Virus record (IMG/VR): IMGVR_UViG_2778261170_000007
DNA from: a virus
Lineage: Duplodnaviria; Heunggongvirae; Uroviricota; Caudoviricetes
DNA length: 4,447 bases
Strand: one strand, 5' to 3'
In this document: piece after piece, positions 1 through 4,447 of the stretch
Numbering within the stretch: position 1 is the first letter of the stretch
How the letters are laid out: every line of letters starts with the position of its first letter
The notes under the pieces: model-generated
What the model was told of the DNA's origin: nothing
Databases searched by the model: none
What the model saw: the letters and a program-made list of their open reading frames with translations, nothing else
Translations under genes and position numbers: made by a program

Positions 1-471
1 CCCGTTCCGTGGCCCTTAGAAACACCACCAACGGGCTGGCTAAAATGTAACGGAGCAGCATTTTCTTCTGAAAAGTATCCCAAACTGGCAAAAGCCTACC
101 CCACCAATAAATTACCGGATTTACGGGGAGAATTTATTCGCGGTTGGGATGATGGGCGCGGGGTGGATGCTGGCCGCGCTTTGCTTAATTGGCAGCCACA
201 CACAATTTTGGACCATGCACACTATATGGAATTATGGACAGGGGACGGACTCGCCGCAGGAAGTGCACGGGAAGGCGTAAATCCAGGAATACTAGCTACA
301 TACGGTGACGGGGGAATAGTTAAAACGGACGAACCCGGTCATAAGGTGCCTTCCTCACTACGAGCTATTAGCTCTCGTAGTGTTAAACGTTATGGTGAAA
401 TTAGTGGAAATGTAGGTACAGAAACTCGCCCTCGCAACGTTGCATTTAATTACATCGTAAGGGCGGCATAA
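1..471 (+). CDS. Tail-fiber tip / receptor-binding cassette A (tail-collar domain family), 5'-partial at window edge
   Basis: Frame 1 is open from nt 1 to TAA at 469-471. Translation PVPWPLETPPTGWLKCNGAAFSSEKYPKLAKAYPTNKLPDLRGEFIRGWDDGRGVDAGR...ETRPRNVAFNYIVRAA carries the tail-collar signature (P-x-GW-x-C-NG, LPDLRG-F-RG-D-GRG). HAH motif at 214-222. Nucleotide-identical in reverse complement to 3977-4447. Confidence 0.8.
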   Translation, partial: PVPWPLETPPTGWLKCNGAAFSSEKYPKLAKAYPTNKLPDLRGEFIRGWDDGRGVDAGRALLNWQPHTILDHAHYMELWTGDGLAAGSAREGVNPGILATYGDGGIVKTDEPGHKVPSSLRAISSRSVKRYGEISGNVGTETRPRNVAFNYIVRAA

Positions 472-483
472 AAACGTTGGTTT
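1..483. repeat. Left arm of a perfect >=483-bp inverted repeat (pairs with 3965-4447); truncated by the window edge
   Basis: Position x on the + strand equals the reverse complement of position 4448-x. Identity ends at 484 (g versus a), immediately after the conserved junction spacer. Confidence 0.85.
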
Positions 484-495
484 GGGGGAAGGCTC
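456..495 (+). repeat. Conserved 40-bp inter-cassette junction (candidate recombination/crossover site), A-B
   Basis: CGTAAGGGCGGCATAAAAACGTTGGTTTGGGGGAAGGCTC: last codons of one cassette, TAA, a 10-nt non-coding spacer AAACGTTGGT, and the first codons of the next. The identical 40-mer recurs at 3027-3066 and 3466-3505 on the minus strand. Confidence 0.5.
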
Positions 496-943
496 TGCAC
501 TGCCCGTTGGTGTGCCCGTTCCGTGGCCCTTAGAAACACCACCAACGGGCTGGCTAAAATGTAACGGAGCAGCATTTTCTTCTGAAAAGTACCCAAAACT
601 GGCAAAGGCTTACCCTACTAATAAATTGCCGGATTTACGCGGTGAATTTATTCGTGGCTGGGATGACGGACGTGGTGTGGATGCCGGGCGACAATTATTA
701 TCTTCACAGGGGGATGCAATAAGAAATATTGAGGGGTTCGCAGATGGCGGGATTGGCATGTCTTTTGATGCAATCAGAGGGGCTTTTTATGATGCAGGAA
801 CACGATCAGCGAGAATGCCGAATAACACAACTACTATAGACAAAACCGATGACCTTGGATTCGACGCCTCTCGTGTCGTGCCAACAGCTAATGAAAACCG
901 TCCTCGTAATATTGCCTTTAATTACATCGTAAGGGCGGCATAA
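482..943 (+). CDS. Tail-fiber tip / receptor-binding cassette B (tail-collar domain family)
   Basis: ORF with a TTG at the conserved module start (482) and TAA at 941-943. N-terminal block of subtype A (PLETPP, YPKLAKAYPTNK), a unique variable core with no HxH, and the conserved C-terminus ENRPRNIAFNYIVRAA. No ATG or convincing Shine-Dalgarno, so the true start is uncertain. Confidence 0.75.
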   Translation: MGEGSALPVGVPVPWPLETPPTGWLKCNGAAFSSEKYPKLAKAYPTNKLPDLRGEFIRGWDDGRGVDAGRQLLSSQGDAIRNIEGFADGGIGMSFDAIRGAFYDAGTRSARMPNNTTTIDKTDDLGFDASRVVPTANENRPRNIAFNYIVRAA

Positions 944-967
944 AAACGTTGGTTTAGGGGAAGGCTC
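928..967 (+). repeat. Conserved 40-bp inter-cassette junction, B-C (variant with TTA in place of TTG)
   Basis: Differs from the 456-495 junction by one substitution (TTG to TTA); identical to the minus-strand junction at 3953-3992. Confidence 0.5.
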
Positions 968-983
968 GGCGCTGCCCGTTGGC

Positions 984-1451
984 GTGCCTGTTCCATGGCC
1001 CTCAGCCACACCTCCAACGGGGTGGCTGAAATGCAATGGTGCAGCATTTTCTTCTGAAAAGTACCCAAATCTGGCAAAGGTTTACCCAACGTTAAAATTA
1101 CCTGATTTACGCGGTGAGTTTATCCGTGGTTGGGATGATGGGCGAGGGATTGACTCTGGTCGCTCTATTTTAAGCGAGCAAGGATATGCAACGGAGGATC
1201 ATGCTCACGGATTACCGTCAAAATCAACCGTAGCAACTGACCGCTCAATTAATTTCTACTTTGACGAGGCATGGGCTACTAGTGGTAATACGGGAGTTAT
1301 CAGATGGGGGAACACAAGCGATGCAGGATTGCCAGCCCCTAATTATGGAACTTTTAAAACATATAAACAGTCCGTAGCTAATTTAGGTACTGCTGGCTTA
1401 GAAACCCGCCCTCGTAATGTTGCATTTAATTATATTGTGAGGGCGGATTAA
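984..1451 (+). CDS. Tail-fiber tip / receptor-binding cassette C (tail-collar domain family); conserved module actually begins at 954
   Basis: The conserved module start codon is TTA at 954-956 (TTG in other cassettes); the first possible start is GTG at 984. The frame is open from 933. Subtype-B N-terminal block (PSATPP, YPNLAKVYPTLK), HAH motif at 1200-1208, C-terminus ETRPRNVAFNYIVRAD, TAA at 1449-1451. Confidence 0.7.
   Translation: MPVPWPSATPPTGWLKCNGAAFSSEKYPNLAKVYPTLKLPDLRGEFIRGWDDGRGIDSGRSILSEQGYATEDHAHGLPSKSTVATDRSINFYFDEAWATSGNTGVIRWGNTSDAGLPAPNYGTFKTYKQSVANLGTAGLETRPRNVAFNYIVRAD
987..1147. repeat. Left arm of a 161-bp perfect inverted repeat (pairs with 2333-2493) in the conserved 5' block of cassette C
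   Basis: 10-mer by 10-mer comparison of 987-1147 with the reverse complement of 2333-2493 shows identity, bounded by mismatches at 986 and 1148. Confidence 0.85.
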
Positions 1452-1456
1452 TTATA

Positions 1457-2068
1457 TCAACTGGCTGTAGAAAGTTGTTTTTCAGGCCAGTTGAGATCTG
1501 GTGCCGTGGTTAAATCCATCGCGTTCAGCTCGTCTATATAATCTAGCACGGAGTTAAGCTGCGTGGTTTCTGCCTGCGTCAACTTCCGTCCAGCCCGTAA
1601 TTTCAACTGAATCAGACTAATGGAATCCATCGCAGTATCAATCAATGACTGACGTTTTGTTTCTGCTGCCTCTACAGCTGCACTATGTTGAGCCTCAGTA
1701 TCAACCACCCATTTCTCTCCATCCCATTTGTCGTATGGTGTTAGCGGGGCGATAGTGGTTGTATTTTCCGGATAGTCACCCAACACCGTGATTTCTTCGG
1801 GATTCCCAGTGTCAATGCTATAGACAGTTTCGCCACGATGATCTGGCACATACTCCCATGAACTTAAATCCTCTGAACGGAGAATCGCATAACCTGCTTT
1901 ATGTGAGCCTGGAGCATCCAAACAAGAATTTGCCGGAATACCAACGCCAACAGCAAGATATTCAGTTGATGCAGAAATATATTCCCGATTACCACCATCA
2001 TAGTTATAAACGATAATGTTTCCTGCCTGTATGGCTATAAGTTCGCTATTTAATATCGCATTATCCAT
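1457..2068 (-). CDS. tfa: Phage tail fiber assembly protein (Tfa; Mu U / P2 G / lambda Tfa-like chaperone)
   Basis: 203-aa ORF with a canonical ATG at 2066-2068 and TGA at 1457-1459. The C-terminal region ...KWDGEKWVVDTEAQHSAAVEAAETKRQSLIDTAMDSISLIQLKLRAGRKLTQAETTQLNSVLDYIDELNAMDLTTAPDLNWPE matches, from memory, the conserved C-terminal domain of enterobacterial tail fiber assembly proteins (DTEA..., STAPDIEWP-like end). Its start overlaps the stop of the upstream cassette (TAATGG), indicating translational coupling. Confidence 0.85.
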   Translation of the reverse strand: MDNAILNSELIAIQAGNIIVYNYDGGNREYISASTEYLAVGVGIPANSCLDAPGSHKAGYAILRSEDLSSWEYVPDHRGETVYSIDTGNPEEITVLGDYPENTTTIAPLTPYDKWDGEKWVVDTEAQHSAAVEAAETKRQSLIDTAMDSISLIQLKLRAGRKLTQAETTQLNSVLDYIDELNAMDLTTAPDLNWPEKQLSTAS

Positions 2069-2526
2069 TATGCTGCTCTCACAATATAATTGAAGGCAAT
2101 GTTACGTGGGCGGGTTTCATTCCCCCCAGATAACTCCGTTCTGTATTGACTGGTAAATTTACCATTAATCGCTCCTTCTTGGACGGCGTTATCTGTCGAC
2201 AACAGACTATCCCCCCCTCTGTCATTTGGCACCAATACCGTGTTATCCCACGCGTCCCATGACCGAATATTATGATAATGACTTCCTGTTAACCACCCCT
2301 GTATGCTTAAGATGACCCTTCCCGCATCCACACCTCGCCCATCATCCCAACCACGGATAAACTCACCGCGTAAATCAGGTAATTTTAACGTTGGGTAAAC
2401 CTTTGCCAGATTTGGGTACTTTTCAGAAGAAAATGCTGCACCATTGCATTTCAGCCACCCCGTTGGAGGTGTGGCTGAGGGCCATGGAACAGGTACACCA
2501 ACGGGCAGCGCCGAGCCTTCTCCCAA
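2068..2526 (-). CDS. Tail-fiber tip / receptor-binding cassette D (tail-collar domain family), coupled to tfa
   Basis: TTG at 2524-2526, TAA at 2068-2070 overlapping the tfa ATG. Subtype-B N-terminal block, HYH motif at 2272-2280, C-terminus ETRPRNIAFNYIVRAA. Confidence 0.8.
   Translation of the reverse strand: MGEGSALPVGVPVPWPSATPPTGWLKCNGAAFSSEKYPNLAKVYPTLKLPDLRGEFIRGWDDGRGVDAGRVILSIQGWLTGSHYHNIRSWDAWDNTVLVPNDRGGDSLLSTDNAVQEGAINGKFTSQYRTELSGGNETRPRNIAFNYIVRAA
2333..2493. repeat. Right arm of the 161-bp perfect inverted repeat (pairs with 987-1147) in the conserved 5' block of cassette D
   Basis: See the left arm. Together the two arms bracket 1148-2332, which holds the cassette C variable core, tfa and the cassette D variable core. 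Confidence 0.85.
2341..2439. repeat. 99-bp perfect direct repeat, copy 1 (cassette D 5' block); copy 2 at 2865-2963
   Basis: 2341-2439 is identical to 2865-2963 (atcatcccaaccacggataaactcaccgcg...aaaatgctgc); flanking sequence is similar but has substitutions. Confidence 0.8.
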
Positions 2527-2552
2527 ACCAATGTTTTTATGCTGCCCTTACG
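2513..2552 (-). repeat. Conserved 40-bp inter-cassette junction, E-D (most divergent copy, 3 substitutions)
   Basis: Minus-strand sequence CGTAAGGGCAGCATAAAAACATTGGTTTGGGAGAAGGCTC. Confidence 0.45.
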
Positions 2553-3040
2553 ATGTAATTAAAAGCAACGTTGCGGGGGCGCATTGATATCCATGCCCCG
2601 GTAAAATTATCCTCTGCCGTCCTTTGAGTACCCGTTATGGAGTTATCTGCTGATGCTGGAACATAATCGCTATTATCTCCTGCTTTAGGATTAGCAGGGT
2701 TTCCAACAGTTATAACAGAATCAGCAGTAGCATAAGCGATACCTACTTTGACATTAGTAGTCAGATCGACACCGTAATAATCCTGCAAAGCTGTACGAAT
2801 AAATGTTGCAGTCTGACCACTTAGCAATGAACGCCCTGTATCAATCCCTCTCGAATCATCCCAACCACGGATAAACTCACCGCGTAAATCAGGTAATTTT
2901 AACGTTGGGTAAACCTTTGCCAGATTTGGGTACTTTTCAGAAGAAAATGCTGCTCCGTTACATTTCAGCCACCCCGTTGGCGGTGTGGCTGAGGGCCATG
3001 GAACAGGCACGCCAACGGGCAGCGCCGAGCCTTCCCCCAA
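2537..3040 (-). CDS. Tail-fiber tip / receptor-binding cassette E (tail-collar domain family)
   Basis: TTG at 3038-3040, TAA at 2537-2539. Subtype-B N-terminal block, the longest variable core (about 81 aa, no HxH), C-terminus MRPRNVAFNYIVRAA. Confidence 0.75.
   Translation of the reverse strand: MGEGSALPVGVPVPWPSATPPTGWLKCNGAAFSSEKYPNLAKVYPTLKLPDLRGEFIRGWDDSRGIDTGRSLLSGQTATFIRTALQDYYGVDLTTNVKVGIAYATADSVITVGNPANPKAGDNSDYVPASADNSITGTQRTAEDNFTGAWISMRPRNVAFNYIVRAA
2865..2963. repeat. 99-bp perfect direct repeat, copy 2 (cassette E 5' block)
   Basis: Identical to 2341-2439. Confidence 0.8.
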
Positions 3041-3066
3041 ACCAACGTTTTTATGCCGCCCTTACG
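3027..3066 (-). repeat. Conserved 40-bp inter-cassette junction, F-E
   Basis: Minus-strand sequence identical to the 456-495 junction. Confidence 0.5.
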
Positions 3067-3479
3067 ATATAATTAAACGCAATGTTACGAGGACGAATGG
3101 TTACATAATTAACCCCATCACCTCGTGAAGGCCCTGCAAATGAAAAACGGGAAAATCCTGGTTGGTTAGAAACAATTTGGTCATAGTTATTGATTGAATG
3201 ACCAGACCCAATGTCGAAATTACCTCCGTAATGAGAAAAACTTGTACCATCCTGCCCTGAAAGCAGGGTACGTCCCGCATCAATCCCGCGCCCATCATCC
3301 CAGCCACGGATAAATTCACCGCGTAAATCCGGTAATTTATTGGTGGGGTAGGCTTTTGCCAGTTTGGGATACATTTCAGAAGAAAATGCTGCACCATTGC
3401 ATTTTAGCCAGCCAGTTGGTGGTGTTTCTAAGGGCCACGGAACGGGCACACCAACAGGCAATGCAGAGCCTTCCCCCAA
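3051..3479 (-). CDS. Tail-fiber tip / receptor-binding cassette F (tail-collar domain family)
   Basis: TTG at 3477-3479, TAA at 3051-3053. Subtype-A N-terminal block (PLETPP, EMYPKLAKAYPTNK), the shortest variable core (about 56 aa), C-terminus IRPRNIAFNYIVRAA. Confidence 0.75.
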   Translation of the reverse strand: MGEGSALPVGVPVPWPLETPPTGWLKCNGAAFSSEMYPKLAKAYPTNKLPDLRGEFIRGWDDGRGIDAGRTLLSGQDGTSFSHYGGNFDIGSGHSINNYDQIVSNQPGFSRFSFAGPSRGDGVNYVTIRPRNIAFNYIVRAA

Positions 3480-3505
3480 ACCAACGTTTTTATGCCGCCC
3501 TTACG
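3466..3505 (-). repeat. Conserved 40-bp inter-cassette junction, G-F
   Basis: Minus-strand sequence identical to the 456-495 junction. Confidence 0.5.
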
Positions 3506-3948
3506 ATGTAATTAAATGCGATATTTCGTGGACGGGTTTCACTCCCGCCAGTATTACCAATACTCCCTCGAGAATGAAGTGTCGGTGATGGAATCAAATT
3601 CCCTCCTGTATTTGAGGCATCAAGCCCCCGTCCTTGTGTGTATGTTTTTTTGAAAATTGTCGCCAGCTCCCATTCATCTTTTGTGTCGTAACCATCATTG
3701 GCTACAACAATATGTCGGTGCTTTTCCAGCATTCCTGTCTGAATGCTCAATAAAGCACGTCCCGCATCCACCCCGCGCCCATCATCCCAGCCGCGAATAA
3801 ATTCTCCCCGTAAATCCGGTAATTTATTGGTGGGATAAGCCTTTGCCAGTTTTGGGTACTTTTCAGAAGAAAATGCTGCTCCGTTGCATTTTAGCCAGCC
3901 TGTTGGCGGAGTGGCTGAGGGCCACGGAACAGGTACGCCAACAGGCAA
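3490..3948 (-). CDS. Tail-fiber tip / receptor-binding cassette G (tail-collar domain family); conserved module extends to 3966
   Basis: The conserved module start is TTA at 3964-3966; the first possible start is TTG at 3946-3948. TAA at 3490-3492. Chimeric N-terminal block (PSATPP of subtype B followed by YPKLAKAYPTNK of subtype A), HRH motif at 3712-3720, C-terminus ETRPRNIAFNYIVRAA. Confidence 0.7.
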   Translation of the reverse strand: MPVGVPVPWPSATPPTGWLKCNGAAFSSEKYPKLAKAYPTNKLPDLRGEFIRGWDDGRGVDAGRALLSIQTGMLEKHRHIVVANDGYDTKDEWELATIFKKTYTQGRGLDASNTGGNLIPSPTLHSRGSIGNTGGSETRPRNIAFNYIVRAA

Positions 3949-3952
3949 TGCT

Positions 3953-3992
3953 GAGCCTTCCCCTAAACCAACGTTTTTATGCCGCCCTTACG
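3953..3992 (-). repeat. Conserved 40-bp inter-cassette junction, A'-G (TTA variant)
   Basis: Minus-strand sequence identical to the 928-967 junction. Confidence 0.5.
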
Positions 3993-4447
3993 ATGTAATT
4001 AAATGCAACGTTGCGAGGGCGAGTTTCTGTACCTACATTTCCACTAATTTCACCATAACGTTTAACACTACGAGAGCTAATAGCTCGTAGTGAGGAAGGC
4101 ACCTTATGACCGGGTTCGTCCGTTTTAACTATTCCCCCGTCACCGTATGTAGCTAGTATTCCTGGATTTACGCCTTCCCGTGCACTTCCTGCGGCGAGTC
4201 CGTCCCCTGTCCATAATTCCATATAGTGTGCATGGTCCAAAATTGTGTGTGGCTGCCAATTAAGCAAAGCGCGGCCAGCATCCACCCCGCGCCCATCATC
4301 CCAACCGCGAATAAATTCTCCCCGTAAATCCGGTAATTTATTGGTGGGGTAGGCTTTTGCCAGTTTGGGATACTTTTCAGAAGAAAATGCTGCTCCGTTA
4401 CATTTTAGCCAGCCCGTTGGTGGTGTTTCTAAGGGCCACGGAACGGG
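3965..4447. repeat. Right arm of the perfect >=483-bp inverted repeat (pairs with 1-483)
   Basis: Reverse complement matches 1-483 on the blocks checked; the arm runs to the window edge and so probably continues beyond it. Confidence 0.85.
3977..4447 (-). CDS. Tail-fiber tip / receptor-binding cassette A' (inverted identical copy of cassette A), 5'-partial at window edge
   Basis: The minus-strand frame is open to the window end, with TAA at 3977-3979. The reverse complement of 3965-4447 equals 1-483; this was checked on 1-180, 177-246, 241-300, 308-427 and the 3' junction. Confidence 0.8.
   Translation of the reverse strand, partial: PVPWPLETPPTGWLKCNGAAFSSEKYPKLAKAYPTNKLPDLRGEFIRGWDDGRGVDAGRALLNWQPHTILDHAHYMELWTGDGLAAGSAREGVNPGILATYGDGGIVKTDEPGHKVPSSLRAISSRSVKRYGEISGNVGTETRPRNVAFNYIVRAA

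Follow-up and report, generated by a model that had tools for sequence, protein, structure and literature searches.

The window, namely the whole 4,447-nt stretch of DNA analysed here, is very probably a Min-type multiple-inversion region from a p15B/P1-like phage-plasmid of Enterobacteriaceae, judging from sequence comparison. The locus is real but ordinary: it belongs to the long-described systems in which tail-fibre tips are swapped by a DNA invertase to change the host range. A sequence-only reading of the window had proposed that multiple inversions switch the host range here, as in the Gin, Cin, and Min systems, and this proposal is supported by the Din-type crossover sites, the serine invertase of related arrays, and the permuted order of their cassettes. 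The same reading had also suggested a larger cassette repertoire of that kind. This claim of novelty is unsupported, because the window is the p15B Min region itself and not a larger relative of it. All seven cassette types of the window and its tfa gene are present in pMCR_SCKP-LL83 with 98-100% identity by sequence comparison. The link to p15B is indirect, running through a secondary paper on pMCR_SCKP-LL83, whose array matches the p15B min region with 92% coverage and 99% identity (PMC5786510), and through the UniRef name of the window's tfa protein (TFAB_ECOLX).

Furthermore, the exact tfa protein occurs on at least 999 contigs, and near-identical arrays are found in hundreds of public plasmids of E. 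coli, Klebsiella, and Salmonella. Arrays with 8-10 sites are common, and the public relatives span 2-10 sites. The p15B Min system was reportedly described by Sandmeier, Iida, Arber and colleagues in 1990-1992 from E. coli 15T-. With this early description, and with near-identical arrays so widespread and 8-10 sites so common, the window adds little as a discovery.

Cassettes and the tfa Gene

The window holds eight cassettes of ~155 aa, three on the plus strand and five on the minus strand, and all eight reading frames are intact. Cassette A (type b; 1..471, +) is open from nt 1 to its stop at 469-471 and matches Pfam Collar with E 1.2e-14; the window lacks the first 14 codons of A as well as the crossover site 5′ of it. 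Cassettes B (type g; 472..943) and C (type a; 944..1451) follow on the plus strand. The minus strand carries cassettes D (type c; 2068..2536), E (type d; 2537..3050), F (type f; 3051..3489), G (type e; 3490..3976), and H (the second copy of type b; 3977..4447), the last of which is cut by the window end as A is, both end cassettes being shortened by 14 codons. Cassettes B to G each have an open frame and a Pfam Collar match, and the exact protein of E occurs in 205 blocks of a public assembly collection. The seven cassettes scanned all matched Pfam Collar PF07484 (E 1e-14 to 2e-15; 54-57 bits against a cut-off of 24), and the remaining one, H, repeats A exactly. The tfa gene (1457..2068, −), which encodes a single tail-fibre assembly chaperone, matched Caudo_TAP PF02413 with E 3e-30 (105 bits against a cut-off of 22.1).

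All of these matches lie above the curated Pfam thresholds. The frames and the matches together bear out what had been read from the letters, namely eight back-to-back modules with a collar block, three on one strand and five on the other, with one tfa in the middle. The packing is as tight as had been noticed: each frame opens at the codon right after the preceding stop ('...IVRAA* NVGLGEGSALPVGVPVPWP'), the stop of D overlaps the start of tfa by 1 nt, and the stops of tfa and C are separated by 5 nt. Two details need correction. The C-terminus, taken for invariant over 16 aa, is near-invariant over 13-14 residues only (RPRN[IV]AFNYIVRA[AD]), and the residues before it vary (ET, EN, SM, TI). 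The conserved N-terminal block has a Pfam collar match in all cassettes, but it is not uniform, being found as two variants and a hybrid (in cassette G). In addition, cassette D aligned full-length to 9CUY, a short tail fibre of known structure (E 1.6e-17), and to 2XGF, the tip of T4 gp37, and an HxH motif is present in four cassette types.

The position of tfa, at the convergence of the two cassette groups, is kept in all related arrays, where the gene is always directly downstream of type c and tail-to-tail with type a. Among 20 independent natural arrays, 7 have the single tfa pointing away from the constant tail-fibre gene S, an orientation that sits less easily with the Min reading and that simple co-transcription with S fails to account for. 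On a more novel view, which we consider rather unlikely, this frequent orientation would imply that the chaperone is dispensable for the folding of most collar cassettes, or that tfa has an expression route of its own.

Crossover Sites

A 26-bp site, GGCATAAAAACG-TT-GGTTT[G/A]GG[G/A]GAA, was found 5′ of the cassettes; six copies are in the window, and two more would lie just outside. The first, a mix-type site (GGCATAAAAACG TT GGTTTGGGGGAA; 465..490, +; core TT at 477-478), extends over the stop of A and into the opening codons of B. The others are at 937..962 (+; core TT at 949-950), 2518..2543 (−; 2530-2531), 3032..3057 (−; 3044-3045), 3471..3496 (−; 3483-3484), and 3958..3983 (−; 3970-3971), so that the two plus-strand sites are all left of tfa and the four minus-strand sites all right of it. 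The 21-nt site pattern had six matches against 0.00 expected, and the repeats go far beyond chance. Each cassette starts with the right half-site, and its stop codon belongs to the left half-site of the crossover site that follows.

As in the Din family, the 26-bp sites consist of imperfect 12-bp inverted half-sites around a 2-bp core and stand in inverted orientation. They fit the published Din consensus and match the sites ATTACCTT-GGTTTAGGAGAA and ATAAACGTT-GGTTTGGGGGAA of EC958 Phi2 (PMC4134206). Compared with the annotated P1 cixL/cixR, they have the same TT core, share 9-10 of the 12 bases of the right half GGTTTAAGAGAA, and occupy the same place in the S reading frame. Furthermore, there are more than two crossover sites, overlapping invertible segments, and several alternative 3′ ends, as in Min systems.

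The Second Copy of Type b

Cassettes A and H are 100% identical inverted copies and form a perfect 483-nt inverted repeat that ends just past the TT core. Since they have the same sequence, there are seven distinct cassette types, and the earlier count of eight holds for positions but not for types. The perfect terminal repeat could itself reflect two isomers.

It may be, although we think it somewhat less likely than not, that only seven cassettes are real and that the second b is an assembly product, one b edge standing at both ends of a short-read contig from a culture with two inversion isomers, b-g and b-e. The point at which the repeat stops, just past the TT core, is consistent with this. 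In addition, nt 1-77 are exactly the same as nt 515-591, with the first difference at nt 78, as is typical where a de Bruijn contig built with k=77 ends. For one cassette protein, the longest carrying contig was just 2-5 kb in 42 of 124 index blocks; type b is single-copy in 75 of 84 plasmids, and mixed isomers are a known cause of artefactual duplications (PMC4134206). However, a true inverted duplication would yield the same contig, and an assembler given a 50:50 mixture would sooner stop at the branch than fold back. Moreover, duplicated cassettes are present in assemblies labelled complete (type e in L015, type f in L024, and a further case in L014), although some of these look error-prone.

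We consider it rather unlikely that the second, perfectly identical inverted copy of type b is real. If it were, Min arrays would gain and lose cassettes by recombination between isomers or between co-resident P1-like plasmids, and the spread of 2-10 sites among the public arrays would be explained. A real second b, or the tfa pointing away from S, would each be a modest new detail in an old system. For annotation and assembly, the lesson is that such arrays break short-read assemblies into contigs of 2-5 kb, and fold-back or duplicated cassettes from such assemblies should not be taken for a new architecture.

Related Arrays and the Invertase

For the relatives, 24 loci were fetched, two of them repeat fetches, which left 22 distinct arrays, all on P1-like plasmids or contigs; a few of the 24 loci were shortened at the ends, rearranged, or interrupted by insertion sequences. 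There were 219 matching plasmids, most of them ~95-100 kb and from E. coli or Klebsiella, and 198 of the 219 were predicted to be non-mobilizable. The two top plasmid matches examined were IncY and IncHI1B. The gene order in the relatives was P1 16, R, S (constant), the array with one tfa, a 190-aa Resolvase+HTH_7 protein, lydC, lydA, lydB, and darA.

No recombinase and no constant S gene are present within the 4,447-nt window itself, and the sequence-only reading had expected both just outside the array. This is what the related arrays have: for most of the 22, the records cover both the side with gene R and constant S and the gene of a Gin/Cin-family serine invertase, the invertase lying ~70-100 nt past one array end and the constant P1-type S reading into the other. 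The invertase of the relatives is 74% identical to P1 Cin and matches the Gin structures 4M6F (E 4e-92) and 3UJ3 (E 2e-91). The 5′ end of its gene is ~80% identical to the annotated P1 inversion enhancer, which is a likeness at the level of sequence.

The lack of a recombinase in the window would also suit a static paralog array, that is, a relic Min region whose invertase was lost or inactive in the window's genome. Damage of this sort is seen among the relatives, since an IS3-family element interrupts the invertase gene in L008 and an IS1 lies inside the array in L007, and published P1-like plasmids include truncated cin or min (PMC6906374). Arrays with an insertion-broken invertase gene, such as L008, are probably frozen. 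For the window, however, a static array is improbable: the TT core and the GGTTT inner bases are kept in six of six internal sites, the eight frames are intact, and just one of the related arrays examined has a damaged invertase gene. In addition, invertases from other prophages can act in trans on such sites (PMC4134206).

Footprints of Shuffling

The relatives contain 11 cassette types with cores ~100% identical. In every array, the left cassettes are all on the plus strand and the right ones all on the minus strand, and types a and c flank tfa, which is exactly what inversion-only dynamics predict. The remaining cassettes vary in order and side from plasmid to plasmid. Types b, c, e, g, and h were each seen joined to constant S. 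Comparison of the sequences indicates that several isomeric arrangements occur, and this holds between plasmids, not within one clone. In a computed model, eight sites gave 10,080 arrangements and six sites gave 240 isomers, the latter being the established figure for the six-site p15B region.

At 86 junctions, the bases to the left of TT depend on which element lies upstream (entropy falling from 2.28 to 0.32 bits), and those to the right of TT on which cassette lies downstream (from 3.47 to 0.91 bits). The 14 arrays contained 49 distinct junction pairs, and the breakpoints fell at the TT core. These junctions bear on whether cassette diversity and order arose mainly by RecA-dependent homologous recombination between the conserved N-terminal blocks of ~200 nt. 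The blocks are indeed 80-100% identical, include a 161-nt perfect inverted repeat (987-1147 versus 2333-2493), and are mosaic, as their two variants and the hybrid show. However, variants right of TT go with the downstream cassette and those left of it with the upstream element. Thus, most exchanges took place at the site and not inside the N-terminal block, and we regard homologous recombination as a very improbable main source. Nevertheless, such recombination probably contributes gene conversion and copy-number changes in addition to inversion.

Lastly, an array of many cassettes that face both ways and are separated by short repeats recalls the Rci-type tyrosine-recombinase shufflon of plasmid R64 and the Bifidobacterium Rin shufflon (PMC6109161), but this option, also named in the earlier reading, is ruled out for practical purposes because the repeats are Din-type sites of 26 bp whose TT core matches that of P1 cix, and the relatives carry a Resolvase+HTH_7 serine invertase beside the array and no tyrosine recombinase.

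Proposed Mechanism

The eight promoter-less cassettes code for alternative C-terminal receptor-binding tips of the tail-fibre protein S, and every tip combines a collar domain and a variable insert. We propose, from the relatives and from what is established for Gin, Hin, and Cin, that a serine invertase of the Gin/Cin family (Min) is encoded just past one end of the array. Min would pair two oppositely oriented sites, aided by a Fis-bound enhancer inside its own gene, cut both at the central TT, turn one half-complex by 180 degrees, and religate. Each inversion would set another cassette in frame behind constant S at the opposite array end. Sites in direct orientation would not be recombined, so the cassettes would be reshuffled and not lost. 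Eight sites could give eight fusions but seven distinct proteins, because one cassette occurs twice. With eight fusions possible, a clonal lysogen population would release virions with differing tail-fibre tips and host ranges. The locus would let a P1-like phage-plasmid present any of seven or more receptor-binding tips and would shape the hosts that it can reach; P1-like phage-plasmids often carry resistance genes, for example mcr-1 and CTX-M.

Comparison with Known Systems

The p15B Min system and the window have in common the kind of sites, the single tfa ('T'), and collar-type variable 3′ parts in both orientations, and, going by the context of the window's relatives, also P1-like R and S, the array, the serine invertase, and the lyd genes. 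They differ in number, as p15B has six sites, whereas eight are implied by the window, in which one cassette type occurs twice. Since the public relatives have 2-10 sites, the site number is a strain-level difference.

With P1 Cin and Mu Gin, the relatives share a closely similar invertase and an enhancer inside the invertase gene, and the likeness of the window's sites to those of P1 has been given above. However, P1 and Mu have two sites and two alternative S ends, each with its cognate chaperone (U/U′), whereas the window has at least eight sites, ~155-aa cassettes, and one tfa only. The invertase gene of the relatives is oriented away from the array, and that of P1 towards it. The sequence-only reading had contrasted whole collar modules with the short C-terminal tails of known systems. 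This contrast fails for phages, because the invertible part of P1 S (1603 nt, ~534 codons) exceeds the 155-aa cassettes.

Collar-domain 3′ parts are already known as an invertible unit from E. coli prophages (PMC4134206). For instance, in EC958 Phi2 the Phage_fibre_2 5′ part is constant and is fused to a Collar-domain 3′ part that can be inverted, and the sites are near-identical to those of the window (Forde et al. 2014, PMC4134206). Such prophage regions differ in having a single invertible segment of 2-3 kb, of which there are two alleles, each followed by a separate downstream gene (PMC4134206). The R64 (Rci) and Bifidobacterium Rin shufflons likewise offer many alternative C-terminal segments, in both orientations, to one adhesin or receptor-binding gene. 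However, they use tyrosine recombinases and short asymmetric sites (11 bp rix; PMC6109161), in contrast to the 26-bp dyad sites of the window and the serine invertase of its relatives.

Finally, in the comparison with the T4 gp37 tip (2XGF)/gp12, the N-terminal block of the cassettes aligns to the collar region of gp37, and their C-terminus, ETRPRNIAFNYIVRAA, can be matched with ENTVKNIAFNYIVRLA at the very C-terminus of gp37. The T4 fibres, in contrast, are encoded by fixed genes, not cassettes, and the variable inserts of the window are much shorter.

Cassettes and tfa

The ORF list and in-frame translations bore out the layout described in the sequence-only reading, namely eight cassettes for alternative tail-fibre tips, three on the + strand and five on the - strand, with one central tfa. 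Cassettes A (1-471), B (472-943) and C (944-1451) lie on the + strand, and D (2068-2536), E (2537-3050), F (3051-3489), G (3490-3976) and H (3977-4447) lie on the - strand. The tfa gene (1457-2068, -; 203 aa) lies between C and D. Eight cassettes are indeed present, but A and H are identical in sequence. All eight cassette frames are open directly from the codon following the previous stop ('...NYIVRAA-stop-NVGLGEGSALPVGVPVPWP...'). Each cassette consists of a conserved N-terminal block of ~70 aa, an unrelated core of 60-90 aa and the near-invariant end RPRN[IV]AFNYIVRA[AD]; the invariant stretch measures 13-14 residues instead of the 16 first proposed. All seven cassettes scanned (H being an exact copy of A) matched Pfam Collar (PF07484, E about 1e-15), and tfa matched Caudo_TAP (PF02413, E 3e-30), the two families anticipated from the sequence. 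In UniRef, the exact tfa protein is named TFAB_ECOLX, and NCBIfam had no model for the cassettes or tfa.

Cassette D aligned over its full length with the solved short tail fibre 9CUY (E 1.6e-17). In addition, its N-terminal block aligned with the collar region of the T4 gp37 tip (2XGF), and its last residues, ETRPRNIAFNYIVRAA, aligned with the extreme C-terminus of gp37, ENTVKNIAFNYIVRLA, and with the end of T4 gp12. From these alignments and the published gp37 structure, we infer that the conserved ends are two parts of a single collar-type domain, which would enclose a variable receptor-binding insert.

The N-terminal blocks occur in two variants, 'PLETPP...KLAKAYPTNKLPDL' and 'PSATPP...NLAKVYPTLKLPDL' (for example at 1-180, 515-690, 987-1162 and, on the - strand, 3760-3933). 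The block of cassette G is a hybrid of both, which suggests gene conversion between cassettes in addition to site-specific inversion. An HxH motif (HAH, HAH, HYH, HRH), similar to those that bind metal in T4 gp12 and gp37, was seen in the variable cores of four of the seven cassette types (A/H, C, D and G). Types that carry 'GDAIRNI', or no such motif, have no HxH. The tips seem to fall into two or more structural classes. ORFs of 41-76 aa run antisense to the conserved blocks, among them repeated ORFs of 51-55 aa across each site (for example 450-605, 922-1089, 2391-2558, 2905-3072, 3356-3511 and 3843-3998). We rejected them as genes because they recur solely through the repeat of the sense-strand block.

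Crossover sites

A 21-nt pattern derived from the cassette junctions occurs six times in the window, against 0.00 expected, at 472 and 944 on the + strand and at 2536, 3050, 3489 and 3976 on the - strand. The array is thus far beyond chance, and the multi-inversion mechanism first proposed was right in kind. The 26-bp form of the site is GGCATAAAAACG-TT-GGTTT[G/A]GG[G/A]GAA, with TT as the 2-bp core. Its right half opens each cassette, and the stop codon of that cassette belongs to the left half of the site that follows. The site covers solely the final one or two codons of a cassette plus the first four. The 5' sites of A and H fall ~40 nt beyond the window ends; together with the six sites inside, this implies a predicted total of eight. 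A shufflon of the Rci (tyrosine recombinase) type is contradicted by the type of site and by the recombinase found in relatives.

Related arrays

The megablast search matched 219 plasmids, most of them ~95-100 kb and from E. coli or Klebsiella, and 198 of the 219 were predicted to be non-mobilizable. Matches were also found in 1825 of 5426 complete E. coli genomes. None of the complete plasmids or complete E. coli genomes had 80% or more of the window at a single location by megablast. In two look-ups by exact protein, all contigs returned were long and P1-like, and their arrangements differed from that of the window.

We took 24 related loci (labelled within L001-L026), representing 22 distinct arrays. 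They are the P1 tail-fibre region, which starts with gene 16, R and the tail-fibre gene S, whose Phage_fibre_2 repeats run into a collar cassette. After S come more cassettes, a single tfa, opposite-strand cassettes, a 190-aa Resolvase+HTH_7 gene, lydC, lydA, lydB and darA; a few loci are shortened, rearranged or broken up by insertion sequences. The 190-aa recombinase is 74% identical to the P1 serine invertase Cin and matches solved structures of Gin (E 4e-92 and 2e-91), and the first 130 nt of its gene share ~80% identity with the part of P1 cin in which the inversion enhancer is annotated. The sequence-only reading had predicted both a recombinase and a constant shaft gene just outside the window. 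This holds for the family of related arrays (24 loci); the window sequence itself ends at the array.

Some loci show further changes. The invertase gene of L008 is split by an IS3-family element (8044-9929), and IS1 lies within the cassette array of L007 (12235-12932); both arrays are probably frozen. In L014 (NZ_LR882977.1, 3462-7837), the invertase and holin block occurs twice, with several repeated cassettes and 14 sites, which reflects either a genuine duplication or mixed isomers misassembled from long reads. In addition, the full S protein ranges from ~560 to 875 aa across plasmids (for example L003 14055-15737, L024 7085-9664 and L001 4888-7512). This range is far beyond what cassette length explains, so the constant shaft varies too, probably in its Phage_fibre_2 repeats.

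Footprints of shuffling

Typing by variable core in the window and the first 14 related loci gave 11 cassette types, a to k. The order in the window is b+ g+ a+ [tfa-] c- d- f- e- b-. The exact 111-nt e/b junction had no match in viral, genome or metagenome contig collections. The cores are ~100% identical across plasmids, and their order and side differ widely. In every array, the cassettes left of tfa are all + and those right of it all -, and tfa is flanked by c (upstream of tfa) and a (tail-to-tail). An inversion model with recombination restricted to oppositely oriented sites predicts exactly these three invariants. Furthermore, across 86 junctions with 49 distinct upstream-downstream pairs, the 14 nt left of TT are set by the upstream element (entropy falling from 2.28 to 0.32 bits) and the 36 nt right of TT by the downstream cassette (from 3.47 to 0.91 bits). 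This dependence on either side places the natural breakpoints of shuffling at the TT core and the invariant bases next to it. Fusions to the constant part of S were seen for types b, c, e, g and h.

The model also gives half of the isomers with tfa co-oriented with S and half with tfa opposed. Among independent arrays with a single tfa, 13 of 20 were co-oriented and 7 of 20 opposed; the sole tfa is directed away from S in L001, L007, L008, L015, L022, L025 and L026. Scans of the window showed no enrichment of promoter-like sites (11 against 7.4 expected) or terminator-like sites (2 against 5.4), and gave no lead on the expression of tfa when it is directed away from S.

The N-terminal blocks of C and D form a 161-nt perfect inverted repeat (987-1147 and 2333-2493) that encloses the central tfa-bearing segment. 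Homologous inversion could act on this repeat, which also prevents short reads from settling how the array centre is oriented.

Window ends and the second b cassette

The window ends form a perfect 483-nt inverted repeat (1-483 and 3965-4447), with mismatches from nt 484, which stops just beyond a crossover core. Nucleotides 1-77 equal 515-591 exactly, the difference begins at nt 78 and the repeat is gone at k=78. A de Bruijn contig built at k=77 would end in this way, so the window is probably one complete contig from short reads. In 42 of the 124 index blocks for one cassette protein, the longest contig carrying it was only 2-5 kb.

Type b at both contig ends would be explained by a true inverted duplication of b, and a few assemblies labelled complete do have duplicated cassettes. 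However, some of these contain evident long-read errors. L015 (CP088508.1) has an extra G in the crossover sites at 7788 and 8778 (GGTTTAGGGGGA), and some cassettes beside them were not recovered as intact reading frames, as is usual where a long-read assembly has homopolymer errors; its cassette duplication is thus weak evidence. Type b is present once in most plasmids. Less readily than a duplication, a culture with two isomers, b-g and b-e, could also give this result, as one inversion, pairing the site at 472 with the outermost site on the right, converts either into the other.

Comparison with known inversion systems

In the GenBank record of phage P1, the crossover sites cixL and cixR are annotated with their crossover points, and read ...CCTAAACC-TT-GGTTTAAGAGAA and ...CCAATACC-TT-GGTTTAAGAGAA. 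They share with the window sites the TT core, 9-10 of the 12 bases of the right half-site and the inner AAAC of the left half. In addition, the sites are equally placed in the S frame, where the variable part begins ('GLGEGS' in the window, 'GLRELG' in P1). The consensus of a published table of Din-family sites agrees with the window sites, and prophage Phi2 of E. coli EC958 has two sites almost identical to them (PMC4134206). The sequence-only reading had set whole collar-domain modules, as the exchange unit, against the 'short C-terminal tails' of known systems. This contrast fails, since P1 exchanges a segment longer than the window cassettes.

The p15B region has six mix crossover sites and 240 isomers, and our inversion model gives the same figure, 240 arrangements, for six sites. 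For eight sites it gives 10,080, or 5,040 if both b copies are counted alike. Public arrays have 2 to 10 sites, with 8-10 in 11 of the 22 distinct arrays examined, so an eight-site array is ordinary. Plasmid pMCR_SCKP-LL83 (MF510496) contains all seven window types and tfa at 98-100%. For its array, the authors of that plasmid report 92% coverage by, and 99% identity with, the p15B multiple inversion region min (PMC5786510), a locus named 'the Min shufflon', in which a serine recombinase produces variable tail fibres by multiple inversions (PMC6109161). The larger repertoire first proposed is therefore a known one: the locus is no new or larger variant but the Min multiple-inversion region of p15B, already described and widespread in P1-like phage-plasmids.

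Follow-up and report, generated by a model that had tools for sequence, protein, structure and literature searches.

The window is a DNA stretch of 4,447 bp. It makes up the whole of contig NMDV01000092.1 from the draft assembly GCA_002537815.1 (L049 in our set, identical to the window). It contains eight tail-fiber 3' cassettes, one tail-fiber assembly gene, and six 26-bp crossover sites (Table 1). Seven of the cassettes are distinct, and cassette A occurs twice. The cassettes bear the phage tail Collar domain. No transposase was present among the genes of the window. An earlier sequence-only reading had described a cassette array with A at both ends in opposite orientation, and this was correctly seen.

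Table 1. Cassettes, chaperone gene, and crossover sites of the 4,447-bp window. A' is the second occurrence of cassette A on the contig, and sites are named for the two cassettes that they join.
Feature	Start	End	Strand	Details
Cassette A module	1	483	+	5' end cut by contig end; ORF 1-471, open to the left; PF07484 Collar; ends in donor half, center, and 5 nt
A-B site	465	490	-	TTCCCCCAAACC AA CGTTTTTATGCC; center 477-478; both 12-nt halves among published p15B mix sites (PMC3241671)
Cassette B module	479	950	+	ORF 482-943; tail-fiber 3' segment without its own ATG
B-C site	937	962	-	TTCCCCTAAACC AA CGTTTTTATGCC; center 949-950; identical to p15B mixMr''N', mixO''P', and mixP''Q'
Cassette C module	951	1451	+	ORF 984-1451; last of the + chain; no site after it; tail to tail with tfa
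Tail-fiber assembly (chaperone) gene, tfa	1457	2068	-	203 aa; PF02413 Caudo_TAP and PF28596; start overlaps stop of cassette H
Cassette H module	2068	2531	-	ORF 2068-2526; sole cassette followed by tfa
G-H site	2518	2543	+	TTCTCCCAAACC AA TGTTTTTATGCT; center 2530-2531; differs at three bases
Cassette G module	2532	3045	-	ORF 2537-3040
F-G site	3032	3057	+	Center 3044-3045; published left half and published right half
Cassette F module	3046	3484	-	ORF 3051-3479
E-F site	3471	3496	+	Center 3483-3484; published left half and published right half
Cassette E module	3485	3971	-	ORF 3490-3948
A'-E site	3958	3983	+	TTCCCCTAAACC AA CGTTTTTATGCC; center 3970-3971; identical to mixMr''N', mixO''P', and mixP''Q'; inverted relative to the site at 465-490
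Cassette A' module	3965	4447	-	Exact reverse complement of 1-483; ORF 3977-4447, open to the right; runs to contig end

Counterparts of the tfa gene in relatives bear the annotation tail fiber assembly protein. In the window the gene comes directly after cassette H, with the stop and start overlapping, and the other six cassette types have none. Presumably one chaperone serves all of the tips, or most tips need none. The variable core of cassette A contains a coding 27-nt near-palindrome, CACTACGAG-CTATTAGCT-CTCGTAGTG, at 356-382 (and again at 4066-4092).

The sites between consecutive cassettes follow the pattern TTCCCC[C/T]AAACC AA CGTTTTTATGCC. All six have an AA/TT center. The sites were compared with those of p15B in the Din-family site table reproduced in PMC3241671. 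Two of the six (B-C and A'-E) are identical to published mix sites, three (A-B, F-G, and E-F) combine published halves, and one (G-H) carries three changes. Two sites point one way (465 and 937) and four point the other way (2518, 3032, 3471, and 3958), so the contig alone holds eight invertible pairs. Every site overlaps the preceding cassette's TAA stop and continues in frame (L-G-L-G-E-G-S-A-L-P) into the cassette that follows, which marks the cassettes as 3' gene segments that lack promoters.

Positions 1-483 are the reverse complement of 3965-4447 with zero mismatches, as the sequence-only reading had stated. The first mismatch is at 484. Identity beyond that point is about 89% and then 82% across the next two hundred bases, and it is at background after 700. 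The repeat spans a conserved N-block (1 to about 175), a variable core (about 176-420), and a conserved 3' block that includes the stop codon (469-471). It also holds the donor half and center of a 26-bp crossover site (465-478). Other cassette pairs differ in their variable cores, which had also been claimed. Their cores do not align, and only the end blocks are common to them (an N-terminal block of about 195 nt at 78-90% identity and a 3' block of 52 nt at about 85%). An identity of 483 nt far exceeds both chance and background paralogy. A chance repeat was ruled out on sequence grounds.

The repeat had been described as at least 483 bp, with the suggestion that the sequence be extended on both sides. 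It offers no possible extension, and the window is already the entire contig. The cassette A module of relatives runs only 36 nt further upstream of base 1 before the next crossover center, so a real repeat would be at most about 514-527 nt.

The ends of the window are assembly-graph boundaries and not arbitrary cut points. Window positions 1-77 are identical to 515-591 in cassette B, and the first A/B difference is at base 78. Base 1 equals 78 minus 77 and is thus where an A-specific edge would start in a SPAdes-style graph with K=77. We infer the assembler (SPAdes) and its K of 77 from these contig boundary coordinates, not from metadata. At the other end, base 483 directly precedes the first variable position past the 26-bp crossover site. 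It lies 5 nt beyond the center at 477/478. The variable position itself, in the next half-site, is G in the A-B site and A in the A'-E site.

Contigs that start at the identical base 1 were found in four other, unrelated draft assemblies. One is a free-standing 483-nt contig (L053) identical to window 1-483. The others are 486, 518, and 1,075 nt long. In assemblies of the K=55 type, base 23 (78 minus 55) is where contigs begin, and a 461-nt example (L065) equals window 23-483. Another free-standing contig (L070) equals 515-955, which is the B-specific edge alone. These isolated A and B edges, ending just after the site, show that branching at crossover sites is frequent in drafts.

The 483-nt repeat is a single graph edge, forward at one contig end and reverse complemented at the other. 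Its perfect identity and its symmetric truncation are both properties of the assembly, because one edge was printed twice. In a de Bruijn graph, two identical copies collapse to the same edge as one copy with two neighbors, so the identity is silent on the age of any duplication. The one biological fact that the repeat conveys is that B and E each adjoined the 3' site of A in the DNA that was sequenced.

BLAST placed the window with non-mobilizable P1-like phage-plasmids of about 95 kb from E. coli, Klebsiella, and Salmonella. There, the array is flanked by a tail-fiber constant gene (PF03406 Phage_fiber_2 repeats, then a fused Collar cassette) on one side and a 190-aa recombinase on the other. 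Almost all of the related arrays examined have this Resolvase+HTH_7 protein directly beside them. It hits the Gin structure with an E value of 4e-92 and is 73% identical to Mu Gin. From these relatives we infer that an invertase gene and a constant tail-fiber gene exist off-contig in this strain too. Both copies of A had been read as open to the window edge, each perhaps the 3' end of a longer tail-fiber gene. They are indeed cut by the contig ends. At most one of them would be fused to the constant gene, because in related arrays a single constant gene occupies one end and the invertase gene the other.

The outer p15B half-sites were located in the relatives. CGTTTTAGTCTT adjoins the invertase gene, and GGTAATCAAGAA lies at the end of the constant tail-fiber gene, reading ...IQSVLDYL and then GLGEGS. 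The donor sequence is ...AAGACTAAAACG TT GGTTT... at the invertase flank and ...TTCTTGATTACC TT GGTTT... at the constant gene. The N-block of cassette A has the sequence GGTTTAGGGGAAGGCTCGGCGC.... Acceptor half-sites and N-blocks are mosaic among the relatives.

In about 30 related loci, these cassettes recur at 98-100% identity, with their order and orientation changed in many ways. Each is found behind many different donors, both outer flanks included, and the center is always TT. The related arrays have about 4 to 17 crossover sites each. Such isomeric arrangements across genomes are evidence that inversion occurs; within this strain, only the dual neighbor of A points to it. Plasmid pMCR_SCKP-LL83 carries cassette A at 100% identity, and its array is 99% identical to the p15B min region (PMC5786510).

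Several features of individual relatives were recorded. The constant tail-fiber gene (L001, L003, L005, L009, and L060; for example, L005 2845-4435) has near-perfect tandem repeats with a 300-nt period in the Phage_fiber_2 region, and the copy number of this repeat differs between plasmids. An IS1 lies between cassettes in L011 (12,235-12,932). An IS3-family element splits the invertase gene of L012 (8,044-9,929), which should freeze that array. The region 82,000-91,100 of NZ_CP135665.1 (L057) has only about nine cassette types, and several of its modules occur two to four times, bounded at crossover sites. IMG/VR contig L030 (IMGVR_UViG_2724679172_000005) contains a perfect tandem duplication of an A-type module at 10,852-11,890. 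Its period is 514 nt, which implies an A-A junction. Such a junction is beyond the reach of inversion and would have to arise by unequal exchange, from an excised circle, or through an assembler loop. CP088508.1 (L006/L054) and CP088846.1 (L055/L056) are "complete" records 5-10 kb longer than their relatives. Their record ends overlap, with the tail-fiber array or the lysis/darA region at both ends. The array copies of CP088508.1 are in different inversion states, and circular trimming therefore failed.

Cassette A also occurs outside such arrays. It was found (at 96-98% identity) as a simple A-tfa pair in which tfa is only about 80% identical to that of the window (L017-L048). Of the 32 contigs from IMG/VR and metagenomes that hold the exact A 45-mer, about 25 carry this pair. 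The A core is also chromosomal, at 164 places in complete E. coli genomes. The cassette A tip thus appears to be common to other prophage types.

We read the window as a complete short-read contig of a Min-type (p15B-type) multiple DNA-inversion region from a P1-like phage-plasmid of Enterobacteriaceae, with the cassette A edge printed at both ends. We put the probability of this reading at about 0.9. The presumed enzyme is a Gin-family serine invertase with its gene immediately next to the array, and it would exchange strands at the central dinucleotide of the 26-bp mix sites. These sites sit between promoterless tail-fiber 3' cassettes. Recombination at any two inverted sites would flip the intervening DNA. 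The flip would fuse a different cassette to the single constant 5' part of the tail fiber and would alter the receptor-binding tip. Such systems are not new (p15B Min, 1990), and plasmids of Enterobacteriaceae commonly carry them. The Min multiple DNA-inversion region of plasmid p15B from E. coli 15T- was reportedly described by Sandmeier, Iida, Arber et al. in 1990/1991.

The interior of about 3.5 kb had been proposed to be one large invertible segment bounded by the copies of A. It is invertible in the Min-type reading. Its bounding agents, however, would be the inverted 26-bp sites (centers 477/478 and 3970/3971) and not the 483-bp repeat, and at least eight overlapping segments are available. 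Two other system types were considered and set aside. An R64-type shufflon has 19-bp sfx sites and a tyrosine recombinase, whereas the sites here are 26-bp Din-type sites and the relatives encode a serine resolvase/invertase. Transposon terminal inverted repeats do not fit a repeat that is a Collar-domain coding cassette and whose ends are contig ends, in a window with no transposase.

Cassette A may be present in two physical copies on one plasmid, one in the order donor-A-B-C and the other in the order donor-A-E-F-G-H. We give this an even chance. The second copy would probably have come from unequal exchange between sister plasmids, at crossover sites or in conserved blocks, that duplicated the module in tandem. 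An inversion between the A-A site and an opposite site would then have set the copies in inverted orientation. The alternative is a single physical copy in two isomers that differ by the 479-3969 inversion. The cassette after A would be B in one isomer and E in the other. The assembler would have walked from A through the interior to A', and A would be doubled on paper only. An assembly artifact from mixed inversion states was rightly listed as one option by the sequence-only reading; a single A in such a mixture seems to us a realistic explanation at a little under even odds. The contig passes six other junctions unbroken, and A is the sole neighbor at both interior ends, as expected from two copies. 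In SPAdes path extension, a unique extension at both ends yields such a contig, and a two-state mixture should leave the interior separate. A mixture gives each interior end two rival neighbors in reciprocal proportions, where an algorithm that selects paths by weight should halt or take the major isomer. An invertase active enough to produce a ratio of about 50:50 here should also break the contig at other site pairs, yet the contig is unbroken. This logic favors two copies. It depends on a deduced assembler, so we did not place it above the comparative prior. Finished plasmids also hold exact module duplications, with bounds within about 6 nt of crossover centers. NZ_CP135665.1 has 17 sites and, in an exact-run search, gave exact direct and inverted repeats of 494-1,011 nt. 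In NZ_LR890538.1, an 811-nt exact inverted repeat flanks an H-tfa-C core, the same X-core-X' pattern as in the window. These duplications of other cassettes look real. The perfect tandem A-A of L030 is the proposed precursor, and a single inversion of the A-A site with an opposite site would convert a tandem of that type into the window arrangement. The survey of cassette A itself, however, argues against two copies. A was found in 84 PLSDB records, 60 of them at 99% identity or higher. Among the best 40 of the 84, which were checked for a second copy, the only records with A in two places are three that resemble artifacts. CP088508.1 and CP088846.1 look like untrimmed circular overlaps with the array or its flank present twice, and NZ_LR882977.1 shows a tandem duplication of 3.8 kb with a frameshift. 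A search of E. coli genomes added a fourth record with A in two places, NZ_OY754380.1, but its second copy reaches only 90% identity. None of A-H occurs more than once in any of the ten long contigs (L007-L016) that were retrieved by way of cassette G. Conservative inversion, moreover, is unable to make a duplicate. The single-copy explanation agrees with the finished relatives, in which A is single. Both of its junctions are natural in single-copy arrays (A to B in L004, L039, and L055; A to E in L005, L011, L014, and L050), and two inversions separate the window order from the single-A array of CP110609.1. The free-standing A and B edges in other drafts indicate that branching is common there. 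Spurious contigs and artifactual duplications from mixed states have been documented (PMC4134206) and are matched in CP088508.1 and CP088846.1.

The remaining explanations concern the repeat as such. Very recent gene conversion, which the sequence-only reading had raised, would have A overwrite another end cassette by homologous recombination in the flanking conserved blocks. The N-block (about 195 nt, 78-90% identical) and the 3' block give some homology for this, and the mosaic acceptor half-sites and N-blocks in relatives suggest local conversion. The flank homology is short and diverged, however. The inner identity boundary is within 5 nt of the crossover site and is not a random tract end, a better fit to site exchange or graph branching. 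The perfect identity is without weight or information in a collapsed graph. We consider conversion very unlikely. The 483-bp repeat might also bound one large invertible element by itself, through homologous recombination or in a transposon-like manner. If the two copies are real, repeats of such length in inverted orientation can serve RecA-dependent inversion, and the P1 C segment is described with inverted repeats of about 0.6 kb. Against this, the repeat is a coding cassette and not a terminal structure, and it comes with no transposase. Canonical 26-bp invertase sites lie at its inner ends and between all of the cassettes. Relatives show the same shuffling without any such repeat. This last explanation is, in our judgment, extremely improbable.

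The biology of the Min-type array holds little that is new. Multi-site shuffling of tail fibers in P1/p15B-like plasmids was already known in 1990 and occurs widely among Enterobacteriaceae. A second copy of A, if real, would be a minor structural variant and one more example of module duplication. A broader claim is that A is physically duplicated at both array ends on one molecule and that Min arrays then grow by exact module duplication at crossover sites. We hold this to be possible but rather unlikely. If it is true, the invertase or the conserved blocks would mediate unequal exchange between sister plasmids, and inversion would then disperse the modules. Taken with the A-A tandem in L030 and the 17 sites in the array of NZ_CP135665.1, it would put the copy-number dynamics of the array outside the classical picture of conservative inversion only. 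If A also abuts the constant gene, the A tip would stay expressed in both orientations of the whole segment. The window also offers a methodological caution, which is its main value. When a short draft contig from an invertible locus has perfect inverted ends, these reflect the assembly graph and are not evidence of a recent duplication or of a new invertible element. Such loci also yield artifactual duplications in "complete" database records.

In E. coli EC958, invertase-driven mixtures of about 50:50 and spurious contigs have been described, with a warning of artifactual duplications in phage regions (PMC4134206). EC958 and the present locus share alternative contigs from invertase-driven mixed populations, and the same type of artifact is seen in CP088508.1 and CP088846.1. 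EC958 concerns long-read assemblies and two-site prophage switches, whereas this is a short-read contig of a multi-site array in which a real duplication is possible. The R64 shufflon shares the combinatorial inversion of 3' segments behind one constant 5' part. It differs in its Rci tyrosine recombinase, 19-bp sfx sites, and PilV tips.

The C segment of P1 (Cin/cix) and the G segment of Mu (Gin/gix) share with the array the recombinase family, 26-bp sites with a 2-bp crossover, and alternative 3' tips with a chaperone. P1 and Mu have two sites and two tips and undergo a simple flip, whereas the window array has many sites and tips and undergoes combinatorial shuffling. The closest likeness is to the Min region of p15B. 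Both have several overlapping invertible segments, and the mix sites match (two identical and three of combined halves). Both have alternative tail-fiber 3' segments for one constant part (presumably off-contig for the window), a single tfa-type core gene, and a P1-related plasmid prophage as host element. A Gin/Cin-family invertase lies alongside the p15B array, as it does in relatives of the window. p15B, compared here through its site table only, is described with six sites in 3.5 kb; the contig has six and two more implied off-contig, with seven distinct cassettes and A twice. A Min-type array of this kind is the multi-site analogue of the P1 Cin and Mu Gin switches (PMC6906374; PMC4134206).

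Follow-up and report, generated by a model that had tools for sequence, protein, structure and literature searches.

Known DNA inversion systems

The Min system of p15B, a plasmid of E. coli 15T-, was reportedly described together with its mix sites by Sandmeier, Iida, Arber and colleagues in 1990-1992, and since that work (1990) the biology of cassette inversion has been in the textbooks. In Gin, Hin and Cin, invertase dimers bound to two opposed sites assemble with a Fis-bound enhancer; 2-nt staggered double-strand cuts are followed by 180-degree subunit rotation and religation. The Cin/cix system of P1 and the Gin/gix system of Mu each comprise two sites, with two Sv-U sets as alternatives. 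Prophage Phi2 of E. coli EC958 hosts a simple two-site switch, located in the chromosome and featuring 197-bp inverted repeats, the inversion of which was seen directly in PacBio reads (PMC4134206). The PacBio-verified 3' crossover site of Phi2 is GAGAGATAAACG TT GGTTTGGGGGAA (PMC4134206, Table 3).

The window, i.e. the whole 4,447-nt stretch of DNA analysed here, very probably corresponds, on sequence grounds, to the inner part of a multiple-inversion region of the p15B-Min type, belonging to a P1-like phage-plasmid; crossover sites of the Din family (Gin/Cin/Hin/Pin/Min) would lie there within 40-bp repeats. The system is already known (p15B Min, Din family); the version seen here is larger, and has at least seven cassettes. 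A relation to the Gin/Hin inversion sites had been proposed in the initial annotation of the repeats; it is supported by the alignment of the sites, by the presence in related loci of an adjacent Gin-like serine invertase, and by natural isomers.

Organization of the window

The long ORFs of the window are of two kinds, C-terminal tail-fibre cassettes featuring the Phage Tail Collar domain and one tail-fibre assembly gene, tfa. Seven different cassettes (A to G), about 140-170 aa in length and devoid of the N-terminal repeats of the fibre, are organized in head-to-tail stacks, all oriented toward the central C-tfa-D segment (Table 1). Neither the invertase gene nor the constant part of the tail-fibre gene S is found within the 4,447 nt; both are seen in relatives only. 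The arrangement of the window is not found in one piece in any record of the plasmid, phage or E. coli genome collections. The modules obtained by cutting at the TT dinucleotides of the sites (472, 1581, 514, 439 and 487 nt, and the partial A) each have 100% identical copies elsewhere, set in different orders and orientations in other assemblies. The identical 167-aa cassette E is found in other plasmids beside the invertase, beside S, or at an internal position.

Table 1. Coordinates of the 40-mer copies, candidate crossover sites and coding modules of the window
Feature	Position	Strand	Remarks
40-mer copies	456-495, 928-967	+	0, 1 mismatches
40-mer copies	2513-2552, 3027-3066, 3466-3505, 3953-3992	-	3, 0, 0, 1 mismatches
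Candidate crossover site 1 (cassette A end / cassette B start)	465-490	+	core TT 477-478; GGCATAAAAACG-TT-GGTTTGGGGGAA
Candidate crossover site 2 (B / C)	937-962	+	core 949-950; right-arm variant GGTTTAGGGGAA
Candidate crossover site 3 (E / D)	2518-2543	-	core 2530-2531; most divergent, AGCATAAAAACA-TT-GGTTTGGGAGAA; base change adjoining the core
Candidate crossover site 4 (F / E)	3032-3057	-	core 3044-3045
Candidate crossover site 5 (G / F)	3471-3496	-	core 3483-3484
Candidate crossover site 6 (A' / G)	3958-3983	-	core 3970-3971; right-arm variant GGTTTAGGGGAA
Module A, tail-fibre C-terminal cassette	1-477	+	5'-truncated; ORF 1-471, stop 469-471
Module B, Collar-domain cassette	478-949	+	472 nt; ORF 482-943
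Central invertible segment	950-2530	both	1581 nt; cassette C + tfa + cassette D
Cassette C	ORF 984-1451	+	ends VRAD; no 3' site
tfa, tail-fibre assembly gene	1457-2068	-	Caudo_TAP
Cassette D	ORF 2068-2526	-	stop overlaps tfa start (ATG)
Module E, Collar cassette	2531-3044	-	514 nt; ORF 2537-3040
Module F	3045-3483	-	439 nt; ORF 3051-3479
Module G	3484-3970	-	487 nt; ORF 3490-3948
Module A', second, inverted identical copy of A	3971-4447	-	5'-truncated by the window end; ORF 3977-4447

Cassettes C and D, which flank tfa, lack a 3' crossover site, unlike all other cassettes. The C-tfa-D unit always moves as one piece of 1581 nt; a unit of equal length is present in each member of both isomer pairs described below, and 100% identical copies of it are found in three further related loci (L031-L033). 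A single tfa is thus available for seven or more cassettes, and lies inside an independently flippable segment.

Conservation of the junctions

The 40-mer CGTAAGGGCGGCATAAAAACGTTGGTTTGGGGGAAGGCTC is matched six times in the window, twice on the plus and four times on the minus strand, and chance matches were zero in 200 dinucleotide-preserving shuffles. As initially annotated, the six junctions occur in both orientations, and three are identical, two differ by one base and one by three. At each of them the stop codon of the upstream cassette is followed by seven bases and by the start of the conserved 5' block of the next cassette. The spacer between TAA (469-471) and the TTG at 482, listed as start of the next ORF, is 10 nt long (AAACGTTGGT), and is identical in five of the six copies.

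Alignment of the six junctions with their flanks reveals a peak of conservation of about 52 nt (relative positions -12 to +39), in which mean pairwise identity is 0.91-1.0, versus 0.73-0.89 in most of the neighbouring conserved coding sequence. A coding block located at about +113 to +132 (GCAGCATTTTCTTCTGAAAAGTA) equals the junction in invariance, and the junction is among the best-conserved stretches, not uniquely the best one. The view that a non-coding spacer is better conserved than the coding DNA around it, which had been taken as a sign of constraint at the DNA level, holds for the constraint and for most nearby coding sequence, but not for this block. The spacer is non-coding in silent copies only: once a cassette is fused to S, TT and the right arm of the site are translated (..NYLGLGEGS..). 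The GCAGCATTTTCTTCTGAAAAGTA stretch, about 20 nt long and encoding AAFSSEKY, is invariant in all window copies (569-591, 55-77, 1041-1063 and minus-strand equivalents), and features almost no synonymous variation in more than 100 related cassettes, in which neighbouring third positions vary freely.

Conservation of the junction as an expression signal (stop, spacer and TTG start), or as a terminator or hairpin, was considered and appears extremely unlikely. Each cassette is indeed annotated by pipelines as a 'phage tail protein' of its own, with the TTG of the right arm as start, and the site is an imperfect palindrome. The right arm is nevertheless translated in frame as a continuation of S, and the N-terminal repeats of the fibre are absent from the cassettes. 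No terminator-like site was detected by scanning any of the junctions, promoter-like hits were not above those in shuffled sequences, the RNA of the junctions does not fold better than shuffled sequence (z from -0.78 to +0.99), and no family was matched in an Rfam search.

Architecture of the crossover site

Each 40-mer includes a 26-bp candidate site, GGCATAAAAACG-TT-GGTTTGGGGGAA, made, as are the sites of the Din family, of two imperfectly inverted 12-bp half-sites separated by a 2-bp core, which is adjoined by an A-tract/ACC. The register AAAAC-GTT-GGTTT proposed earlier is one base off, the correct one being AAAACG-TT-GGTTTG (12-2-12). In annotated records, P1 cixR is TTATCCAATACC-TT-GGTTTAAGAGAA and cixL is CAATCCTAAACC-TT-GGTTTAAGAGAA, with the crossover annotated in TT in both, and Mu gix is TTATCCAAAACC-TC-GGTTTACAGGAA. 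When aligned on the central dinucleotide, the window site has the same register as cixL, cixR and gix, and shares the TT core with cix. Its right arm, read as reverse complement (TTCCCCCAAACC), is identical at 9/12 positions both to TTCTCTTAAACC (cix) and to TTCCTGTAAACC (gix). The resemblance to Gin/Hin sites, initially regarded as a weak match, is actually a good one, and extends to the Phi2 site, which has 22/26 bases in common with the window site, the core and complete right arm among them (PMC4134206). The internal left half-sites match the family consensus poorly (4-5/12), and differ from those of P1 and Mu in that they overlap the stop codon of the upstream cassette.

A scan for the right arm in 22 related loci and the window identified about 115 sites, in which the same right arm is joined at TT to three unrelated left arms. 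The first is the constant part of S (..GCGTTCTTAATTACC-TT-GGTTTGGGGGAA, S-side half-site TTCTTAATTACC), the second is found at cassette ends (..GGCATAAAAACG-TT-GGTTT..), and the third marks the fixed boundary beside the invertase (..GATTAAGACTAAAACG-TT-GGTTT.., half-site AAGACTAAAACG). A later census of 34 related loci and the window raised the number of sites to 198. Sites that recombine together share their core dinucleotide in the Din family, and the core is TT at 196 of the 198 sites, including all six in the window; the two exceptions both come from one record carrying homopolymer indel errors. Single-base homopolymer indels are found within several sites (GGTTTGGGG, AAAAAACG) of the related loci L017, L020 and L021, in which they break annotated cassette ORFs; they look like long-read sequencing errors, not real variants.

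Tail-fibre gene, invertase and backbone of related plasmids

The best matches to the window are 92-102-kb non-mobilizable plasmids of E. coli, Klebsiella and Salmonella, several of which are typed as IncY. In these relatives, which host up to 10 cassettes, the stack is flanked by P1 genes (R, gp16, baseplate, lydA/B, darA). In complete loci, the constant part of S, which encodes Phage_fiber_2 repeats (Pfam), borders the stack on one side, and the invertase gene on the other. The cassette next to S is fused to it in frame, and the resulting protein features Phage_fiber_2 repeats plus the Collar domain.

The protein encoded on the invertase side is 190 aa long, starts with MQIGYIRVSTNDQ, and includes Resolvase and HTH_7 domains. 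It matches the Gin structures 4m6f/3uj3 with E~1e-92, shows identities of 74% with Cin and 72% with Gin, and is publicly named DNA-invertase (UniRef Q05517_ECOLX). An adjacent serine invertase of about 190 aa, with the catalytic serine near residue 9-10 as in the Din family, is present in the relatives for which the invertase-side end was retrieved, the gene being split by an IS in L032. Identity to P1 is 80.6% in the part of the gene corresponding to the P1 enhancer as annotated, compared to 68.2% for nt 91-420 of the gene; this part may be a Fis-dependent enhancer acting in cis. At the offset corresponding to P1 31684-31754 the recombinase gene is identical to P1 at 59/71 positions (83.1%); in the P1 record, the same interval is noted as 83% identical to p15B.

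An R64-type shufflon, in which the tyrosine recombinase Rci acts at sfx sites, would be alike in logic, since both systems are clusters of overlapping invertible segments that swap the C-terminal ends of one protein, and overlapping inversions choose one of several such ends (PMC2481393). The recombinase in every complete relative is, in contrast, a small serine recombinase (Resolvase + HTH_7, Gin-like), no tyrosine recombinase was found among the called genes of the loci, and the site in the window has the 12-2-12 Din architecture. In sfx sites the core is 7 bp long, and the sequence is a different one. R64 differs also because the protein varied is a pilus adhesin and not a tail fibre. The window locus is not a member of the R64-type shufflons; the type of the recombinase excludes this reading, the likelihood of which is negligible.

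The closest described relative is p15B Min. The corresponding region of plasmid pMCR_SCKP-LL83 (locus L036) has 99% identity, over 92% coverage, to the p15B min region (PMC5786510), and the modules of the window are 94-99% identical to those of this plasmid. The P1-like backbone (seen in the relatives), the clustering of sites in both orientations, the adjacent invertase of the Din family, the joining of alternative 3' ends to a constant 5' part of the tail-fibre gene, the 59/71 identity of the recombinase gene, matching the p15B note of the P1 record, and the 240 isomers predicted by a six-site model are all as in p15B. As in Min, at least six sites in both orientations serve one variable tail-fibre gene, made of a constant 5' and alternative 3' parts. 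Identity in sequence to the p15B min region (X62121) is supported indirectly, by the published figure for L036, by the likeness of the window modules to those of L036 and by the note in the P1 record. Differences concern size: p15B has six sites, whereas the window has seven cassettes, with six internal and at least two terminal sites, the latter outside it, and relatives with up to 10 cassettes have thousands of possible isomers.

The window locus shares with P1 and Mu the 26-bp sites and their register, the Sc-Sv fusion logic and the tail-fibre operon context, but features many stacked cassettes and a single tfa in place of two alternative Sv-U sets. The invertase gene moreover points away from the invertible region (L001, 10043-10615), opposite to P1 cin (L025, 1161-1721), which points into the C segment and has its 3' end overlapped by cixL. 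Collar-domain cassettes are shared with Phi2, which differs for being a two-site switch in a chromosomal prophage.

Some relatives have unusual structures. Invertase-side left arms are found at both ends of the stack in L029 (7955-7999), where the S-type arm is missing. A 207-nt 'DNA invertase' fragment lies on the S side in L021 (9933-10139), and is possibly like the truncated second invertase gene described in p15B. The isomer of L032, the invertase gene of which is split by an IS (6044-7929), is presumably frozen. In L030, an IS1 is inserted within the stack (10235-10932).

Position of the exchange

Two K. pneumoniae plasmids from the same hospital (L023, L024), both 95,815 bp long, have flanking genes at identical coordinates, but differ in the stack. 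When cut at TT, the mobile segments of L024 are exact segments of L023, arranged in the order 0 / 5 / -4 -3 -2 -1 / 6 7 8. Segment 0, the fixed S-side flank, has four differences, which fall in the S repeats, outside the invertible stack. In a second pair (L035, L036), formed by plasmids of 97,393 bp, ten segments, accounting for 7,059 nt, correspond with zero mismatches when cut at TT; their order is 0 / -8 / 2 / -4 / -7 -6 -5 / 3 / -1 / 9, and 7/9 junctions are new. Plasmid p160070-MCR (NZ_MG288678) is an isomer, of the same length, of pMCR_SCKP-LL83 (MF510496, L036).

In both pairs the correspondence is exact only for cuts shifted by -1 to +6, i.e. made within TTGGTTT, a tract spanning positions 22-28 of the 40-mer and 477-483 of the window at the first site. 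Exchange is thereby mapped to 7 nt that contain the core, and not to the 2-nt core itself, from deposited assemblies that could be consensus sequences of mixed populations. To this resolution, the position agrees with exchange at the central dinucleotide, as in the Din family. The initial annotation had put forward the 40-mer as crossover site, and left to be settled whether breakpoints fall in it or in the rest of the conserved 5' block: natural isomers break and rejoin inside the 40-mer.

The same position emerges from the population. In 156 unique junctions, polymorphic columns from -39 to -1 follow the upstream cassette, the fraction explained being 0.67-1.0, with a maximum of at most 0.46 in permutations, which ignore relatedness among plasmids. 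Columns at +7 and beyond are linked to that cassette only at the level of the permutation mean, and the step falls between -1 and +7.

RecA-type homologous recombination between long conserved blocks, of which the 40-mer would be merely the best-conserved part, is a highly improbable origin of these rearrangements. The conserved blocks, of about 50 nt before the junction and 200 nt after it, are long enough for homologous exchange. Polymorphisms on the right side are linked to the variable part further downstream at 0.33-0.54 near the site, and at about 1.0 only at +200, which points to some exchange or conversion within the 5' block. Homologous recombination is not the main route because new junctions of both isomer pairs all fall within the same 7 nt, the left arms of S and of the invertase side exchange right arms though lacking homology to cassette ends, and no module has been lost between direct repeats in either pair. 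The single-step decay of linkage to the upstream cassette is similarly at odds with it. Exchange elsewhere in the conserved 5' block is accordingly dismissed as the main route, and retained as an additional process suggested by the population data.

According to the site-specific reading preferred here, one end of the stack would abut, outside the window, the constant 5' part of S, and the other the invertase gene. The invertase would pair any two opposed sites, cut both at TT, swap the ends and religate them. All the DNA between the two sites would be flipped, and a different cassette would be fused in frame to S (..NYL/GLGEGS..). By analogy to Gin, Hin and Cin, the cut at TT is expected to be staggered by 2 nt and followed by rotation of the subunits; a requirement for Fis, and for an enhancer located within the 5' part of the invertase gene, is predicted on the same basis. 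A new cassette on S may change the receptor-binding tip, and hence host range, as family knowledge suggests.

Site orientation and number of isomers

In all loci, the sites left of the tfa segment are oriented one way and those right of it the other, and each of the 198 sites of the census points toward the tfa segment. Isomers in both pairs keep equal length and every module. Lengths, modules and the orientation rule all indicate inversion only, as in the Din family, with no deletion between direct repeats. The direct repeats in the stack would be spared because of the topological requirement of the assembly formed by the invertase and the Fis-bound enhancer.

In a model allowing inversions between opposed sites only, L024 is obtained from L023 in 2 steps, and L036 from L035 in 4. 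The model yields 240 isomers for six sites, 10,080 for eight and 80,640 for nine. The figure of 240 is the one published for p15B Min (PMC2481393).

Window ends and further variation

The window is mainly a clean worked example of a known system. The sites are the switch points by which a P1-like phage-plasmid would choose among many receptor-binding tips and thereby gain access to different hosts. P1-like plasmids commonly carry resistance genes in E. coli and Klebsiella, hence the practical relevance of the switch. In annotation, silent cassettes are labelled as separate "phage tail proteins". In assembly, regions of this type can merge isomers, as suggested by the identical inverted ends of the window.

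Residues 1-483 are the exact reverse complement of 3965-4447, and the two ends diverge at 484/3964, where the right arm has its first polymorphic base. There are thus two copies of cassette A, one leading into B and the other into G. Cassette duplication is rare, being found in 2/34 related loci, and the relatives with 100% identical modules carry A once. Two isomers from a population in which inversion is active have probably, though by no means surely, been merged into the contig; if so, sites 1 and 6 are in use. A real duplication is the rarer alternative, and not the likeliest one.

Two additional layers of variation can be proposed only tentatively, and are on the whole unlikely. Homologous exchange or conversion in the Collar block of about 200 nt might generate mosaic cassettes. 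Flipping of the tfa segment might act as a second phase-variable switch, controlling the supply of the chaperone, or tfa might be transcribed from an unrecognised promoter on the invertase side. In the Collar 5' block (478-690 in the window, and equivalents in L001-L036), polymorphisms become fully linked to the variable part only at about +200, linkage dropping to about 0.4 at +7, a sign of mosaic 5' blocks arising by homologous exchange or gene conversion between cassettes. Judging from the layouts, tfa runs antisense to S in about 9/15 of the related loci in which both could be placed. In L024, S is fused to the C-type cassette, which is convergent with tfa.

Follow-up and report, generated by a model that had tools for sequence, protein, structure and literature searches.

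An inversion array of alternative tail fibre ends in a P1/p15B-like phage-plasmid, with tips that are probably short gp37-like insertions clamped by one axial metal

The whole stretch of DNA analyzed here, referred to as the window, is 4,447 bases long and holds eight short open reading frames (ORFs) of one family together with one unrelated gene. The ORFs of the family, called cassettes A to G and A', are alternative 3' ends of a tail fibre gene, S, and the unrelated gene is a tail fibre assembly gene. The features, in the order of their coordinates, are as follows.

1-471, plus strand: cassette A, an alternative 3' end of the tail fibre gene S, recognized by its translation, by a Pfam Collar match (E=1.2e-14) and by alignments with gp37; it comprises the N-terminal part of the collar (1-177), a conserved spacer (178-213), HAH (214-222) and a variable insertion that runs to 420
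214-222, plus strand: HAH codons of cassette A, the first His being the 13th residue after the R of DAGR
421-468, plus strand: return strand of the cassette A collar, ETRPRNVAFNYIVRAA, followed by the stop codon at 469-471
472-495, plus strand: crossover site AAACGTTGGTTTGGGGGAAGGCTC upstream of cassette B
482-943, plus strand: cassette B, with PVPWP starting at 515; it lacks HxH and has GDAIRNIEG at the equivalent place
944-967, plus strand: crossover site upstream of cassette C
984-1451, plus strand: cassette C, with PVPWP starting at 987 and HAH at 1200-1208
1457-2068, minus strand: tail fibre assembly (chaperone) gene tfa (Pfam Caudo_TAP, E=3e-30; PHROG 105)
2068-2526, minus strand: cassette D, with PVPWP starting at 2493 and HYH at 2272-2280
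2513-2536, minus strand: crossover site upstream of cassette D
2537-3040, minus strand: cassette E, which lacks HxH and carries TATFIRTALQDYYG
3027-3050, minus strand: crossover site upstream of cassette E
3051-3479, minus strand: cassette F, which lacks HxH, carries DGTSFSHYGGNF and has the shortest core
3466-3489, minus strand: crossover site upstream of cassette F
3490-3948, minus strand: cassette G, with HRH at 3712-3720
3953-3976, minus strand: crossover site upstream of cassette G
3977-4447, minus strand: cassette A', an exact inverted copy of cassette A (471 of 471 nucleotides), with HAH at 4226-4234

The cassettes share a common plan, in which a conserved N-terminal part, PVPWP...LPDLRGEFIRGWDDGRGxDxGR, is followed by a variable stretch and then by a conserved end, (E)TRPRN(I/V)AFNYIVRAA. 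All seven cassette types match the Pfam Collar family (PF07484) with scores of 54 to 57 bits against a cut-off of 24, and the PHROGs calls are "tail collar fiber protein" for the cassettes and "tail fiber assembly" for tfa. Each of the seven types is an intact ORF that is in frame through the crossover site. Cassette C ends (1443-1451) in ...IVRAD and the other types in the window in ...IVRAA; the RAD ending was seen again in C-type cassettes of other loci. Cassette C runs directly into the stop of the convergent tfa gene, with no crossover site between them. At its other end, tfa overlaps the stop codon of cassette D with its own start in a TAATG stop/start coupling. Cassette D is thus the only one with its own tfa, the six other types having none, unlike the alternatives of P1 and Mu, which have their own U and U'; in the present isomer, tfa has the opposite orientation to the plus-strand cassettes.

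Cassettes A and A' occupy precisely the two ends of the window, and the conserved sequence that flanks them differs between the two. The A type is present once in complete plasmids such as NZ_AP022163, and another IMG/VR contig has a comparable terminal inverted duplicate, in that case of a G-type cassette (L051). Assembly artefacts of this kind, arising from mixed inversion isomers, have been warned of before (PMC4134206). The A/A' duplicate would seem to be such an artefact, of a population in which inversion isomers were mixed, the alternative being a real duplication.

The crossover sequence AAACGTTGGTTTGGGGGAAGGCTC occurs six times in the window, twice on the plus strand and four times on the minus strand, where zero occurrences are expected by chance. 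Each site lies directly past the stop codon of one cassette, and the PVPWP codons of the next cassette begin 19 to 23 nucleotides beyond the end of the site. The sequence matches the Din-family consensus as well as the EC958 Phi2 prophage site "AAACGTTGGTTTGGGGGAA" listed in PMC4134206, and read in the cassette frame it encodes NVGLGEGS. In NZ_AP022163, an S gene of 875 amino acids ends in an A-type cassette, to which it is joined via a hybrid site, "...LNYLGLGEGSALPVGVPVPWP...", and is followed by one plus-strand cassette, tfa, five minus-strand cassettes and a serine recombinase of 193 amino acids. A recombinase of 190 to 193 amino acids adjoins the array in every near-identical plasmid examined; both this invertase and the constant part of S lie outside the window. 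Between assemblies, the same tfa and cassettes appear in differing order and orientation relative to S, i.e., as inversion isomers, with cassette D fused to S and followed by tfa in two assemblies and cassette A fused to S in another. We propose that the serine invertase, encoded just outside the array in the near-identical plasmids, would recombine pairs of oppositely oriented crossover sites, and that each inversion would fuse the constant 5' part of S to one of the seven alternative 3' cassettes.

The best DNA matches of the window, at 93 to 98% identity, are non-mobilisable IncY plasmids of 92 to 102 kb from E. coli and Klebsiella, and the same cassettes are 93 to 99% conserved in hundreds of plasmids. 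In contigs that carry an identical tfa, the genes follow the order of P1, namely sit, gp16, R, S, cassettes, invertase, lydA/B, darA. A tailocin context was ruled out, the closest records being these IncY P1-like phage-plasmids of 92 to 102 kb, which carry sit, gp16, R, S, lydA/B, darA and ddrB. Two further loci (L120 and L123) have an identical tfa protein and a D-type fibre end in P2-like chromosomal prophages, and the P2-like prophages have a simple two-cassette inversion region with the same invertase of 190 amino acids. Because the identical tfa and the D-type end are found in both settings, the cassette module appears to move between P1-like plasmids and P2-like prophages.

An earlier reading made from the sequence alone had drawn attention to an HxH motif that recurs at the same relative position in several cassettes. 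Its coordinates are right: HAH is encoded at 214-222 (CAT GCA CAC) and 1200-1208 (CAT GCT CAC), HYH at 2272-2280 on the minus strand and HRH at 3712-3720 on the minus strand. The recurrence of the position is confirmed and proves tighter than claimed, since the sequence-only reading gave an offset of 12 to 15 residues after DxGR, and in A, C, D and G alike the first His is the 13th residue after the R of D(A/S)GR, with exactly 12 residues in between. Cassettes B and E had been listed as lacking the motif, correctly, although the list was incomplete, as cassette F also lacks it. The length put forward for the variable cores, 56 to 81 amino acids, is close to our 51 to 76 amino acids, or 58 to 83 if counted from GR to RPRN. 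The cores had also been called unalignable between cassettes; indeed, BLASTP gave no in-register match among the seven types, but conservation extends six residues past GR (xLLSxQ), and the unalignable part therefore starts later than was claimed. The xLLSxQ segment, with its invariant Q, and a hydrophobic residue four positions further on are common to the classes with and without HxH. By the domain limits of gp37, this segment is structurally part of the collar, and the Pfam Collar model ends before it. Despite the conserved residues, the DNA over 178-195 and its equivalents is only 39 to 67% identical.

At the DNA level, identity between the HxH cassettes falls from 81 to 95% in the collar up to GR to 11 to 44% in the 18 nucleotides before the His codons, the DNA repeats end near nucleotides 176 to 195 of each cassette, and the His codons themselves differ synonymously between HxH cassettes. 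The drop in identity ahead of the His codons, together with the differing codons, indicates that the motif is kept by selection on the protein and not by DNA homology. It might be argued that HxH, being a short motif, is shared by chance or as a coincidence of composition. However, His makes up only 0.6% of the residues of cassette tails outside the two positions (2.1% overall), and from the His frequencies we estimate the chance of finding H at both fixed positions in four of seven cassettes at about 1e-12. The motif also stands in the same register in 20 unrelated families in the survey described below. We regard the reading of the motif as a coincidence as having next to no chance of being correct.

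With a hidden Markov model of the N-terminal part of the collar, every cassette was extracted from 115 related loci in collections of genomes and viruses. This gave 102 distinct complete tails in 30 core families, whose members share 35% identity or more across half the length or more. HxH stands at residues 13 to 15 after GR in 100% of the members of 20 of the 30 families and is absent from the other 10; at any other place, HxH was not found in the 102 distinct complete tails from the 115 loci. With the collar of 63 amino acids as sole query, mostly short partial fragments were returned, and the survey was based instead on the scans of loci and on a profile search. The latter, run against 1.84 billion cluster representatives, gave 15,126 matching proteins. 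The best 150 of these contain 168 collar modules, and 58 of the 168 have HxH at +13. Within two residues on either side of +13, no HxH starts in any of the 168 modules from the best 150 of the 15,126 proteins, and the remaining modules in the same set are mostly of the "GDA(I/M)(R/Q)NIxG" or "ATxIRTAxLDYxG" type. Across the HxH class, little or no variation is seen at L2, L3, S4 and Q6, at position 10, which is hydrophobic, and at H13 and H15. Altogether, a chance origin and an origin by DNA homology of the shared motif were ruled out by the survey of loci, the library representatives and the drop in DNA identity. The fraction of tip families that are likely to be metal-clamped is roughly one to two thirds.

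Several proteins from the profile search (P0240, P0242, P0251, P0272, P0305, P0312 and P0267), 570 to 1667 amino acids long, have three to six matched collar stretches per chain, and some modules in these multi-collar proteins are followed by gp37-like runs such as HSHSVNDPGHSHTIVD. The multi-collar proteins suggest either that tips with a single HxH grade into needles with several irons or that fusions of cassette arrays have been mis-called.

The survey also bears on whether the silent cassettes are decaying remnants that have inherited an HxH for which they no longer have a use. Just one cassette at a time can be expressed, and A' duplicates A, both of which would fit decay. On the other hand, all seven types are intact, the conservation of 93 to 99% extends over hundreds of plasmids, the A and D types are found fused to S in other isomers, and both His residues are present in every member of the 20 families. 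We thus consider decay very improbable.

Comparison with proteins of known structure places the motif more closely. When cassette G was compared with PDB sequences by phmmer, "...GRALLSIQTGMLEKHRH" was aligned with "...GRAVLSAEADGVKAHSH" of T4 gp37, so that the HxH of the cassette falls on H883/H885; in gp37 the first of these His residues is likewise the 13th residue after R870, giving an identical GR-x12-HxH spacing. A profile of 28 cassettes matches gp37 (2XGF) with E=8e-24, and its HxH column again falls on H883/H885. With their downstream sequence, cassettes A and D also match a second gp37 site, the tip-proximal H929/H931, with "HAHYMELWTGDG" of cassette A aligned with "H929-S-H931-YIEAWNGTG" of gp37. 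The gp37 counterpart therefore varies in the HMMER alignments, being H883 for cassette G and the profile and H929 for A and D. The N-terminal part and the C-terminal "RPRNIAFNYIVRAA" are aligned by HMMER to gp37 and to gp12 as two separate stretches.

In gp37, the collar domain D10 consists of residues 811-881 and 1010-1026, with D11 (882-1009) inserted into it; the needle contains seven iron atoms, with H929 and H931 among their ligands, and H929A or H931A abolishes plaque formation (PMC6957217). Three symmetry-related HxH motifs form an octahedral six-His Fe(II) site in gp37, in R1 and R2 pyocin fibres and in phage spikes, and HxH gives a zinc site in gp12 (PMC6116203). From the limits of D10 and D11 and the alignment to H883/H885, it follows that the HxH of the cassettes sits exactly at the boundary between collar and insertion. 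On this homology, the variable core is the counterpart, 44 to 69 amino acids long, of gp37 D11, with a predicted single metal site. The proposal of the sequence-only reading that the HxH cores form metal-stabilized tips like those of gp37 and gp12 thus gains support from direct sequence homology, in which the HxH column falls on iron ligands of gp37.

The cassette encodes a split collar of the gp37/gp12 type, made up of an N-terminal part from PVPWP to DxGR plus 12 residues and of the return strand ETRPRNIAFNYIVRAA, and we propose that the variable domain of 44 to 69 amino acids between the two halves forms the distal receptor-binding tip. In A, C, D and G, HxH opens the insertion, and its three copies per trimer would most likely put six imidazoles around the threefold axis, where a single Fe(II) or Zn(II) ion could be coordinated octahedrally immediately past the collar. 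This metal ion would fix how the three chains align with one another and stabilize a tip that does not have the length for a long needle. Host specificity, in which the cassettes presumably differ, would be set by the other variable residues. Metal binding and the axial position of the His residues are both predicted by homology, and we infer the axial geometry and the clamp role from the same comparison. HxH adjoins the collar, at the foot of the insertion, and is less likely to determine specificity than to act as a clamp for folding or register.

The motif might be conserved for another reason, i.e., as a contact for the tfa chaperone, as a pH-sensitive switch or as a ligand for phosphate or metal on the lipopolysaccharide (LPS) receptor. 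It lies just beyond the conserved collar, and one tfa for seven cassette types implies that some shared recognition element is needed. Yet HxH is found in the tfa-coupled cassette D as well as in the uncoupled A, C and G and is absent from B, E and F, and so does not track with tfa; the homologous histidines of gp37 are buried axial Fe ligands (PMC6957217, PMC6116203); and the invariance of both His residues, with every neighbouring residue variable, is more in keeping with a ligand pair than with a binding surface. We consider these other roles improbable and keep to the metal clamp as the preferred explanation.

An AlphaFold2 monomer model of cassette A, built from an alignment of 28 sequences, had a mean pLDDT of 55.8, with residues 72-134 below 50, values too low for the geometry to be read from it; a poor model of the monomer is expected for an intertwined trimer. 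Foldseek of this model against the PDB returned 2XGF first (E=7.6e-4, over 73 columns that are essentially the collar) and 1OCY second. When the D family was compared with gp12 by hhalign, with HYH and the zinc site H445/H447 in view, the collar alone was aligned. The Pfam family S_tail_recep_bd (PF14928) is matched by cassette D only, at 20.6 bits, below the cut-off of 23.8.

For the cassettes that lack HxH, another fold had been suggested for B and E. This is reasonable, as cassette B is homologous end to end to a collar region without HxH, that of the phiTE short tail fibre: the match covers the whole length of the cassette and residues 161-303 of the fibre (E=2.5e-29), and the stretches "QGDAIRNI(E/T)G" and "FDASR.VP.A.ENRP(R/K)NIA" are common to both. 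The alignment of cassettes E and F with this part of the phiTE fibre is a loose one. In B, E and F, the two His positions are filled by Ile, Thr or His and by Gly or Leu, respectively. The structure of the phiTE fibre (9CUY) was ruled out as a template for cassette B, as only residues 3-92 of the chain are modelled (PMC11972413), which leaves the GDAIRNIxG class without an experimental structure. Ile and Gly at the two positions suggest a core that is hydrophobic rather than metal-mediated. The sequences thus suggest that B, E and F are metal-free tip classes that resemble the "GDAIRNIxG" class of phiTE. As three types in the same array do without it, HxH is not required by the collar scaffold.

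Only one of the seven cassettes has its own chaperone gene, and HxH or its hydrophobic substitute might for that reason nucleate the trimer without a chaperone. Under this extension of the metal-clamp model, the collar would be a two-state scaffold that accepts, in the same pair of axial positions, either a metal-binding His pair or a hydrophobic/Gly pair (I-x-G, as in the GDAIRNIxG class), the short tips being unrelated in other respects, with either pair acting as a chaperone-independent trimer nucleus; we offer it as a speculation that is unlikely to hold as it stands. If it were true, the insertions of 44 to 69 amino acids would be the smallest known receptor-binding tips that fold by themselves, and they would offer a ready basis on which to engineer host range.

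Altogether, by sequence comparison, the motif is essentially the known iron-binding HxH of gp37-type tips, seen here in a putative minimal, single-site form within a known inversion system, and the current understanding of tail fibres and of DNA inversion is unchanged by the finding. It provides a structural reading for cassettes that are annotated merely as "phage tail protein" on hundreds of phage-plasmids of E. coli and Klebsiella, some of them with resistance genes. The collar would be the constant scaffold, with HxH marking the start of the swappable tip, and this gives boundaries for chimeric fibres, in which the swapped segment would begin with the His pair and end immediately before ETRPRN. 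It is further predicted that the folding of the HxH tips depends on Fe or Zn.

Among known systems, gp37 (2XGF) shares with the cassettes the split collar, with its N-terminal part, an insertion and the C-terminal NIAFNYIVR strand, and it shares with cassette A the segment "HxHY(M/I)E(L/A)W(T/N)GxG" at the tip-proximal H929/H931. The two differ in the length of the insertion, which is 44 to 69 amino acids in the cassettes compared to 128 in gp37, and in the number of HxH motifs, one per cassette compared to seven, the cassettes being without the long, six-stranded, iron-studded needle. Unlike gp37, the cassettes belong to a temperate P1-like element and are swapped by DNA inversion, and chaperones of the gp38/gp57A type are not present here. 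The receptor-binding domain of gp12 (1OCY/1H6W) likewise has the collar domain and the returning strand, "ETRPWNISLNYIIK", and binds Zn at H445/H447, where its "Q-x6-HKH" ("GEVQIQQMSYHKH") has the same spacing from Q to His as the "Q-x6-HxH" of the cassettes; unlike the cassettes, it has about 29 extra residues, a loop, between GR and the Q-x6-HKH segment. The short tail fibre of Pectobacterium phage phiTE (chain in 9CUY) is without HxH and, unlike the cassettes, continues for 250 amino acids past the collar.

With respect to inversion, the window is quite probably a Min-type multiple-inversion host-range shufflon of a P1/p15B-like phage-plasmid, in which a single axial metal ion would clamp the short, gp37-like insertions that form the tips. 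Elements of this kind have been linked to the Min invertase of p15B (X62121) in PMC6906374. The Min system, which is related to Pin of e14, shares with the array an IncY P1-like backbone and the use of several alternative 3' ends for one fibre gene; seven cassette types and a duplicate are found here. In papers of 1990-1992, the Min system of p15B is said to comprise six crossover sites and six gene variants. Cin, with the C-segment of P1, and Gin, with the G-segment of Mu, have in common with the array the invertase family, crossover sites of 26 bp and the swapping of the tail fibre C terminus, and the neighbouring genes in P1 are the same as those around the relatives of this array. P1 and Mu differ from it in having two alternatives, each with its own chaperone, U or U', and the variable parts of their S and S' proteins have neither a collar domain nor HxH.

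What the first reader, a model, noticed from the sequence alone, without database searches (positions are those of the whole stretch)
482..3966. Internal cassettes lack canonical start codons and ribosome-binding sites; the module 'start' alternates TTG/TTA
Only tfa starts with ATG. Each cassette begins at a conserved TTG (482, 2526, 3040, 3479) with no purine-rich Shine-Dalgarno 5-10 nt upstream, and in two cassettes that codon is TTA (954, 3966), which cannot initiate. A synonymous Leu change at this position suggests it is read as an internal codon in some configuration. Yet in every cassette the frame is closed by a TAA only 7 codons upstream, inside the previous cassette's last codons. 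The cassettes therefore look like silent donor modules, or are expressed by an unusual route such as termination-reinitiation.
Basis: partly seen in the sequence, partly recalled or inferred. Interest (0 to 1): 0.55.

Follow-up and report, generated by a model that had tools for sequence, protein, structure and literature searches.

The report
Invertible tail-fibre tip cassettes (Min-type)

Summary
Six junctions carry the same sequence (AAAACGTT|GGTTT(G/A)GGGGAAGG), each cassette opens with TTG or TTA, none has a Shine-Dalgarno in range, and only tfa has an ATG.

The explanation is a known one. Each junction is a 26-bp crossover site of a Gin/Cin/Min-type serine DNA invertase: 12-nt half-site, TT core, 12-nt half-site. 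The TTG/TTA lies in the right half-site.

- In related complete P1-like (IncY) plasmids, the same site sits inside an ~820-875-aa tail-fibre gene that reads ...NYLG-L-GEGSALPVG..., so TTG/TTA is an internal leucine codon.
- A 190-aa serine recombinase gene flanks the cassette array in those plasmids.
- All seven cassette types of the window occur fused in frame to the constant part in some natural sequence, including a TTA cassette.
- Homology between near-identical plasmids breaks exactly at the TT core.
- In the multi-site loci examined, all sites face a single central tfa gene, as inversion-only recombination requires.

The cassettes are therefore silent, promoter-less and start-less 3' gene segments, activated by inversion. 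Termination-reinitiation is not needed and fits TTA poorly.

The window itself is probably a short-read contig: both ends stop at an exact 77-mer repeat, and the duplicated end cassette may be an assembly walk.

Novelty: already known. Interest: low.

The parts
1..471 (+). Cassette X, missing about 36 nt at its 5' end: alternative tail-fibre C-terminus ending ...NYIVRAA*.
   Evidence: The ORF runs off the window start. The same cassette is fused to the constant fibre part in L001 and L039. Positions 1-483 are a perfect reverse complement of 3965-4447.
465..490 (+). 26-bp crossover site GGCATAAAAACG-TT-GGTTTGGGGGAA, with the core TT at 477-478. It spans the stop codon of X and the TTG of B.
   Evidence: It matches the sites tabulated for the EC958 Phi2 prophage and the Mu/P1/e14/p15B consensus in PMC4134206.
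482..943 (+). Cassette B, first codon TTG: Phage Tail Collar domain followed by a variable tip.
   Evidence: Pfam PF07484, E = 2.4e-15. Fused to the constant part in L007.
937..962 (+). 26-bp crossover site, core TT at 949-950, right half GGTTTAGGGGAA (carries the TTA).
954..1451 (+). Cassette C, first codon TTA. It converges on tfa and has no site at its 3' end.
   Evidence: Pfam Collar. Fused in frame, with its TTA read as Leu, in the 816-aa tail fibre of NZ_LR890200.1; 166 of 167 positions identical.
1457..2068 (-). tfa, the tail-fibre assembly chaperone gene. It is the only ATG gene, and its start overlaps the stop of D (TAATG). It sits at the convergence point of the two cassette arms.
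   Evidence: Pfam PF02413 Caudo_TAP, E = 3e-30. One copy in each of the 14 checked loci that had a tfa match, and directly after D in the P1-like loci that carry the window's cassettes.
2068..2526 (-). Cassette D, first codon TTG, translationally coupled to tfa.
   Evidence: Pfam Collar. Fused to the constant part in L005 and L026.
2518..2543 (-). 26-bp crossover site, core at 2530-2531. Variant sequence AGCATAAAAACA-TT-GGTTTGGGAGAA.
   Evidence: The 99.4% homology to NZ_CP100532.1 ends exactly at 2531.
2537..3040 (-). Cassette E, first codon TTG.
   Evidence: Pfam Collar. Fused in L012 (there with TTA) and in L027.
3032..3057 (-). 26-bp crossover site, core at 3044-3045.
3051..3479 (-). Cassette F, first codon TTG.
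   Evidence: Pfam Collar. Fused in L022 and L048.
3471..3496 (-). 26-bp crossover site, core at 3483-3484.
3490..3966 (-). Cassette G, first codon TTA.
   Evidence: Pfam Collar. Fused in L019 and L042.
3958..3983 (-). 26-bp crossover site, core at 3970-3971, right half GGTTTAGGGGAA.
3977..4447 (-). Second, inverted copy of cassette X, truncated at the window end.
   Evidence: Perfect reverse complement of 1-471. It may be a true duplicate or an assembly walk.

Best explanation
The window is the invertible part of a multiple-inversion tail-fibre switch: the Min system of plasmid p15B, a many-cassette relative of P1 Cin and Mu Gin. It is carried by a P1-like (IncY) phage-plasmid of Enterobacteriaceae.

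How it works:
- Each cassette encodes an alternative C-terminal receptor-binding end of one tail-fibre protein (a collar domain plus a variable tip). No cassette has a promoter, ribosome-binding site or start codon of its own.
- The conserved junction in front of every cassette is a 26-bp crossover site for a ~190-aa serine DNA invertase. That gene lies just outside the window, at the outer end of one cassette arm. The constant 5' part of the fibre gene (~650-700 codons) lies at the outer end of the other arm and ends in the same kind of site.
- Strand exchange at the TT core between two oppositely oriented sites inverts everything between them. This exchanges the inner parts of the two arms, so any cassette can be brought next to the constant part.
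- There the frame runs ...Asn-Tyr-Leu-Gly-Leu(TTG/TTA)-Gly-Glu-Gly..., so the 'start' codon is an internal leucine codon. All other cassettes stay silent.
- In a silent cassette, the left half-site is supplied by the last codons, stop codon and spacer of the preceding cassette. That is why the frame is closed a few codons upstream.

Shown here: the sites, the frames, the domain content, the in-frame fusions, the breakpoints at the core, and the convergent-arm invariant in natural sequences.

Inferred: that inversion is active in the source organism, and that it depends on Fis and an enhancer as in Gin, Hin and Cin.
For: 1. Six sites share a 12-2-12 architecture, 2 on the + strand and 4 on the - strand, against 0.00 expected by chance. 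They are nearly identical to crossover sites published for an E. coli prophage in which inversion was seen in PacBio reads (GAGAGATAAACGTT GGTTTGGGGGAA and TCCTCAATTACCTT GGTTTAGGAGAA). They fit the Mu/P1/e14/p15B consensus (PMC4134206).
2. In NZ_AP022163.1 the 874-aa fibre gene reads through the site as ...SVLNYLGLGEGSALPVGVPVPWP... into cassette X. In NZ_LR890200.1 an 816-aa fibre reads through TTA into cassette C.
3. All 7 cassette types of the window occur both silent and fused in frame to an upstream ORF of at least 150 codons. Six of them were found fused among the first 87 loci fetched. C was found only by a targeted search of the plasmid collection. In the first set, fused sites carry TTG 25 times and TTA 3 times.
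4. A Resolvase + HTH_7 recombinase of 190 aa adjoins the array in L001, L005, L006, L007 and L087. It matches the Gin structures 4m6f and 3uj3 at E = 4e-92, and is 75% identical to the invertase of P1-like phage D6, where a cixL site is annotated.
5. The window is 99.4% identical to NZ_CP100532.1 over 1-2531, and the homology stops at the TT core of D's site. Beyond it that plasmid continues into the constant part.
6. In all 24 loci that hold sites on both strands, every + site precedes every - site, with tfa at the centre. This arrangement is preserved only by inversions between inverted sites.
7. A tail-swap model of this layout gives exactly 240 isomers for six sites, the published figure for p15B Min (PMC2481393).
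8. pMCR_SCKP-LL83 has an invertible segment published as 99% identical to p15B min. It carries all seven cassette types of the window at 93-97.5% nucleotide identity (PMC5786510).
9. There is no SD in range and no excess of promoter- or terminator-like sites.
Against: - Neither the invertase gene nor the constant fibre part is inside the window, so their presence in the source molecule is inferred from close relatives.
- No read-level evidence of inversion is available for this sequence.
- The window's arrangement, with cassette X at both ends, was not found as such in any complete plasmid. It may be partly an assembly construct.
- The Fis enhancer was not examined.
Confidence: 0.93

Rival explanations
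1. The cassettes are ordinary, independently translated small genes ('phage tail protein', as automatic annotation calls them). They would start at the TTG, or at a downstream GTG/TTG in the TTA cassettes.
For: RefSeq annotation lists them as separate CDSs of 142-167 aa. TTG can initiate in bacteria. In-frame GTG (984) and TTG (3948) exist downstream of the two TTA codons.
Against: - There is no SD within 5-10 nt.
- TTA sits at the same position in 2 of 6 cassettes here and in 26 of the 89 standard silent junctions (the class with the same upstream stop as in the window) in related loci.
- Every cassette type is also found as the in-frame C-terminus of a long fibre.
- The published EC958 analysis notes that gene callers mislabel these start-less 3' fragments (as repeat-domain proteins), which bears on how far the automatic CDS calls can be trusted (PMC4134206).
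- A collar domain without the fibre shaft has no evident way to join a virion. This last point is an inference.
Confidence: 0.03
2. Cassettes lying downstream of the expressed fibre gene in the same orientation are translated by termination-reinitiation at the TAA-N10-TTG junction. This would yield free tip fragments. It is the reader's second option.
For: In some isomers silent cassettes follow the expressed one head to tail, only 10 nt after its stop (L001, L087). TTG is a possible restart codon.
Against: - It is impossible for TTA cassettes.
- No SD-like element sits near the stop.
- The 10-nt spacer and flanks are fully accounted for by the recombinase half-site and core.
- It cannot apply to cassettes on the opposite strand, which here are 4 of the 6 complete cassettes.
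- It is not excluded by sequence alone for TTG cassettes on the sense arm.
Confidence: 0.03
3. The cassettes are donors for RecA-dependent homologous recombination or gene conversion, as with pilin or VSG-style silent copies. They would use the ~190-290-nt conserved flanks rather than site-specific inversion.
For: Cassettes share 79-93% identical stretches of 170-290 nt, long enough for homologous recombination.
Against: - The breakpoint with NZ_CP100532.1 lies exactly at the 2-bp core, not within the homology.
- A dedicated serine invertase is always adjacent in the relatives examined.
- The convergent-arm order holds in every locus that has sites on both strands.
- Cassettes move reciprocally rather than being copied. 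The repertoire stays at one copy each in most plasmids: 75 of the 84 records with cassette X hold a single copy.
Confidence: 0.02

Closest known systems
Min multiple DNA inversion system of plasmid p15B (E. coli 15T-; Sandmeier, Iida, Arber 1990-1992)
   Same: - P1-related IncY phage-plasmid context.
- A serine invertase next to a cluster of overlapping invertible segments.
- Crossover sites inside the coding sequence.
- One constant 5' fibre part joined to alternative 3' ends.
- The layout reproduces the published 240 isomers for six sites.
- A plasmid whose segment is published as 99% identical to p15B min carries all seven of the window's cassette types.
   Different: p15B was described with six sites. 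The window shows six internal sites and implies at least one more at each end, giving seven distinct cassette types and about 1,440 isomers. Relatives range from 4 to 9 or more sites. The p15B sequence itself (X62121) was not available for direct alignment.
Cin / C-segment of phage P1 and Gin / G-segment of phage Mu
   Same: - The same recombinase family: the neighbouring invertase matches the Gin crystal structures at E = 4e-92.
- The same logic: a constant fibre 5' part fused to one of several variable 3' parts by inversion at 26-bp sites with a 2-bp core.
   Different: P1 and Mu have two sites, two alternatives, and a tfa-type gene (U, U') for each alternative (from established knowledge). 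Here there are many sites and only one tfa, attached to cassette D.
Invertible tail-fibre region of E. coli EC958 prophage Phi2 (Forde et al. 2014, PMC4134206)
   Same: - Almost identical crossover sites.
- The same Phage_fibre_2 repeats plus Tail Collar fusion architecture.
- Inversion was observed directly there in long reads.
   Different: That system has a single invertible segment with two alternatives, in a chromosomal prophage.
R64 / IncI shufflon (Rci, pilV)
   Same: It works alike: multiple inversions place alternative 3' segments behind one constant 5' gene part (PMC2481393).
   Different: Rci is a tyrosine recombinase. Its sites (sfx) and its target (a pilus adhesin) are unrelated. 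This window is not a member of that family.

Membership tests
Din-family serine DNA invertase systems (Gin/Cin/Hin/Pin/Min) | 26-bp crossover sites: two imperfectly symmetric 12-bp half-sites around a 2-bp core. | tested here: met
   There are six sites of the form GGCATAAAAACG-TT-GGTTT(G/A)GGGGAA. They agree with the published sites and consensus (PMC4134206). The right half is near consensus; the left half matches mainly in its AAAC(G/C) part.
Din-family serine DNA invertase systems (Gin/Cin/Hin/Pin/Min) | Recombining sites lie in inverted orientation, so that the outcome is inversion. | tested here: met
   Two sites lie on the + strand (477, 949) and four on the - strand (2530, 3044, 3483, 3970), facing each other. 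The same convergent layout holds in all 24 related loci that have sites on both strands.
Din-family serine DNA invertase systems (Gin/Cin/Hin/Pin/Min) | An adjacent ~190-aa serine recombinase with an N-terminal catalytic domain and a C-terminal HTH. | tested here: inconclusive
   The gene is not inside the window. It is present directly beside the same cassettes in L001, L005, L006, L007 and L087: PF00239 at E = 2e-51, PF02796 at E = 3e-15, and Gin structures at E = 4e-92.
Din-family serine DNA invertase systems (Gin/Cin/Hin/Pin/Min) | A Fis-dependent recombinational enhancer (sis) in the 5' part of the invertase gene. | not tested
   It would lie outside the window. Fis sites are too degenerate for a meaningful sequence test with these tools.
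Din-family serine DNA invertase systems (Gin/Cin/Hin/Pin/Min) | Inversion actually occurs, with exchange at the core dinucleotide. | tested here: met
   The evidence is comparative only. Homology to NZ_CP100532.1 ends at the core. The same cassettes appear in different orders and orientations and fused to the constant part across plasmids. No reads from the source were available.
p15B Min-type multiple-inversion tail-fibre region | More than two crossover sites, giving overlapping invertible segments, with one constant 5' fibre part and several alternative 3' ends. | tested here: met
   The window holds six sites and seven cassette types. In-frame fusions were found for all seven types. The tail-swap model reproduces 240 isomers for six sites.
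p15B Min-type multiple-inversion tail-fibre region | Sequence identity to the p15B min region (X62121). | not testable with these tools
   X62121 is not in the collections. As a proxy, pMCR_SCKP-LL83 is reported as 99% identical to p15B min over 92% coverage (PMC5786510). It shares all seven cassette types with the window at 93-97.5% nucleotide identity.
R64-type shufflon (Rci tyrosine recombinase) | A tyrosine recombinase acting at sfx sites. | tested here: not met
   The neighbouring recombinase in relatives is a serine resolvase/invertase, and the sites are of the gix/cix type.

The most novel reading that the evidence does not exclude
On the sense arm, TTG cassettes that follow the expressed fibre gene head to tail might be translated at a low level by reinitiation after the upstream TAA. 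This would produce free collar-domain tip fragments. Separately, because the single tfa is antisense to the fibre gene in half of all isomers, the chaperone may serve only cassette D, and the other tips may fold without it. Neither idea is excluded by the sequence evidence.
Probability: 0.04. Interest if true: 0.4.

Novelty: already known. Interest (0 to 1): 0.1.

Why it matters
The finding mainly matters for annotation and assembly.

- Annotation: these 3' gene fragments are routinely annotated as independent 'phage tail protein' genes.
- Assembly: the invertible region breaks or scrambles short-read assemblies of P1-like phage-plasmids, many of which carry resistance genes such as mcr-1 and ESBL genes.

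Biologically, it is a host-range diversification device. Seven cassettes can give about 1,440 DNA isomers and seven fibre tips from one gene. The principle has been established since about 1990.

Tried and rejected
- Source of the window: I looked for an exact match to the X'/G junction. There were 0 hits in genome contigs and 3 IMG/VR contigs, none of which is the window's source. No plasmid, phage or complete E. coli genome record holds 80% or more of the window in one arrangement.
- Primary literature: I tried to read the p15B papers (PMC329034, PMC206102, PMC53420), the P1 genome paper (PMC523184) and Johnson's 2015 review. None is held. The p15B facts therefore rest on secondary citations and on my own recollection.
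- Independent translation: I looked for an SD and found only AGGGCGG 14 nt upstream, outside the usual spacing.
- Cassette-specific promoters or terminators: 11 promoter-like sites against 7.4 +/- 3.3 expected, and 2 terminator-like sites against 5.4 +/- 2.3 expected, so no excess.
- Is cassette C never expressed? It was silent in all 10 copies of my first sample. A targeted chimeric query rejected the idea: contiguous const-C fusions exist in at least four plasmids.


Full report
**1. What is in the window**

The 4,447 bases hold a series of homologous cassettes of about 430-500 nt.
- Plus strand: X (1-471, 5' end missing), B (482-943) and C (954-1451).
- Minus strand: tfa (1457-2068), D (2068-2526), E (2537-3040), F (3051-3479), G (3490-3966) and a second copy of X (3977-4447, 5' end missing).

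Each cassette translates into a Phage Tail Collar domain (PF07484, E about 1e-15), then a variable stretch of about 55-80 residues, then a conserved end ...RPRN(I/V)AFNYIVRAA*. The tfa product is a Caudo_TAP tail-fibre assembly protein (E = 3e-30).

**2.

- The 22-nt junction AAAACGTTGGTTTRGGGGAAGG occurs six times, against 0.00 expected in shuffles.
- The first cassette codon is TTG at 482, 2526, 3040 and 3479, and TTA at 954 and 3966.
- The frame is closed by a TAA with seven codons between it and the TTG/TTA. The preceding cassette's own stop lies 10 nt before it.
- The only anti-SD-like stretch (AGGGCGG) ends 14 nt upstream, outside the functional spacing.
- Only tfa has an ATG, and it overlaps D's stop as TAATG.
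- Promoter-like and terminator-like matches are not enriched.

**3. What the junction is**

Read as GGCATAAAAACG-TT-GGTTT(G/A)GGGGAA, each junction is a 26-bp site: two 12-nt halves around a TT core.

Forde et al. (PMC4134206) tabulate the crossover sites of an invertible tail-fibre segment in E. coli EC958 prophage Phi2. These are TCCTCAATTACCTT GGTTTAGGAGAA and GAGAGATAAACGTT GGTTTGGGGGAA. They were observed to invert in PacBio reads, and the paper gives the consensus of the Mu, P1, e14, p15B and Shigella boydii sites alongside them. The window's sites are essentially the same.

The same paper describes the gene as a fusion of a stable 5' part with Phage_fibre_2 repeats to an invertible 3' part with a Tail Collar domain. 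I find that same architecture in the related loci described next.

**4. Context from relatives**

The window matches 219 plasmid records. Most are non-mobilizable plasmids of Escherichia, and the best-matching ones listed are about 92-102 kb. In the three whose typing I read, the replicon is IncY, that is, P1-like phage-plasmids.

In NZ_AP022163.1 (L001) the order is as follows:
- baseplate and tail genes;
- an 874-aa tail-fibre gene;
- one more cassette on the same strand;
- tfa and five cassettes on the other strand;
- a 190-aa recombinase gene.

The fibre gene reads ...SIQSVLNYLGLGEGSALPVGVPVPWPLETPP... straight through a site whose left half is TTCTTAATTACC and whose right half is the cassette's own GGTTTGGGGGAA. 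The 'start' TTG is therefore the second Leu of LGLGEG.

The recombinase has Resolvase and HTH_7 domains. It matches the crystal structures of the Mu Gin invertase (4m6f, 3uj3) at E = 4e-92. It is 75% identical to the invertase of P1-like phage D6, where a cixL site is annotated.

**5. Tests of the shuffling model**

(a) Fusions. I fetched 80 IMG/VR loci around close relatives of the invertase, plus several plasmids, and catalogued 183 sites.
- Cassette types B, D, E, F, G and X each occur both silent and fused in frame to an upstream ORF of at least 150 codons.
- C was silent in all ten copies. A chimeric query (constant part + C) then found contiguous fusions in at least four plasmids.
- In NZ_LR890200.1, an 816-aa fibre reads ...SVLDYLG-L(TTA)-GEGS... 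into a C cassette that is 166/167 identical to the window's.
- Among fused sites in the first set, 25 carry TTG and 3 carry TTA.

(b) Breakpoint. The window is 99.4% identical to NZ_CP100532.1 over 1-2531, and the match stops at the TT core of D's site (2530-2531). Beyond it that plasmid continues into the constant part, whereas the window continues into the end of E.

(c) Orientation. In all 24 loci that hold sites on both strands, all + sites precede all - sites, with tfa at the convergence point. This layout is invariant under inversion between oppositely oriented sites. Other rearrangements would not maintain it.

(d) Isomer count. If each inversion is modelled as an exchange of the inner parts of the two arms, six sites give exactly 240 arrangements. 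That is the figure cited for p15B Min (PMC2481393). Seven sites give 1,440 and nine give 80,640.

(e) Link to p15B. pMCR_SCKP-LL83 has an invertible segment published as 99% identical to p15B min (PMC5786510). It has nine sites and nine cassettes, including all seven types of the window at 93-97.5% nucleotide identity.

**6. Mechanism**

Partly shown, partly inferred.
- Shown: the sites, frames, fusions, breakpoint and layout described above.
- From established knowledge of Gin, Hin and Cin: the invertase dimers bound at two inverted sites cleave at the 2-bp core and exchange strands within a Fis/enhancer-dependent synaptic complex. The asymmetric TT core fixes the polarity.
- Consequence: the cassette keeps its own right half-site, and therefore its TTG or TTA, wherever it goes. 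The left half comes from whatever lies upstream: the constant part (..ATTACC), the previous cassette's stop region (..CATAAAAACG) or the invertase-proximal flank (..GACTAAAACG).

- There is no start and no SD because none is needed.
- G or A is tolerated at that position both by the leucine codon and, judging by the EC958 Phi2 sites that recombine, by the recombinase.
- The upstream stop is simply the end of the neighbouring silent cassette.

**7. Rivals**

- Independent genes. This is contradicted by TTA, the missing SD and the fusions.
- Termination-reinitiation. It is impossible for TTA cassettes and for cassettes on the opposite strand, and there is nothing left for it to explain. It cannot be excluded by sequence for TTG cassettes on the sense arm.
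- RecA-type conversion. This is contradicted by the breakpoint at the core, the dedicated invertase, and the mostly single-copy cassette repertoire.

**8. Comparison with what is known, and novelty**

This is the Min-type multiple inversion system, described for p15B in 1990-1992 and summarised in PMC6109161. It is a many-site version of P1 Cin and Mu Gin. It works like the R64 shufflon but uses a serine rather than a tyrosine recombinase.

The differences from the p15B description are of degree only: seven cassette types here, and 4 to 9 or more sites in relatives. Novelty is therefore 'already known' and interest is low.

**9. Caveats**

- The invertase gene and the constant part are outside the window.
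- No reads from the source were available, so activity in the source is inferred.
- The window may not be a faithful molecule (see section 10).

**10. Side observations**

- Window structure. The window's first 77 nt recur exactly at 515-591 (77 but not 78 nt), and the last 77 nt are their reverse complement. Positions 1-483 and 3965-4447 are perfectly complementary. This is the signature of a k = 77 de Bruijn contig that ends at a repeat. The path X-[B...G']-X' is what an assembler would produce from a mixture of two isomers that differ by inversion of B...G'. Most complete plasmids carry X once: 75 of 84 records. Some assemblies show evident duplications of this region, for example NZ_LR882977.1 with the recombinase gene twice.
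- The single tfa. There is one tfa per locus. In the P1-like loci that carry the window's cassettes it directly follows D. It faces C in the window and its closest relatives, and G in some other loci, with no site in between. D-tfa and the facing cassette are therefore an indivisible central unit, and tfa is antisense to the fibre gene in half of the isomers (for example L001 and L088).

Noticed in passing
window 1-77, 515-591, 4371-4447; 1-483 versus 3965-4447: Both window ends stop at an exact 77-mer that recurs inside the window (77 nt match, 78 do not). The terminal 483 nt are perfect reverse complements. This looks like a k = 77 de Bruijn contig. The duplicated cassette X may be a graph walk through two inversion isomers rather than a real second copy.
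   Followed up: partly
window 954-2526 (C, tfa, D); L001, L005, L087, L088: There is one tfa per locus. In the P1-like loci with the window's cassettes it directly follows D (overlapping TAATG). It is faced by another cassette (C here, G in some loci) only 5 nt from its stop, with no crossover site in between. This central unit flips at every inversion, so tfa is antisense to the fibre gene in half of all isomers. How, or whether, the other tips get a chaperone is unexplained.
   Followed up: partly
L006 (NZ_LR882977.1, record 22000-36000): This 'complete' plasmid has 13 sites and the recombinase gene twice, about 3.8 kb apart. It probably reflects an assembly duplication caused by inversion heterogeneity, of the kind Forde et al. 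(PMC4134206) warned about.
   Followed up: no
L088 (NZ_LR890200.1), locus 7367-8418: IS26 has truncated cassette D and replaced the rest of the minus arm. The invertase gene was not seen in the stretch examined. This would freeze the plasmid in the const-C state, with tfa antisense.
   Followed up: no
window 356-382 and 4066-4092: A 27-nt near-palindrome (CACTACGAGCTATTAGCTCTCGTAGTG) lies inside the coding sequence of cassette X. It is not followed by a T-run, and its significance is unknown.
   Followed up: no
L001 3888-6512 (constant part of the fibre gene): The constant part consists of ten Phage_fiber_2 repeats arranged in long, near-identical tandem blocks. Its length varies between plasmids (816-874 aa fibres), so repeat number seems to vary as well.
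   Followed up: no
L004 10852-12400 (IMGVR_UViG_2724679172_000005): Two X-type cassettes lie head to tail on one strand, so real or assembled duplications of X do occur elsewhere.
   Followed up: no

Follow-up and report, generated by a model that had tools for sequence, protein, structure and literature searches.

The window analyzed here, a stretch of 4,447 nucleotides, is a switchable array of tail fiber tips from a P1/p15B-like phage-plasmid, a system that is already known. It probably constitutes the invertible part of a multiple-inversion array of the p15B Min type, whose cassette blocks became mosaic through homologous recombination both within and between elements. The dominant process at the locus, which the first-pass annotation of this DNA did not name, is serine-invertase inversion at 26-bp sites, and the patchwork of the blocks is an expected property of such an array, not a new mechanism.

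Organization of the cassette array

Eight 3′ tail fiber cassettes, including one identical pair, are present in the window together with six 26-bp invertase sites and a single tail fiber assembly gene. Translations of the seven cassettes have an N-terminal block and a C-terminal motif in common, and each cassette is laid out as a 216-nt Phage Tail Collar block, a nonhomologous insert, and a conserved 3′ end of about 52 nt (RPRNxAFNYIVRAA). All cassettes match Pfam Collar (PF07484, E about 1e-15), and a solved short tail fiber (PDB 9cuy, residues 154–303) aligns along the entire cassette, both conserved ends included. Each cassette is predicted to be the 3′ end of a tail fiber gene without a promoter, with the insert as the putative receptor-binding part.

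Cassettes A, B, and C are on the plus strand. Cassette A (1–471, from its open reading frame and translation) is cut at its 5′ end, with Collar block columns 44–216 at positions 1–173 (PF07484, E=1.2e-14) and the stop codon TAA at 469–471. Cassette B (472–943) comprises a block at 472–687 (PLETPP/YPKLAKAYPTNK), a variable part at 688–891, and the conserved 3′ end at 892–943. Cassette C (944–1451; block 944–1159, PSATPP/YPNLAKVYPTLK) directly meets, 3′ end to 3′ end and with no crossover site in between, the tail fiber assembly (chaperone) gene tfa (1457–2068, minus strand, 203 aa). This gene, which lies directly 3′ of cassette D, matches Pfam Caudo_TAP (PF02413, E=3e-30); every related plasmid carries it with the annotation "tail fiber assembly protein." The remaining cassettes are on the minus strand: D (2068–2536; block 2321–2536, PSATPP/YPNLAKVYPTLK), E (2537–3050; block 2835–3050, PSATPP/YPNLAKVYPTLK), F (3051–3489; block 3274–3489, PLETPP/MYPKLAKAYPTNK), G (3490–3976; block 3761–3976), and H (3977–4447). 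H is an exact inverted copy of A, within a 483-bp perfect terminal inverted repeat (1–483/3965–4447), so that there are seven distinct blocks, not eight.

The top DNA matches were nonmobilizable plasmids of 92–102 kb from E. coli, Klebsiella, and Salmonella with a gene order as in P1, in which the array lies between the constant tail fiber gene and a Resolvase+HTH_7 gene whose product has 72.7% identity to Mu Gin. Judging from plasmids with identical cassettes, the invertase gene and the constant tail fiber part would lie just outside the window. The window, like many of the loci compared with it, may derive from a mixed population of inversion isomers, so that cassette order and copy number are possibly distorted (PMC4134206).

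The closest known counterpart is the Min multiple DNA inversion system of plasmid p15B (Sandmeier, Iida, and Arber, 1990–1992; summarized in PMC6109161). The likeness extends to the P1-related plasmid backbone, the serine invertase gene beside the array, the several sites in both orientations, and the alternative 3′ tail fiber segments fused to a constant 5′ part. Six crossover sites are present in p15B. The invertase of the related P1-like plasmid pJIE250-3 was reported to be 98.5% identical to Min (PMC6906374). Compared by description, p15B (X62121) differs only in the number and repertoire of its cassettes; seven distinct cassettes are found here and 4–17 in related plasmids. The P1 Cin C-segment and the Mu Gin G-segment likewise have 12-bp half-sites around a central dinucleotide (the core is AAACC TT GGTTT in P1 cixL and AAACG TT GGTTT in the window), the same gene neighborhood (lydA/B, darA, R, S), and a constant tail fiber part joined to a variable one. 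In P1 and Mu, however, there are two sites, and each of the two long alternative ends is accompanied by a chaperone gene of its own, whereas the array in the window comprises seven or more short cassettes with one chaperone gene, located after cassette D only.

Crossover sites and probable site-specific inversion

A pattern search of the window found six matches to AAACGTTGGTTTGGGGGAA, with 0 expected by chance, and these sites resemble the annotated P1 cixL/cixR and the published EC958 Phi2 site (PMC4134206). Each 26-bp site stands in front of its cassette and overlaps the stop codon of the preceding one. On the plus strand are the sites before B (465–490; GGCATAAAAACG TT GGTTTGGGGGAA, with its central TT at 477–478 and overlapping the stop codon of cassette A) and before C (937–962; central TT at 949–950). 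On the minus strand are those before D (2518–2543, a AAACATTGGTTTGGGAGAA variant whose left half-site is part of the 3′ end of cassette E), E (3032–3057), F (3471–3496), and G (3958–3983). A serine invertase of the Min/Cin/Gin type, encoded beside the array, would recombine oppositely oriented sites and thereby provide the constant 5′ part of the tail fiber gene with another cassette, and such a switch would be expected to change host range.

All seven cassettes are as in the complete plasmid pS159-2, except for one base ahead of both D and G. There were 0 differences in cassettes A, B, E, and F (and likewise in cassette A against pLH10-b-1-B), and D and G differed at block column 5 only, within the left half-site upstream of each cassette. 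The column-5 base moves with the 3′ end of cassette E, which stands before D here and before G in pS159-2, and column 16, in the right half-site, remains with cassette D. Read from the two sequences, this shows an exchange that falls exactly at the site core; the comparison of the two assemblies points to inversion as the event behind it. Because the cassettes are otherwise identical, the mosaic, including the chimeric G block that is also present in pS159-2, is inherited, and the two elements appear to be separated by site-specific inversions only.

Mosaic structure of the Collar blocks

Two block subtypes and one chimera had been proposed, a description that is right for the amino acid sequences, with PLETPP and YPKLAKAYPTNK in A(=H), B, and F, PSATPP and YPNLAKVYPTLK in C, D, and E, and PSATPP with YPKLAKAYPTNK in G. 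It is too simple for the nucleotides. At block columns 91–97, E carries an A/B-like patch and F a C/D-like patch. The block of cassette G is a three-part mosaic, C/D/E-like at columns 1–70, B-like at columns 79–142 (with a 50-bp perfect match, 3836–3885 to 563–612), and A-like at columns 145–216 (with a 44-bp perfect match, 3791–3834 to 100–143).

Incompatible pairs made up 40% of the pairs of informative sites (PHI permutation test, p<0.0002), and the maximum-chi-square test gave p<0.001 in 6 of 104 triplet tests. Breakpoints lay along the whole block, between columns 16–25, 70–94, 139–145, 184–197, and 202–206.

Perfect-identity tracts were also evident. A 99-bp direct repeat had been noted in cassettes D and E, and it exists: the D copy is at 2341–2439 (minus strand, block columns 98–196), but the E copy is at 2855–2953 (minus strand), at an offset of 514, and not at 2865–2963, where the string differs from that at 2341–2439. 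The same tract is present, inverted, in C (1041–1139) and is thus common to C, D, and E; it is contained there in a 161-bp perfect inverted tract between the C and D blocks (987–1147 on the plus strand, with its partner at 2333–2493). In tract-length permutation tests, the C–D run spanned 40 variable sites in a row (p<0.0002 both pairwise and globally), and the D–E run spanned 22 (p=0.0006 pairwise, p=0.04 globally). That these blocks recombined and did not diverge independently, as the first-pass annotation had argued, is therefore strongly supported by significant results in the PHI, maximum-chi-square breakpoint, and tract-length tests. The C copy of the 99-bp tract, the 161-bp C/D tract, and the identity of A and H were absent from that annotation.

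Uncoupling of block and variable part across plasmids

When same-type cassettes from 24 related plasmid loci were compared, the block differed by 7.3% and the variable part by 0.83%, an approximately ninefold difference. In comparisons between plasmids, blocks differed at up to 30–40 of 216 positions in cassettes whose variable parts were ≥99.5% identical, identical variable parts were carried on blocks up to 17.5% divergent, and the single variable-part sequence of type G was found with 6 different blocks. The identity of same-type blocks rose toward the variable part, from 0.89 at columns 21–70 to 0.98 at columns 191–216, which indicates that linkage to the variable part decays with distance, and it does so smoothly and without steps. 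The comparison shows the block to be uncoupled from the variable part across plasmids.

A crossover site with its conserved flanks provides about 290 nt of sequence, 80–100% identical and repeated 7–8 times in both orientations, with further copies in related plasmids and chromosomal prophages. Such a repeat is a likely substrate for ordinary homologous recombination, possibly by RecA or a recombination function of the phage. Within the blocks, crossovers and short patches of conversion would re-assort segments among cassettes, both in the array and between co-resident elements, and the expected outcome would be the two amino acid subtypes, the tripartite chimera G, and the tracts of perfect identity. 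Chimeras would also arise, without conversion, from a reciprocal crossover between blocks in inverted orientation.

Probable exchange within the array and between elements

The mosaic might instead have arisen mainly through ongoing nonreciprocal gene conversion inside this one array, that is, by concerted evolution, which we regard as rather unlikely. The tracts of 99 nt common to C, D, and E and of 161 nt common to C and D are what such conversion would leave. In addition, compared with the near-identical pMTY9975 (L093), cassette A at columns 85–117 equals same-locus B, which is unchanged in both plasmids, and cassette C at columns 13–43 equals same-locus D, which is also unchanged. These few recent patch replacements look conversion-like and nonreciprocal, with candidate donors inside or outside the array. 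Tests of same-locus against different-locus pairs gave a weak signal of longer shared perfect runs within a locus (p about 0.03), and some intra-array homogenization may therefore exist. However, sharing a plasmid did not make different-type blocks more similar (identity 0.876 within plasmids and 0.877 between them; p=0.76 by permutation), and perfect runs of at least 99 nt were nearly as frequent in different-plasmid pairs (7.3%) as in same-plasmid pairs (9.4%). Moreover, the identity with the pS159-2 cassettes implies no conversion since the split, in spite of several inversions, and of 179 distinct block differences between same-type cassettes, only 27 had a candidate donor in the same locus. 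Since similarity within plasmids equals that between them, the blocks appear to be drawn from a population-wide pool and not to be homogenized across the locus. Ongoing gene conversion in this locus, as had been claimed, is thus only partly supported, being favored by the patches relative to pMTY9975 and disfavored by the pS159-2 and within-plasmid comparisons.

The opposite reading, in which all exchange occurred between elements (co-resident P1-like plasmids and chromosomal prophages) and none inside the array, is improbable. The same block family is present in many chromosomal prophage loci, the prophage-typical EYPELAKAYPTN block is found on cassette C in three plasmids (L001, L084, and L008), and the equal similarity of same-locus and different-locus pairs fits this reading. 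Nevertheless, the clearest of the recent events have a patch that matches a neighboring block of the same array exactly, and the nearest available partners are the seven to seventeen repeats on one molecule.

Invertase action at secondary (quasi) crossover sites within or at the edges of blocks, reportedly proposed in the 1990s (Sandmeier 1994) as a source of tail fiber mosaics, would also yield chimeras, and every cassette is bounded by invertase sites. This is very unlikely here: the pattern search of the window found no extra site-like sequence inside the blocks, even with 2–3 mismatches, and the sole extra match (2562–2573, with 2 mismatches, in the conserved 3′ end of cassette E) is fewer than the approximately 1.7 expected by chance. 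In addition, the breakpoints are spread along the entire block, and the decay of linkage is not stepwise.

Short-read assembly of near-identical repeats could also create chimeric blocks and identical tracts, and artefactual duplications in such regions have been warned of (PMC4134206). The first and last 77 nt of the window are exactly the 77-mer common to the A and B blocks, and the two copies of cassette A form a perfect terminal repeat in inverted orientation, as graph tangles typically produce; an artefactual origin, as opposed to a genuine duplicate, is plausible for the A/H duplication only, at even or slightly better odds. As an account of the mosaic, however, it is hardly credible. 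Every block, chimeric G included, is base-for-base the same in the independently assembled pS159-2, several are identical also in pLH10-b-1-B and pMTY9975, and the 5′ part of G has variants absent from the other blocks of the window, and hence was not spliced from them.

Divergence by constraint alone, in which a block encoding a conserved structural domain (synonymous differences alone are found at 36 of 46 variable codons) would retain identical tracts at its most constrained codons, has a negligible chance of being correct and is refuted by the PHI result, by the same variable part on divergent blocks, and by the 99-nt tract, which spans freely varying sites, with 15 columns (14 of them third codon positions) varying among A, B, F, and G in the window and 30 polymorphic among 143 related blocks.

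Relation to other recombining adhesin and tail fiber systems

The array resembles several other known systems. Mosaic tail fiber genes, formed by exchange at segments held in common, were reported earlier (Sandmeier 1994; Haggard-Ljungquist 1992). As in those mosaics, conserved segments around the receptor-binding parts serve here as exchange points, and a pool of alleles is distributed across elements; however, as many as 17 paralogous copies on one molecule are among the partners here, and the scale is finer, with patches of tens of nucleotides in one 216-nt block. Mosaic evolution by recombination at shared segments was also described for Pectobacterium tailocin tail fibers (PMC13195805). 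The R64-type shufflon (Rci, pilV) is likewise a multi-site inversion array that chooses one C-terminal end of a surface adhesin. In R64, a tyrosine recombinase acts at asymmetric 19-bp sfx sites (PMC11850598), whereas the sites here are 26-bp Hin-family sites, and related plasmids encode a serine Resolvase/HTH_7 recombinase beside the array. This array also differs from pilS/pilE and vls, in that its switch is a site-specific inversion. Neisseria pilS/pilE and Borrelia vls are arrays of promoterless cassettes with conserved ends, variable cores, and conversion-like patches, in which the switch is conversion into the expression site. Homologous exchange in the present array is, in contrast, a slower side process with changes mostly at synonymous sites.

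Mosaic structure of the conserved blocks

An ORF search of the 4447-nt window gave eight short reading frames that belong to one family, the tail-fibre 3' segments or cassettes A (1-471), B (472-943) and C (944-1451) on the + strand and D (2068-2536), E (2537-3050), F (3051-3489), G (3490-3976) and H (3977-4447) on the - strand. Each has a conserved 5' block of about 216 nt, then a non-homologous middle and a conserved end of about 52 nt (RPRNxAFNYIVRAA). The block corresponds to the Phage Tail Collar domain (Pfam PF07484, E about 1e-15 in all seven distinct cassettes); T4 gp37 and gp12 match this collar part, and the cassettes are similar to solved short and long tail fibres. Because the alignment with the solved short tail fibre PDB 9cuy (residues 154-303) spans the whole cassette, both conserved ends included, the 5' block and the 3' end appear to be the two halves of one collar fold bearing a variable receptor-binding insert. 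Pfam also gave a weak hit for cassette D (2068-2526), under the curated cut-off, to the receptor-binding domain of the T4 short tail fibre (PF14928, E=5.8e-4).

The first-pass annotation had divided the blocks into PLETPP and PSATPP subtypes with G as a chimera, and had proposed recombination among them. We found that the patchwork is genuine; it is what one would expect when a single molecule carries many near-identical repeats. Among 34 informative sites, 40% of the site pairs were incompatible, and the pairwise homoplasy index (PHI) fell far under its permutation distribution (p<0.0002). Maximum-chi-square triplet tests reached p<0.001 in 6 of 104 cases, with breakpoints scattered along the block. 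The 161-bp perfect tract common to C and D (987-1147 and 2333-2493) covers 40 consecutive variable sites (tract-length permutation test, p<0.0002), and the tract shared by D and E covers 22 (pairwise p=0.0006, global p=0.04). Recombination among the blocks was thus significant in the PHI, maximum-chi-square and tract-length tests alike.

The D-E tract is the 99-bp perfect repeat already reported; its first copy lies at 2341-2439 and its second at 2855-2953, 10 nt from where it had been placed. An inverted copy in C (1041-1139), the longer C-D tract and the identity of A and H, which are inverted copies within a perfect inverted repeat of 483 bp occupying both window ends, had been missed. Since A equals H, only seven blocks are distinct. 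At the amino-acid level the two subtypes agree with the annotation, G joining PSATPP with YPKLAKAYPTNK; at the nucleotide level the division is too simple. Within the 216-column block alignment, E and F each carry the other subtype's patch at columns 91-97, and G consists of three parts: C/D/E-like at columns 1-70, B-like at 79-142 and A-like at 145-216.

The identity tracts do not merely mark the most constrained codons: in the 99-nt tract the window blocks A, B, F and G differ at 15 columns, of which 14 are third codon positions, and 30 columns are polymorphic across 143 related blocks. In the block, 36 of the 46 variable codons differ only synonymously; because most changes are synonymous, the mosaic is probably close to neutral.

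Uncoupling of block and variable part across plasmids

Cassettes were taken from 24 P1-like loci, and their variable parts were grouped by similarity into types. One locus, L083 (NZ_OP378608.1, array 3538-8052), was left out of the statistics because all eight of its cassettes were singleton types and few CDS were annotated in the array, which is probably an indel-rich assembly or record. One and the same variable part was found on very different blocks, depending on the plasmid. Type A is joined to PLETPP/KYPKLAKAYPTN in the window and to PSATPP/KYPNLAKVYPTL in the related loci L085 and L087, type D to PSATPP/..VYPTL in the window and to PLETPP/MYPKLAKAYPTN in L085-L087, and type G occurs in three different block combinations, a single variable-part sequence of this type being carried by six blocks up to 17.5% apart. 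Cassettes of the same type differed on average by 7.3% in the block versus 0.83% in the variable part. Same-type block identity was 0.89 at columns 21-70 and rose toward the variable part, reaching 0.98 at columns 191-216; linkage to that part therefore decays with distance from it. Independent divergence of the blocks cannot yield such uncoupling with distance-decaying linkage and was rejected.

The Collar block is unfit for cassette typing, since it does not stay linked to the receptor-binding part. Between orthologous cassettes, divergence in the block is about nine times that in the receptor-binding insert, and linkage decays over 216 nt. This is useful as description but no discovery; the quantitative picture may help host-range engineering and phage-plasmid epidemiology, and will be no surprise to specialists. 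Recombination at shared tail-fibre segments has been under discussion since the 1990s.

In three plasmids (L001, L084 and L008), cassette C sits on a PSATPP/EYPELAKAYPTN block that is otherwise typical of single-block chromosomal prophage loci (L023-L082), and this comparison suggests exchange between phage-plasmids and chromosomal prophages.

Crossover sites and identity of the system

A 26-bp crossover site lies immediately 5' of each complete cassette (e.g., GGCATAAAAACG TT GGTTTGGGGGAA), with its left half-site overlapping the stop codon of the cassette before. A pattern search of the window gave six such sites, with 0 expected by chance, at 465-490, 937-962, 2518-2543, 3032-3057, 3471-3496 and 3958-3983; two are in + and four in - orientation, and all have a central TT. 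The reading frame (...NVGLGEGSALPVG...) continues through every site into the Collar-domain cassette. One cassette unit is the stretch between the centres of two successive crossover sites. The sites are near-palindromic and of the Hin family; their half-sites and layout resemble those annotated as cixL/cixR in phage P1 (AAACC TT GGTTT), and the crossover site published for the EC958 prophage Phi2, GAGAGATAAACGTT GGTTTGGGGGAA, has the same layout (PMC4134206).

The top DNA matches of the window are non-mobilizable plasmids of 92-102 kb that have the gene order of P1 and come from E. coli, Klebsiella and Salmonella. In these relatives the array is flanked by the constant tail-fibre gene part on one side and a 190-aa recombinase gene (Resolvase + HTH_7) on the other. 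The recombinase gene, whose product has 72.7% identity to Mu Gin, is present at the array end in every related complete plasmid with these cassettes but is not contained in the window. The constant part, likewise not contained in the window, ends in ...TTGATTACC TT GGTTT in the plasmids pS159-2 and pLH10-b-1-B, where it is fused to cassette C or D. The window is a p15B Min-type multiple inversion array of a P1-like phage-plasmid; to judge from the related plasmids, the recombinase gene and the constant part would lie beyond its ends. Plasmid p15B is named in one account as the first description of such an array (PMC6109161), and the invertase of the related P1-like plasmid pJIE250-3 is given elsewhere as 98.5% identical to Min (PMC6906374). 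The system is already known, and the window cassettes are identical to public plasmid sequences.

An R64-type shufflon, which would use the tyrosine recombinase Rci, was rejected since the neighbouring recombinase of the related plasmids is a serine Resolvase/HTH_7 protein; R64 also has asymmetric sfx repeats, in contrast to the near-palindromic Hin-family sites of the window. A diversity-generating retroelement was rejected because the window has no reverse transcriptase ORF and the variable parts are non-homologous, not point-mutated copies.

The tail-fibre assembly gene (1457-2068, - strand, 203 aa, Pfam Caudo_TAP) lies between C and D. The C(+)-assembly gene(-)-D(-) unit (944-2536) was unchanged in all 24 related loci, in which every + cassette lies to its left and every - cassette to its right. 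The assembly gene stands 3' of cassette D only; the remaining cassettes each lack a chaperone gene, in contrast to P1 and Mu. In pS159-2 (NZ_OY757102.1, about 3950-4090), the junction of the constant part with cassette C is unlike other junctions: it contains GGCGTGCCCGCTGCCCGT, apparently a short duplication. The annotation there splits the gene into two overlapping CDS, and the expressed tail-fibre gene may therefore be disrupted or hold a sequencing error.

Extent of gene conversion within the array

The window and the complete plasmid pS159-2 (L088) carry the same cassettes, ordered differently. Cassettes A, B, E and F show 0 differences, and D and G differ at block column 5 only. The base at this column, in the left half-site, follows the 3' end of cassette E in both elements, preceding D in the window and G in pS159-2; the marker at column 16, in the right half-site, remains with D. 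Because the column 5 base goes with whichever cassette lies upstream and the column 16 marker with the one downstream, the only differences between the two elements are exchanges precisely at the cores of the sites. Cassette units were thus exchanged at the core, as judged from this comparison rather than from an observed inversion. By the same comparison, the mosaic, including chimera G, was inherited unchanged. An assembly chimera as the origin of block G was rejected, G being identical in pS159-2 (column 5 aside).

Concerted evolution, that is, locus-wide homogenisation of the blocks, was not seen: paralogues within one plasmid were no more alike than those across plasmids. Blocks of different type had an identity of 0.876 in the same plasmid versus 0.877 in different plasmids (permutation p=0.76), and perfect runs of at least 99 nt were found in 9.4% of same-plasmid pairs versus 7.3% of different-plasmid pairs. 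Mean run length alone gave a weak same-plasmid excess (p about 0.03).

On the other side, plasmid pMTY9975 (L093), nearly identical to the window, differs from it in short replaced patches that equal a neighbouring block which is itself unchanged: columns 85-117 of cassette A equal B, and columns 13-43 of cassette C equal D. Such patches are what conversion looks like in a sequence comparison, although the change may have run in either direction, the donors may lie outside the array, and the pMTY9975 assembly may be imperfect. The first-pass annotation had read the patchwork as ongoing conversion in this array; the pMTY9975 patches speak for this, and the inherited mosaic and the lack of a same-plasmid excess of block similarity limit it. 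A third limit is that exchange is not confined to the array, because reciprocal crossover between inverted blocks also makes chimeras and because prophage-typical blocks sit on plasmid cassettes.

The pMTY9975 array (NZ_CP135665.1, 170-9142) comprises 17 cassettes, with G repeated four times, t3 three times, and B, E and t4 twice each; related plasmids have 4 to 10 cassettes. The 17 cassettes represent either a real expansion by unequal homologous exchange or mis-assembly of mixed isomers.

A two-part account of the array

The best-supported account has two parts, invertase permutation and homologous recombination. The invertase would select the expressed tail-fibre tip by permuting entire cassette units at the 26-bp sites, while ordinary homologous recombination in the conserved region of about 290 nt around each site would slowly re-assort block segments, acting both inside the array and between co-resident elements. 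A search of the window for invertase quasi-sites inside the blocks, allowing up to 3 mismatches, found none, and the window contains no Chi sites that could serve as recombination hotspots.

A further reading, which we regard as rather doubtful, takes the Collar-coding block not only as a structural domain but also as a recombination adapter: exchange there would be frequent enough to carry single receptor-binding inserts across the plasmid population on many blocks, as with the one type G insert on six blocks, and would drive both the growth and shrinkage of arrays (4 to 17 cassettes) and the capture of inserts from chromosomal prophages, thereby setting the repertoire from which the invertase only selects. 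If this were true, the nominally constant segment would be the most polymorphic DNA of the locus.

Terminal inverted repeat

The perfect inverted repeat at the window ends (1-483 and 3965-4447) places cassette A at both ends, and the first and last 77 nt are an exact 77-mer common to the A and B blocks (1-77 = 515-591). A mix of two isomers one inversion apart would contain both A-to-B and A-to-G junctions, which de Bruijn graph assembly at k=77 could join into such a contig. Artefactual duplications have been warned of in regions of this kind (PMC4134206), and such arrays are prone to mis-assembly and to mis-annotation as many separate "phage tail proteins". On the other side, plasmid pEH09-18-41_2 has two inverted, slightly different A cassettes. 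In the complete plasmid sequence NZ_CP063505.1 (L085), type A stands twice in inverted orientation (4046-4559 and 6153-6666); since the two copies differ in the block, real inverted cassette duplicates do occur. We lean slightly toward an assembly artefact as the source of the A/H duplication, a question that leaves the conclusions on blocks B to G unaffected. The variable part of cassette A/H contains a 27-nt near-palindrome, CACTACGAGCTATTAGCTCTCGTAGTG, at 356-382 and 4066-4092.

What the first reader, a model, noticed from the sequence alone, without database searches (positions are those of the whole stretch)
987..2493. 161-bp perfect inverted repeat brackets tfa and two variable cores: a Mu G-segment-like invertible unit
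987-1147 (+) and 2333-2493 (-) are identical in reverse complement, while the rest of cassettes C and D is only about 85-90% similar or unrelated. Inversion of 1148-2332 across these arms would exchange the variable cores between the two conserved N-terminal blocks. In one orientation the D core plus tfa follows the + strand N-block; in the other it follows the - strand N-block. Perfect identity confined to the arms is the footprint expected of repeated inversion or conversion at this site.
Basis: partly seen in the sequence, partly recalled or inferred. Interest (0 to 1): 0.8.

Follow-up and report, generated by a model that had tools for sequence, protein, structure and literature searches.

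The report
Phage tail-fibre tip shuffling array
The perfect 161-bp inverted repeat is real, but it is an ordinary part of a long-known system: the Min-type multiple DNA inversion region of P1-like phage-plasmids, where an invertase acts at short 26-bp sites just outside the repeat to swap alternative tail-fibre tips.

Summary
Observation confirmed. 987-1147 is exactly the reverse complement of 2333-2493 (161 nt, sharp ends).

Interpretation partly right. The bracketed piece (cassette C, tfa, cassette D) is an invertible unit of the Hin/Gin/Cin/Min family. It occurs in both orientations relative to the constant tail-fibre gene in public plasmids whose modules are 100% identical to the window.

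Three corrections:
- **Crossover sites.** Exchange occurs at 26-bp sites at 937-962 and 2518-2543, at the central dinucleotide. That is 36 nt outside the arms, not in them.
- **Array, not a two-state switch.** The unit is the one two-ended "turnaround" module of an array. The window holds eight tip cassettes and six sites, which equal or nearly equal the published p15B Min (mix) sites.
- **What the arms are.** They encode the conserved tail-collar domain that opens every cassette. Their perfect identity is specific to one plasmid lineage (0 to about 40 mismatches elsewhere). It fits gene conversion among cassettes, not a footprint of site-specific inversion.

The invertase lies outside the window. 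In relatives a 190-aa serine recombinase, about 75% identical to Gin, flanks the array.

This is the p15B Min system (Sandmeier, Iida, Arber 1990-92), already noted in P1/P7-like plasmids. Low interest.

Side note: the window ends are a perfect 483-bp inverted duplicate of cassette A, possibly a merge of two isomers.

The parts
987..1147 (+). Left arm of the 161-bp perfect inverted repeat. It encodes most of the tail-collar domain (PVPWPSATPPTGWLKCNGAAFSSEKYPNLAKVYPTLKLPDLRGEFIRGWDDGRG) of cassette C.
   Evidence: exact reverse complement of 2333-2493; Pfam Collar PF07484, residues 7-54 of the cassette, E 7e-15.
2333..2493 (-). Right arm of the 161-bp perfect inverted repeat; the same collar-domain block, in cassette D.
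937..962 (-). 26-bp Min-type crossover site upstream of cassette C (TTCCCCTAAACC AA CGTTTTTATGCC). The central dinucleotide is at 949-950.
   Evidence: Identical to published p15B mixMr''N'/O''P'/P''Q' (PMC3241671 Table 3). Junction alignment.
2518..2543 (+). 26-bp crossover site upstream of cassette D (TTCTCCCAAACC AA TGTTTTTATGCT). The central dinucleotide is at 2530-2531.
   Evidence: In one search, four different neighbours join D exactly here.
951..2529 (.). The two-ended 'turnaround' module C(+)-tfa(-)-D(-), bounded by two inverted half-sites. It is always inherited as one block.
   Evidence: 1579/1579 identical in L002, L005, L006; 1560/1560 in L003 and L004. It is a single block in every locus mapped and occurs in both orientations relative to the constant gene.
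963..1451 (+). Cassette C: an alternative tail-fibre C-terminal tip (162 aa in frame from the site).
1457..2068 (-). tfa, the tail-fibre assembly chaperone gene. Its ATG overlaps the stop codon of D by one base, and its end lies 5 bp from the end of C (convergent).
   Evidence: (Caudo_TAP PF02413, E 3e-30).
2068..2517 (-). Cassette D: an alternative tip, and the only one followed by tfa.
   Evidence: Collar; similarity to phage short tail fibre / T4 gp37 and gp12 chains.
1..471 (+). Cassette A, truncated at its 5' end by the window edge.
   Evidence: (100% identical to A of L003, L004, L008).
465..490 (-). 26-bp crossover site upstream of cassette B. The stop codon of A lies in its distal half.
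491..943 (+). Cassette B.
2537..3031 (-). Cassette E. It carries a third copy of the C/D-type collar block at 2847-3007 (7 mismatches to the arm over its 161 nt).
3032..3057 (+). 26-bp crossover site upstream of cassette E.
3051..3470 (-). Cassette F.
3471..3496 (+). 26-bp crossover site upstream of cassette F.
3490..3957 (-). Cassette G.
3958..3983 (+). 26-bp crossover site upstream of cassette G.
3977..4447 (-). A second, inverted copy of cassette A. 3965-4447 is a perfect reverse complement of 1-483.

Best explanation
The window is the cassette array of a Min-type multiple DNA inversion system. This system diversifies the tail fibre of a P1-like (IncY) phage-plasmid of E. coli.

**Anatomy.** Each cassette encodes about 140-165 aa: a conserved tail-collar block, a variable receptor-binding core, and a conserved C-terminal strand. 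Each cassette is preceded by a 26-bp site. The cassette-proximal half of the site travels with the cassette. The distal half is the 3' end of whatever lies upstream: another cassette's stop-codon region, the constant tail-fibre gene, or the invertase-proximal end.

**Mechanism.** A serine invertase encoded next to the array, outside this window, pairs two inversely oriented sites. It cuts at the central AA/TT dinucleotide and inverts the DNA between them. This places a different cassette in frame behind the constant 5' part of the tail-fibre gene. Cutting chemistry and any Fis/enhancer dependence are inferred from the Gin/Hin/Cin family.

**The finding itself.** The C-tfa-D segment is the single two-ended module of the array, the turnaround between plus-strand and minus-strand cassettes. 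Its two sites are 937-962 and 2518-2543. The 161-bp perfect inverted repeat is the collar-domain coding block of C and D, lying 24 nt inside those sites. Its perfect identity reflects a recent homologous conversion or common descent in this plasmid lineage. It is not the recombination site.

**Shown here:** the sites, the module boundaries, the permuted isomers, and the protein families.
For: - **Sites.** The window holds six 26-bp sites against 0 expected by chance. Two are identical to published p15B mix sites. The end sites of related loci (CGTTTTAGTCTT, GGTAATCAAGAA) match published mixMl''L' and mixQ''R' exactly (PMC3241671 Table 3).
- **Isomers.** Window modules cut at the site centres are 100.0% identical end to end to modules in NZ_CP134391.1 (L003) and NZ_OY757102.1 (L004), in different order and orientation.
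- **Crossover point.** Junction alignments show divergence starting exactly at the base 5' of the central TT, for S-const, min-end, E and F neighbours of D and for two neighbours of C.
- **Shuffling in nature.** Seven different cassette types are fused to the constant gene among the loci mapped.
- **Array context.** Related loci read R-like gene, tail-fibre gene (Phage_fiber_2 repeats plus Collar), cassettes, then a 190-aa recombinase.
- **Recombinase.** It has Resolvase plus HTH_7 domains and matches Gin structures 3UJ3/4M6F at E 4e-92.
- **Literature.** pMCR_SCKP-LL83 (MF510496.1, 97.5% identical to the window's C-tfa-D unit) is reported as 99% identical to the p15B min region (PMC5786510). 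In EC958 prophages the 26-bp crossover sites sit at the outer edge of larger inverted repeats, and PacBio reads show both orientations (PMC4134206).
Against: - The window contains no invertase gene and no constant tail-fibre gene, so linkage is inferred from relatives with identical modules.
- No reads from the source sample are available, so ongoing inversion in that sample is not shown.
- The window could not be aligned directly to the p15B sequence X62121, which is not in the searchable collections.
- The original Sandmeier papers are not held. Details such as the 240 isomers rest on my memory of their abstracts.
- The doubled cassette A does not fit a simple one-copy-per-cassette array.
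Confidence: 0.93

Rival explanations
1. The 161-bp arms are themselves the recombination substrate. Host RecA-dependent homologous recombination between them inverts 1148-2332, and repeated exchange keeps them identical.
For: 161 bp of perfect homology is long enough for RecA-mediated exchange (general knowledge). The collar blocks are mosaic among cassettes across plasmids, so homologous exchange or conversion in these blocks does happen over evolutionary time.
Against: Every rearrangement junction examined maps to the central dinucleotide of the 26-bp sites, 36 nt outside the arms. No locus carries the reciprocal product, that is, a C core with D's full leader and half-site alongside the converse. 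The leader SNPs at 956, 959, 983 and 986 stay with their cassettes in all plasmids whose modules are 100% identical. C and D arms are not identical in many plasmids.
Confidence: 0.04
2. The repeat, or the whole arrangement, is an assembly artefact such as a collapse or a chimera of repeats.
For: The window ends are a perfect inverted duplicate of cassette A. The plasmids with 100%-identical modules (L003, L004) carry A only once. The window equals the overlap-merge of two legal isomers, S|A B M E F G|min and S|B M E F G A|min (my inference). Several deposited plasmids show duplicated or noisy, frameshifted cassettes. PMC4134206 warns of exactly this kind of artefact.
Against: For the 161-bp arms, the finding itself, the C-tfa-D module is identical base for base in at least three independent complete assemblies. 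The artefact reading can therefore apply only to the terminal duplication of A, not to the finding.
Confidence: 0.02
3. It is an R64-type shufflon, driven by a tyrosine recombinase (Rci) acting on 19-bp sfx repeats.
For: It shares the general architecture: several invertible segments that swap C-terminal ends of one gene.
Against: The sites are 26-bp Din-family sites identical to published mix sites. The adjacent recombinase in relatives is a serine invertase close to Gin. The target is a phage tail fibre, not PilV.
Confidence: 0.01

Closest known systems
Min multiple DNA inversion system of plasmid p15B (E. coli 15T-; Sandmeier, Iida, Meyer, Hiestand-Nauer, Arber 1990; Sandmeier et al. 1991, 1992)
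   Same: - The 26-bp crossover sites are identical or nearly so, with a central AA.
- The end sites are the same at the constant-gene and invertase-proximal borders.
- A constant 5' tail-fibre gene is fused to alternative 3' cassettes.
- The host is a P1-like IncY phage-plasmid backbone.
- An adjacent Din-family serine invertase is present in relatives.
- A relative of the window is reported as 99% identical to the p15B min region.
- The isomer count 2 x (n-1)! that I derive from the observed array rule gives 240 for six sites, the figure I recall for p15B.
   Different: This lineage carries 7 different cassettes (8 copies in the window, with A doubled) instead of six. Related plasmids carry 2 to 9, drawn from a pool of at least 12 cassette types.
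Mu G segment / Gin
   Same: The mechanism family is the same: a serine invertase, a 26-bp site, and inversion that swaps the tail-fibre C-terminus plus a tfa gene. The recombinase of relatives is about 75% identical to Gin. The C-tfa-D module alone works as a two-state switch in some genomes (L015, L016, L019).
   Different: Mu has two sites and two states, and each orientation has its own tfa (U and U'). Its central dinucleotide is GA, and its inverted repeats are 34 bp containing the sites. Here there are six or more sites, one tfa, central AA, and a 161-bp repeat lying inside the sites rather than containing them.
P1 C segment / Cin
   Same: The host backbone family is the same. Long inverted repeats lie just inside the crossover sites and encode a shared part of the variable tail-fibre region (own knowledge; about 0.6 kb in P1).
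   Different: P1 has a single invertible segment with two tfa genes. According to Sandmeier 1992 (from memory), the Min region is a substitution related to e14 Pin rather than to Cin.
e14 Pin / P2-like prophage tail-fibre switches (e.g. EC958 Phi2, PMC4134206)
   Same: The crossover half-site TTCTCCCAAACC of cassette D equals the pixL/pixR half-site. The sites sit at the outer edge of larger imperfect inverted repeats (227 bp at 96% identity in Phi2). The identical Tfa protein is found in P2-like chromosomal prophages (L016, L019).
   Different: Those are two-state switches with a single invertible segment.

Membership tests
Din-family (Hin/Gin/Cin/Pin/Min) invertase switch, Min type | 26-bp crossover sites made of two imperfectly symmetric 12-bp halves around a central dinucleotide, matching the family consensus | tested here: met
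   The window holds six sites against 0 expected by chance. Two are identical to published p15B mix sites, and the others combine published half-sites or differ by 1-3 nt.
Din-family (Hin/Gin/Cin/Pin/Min) invertase switch, Min type | Strand exchange at the central dinucleotide; each half-site stays with its own flank | tested here: met
   Modules cut at site centres are 100% identical end to end in differently arranged plasmids. Junction alignments diverge exactly at the base 5' of the central TT. This is comparative evidence, not biochemical.
Din-family (Hin/Gin/Cin/Pin/Min) invertase switch, Min type | An adjacent serine invertase of about 190 aa (Resolvase catalytic domain plus a C-terminal HTH) | tested here: inconclusive
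   No such gene lies in the window, which has no flanks. It is present next to the array in nearly every related locus whose flank was retrieved. It has Resolvase plus HTH_7 and matches Gin structures at E 4e-92.
Din-family (Hin/Gin/Cin/Pin/Min) invertase switch, Min type | More than two sites giving overlapping invertible segments; alternative 3' cassettes all in one frame with a constant 5' gene part | tested here: met
   There are six internal sites and eight cassettes. All cassettes read GSALPVGVPVPWP... in the same frame from the site. Annotated tail-fibre CDSs run through the site into A, D, H and others in relatives.
Din-family (Hin/Gin/Cin/Pin/Min) invertase switch, Min type | Alternative arrangements of the same DNA actually exist | tested here: met
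   The window, L003 and L004 share 100%-identical modules in three different orders. The unit is seen in both orientations relative to the constant gene. Heterogeneity within a single culture was not tested.
Din-family (Hin/Gin/Cin/Pin/Min) invertase switch, Min type | A Fis-dependent recombinational enhancer (sis) in cis | not tested
   In this family it is expected inside the 5' part of the invertase gene (own knowledge), which lies outside the window.
p15B Min region specifically | Sequence identity to GenBank X62121 | not testable with these tools
   X62121 is not in the searchable collections. Indirect evidence: MF510496.1 is 97.5% identical to the window unit and is reported as 99% identical to p15B min. 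The site matches are exact.
Mu G-segment (two-state switch) | Exactly two crossover sites, lying within short terminal inverted repeats | tested here: not met
   The window holds six sites. The sites lie 24 nt outside the 161-bp repeat, not within it.
Mu G-segment (two-state switch) | Two alternative Sv-U sets, each with its own tail-fibre assembly gene | tested here: not met
   There is only one tfa (1457-2068), co-oriented with D. C has none.
R64-type shufflon | Tyrosine recombinase Rci and 19-bp sfx repeats | tested here: not met
   The recombinase of relatives is a serine invertase, and the sites are 26-bp Din sites.

The most novel reading that the evidence does not exclude
Beside invertase-driven shuffling at the 26-bp sites, a second and slower layer of diversification operates. 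Homologous recombination or gene conversion between the collar-domain blocks, of which the 161-bp perfect C/D arms are the freshest example, re-assorts sites, collar blocks and receptor-binding cores among cassettes. It may also duplicate cassettes (the doubled A). On this reading the array evolves new chimeric tips rather than only permuting fixed ones. The mosaicism is shown. That it is frequent, adaptive, or responsible for the doubled A is not shown.
Probability: 0.3. Interest if true: 0.3.

Novelty: already known. Interest (0 to 1): 0.12.

Why it matters
For biology this is a rediscovery. Min-type shuffling of tail-fibre tips has been described since 1990, and its presence in P1/P7-like resistance plasmids has already been noted.

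Its practical value is for annotation and assembly:
- The cassettes are routinely auto-annotated as separate 'phage tail proteins'.
- The region breaks short-read assemblies. The identical Tfa protein sits on contigs under 5 kb in about three quarters of the collection blocks that hold it.
- Several 'complete' plasmid records carry duplicated or garbled cassettes, probably from mixed isomer populations.

Knowing the site positions allows correct annotation. It also lets the host-range repertoire of these common phage-plasmids be counted: at least 12 tip types in the loci examined, and 2 to 9 per plasmid.

Tried and rejected
- **Original papers.** I tried to read the p15B papers (PMC53420, PMC329034, PMC206102, PMID 1534556) and the P1 genome paper (PMC523184). 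None is held. I used secondary sources that reproduce the site table and consensus.
- **Exact source record.** No record in phages, plasmids or E. coli genomes covers 80% or more of the window in one place. That is expected for a shuffled region. Module-wise comparison solved this.
- **Source contig.** A look-up through the Tfa protein returned only long contigs and did not identify the source.
- **Ungapped C-versus-D comparison.** It failed for L003 and L004 because of a 19-bp tandem duplication, which was resolved by alignment.
- **Rejected explanations.**
  - R64-type shufflon: the sites and the recombinase are of the wrong kind.
  - Arm-mediated inversion as the main mechanism: the junctions map elsewhere.
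  - Assembly artefact as an explanation of the arms: independent assemblies agree.
- **One malformed call.** A literature query had a term that was too short.
Full report
**1. The observation**

Window 987-1147 is the exact reverse complement of 2333-2493 (161 nt). Mismatches begin at once on both sides. The repeat brackets three things:
- the variable core of a plus-strand ORF, cassette C (963-1451);
- a minus-strand tail-fibre assembly gene, tfa (1457-2068);
- the variable core of a minus-strand ORF, cassette D (2068-2517).

It is not an assembly artefact: the whole C-tfa-D block (951-2529) is identical base for base in three independently assembled complete plasmids (L002, L005, L006), and over the 1560 nt aligned in two more (L003, L004).

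**2. What surrounds it**

The window is a tandem array of eight related cassettes:

| Cassette | Coordinates | Strand |
|---|---|---|
| A | 1-471 | + |
| B | 491-943 | + |
| C | 963-1451 | + |
| tfa | 1457-2068 | - |
| D | 2068-2517 | - |
| E | 2537-3031 | - |
| F | 3051-3470 | - |
| G | 3490-3957 | - |
| A (second copy) | 3977-4447 | - |

- Each cassette encodes a conserved N-terminal block that is a Phage Tail Collar domain (PF07484, residues 7-54).
- This is followed by a variable core and a conserved C-terminal strand (...RPRNIAFNYIVRAA).
- tfa is a Caudo_TAP chaperone gene.
- D resembles phage short tail fibre and T4 gp37/gp12 receptor-binding regions.
- The 161-bp arms are simply the collar-domain coding blocks of C and D. 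Cassette E carries a third copy with 7 mismatches over the arm.

**3. The real recombination sites**

A 26-bp element precedes every cassette, at 465-490, 937-962, 2518-2543, 3032-3057, 3471-3496 and 3958-3983. That is six matches to a degenerate pattern against zero expected by chance.

Written with the cassette-proximal half first, they read TTCCCC(C/T)AAACC AA CGTTTTTATGCC.
- This is the Din-family (Hin/Gin/Cin/Pin/Min) crossover site.
- Two window sites are identical to the published p15B sites mixMr''N', mixO''P' and mixP''Q'.
- In related loci the two array ends carry exactly the published mixMl''L' (…AA CGTTTTAGTCTT) and mixQ''R' (…AA GGTAATCAAGAA) (PMC3241671 Table 3).
- The proximal half-site of D (TTCTCCCAAACC) equals the e14 pix half-site.
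- The stop codon of each single cassette lies inside the distal half of the next site.

**4. Where the window comes from**

- The best matches are non-mobilizable plasmids of about 95 kb, typed IncY or IncHI1B by MOB-suite, in E. coli, Klebsiella and Salmonella. These are P1/P7-like phage-plasmids.
- In them the array sits between a tail-fibre gene (ten Phage_fiber_2 repeats plus a Collar domain) and a 190-aa 'recombinase family protein'.
- That protein has Resolvase plus HTH_7 domains. It aligns over 185 residues with the Gin invertase structures 3UJ3/4M6F at E 4e-92, about 75% identity.
- One of these plasmids, pMCR_SCKP-LL83 (MF510496.1), is 97.5% identical to the window's C-tfa-D unit. Its authors described it as carrying a region 99% identical to the p15B min multiple inversion region (PMC5786510).

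**5. Evidence that it shuffles, and where**

I cut the window at the centres of the six sites and compared each module with the related loci. A, B, C-tfa-D, E, F and G are each 100.0% identical end to end to modules of NZ_CP134391.1 (L003) and NZ_OY757102.1 (L004). For C-tfa-D, 1560 of its 1579 nt align, because of the 19-bp duplication described in section 10. The order and orientation differ:

| Source | Arrangement |
|---|---|
| Window | A+ B+ [C+ t- D-] E- F- G- A- |
| L004 | S\|[C+ t- D-] F- A- G- E- B-\|min |
| L003 | S\|[D+ t+ C-] A- B- G- F- H- E-\|min |

- The finding's unit therefore exists in both orientations relative to the constant gene S. D-tfa is expressed in L003, L005, L007 and L008; C is fused to S in L004.
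- Across the loci mapped, seven different cassette types are found fused to S.
- Junction alignments give single-nucleotide resolution. D is joined to four different left neighbours: S, the min-proximal end, the 3' end of E, and the 3' end of F. All sequences are invariant from the central TT onward and diverge at the base just before it.
- The same holds for C.
- Crossover is therefore at the central dinucleotide, window 949-950 and 2530-2531. That is 36 nt outside the 161-bp arms.

**6. Array logic**

- In every locus mapped, plus-strand cassettes come first, then the C-tfa-D module, then minus-strand cassettes.
- C-tfa-D is the only module bounded by two sites, and it is never split.
- This rule gives 2 x (n-1)! 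arrangements for n sites. That is 240 for six sites, which matches the number I recall from the p15B papers (own knowledge; the papers are not held). It is 1440 for the seven-cassette set of this lineage.
- In L015 (P1-like) and in L016 and L019 (P2-like chromosomal prophages) the module stands alone between the tail-fibre gene and the invertase. That is a plain two-state switch like Mu G or e14 P.

**7. Why the arms are perfect**

- Conservative site-specific recombination at a 26-bp site does not homogenise 161 bp lying 24 nt away.
- Across plasmids, the number of C-versus-D differences within the arm varies by locus:

| Loci | C-versus-D differences in the arm |
|---|---|
| window, L002, L005, L006 | 0 |
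| L007 | 4 |
| L008 | 6 |
| L001, L009 | 20-28 |

- A position-by-position table shows that the collar blocks are mosaic. The same variable core carries different collar haplotypes in different plasmids, and patch boundaries fall inside the block. For example, D has an F-type block in L009 and L011-L013, and A has a C-type block in L009 and L012.
- That is the signature of homologous exchange or gene conversion among paralogous cassettes, with purifying selection on the collar fold as background.
- The perfect arms are the state of one lineage, not a mark of the inversion site.
- No locus shows the reciprocal product expected from a crossover within the arms.

**8. Mechanism**

The following is inferred from the Gin/Hin/Cin family, beyond what is shown above. 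The invertase binds as dimers to two inversely oriented sites. These synapse, in this family with a Fis-bound enhancer inside the invertase gene. Both duplexes are cut with 2-nt overhangs at the central AA/TT, subunits rotate by 180 degrees, and the ends are religated. An inversion that involves the site next to the constant gene changes the expressed tip. Other inversions only reorder the silent cassettes. In the window's arrangement, inverting C-tfa-D alone would give B+ [D+ t+ C-] E-.

**9. Comparison and novelty**

- This is the Min system of p15B, and more generally the invertase-driven tail-fibre switching reviewed by Sandmeier in 1994 (cited in PMC4134206).
- It works like Mu G, but it fails two defining features of a G segment: two sites only, and a tfa gene for each orientation.
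- It is not an R64 shufflon.
- The system, its sites and its presence in P1/P7-like plasmids are all in the literature. I rate it already known and of low interest.

**10. Side observations**

- **Window ends.** Positions 1-483 and 3965-4447 are a perfect inverted duplicate of cassette A.
  - The plasmids with 100%-identical modules carry A once.
  - The window equals the overlap-merge of two legal isomers, S|A B M E F G|min and S|B M E F G A|min. It may therefore be an assembler's merge of a mixed population.
  - About 9 of 84 plasmids also show A twice, and L012 has A+…A- with identical proteins. A real duplication is therefore not excluded.
- **Garbled cassettes.** L010, L011 and L013 contain frameshifted or garbled cassette copies, as expected from a consensus over mixed isomers.
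- **Frameshift in C.** A 19-bp tandem duplication frameshifts C in L003 and L004.
- **Single tfa.** Only D is followed by tfa. Whether the other tips need it is unknown.

Noticed in passing
window 1-483 and 3965-4447: The window ends are a perfect 483-nt inverted repeat, so the whole of cassette A is present twice in opposite orientation. Plasmids whose modules are 100% identical (L003, L004) have A once. The window equals the merge of two legal isomers, so this may be an assembly merge of a mixed population, or it may be a real duplication. About 9 of 84 plasmids show A twice, and L012 has A+…A-.
   Followed up: partly
window 1452-2070: Only one of the seven different tips (D) is followed by a tail-fibre assembly gene. 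The tfa ATG overlaps D's stop codon by one base, and tfa ends 5 bp from the stop of the convergent cassette C. When the module faces the other way, tfa is antisense to the tail-fibre operon. How the other tips are assembled is unclear.
   Followed up: no
window 963-1147 and the equivalent block of every cassette; loci L001-L013: The collar-domain blocks are mosaic. The same variable core carries different collar haplotypes in different plasmids, with patch boundaries inside the block. This indicates gene conversion or homologous exchange among cassettes.
   Followed up: partly
L003 7034-7052 and L004 7018-7036 (approximate; between the site and the collar block of cassette C): A 19-bp tandem duplication (CGCTGCCCGTTGGCGTGCC) frameshifts cassette C in two plasmids from Japan and France. 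They are different isomers of the same array. In L004 this breaks the S-C fusion gene.
   Followed up: yes
L010 8608-9520; L011 1405, 3922, 5427; L013 8027: Several 'complete' plasmid records contain frameshifted, error-laden or duplicated cassette copies. This is what a long-read consensus over a mixture of isomers would produce, and it hints at active shuffling in those cultures.
   Followed up: partly
L016 and L019 (chromosomal, P2-like baseplate/tail genes upstream), L015: The identical Tfa protein and a D/C cassette pair occur as a minimal two-state switch (tail fibre, D, tfa, inverted C, invertase) in P2-like chromosomal prophages. The module is therefore shared between P2-like and P1-like elements.
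   Followed up: partly
whole window: The exact Tfa protein is indexed in 4053 blocks of the public collection. In 3082 of them the longest contig carrying it is under 5 kb. This region routinely fragments short-read assemblies, and the 4447-base window may itself be such a contig.
   Followed up: no
window 356-382 (and its mirror 4066-4092): A near-palindrome, CACTACGAG…CTCGTAGTG, lies inside the variable core of cassette A (family D9). It is probably coincidental.
   Followed up: no

What the first reader, a model, noticed from the sequence alone, without database searches (positions are those of the whole stretch)
1457..2118. A single Tfa chaperone for eight cassettes, with an invariant cassette C-terminus as a possible common docking element
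tfa is translationally coupled to cassette D only (TAATGG overlap at 2066-2070), yet all eight cassettes end in essentially the same 16 residues (E/M/I-x-RPRN-V/I-AFNYIVRA-A/D). Tail-fiber assembly chaperones generally act on the distal part of the fiber, so one Tfa may serve whichever cassette is expressed by recognising this constant C-terminus. This differs from Mu and P1, where each alternative fiber segment has its own U or U' gene.
Basis: inference. Interest (0 to 1): 0.45.

Follow-up and report, generated by a model that had tools for sequence, protein, structure and literature searches.

The report
One chaperone gene, many fibre tips
This is the invertible tail-fibre "tip library" of a P1-like phage-plasmid (the p15B Min type): seven alternative receptor-binding tips share one assembly-chaperone gene, and their shared C-terminus is an ancient structural strand, so the layout is known and the docking idea is plausible but unproven.

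Summary
The sequence facts hold, with corrections. The window has one tfa gene (1457-2068, minus strand). It overlaps only cassette D (TAATG at 2066-2070). Every cassette ends in RPRN[VI]AFNYIVRA[A/D].

There are seven distinct cassettes, not eight: the two truncated end copies are 100% identical inverted copies. The motif is conserved at protein level (pN/pS 0.03), not because of the recombination sites.

The locus is a Min-type multiple-inversion array of a P1-like phage-plasmid, a kind I recall being described for p15B around 1990-92. Relatives carry the constant fibre gene, a serine invertase and a single tfa.

Each cassette is a complete collar domain (T4 gp12/gp37 type) with a variable receptor-binding insert. 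The constant C-terminus and the constant N-terminal part together build that domain. The motif also occurs in T4 gp12, which is not listed as needing gp38, so it is first a fold element.

Comparative data support a generalist Tfa. Near-identical Tfa N-domains sit next to unrelated inserts, including close relatives of cassettes A, C and G. Cassettes without their own tfa are under purifying selection.

Docking on the last 16 residues specifically is untested. How tfa is expressed when its segment is inverted is unexplained; cassette C is never co-oriented with it.

The parts
1..471 (+). Cassette A, cut at its 5' end by the window (156 codons plus stop). It has a collar domain and an 83-aa insert with an HxH motif. 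The C-terminal motif is at 421-468.
465..490 (+). Recombination (mix-like) site A|B: GGCATAAAAACG TT GGTTTGGGGGAA, core TT at 477-478. The left half-site contains the last Ala codon and the TAA of cassette A.
   Evidence: the resemblance to hix/gix/cix sites is from memory
479..943 (+). Cassette B (insert without HxH). The C-terminal motif is at 893-940.
   Evidence: Phage SKA5 carries the same insert with its own tfa.
937..962 (+). Recombination site B|C, core at 949-950.
951..1451 (+). Cassette C. It ends in VRAD, has no downstream site, and is convergent with tfa across a 5-nt gap. The C-terminal motif is at 1401-1448.
1457..2068 (-). tfa, the only tail-fibre assembly gene (203 aa). The N-domain (about residues 1-105) is variable between relatives. 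The C-domain is conserved and homologous to Mu U.
2068..2529 (-). Cassette D. Its stop codon overlaps the tfa ATG (TAATG, 2066-2070). The C-terminal motif is at 2071-2118. The insert carries SHYHN (HxH).
2518..2543 (-). Recombination site E|D, core at 2530-2531.
2537..3043 (-). Cassette E. The C-terminal motif is at 2540-2587.
3032..3057 (-). Recombination site F|E, core at 3044-3045.
3051..3482 (-). Cassette F. The C-terminal motif is at 3054-3101.
3471..3496 (-). Recombination site G|F, core at 3483-3484.
3490..3969 (-). Cassette G. The C-terminal motif is at 3493-3540.
3958..3983 (-). Recombination site A(H)|G, core at 3970-3971.
3977..4447 (-). 'Cassette H', an identical inverted copy of cassette A (471/471), cut at the same base by the window end.

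Best explanation
The window is the invertible tip-cassette array of a Min-type (p15B-like) serine-invertase system in a P1-like phage-plasmid.

How the array works:
- Outside the window lie the constant fibre gene Sc and the invertase.
- Inversion between oppositely oriented 26-bp sites fuses one cassette in frame to Sc (...VLNYL|GLGEGSA...).
- Each cassette encodes a complete collar domain of the T4 gp12/gp37 type. The conserved N-terminal part and the last 13-16 residues form that one domain. The unrelated 58-83-aa middle is the receptor-binding insert.

The role of tfa:
- The single tfa (Mu U / lambda Tfa / T4 gp38 class) sits in the only segment bounded by two sites, [D > tfa > < C]. By the topology of the system this segment always lies where forward and reverse cassettes meet.
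- Inferred: this Tfa is a generalist. It helps trimerise whichever cassette is fused to Sc by acting on the shared collar scaffold or the nascent C-terminal ends, not on the insert.
- Inferred: it is made as a distal cistron of the late R-S operon whenever its segment is co-oriented with Sc. It is coupled directly only in the Sc-D isomer.

Shown here: anatomy, homologies, protein-level conservation, natural promiscuity of the Tfa clade, and selection on cassettes that lack their own tfa.
Inferred: the binding surface, the need for Tfa by each cassette, and the expression logic.
For: Family and layout:
- About 95-kb IncY / P1-like plasmids match at 92-98%.
- In L001 and other loci the order is R, Sc + cassette, cassettes, one tfa, cassettes, then a serine recombinase (PF00239 + HTH_7).
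- The Sc junction and its site are seen. The window holds six sites, two forward and four reverse.
- The unit [D > tfa > < C] recurs in nearly all of the 15 related arrays, which together hold 12 insert types and many arrangements.
- A sister plasmid's segment is reported as 99% identical to p15B min (PMC5786510).

Collar fold:
- PF07484 hits every cassette.
- PDB sequence hits are T4 gp37 (2XGF), gp12 and 9cuy, each with the C-terminal motif aligned.
- The AF2 model is confident in the collar and moderately so in the C-terminal strand. Its best Foldseek hits are 2xgf (E 3.6e-6) and 1ocy.
- gp37 domain D10 comprises residues 811-881 plus 1010-1026 (PMC6957217).

Protein-level constraint: pN/pS is 0.03 for the motif.

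Generalist Tfa:
- One Tfa N-domain clade pairs with at least 10 insert types.
- 32 locus pairs have Tfa N-domains at least 93% identical with inserts under 35% identical.
- The Tfa N-domain type follows the collar subtype in L094, L095, L117, L123 and L125. Spearman rho is 0.72 with the collar against 0.30 with the insert.
- Inserts of cassettes without a tfa have pN/pS of 0.06-0.46.
- P1 U is essential (PMC10695390).
- The Tfa profile hits Mu U, 5yvq_B, at E 2.9e-12.
Against: - No binding or co-fold evidence exists. The AF2 monomer model is poor in the insert (pLDDT below 50).
- The only solved Tfa-fibre complex (Mu) has a tip that the cassette profile does not recognise. There, as summarised in PMC9608196, the variable Tfa N-domain binds the fibre.
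- The window-type Tfa subclade is almost always next to a D-type insert.
- The B-type cassette in SKA5 has a different Tfa N-domain, 31/105 identical.
- Cassette C can never be co-oriented with tfa.
- In 8 of 12 assembled arrays tfa is antisense to Sc.
- No sigma-70-type promoter above chance and no P1 late-promoter motif is found in the window.
- The correlation between collar and Tfa can be explained by shared ancestry or linkage.
- gp12 has the same motif, and only gp57A, not gp38, is listed as its folding helper.
Confidence: 0.55

Rival explanations
1. Tfa is dedicated to D. It is the cognate chaperone of cassette D only, a relic of a two-state tip1-tfa1 / tfa2-tip2 segment. The other cassettes fold without it, using host chaperones or the constant upstream gene R.
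For: - Stop/start overlap exists only with D.
- The D-tfa pairing holds in the related arrays where D is intact.
- The window-type Tfa subclades T1/T2 pair with D-type inserts in 23 of 24 cases.
- The B cassette in SKA5 uses a Tfa with a different N-domain.
- Cassette C is never co-oriented with tfa, and tfa is antisense to Sc in most assemblies.
- No internal promoter was found.
- R is constant and falls in PHROG 2032, 'tail fiber assembly protein'.
- gp12 has the same fold, and only gp57A is listed as its folding helper.
Against: - Close relatives of cassettes A, C and G in simpler prophages are each directly coupled to a Tfa of this family, which suggests these tips need one.
- Near-identical Tfas serve unrelated inserts.
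- L015 pairs a D-clade Tfa (94% N-domain identity to L014's Tfa) with a different insert.
- P1 U is essential.
Confidence: 0.25
2. Orientation gates fibre production. All cassettes need Tfa, but it is made only when the [D-tfa-C] segment is co-oriented with Sc. Roughly half of the isomers, and every Sc-C isomer, would then give defective or fibre-less particles. This would be a cost of the shuffling system, or a second level of switching.
For: - The topology places the segment at the convergence point in either orientation.
- No promoter motif occurs in the array, whereas exact AAGTTACTT late-promoter motifs lie upstream of R and of a holin-family gene in L001.
- Cassette C and tfa are separated by only 5 nt.
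Against: - Cassette C is intact and 99-100% conserved across arrays, which is hard to reconcile with a cassette that can never work.
- Weak promoters, or promoters of other types, are not excluded by the scans.
Confidence: 0.15
3. The invariant C-terminus is a DNA-level feature. On this view it belongs to the recombination site or is homogenised by gene conversion between cassettes, and is not a protein feature.
For: The left half-site overlaps the last Ala codon and the stop codon. The flanks are long near-identical repeats.
Against: - Synonymous divergence in the 13 motif codons is near saturation (pS 0.645) while pN is 0.019.
- Cassettes C and D keep the motif without any downstream site.
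- The same motif ends T4 gp37 and lies at the C-terminal end of gp12, and it is kept in all but one of the 32 aligned sequences.
Confidence: 0.03

Closest known systems
Min multiple-inversion region of plasmid p15B (Sandmeier et al. 1990, 1991, 1992; details from memory, papers not held)
   Same: P1-related IncY backbone, a Din-family serine invertase, a constant fibre gene whose 3' end is exchanged at crossover sites inside the coding sequence, several tightly packed alternative 3' cassettes, and one U/Tfa-like gene inside the invertible DNA. A sister plasmid's 5-kb segment is reported as 99% identical over 92% coverage to p15B min (PMC5786510).
   Different: From memory, p15B was described with six crossover sites in 3.5 kb. 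This window shows six internal sites plus two cut ends, with seven distinct cassettes. Related plasmids carry 3-10 or more cassettes, drawn from at least 12 insert types. I could not compare directly with the p15B sequence.
Mu G segment (S/U, S'/U'), P1 C segment (S/U, S'/U') and e14 Pin
   Same: A serine invertase switches the 3' end of the tail-fibre gene. The Tfa gene lies inside the invertible DNA. The Tfa family is shared: the profile hits Mu U at E 2.9e-12.
   Different: Those systems have two states, and each alternative carries its own Tfa (P1 U and U'; SKA5 and Omnitron layouts). Here there are many cassettes and one tfa. The Mu S tip is not recognisably collar-type.
T4 gp37 tip with gp38, and lambda Stf with Tfa
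   Same: The collar domain is formed by an N-terminal part plus the last ~17 residues, with the receptor-binding part as an insertion (PMC6957217). gp37 ends in ...NIAFNYIVRLA. The chaperone gene lies immediately downstream. Chaperones are interchangeable between different tips (PMC9659904).
   Different: Those have one fixed tip per genome and no inversion. The gp37 insert is a long iron-binding needle, whereas the inserts here are 58-83 aa.
T4 gp12 receptor-binding domain
   Same: Collar plus a knitted metal-binding head. An HxH motif occurs in cassettes A, C, D and G. The C-terminal motif is ETRPWNISLNYIIK. Foldseek hit 1ocy.
   Different: Only gp57A, not gp38, is listed as a folding helper for gp12 (PMC3004832). 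So the shared motif cannot by itself signal Tfa dependence.
R64 shufflon (Rci, PilV C-termini)
   Same: A multiple-inversion library of alternative C-terminal receptor-binding ends fused to a constant gene.
   Different: It uses a tyrosine recombinase, acts on a pilus adhesin, and has no chaperone gene in the array (from memory; cited only in reference lists).

Membership tests
Din-family serine-invertase multiple-inversion system (p15B Min type) | Several crossover sites of about 26 bp (two half-sites around a 2-bp core), present in both orientations | tested here: met
   Six sites with 0-2 mismatches to GCATAAAAACGTTGGTTTGGGGGAAGG: two forward and four reverse. None is expected in shuffled sequence. 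They are aligned.
Din-family serine-invertase multiple-inversion system (p15B Min type) | Adjacent serine recombinase gene (resolvase/invertase fold with a C-terminal HTH) | tested here: met
   The gene is not in the window. In the homologous loci L001, L002 and L130-L135 a 190-aa recombinase flanks the array: PF00239 at 2e-51 plus HTH_7.
Din-family serine-invertase multiple-inversion system (p15B Min type) | A constant 5' gene part fused in frame to a cassette at a site | tested here: met
   In L001 the Sc-A fusion reads ...SIQSVLNYL|GLGEGSALPVGVPVPWP, with the site TTCTTAATTACC TT GGTTTGGGGGAA.
Din-family serine-invertase multiple-inversion system (p15B Min type) | Evidence that inversion actually occurs (isomeric arrangements) | tested here: met
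   The 15 related arrays show different orders, orientations and Sc fusions of the same cassettes. The window itself holds both an A-B and an A-G junction, with identity ending just past the crossover core.
Din-family serine-invertase multiple-inversion system (p15B Min type) | Fis-dependent recombinational enhancer | not tested
   From memory it is expected inside the invertase gene, which is outside the window.
Tail-fibre assembly proteins (Mu U / lambda Tfa / T4 gp38; PF02413) | Significant match to the family profile and to a solved member | tested here: met
   PF02413 at 105.4 bits (cut-off 22.1), residues 78-197. phrog_105 at 1e-92. The profile of 21 relatives hits 5yvq_B, Mu U, at E 2.9e-12. 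A single-sequence search found nothing.
Tail-fibre assembly proteins (Mu U / lambda Tfa / T4 gp38; PF02413) | The gene lies immediately downstream of the fibre's 3' end, usually with stop/start overlap | tested here: met
   TAATG with cassette D. The same overlap is flagged for 100 of 238 cassette ORFs in the fetched loci.
Tail-fibre assembly proteins (Mu U / lambda Tfa / T4 gp38; PF02413) | Modular build: a variable fibre-binding N-domain and a conserved helical C-domain (North et al. 2019, as summarised in PMC9608196) | tested here: met
   Against the SKA5 Tfa, the N-domain is 31/105 identical and the C-domain 72/98. See also alignment A3. The fold itself was not modelled.
Tail-fibre assembly proteins (Mu U / lambda Tfa / T4 gp38; PF02413) | Chaperone activity on, and binding to, the fibre tip | not testable with these tools
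   This needs co-expression or a multimer prediction.
Collar-domain fibre tips (PF07484; T4 gp12 / gp37 D10 type) | Collar profile match in the N-terminal part | tested here: met
   All eight cassette copies score 54-57 bits against a cut-off of 24.
Collar-domain fibre tips (PF07484; T4 gp12 / gp37 D10 type) | The C-terminal residues return to complete the collar, and the receptor-binding part is an insertion | tested here: inconclusive
   The motif aligns to the last residues of gp37 and to the C-terminal end of gp12. gp37 D10 comprises 811-881 plus 1010-1026 (PMC6957217). The AF2 model has a strand at 146-150 with block-mean pLDDT 69-81, and its best folds are 2xgf and 1ocy. I could not read the model coordinates to check strand pairing.
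Collar-domain fibre tips (PF07484; T4 gp12 / gp37 D10 type) | HxH metal-binding motif in the insert | tested here: inconclusive
   Present in A (DHAHY), C (DHAHG), D (SHYHN) and G (KHRHI). Absent in B, E and F.

The most novel reading that the evidence does not exclude
The lone Tfa may be a true universal adaptor that reads the invariant collar scaffold, including the closing C-terminal strand. Any insert flanked by that scaffold would then be a plug-and-play tip. In addition, the orientation of the tfa-bearing segment may act as a second, hidden switch deciding whether the fused cassette yields functional fibres at all. Cassette C would be either a Tfa-independent tip or one served by an as yet unseen route of tfa expression.
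Probability: 0.2. Interest if true: 0.55.

Novelty: new member of a known kind. Interest (0 to 1): 0.3.

Why it matters
If one chaperone really serves every collar-type tip, these P1-like arrays are a natural toolkit for retargeting phages. At least 12 insert types were seen here. A new receptor-binding insert could be dropped between the constant collar flanks without supplying a matching chaperone.

It would also tell us what Tfa/gp38-class chaperones recognise, which is solved structurally only for Mu. These phage-plasmids are common in clinical E. coli and Klebsiella and some carry resistance genes such as mcr-1, so their host-range machinery has practical relevance.

The architecture itself is long known, and the interchangeability of lambda Tfa and T4 gp38 already points the same way. 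A specialist would find the idea reasonable rather than surprising.

Tried and rejected
- **Single-sequence PDB search with Tfa:** no hit. Only a profile of relatives reached Mu U.
- **Cassette profile against the PDB:** it does not reach Mu S. The Mu S-U complex therefore cannot be used as a docking template.
- **Original papers:** the p15B papers (PMC53420, PMC206102, PMC329034), the P1 genome paper, Johnson's review and North et al. 2019 are not held. What I say about them is from memory or from citing papers.
- **Sigma-70 promoter scan:** 11 sites against 7.4 +/- 3.3 expected, so no evidence for a tfa promoter. No terminator lies between cassette C and tfa.
- **P1 late-promoter motif:** AAGTTACTT followed by a -10 element was inferred from two exact copies upstream of R and of a holin-family gene in L001, and from memory. 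It is absent from the window even with 2 mismatches.
- **AF2 monomer of cassette D:** only the collar and the C-terminal strand are usable (mean pLDDT 59.7). The insert is unreliable and the coordinates could not be read.
- **Correlation of Tfa N-domain with collar versus insert:** rho 0.72 against 0.30, but confounded by linkage and ancestry, so I treat it as suggestive only.
- **A D-Tfa fusion or multimer co-fold:** not attempted. The tool folds a single chain and accepts only window sequences or sequences returned by the homologue search.
- **DNA-level explanation of the motif:** rejected on pN/pS.
- **Colinear match to the window:** no complete E. coli genome or PLSDB plasmid covers 80% or more of it in one place. 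Whether the A duplication is real therefore stays open.
Full report
**1. What is in the window**

The 4447-bp window holds three cassette ORFs on the plus strand:
- A, 1-471, cut at its 5' end
- B, 479-943
- C, 951-1451

On the minus strand it holds one Tfa-family gene (1457-2068) and five cassette ORFs:
- D, 2068-2529
- E, 2537-3043
- F, 3051-3482
- G, 3490-3969
- H, 3977-4447, cut at its 5' end

The tfa ATG overlaps the stop codon of D (TAATG; CATTA on the plus strand at 2066-2070). C and tfa are convergent, with 5 nt between their stop codons.

Every other cassette is followed at once by a conserved 26-27-bp element, GGCATAAAAACG TT GGTTTGGGGGAA. There are six copies, two forward and four reverse, and none is expected by chance.

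A and H are the same sequence. They are 471/471 identical in inverted orientation, and the identity continues to position 483, just past the central TT of the element. So there are seven distinct cassettes. The window ends are perfect inverted repeats cut at the same base. This is what a graph walk across two inversion isomers (A joined to B, and A joined to G) would give. However, complete plasmid assemblies also show duplicated cassettes (L130, L002), so a real duplication is not excluded. No complete E. coli genome or PLSDB plasmid is colinear with 80% or more of the window.

**2. What kind of locus it is**

The window matches about 95-kb IncY / P1-like phage-plasmids of E. coli, Klebsiella and Salmonella at 92-98% in pieces. 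It also matches a 95-kb Escherichia phage record.

In these records the array lies between the P1 tail-fibre operon and a 190-aa serine recombinase (PF00239 + HTH_7). The operon consists of gene R and then a fibre gene of up to 875 aa (L001), rich in Phage_fiber_2 repeats.

The fibre gene runs in frame through a site into a cassette...SIQSVLNYL|GLGEGSALPVGVPVPWP..., with the site TTCTTAATTACC TT GGTTTGGGGGAA.

Fifteen related arrays carry the same cassettes in different orders and orientations, with different cassettes fused to the constant part. Together they hold at least 12 insert types.

This is the architecture I recall for the Min region of p15B (Sandmeier et al. 1990-92; those papers are not held). 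A published sister plasmid reports its 5-kb segment as 99% identical to p15B min (PMC5786510).

A tblastn search with Tfa found 83 plasmid records with a match at 99% identity or more. Every such record listed has a single Tfa-like place. 'One tfa per array' is therefore a property of the family.

**3. The cassettes and their constant ends**

Every cassette has a Pfam Collar domain (PF07484) in its N-terminal part. The N-terminal 51 residues compared are 88-100% identical between cassettes, while the middle 58-83 residues are 16-28% identical. The last 13 residues are RPRN[VI]AFNYIVRA in all cassettes.

The motif is constrained at protein level. Its 13 codons have pS 0.645 and pN 0.019, a ratio of 0.03. 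Only the last Ala codon and the TAA fall inside the recombination site. C and D have no downstream site yet keep the motif. The DNA-level explanation is rejected.

The motif is not specific to this system:
- Cassette D aligns with the end of T4 gp37 (...NIAFNYIVRLA, the last residues of 2XGF).
- It aligns with T4 gp12 (ETRPWNISLNYIIK).
- It aligns with an internal domain of another solved short tail fibre, 9cuy (ENRPKNIAVMYIIK).

For gp37, domain D10 (residues 811-881 and 1010-1026) has the collar fold of gp12, and the receptor-binding domain D11 is an insertion into it (PMC6957217).

An AF2 model of D is confident for the collar (block means 81-93) and moderately so for a C-terminal strand (69-81), but not for the insert. 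Its best structural matches are 2xgf (E 3.6e-6) and 1ocy.

The constant N-terminal part and the constant C-terminus are thus two halves of one domain at the base of the tip. The variable middle is the receptor-binding insert. In space the C-terminus is not the distal end of the fibre. For gp12, which carries the motif, only gp57A is listed as a folding helper, not gp38 (PMC3004832). The motif's conservation is therefore first of all structural.

**4. The Tfa**

The 203-aa protein matches PF02413 (105 bits) and phrog_105. A profile of 21 relatives hits Mu U (5yvq_B) at E 2.9e-12.

Relatives show the modular pattern described for Mu Tfa, as summarised in PMC9608196: a variable N-domain that binds the fibre and a conserved helical C-domain. 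Against the Tfa of phage SKA5, the N-domain is 31/105 identical and the C-domain 72/98.

**5. Can one Tfa serve many tips?**

I fetched 129 loci encoding relatives of this Tfa and extracted 92 cases where a tfa directly follows a collar-type cassette.
- One clade of Tfa N-domains (90% identity or more by single linkage; 48 members; about 70-80% identical to the window's) is coupled to at least 10 unrelated insert clusters. Among them are close relatives of G (77%), C (75%) and A (98%).
- Thirty-two locus pairs have N-domains at least 93% identical with inserts under 35% identical. For example, L051 and L080 are 98% against 20%.
- Even the D-associated subclade has one such case, L014 and L015 (94% against 26%).
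- The very different SKA5-type N-domain goes, in five other loci, with another collar subtype (IGIPFFWPS...RPRNIAFNFLVRAK) and with various inserts.
- Across 66 distinct pairs, Tfa N-domain identity tracks collar identity (rho 0.72) more than insert identity (0.30). Linkage and common ancestry could produce this, so it is only suggestive.
- Cassettes that have no tfa of their own are under purifying selection in their inserts (pN/pS: A 0.17, G 0.06, E 0.08, F 0.17, B 0.46 on few changes). They are evidently used.
- The literature agrees in kind. [quoted passage not shown] P1 U is essential, while the silent U' is not (PMC10695390).

**6. What argues the other way**

- The window-type Tfa subclades sit next to D-type inserts in 23 of 24 pairs.
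- In SKA5 an insert identical to B's is coupled to its own, different Tfa.
- The topology matters. Inversion keeps all forward sites before all reverse sites, so the only two-site segment, [D > tfa > < C], always lies at the convergence point. It is the only composite segment in the window and in nearly all of the 15 related arrays.
- Consequently C is never co-oriented with tfa. For every other cassette, tfa is co-oriented only when that segment points the right way.
- In 8 of 12 assemblies where Sc is visible, tfa is antisense to Sc. In three of those, Sc is fused directly to the convergent C-type cassette.
- I found no sigma-70-type promoter above chance.
- I found no copy of the P1 late-promoter motif. 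AAGTTACTT plus a -10 element is exact upstream of R and of a holin-family gene in L001, but absent from the window with up to 2 mismatches.
- Gene R, constant and upstream of Sc, is filed in PHROG 2032, 'tail fiber assembly protein'. It could be a general factor.

How Tfa reaches the fibres in antisense isomers, or whether those fibres need it, is unexplained.

**7. Verdict**

- **Observation:** real, with corrections. There are seven distinct cassettes, and the constant part also includes the N-terminal collar.
- **Interpretation:** partly supported. A generalist Tfa is the best reading (about 0.55). The evidence points to the shared collar scaffold as the common element. The last 16 residues alone are not shown to be a docking signal.
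- **Rivals:** a D-dedicated Tfa (0.25), an orientation-gated supply that wastes about half of the isomers (0.15), and a DNA-level origin of the motif (refuted).
- **Novelty:** the locus is a further member of the long-known p15B Min kind. The contrast with Mu and P1 is correct but not new.
- **Interest:** modest. The value lies in a testable, practically useful hypothesis for phage retargeting and in the unexplained expression logic around cassette C.

Noticed in passing
window 1-483 and 3965-4447: The window ends are perfect inverted repeats. Cassette A appears in both orientations, and the identity stops just past the crossover core. This looks like an assembly walk over two inversion isomers (A-B and A-G junctions). 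Complete plasmids L130 and L002 also show duplicated cassettes, up to 15 per array.
   Followed up: partly
window 951-1451 (cassette C) with 1457-2068 (tfa): Cassette C is convergent with tfa across a 5-nt gap and, by the topology of the system, can never be co-oriented with it. It is nevertheless intact and 99-100% conserved in related arrays, and it ends in VRAD instead of VRAA. Isomers with Sc fused to this convergent cassette appear in three assemblies (L010, L131 and, in a related group, L024).
   Followed up: partly
window 356-382 (and its mirror 4066-4092): A near-perfect 27-nt palindrome, CACTACGAGCTATTAGCTCTCGTAGTG, lies inside the coding sequence of cassette A (family D7). I do not know whether it has a function.
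   Followed up: no
inserts of cassettes A, C, D and G (for example D, about 2270-2290, minus strand): HxH motifs (DHAHY, DHAHG, SHYHN, KHRHI), like the metal-binding histidines of T4 gp12 and gp37, occur in four of the seven inserts. B, E and F lack them, so the inserts fall into at least two structural classes.
   Followed up: partly
L001 4442-4876 (gene R, upstream of the constant fibre gene): The constant gene R has no Pfam match but falls in PHROG 2032, 'tail fiber assembly protein'. It is co-transcribed with the fibre gene in every isomer and could be a general assembly factor.
   Followed up: partly
L001 4393-4411 and 12342-12360: Exact AAGTTACTT motifs followed by a -10-like hexamer lie upstream of R and of a holin-family gene (lydA by P1 gene order). 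These appear to be the P1 late promoters. None occurs in the array.
   Followed up: yes
L014-L026 (IMG/VR contigs of about 5-38 kb): A second group of loci carries a Tfa 81-84% identical to the window's and has the same layout: several cassettes, one tfa and a convergent cassette. I did not identify which elements these contigs belong to.
   Followed up: no
L094, L095, L117, L123, L125: A second collar subtype (IGIPFFWPS...RPRNIAFNFLVRAK) is consistently coupled to the SKA5-type Tfa N-domain, whatever the insert. Phage SKA5 itself combines that Tfa with a window-type collar, so it looks like a recombinant.
   Followed up: partly
cassette ends, for example window 455-471: The codons for VRAA (GTA AGG GCG GCA TAA) do several jobs. 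They encode the end of the motif and contain an AAGGG Shine-Dalgarno-like sequence, which precedes the tfa ATG in cassettes coupled to a tfa. Here they form the left half-site of the recombination site. In D they read GTG AGA GCA GCA.
   Followed up: no
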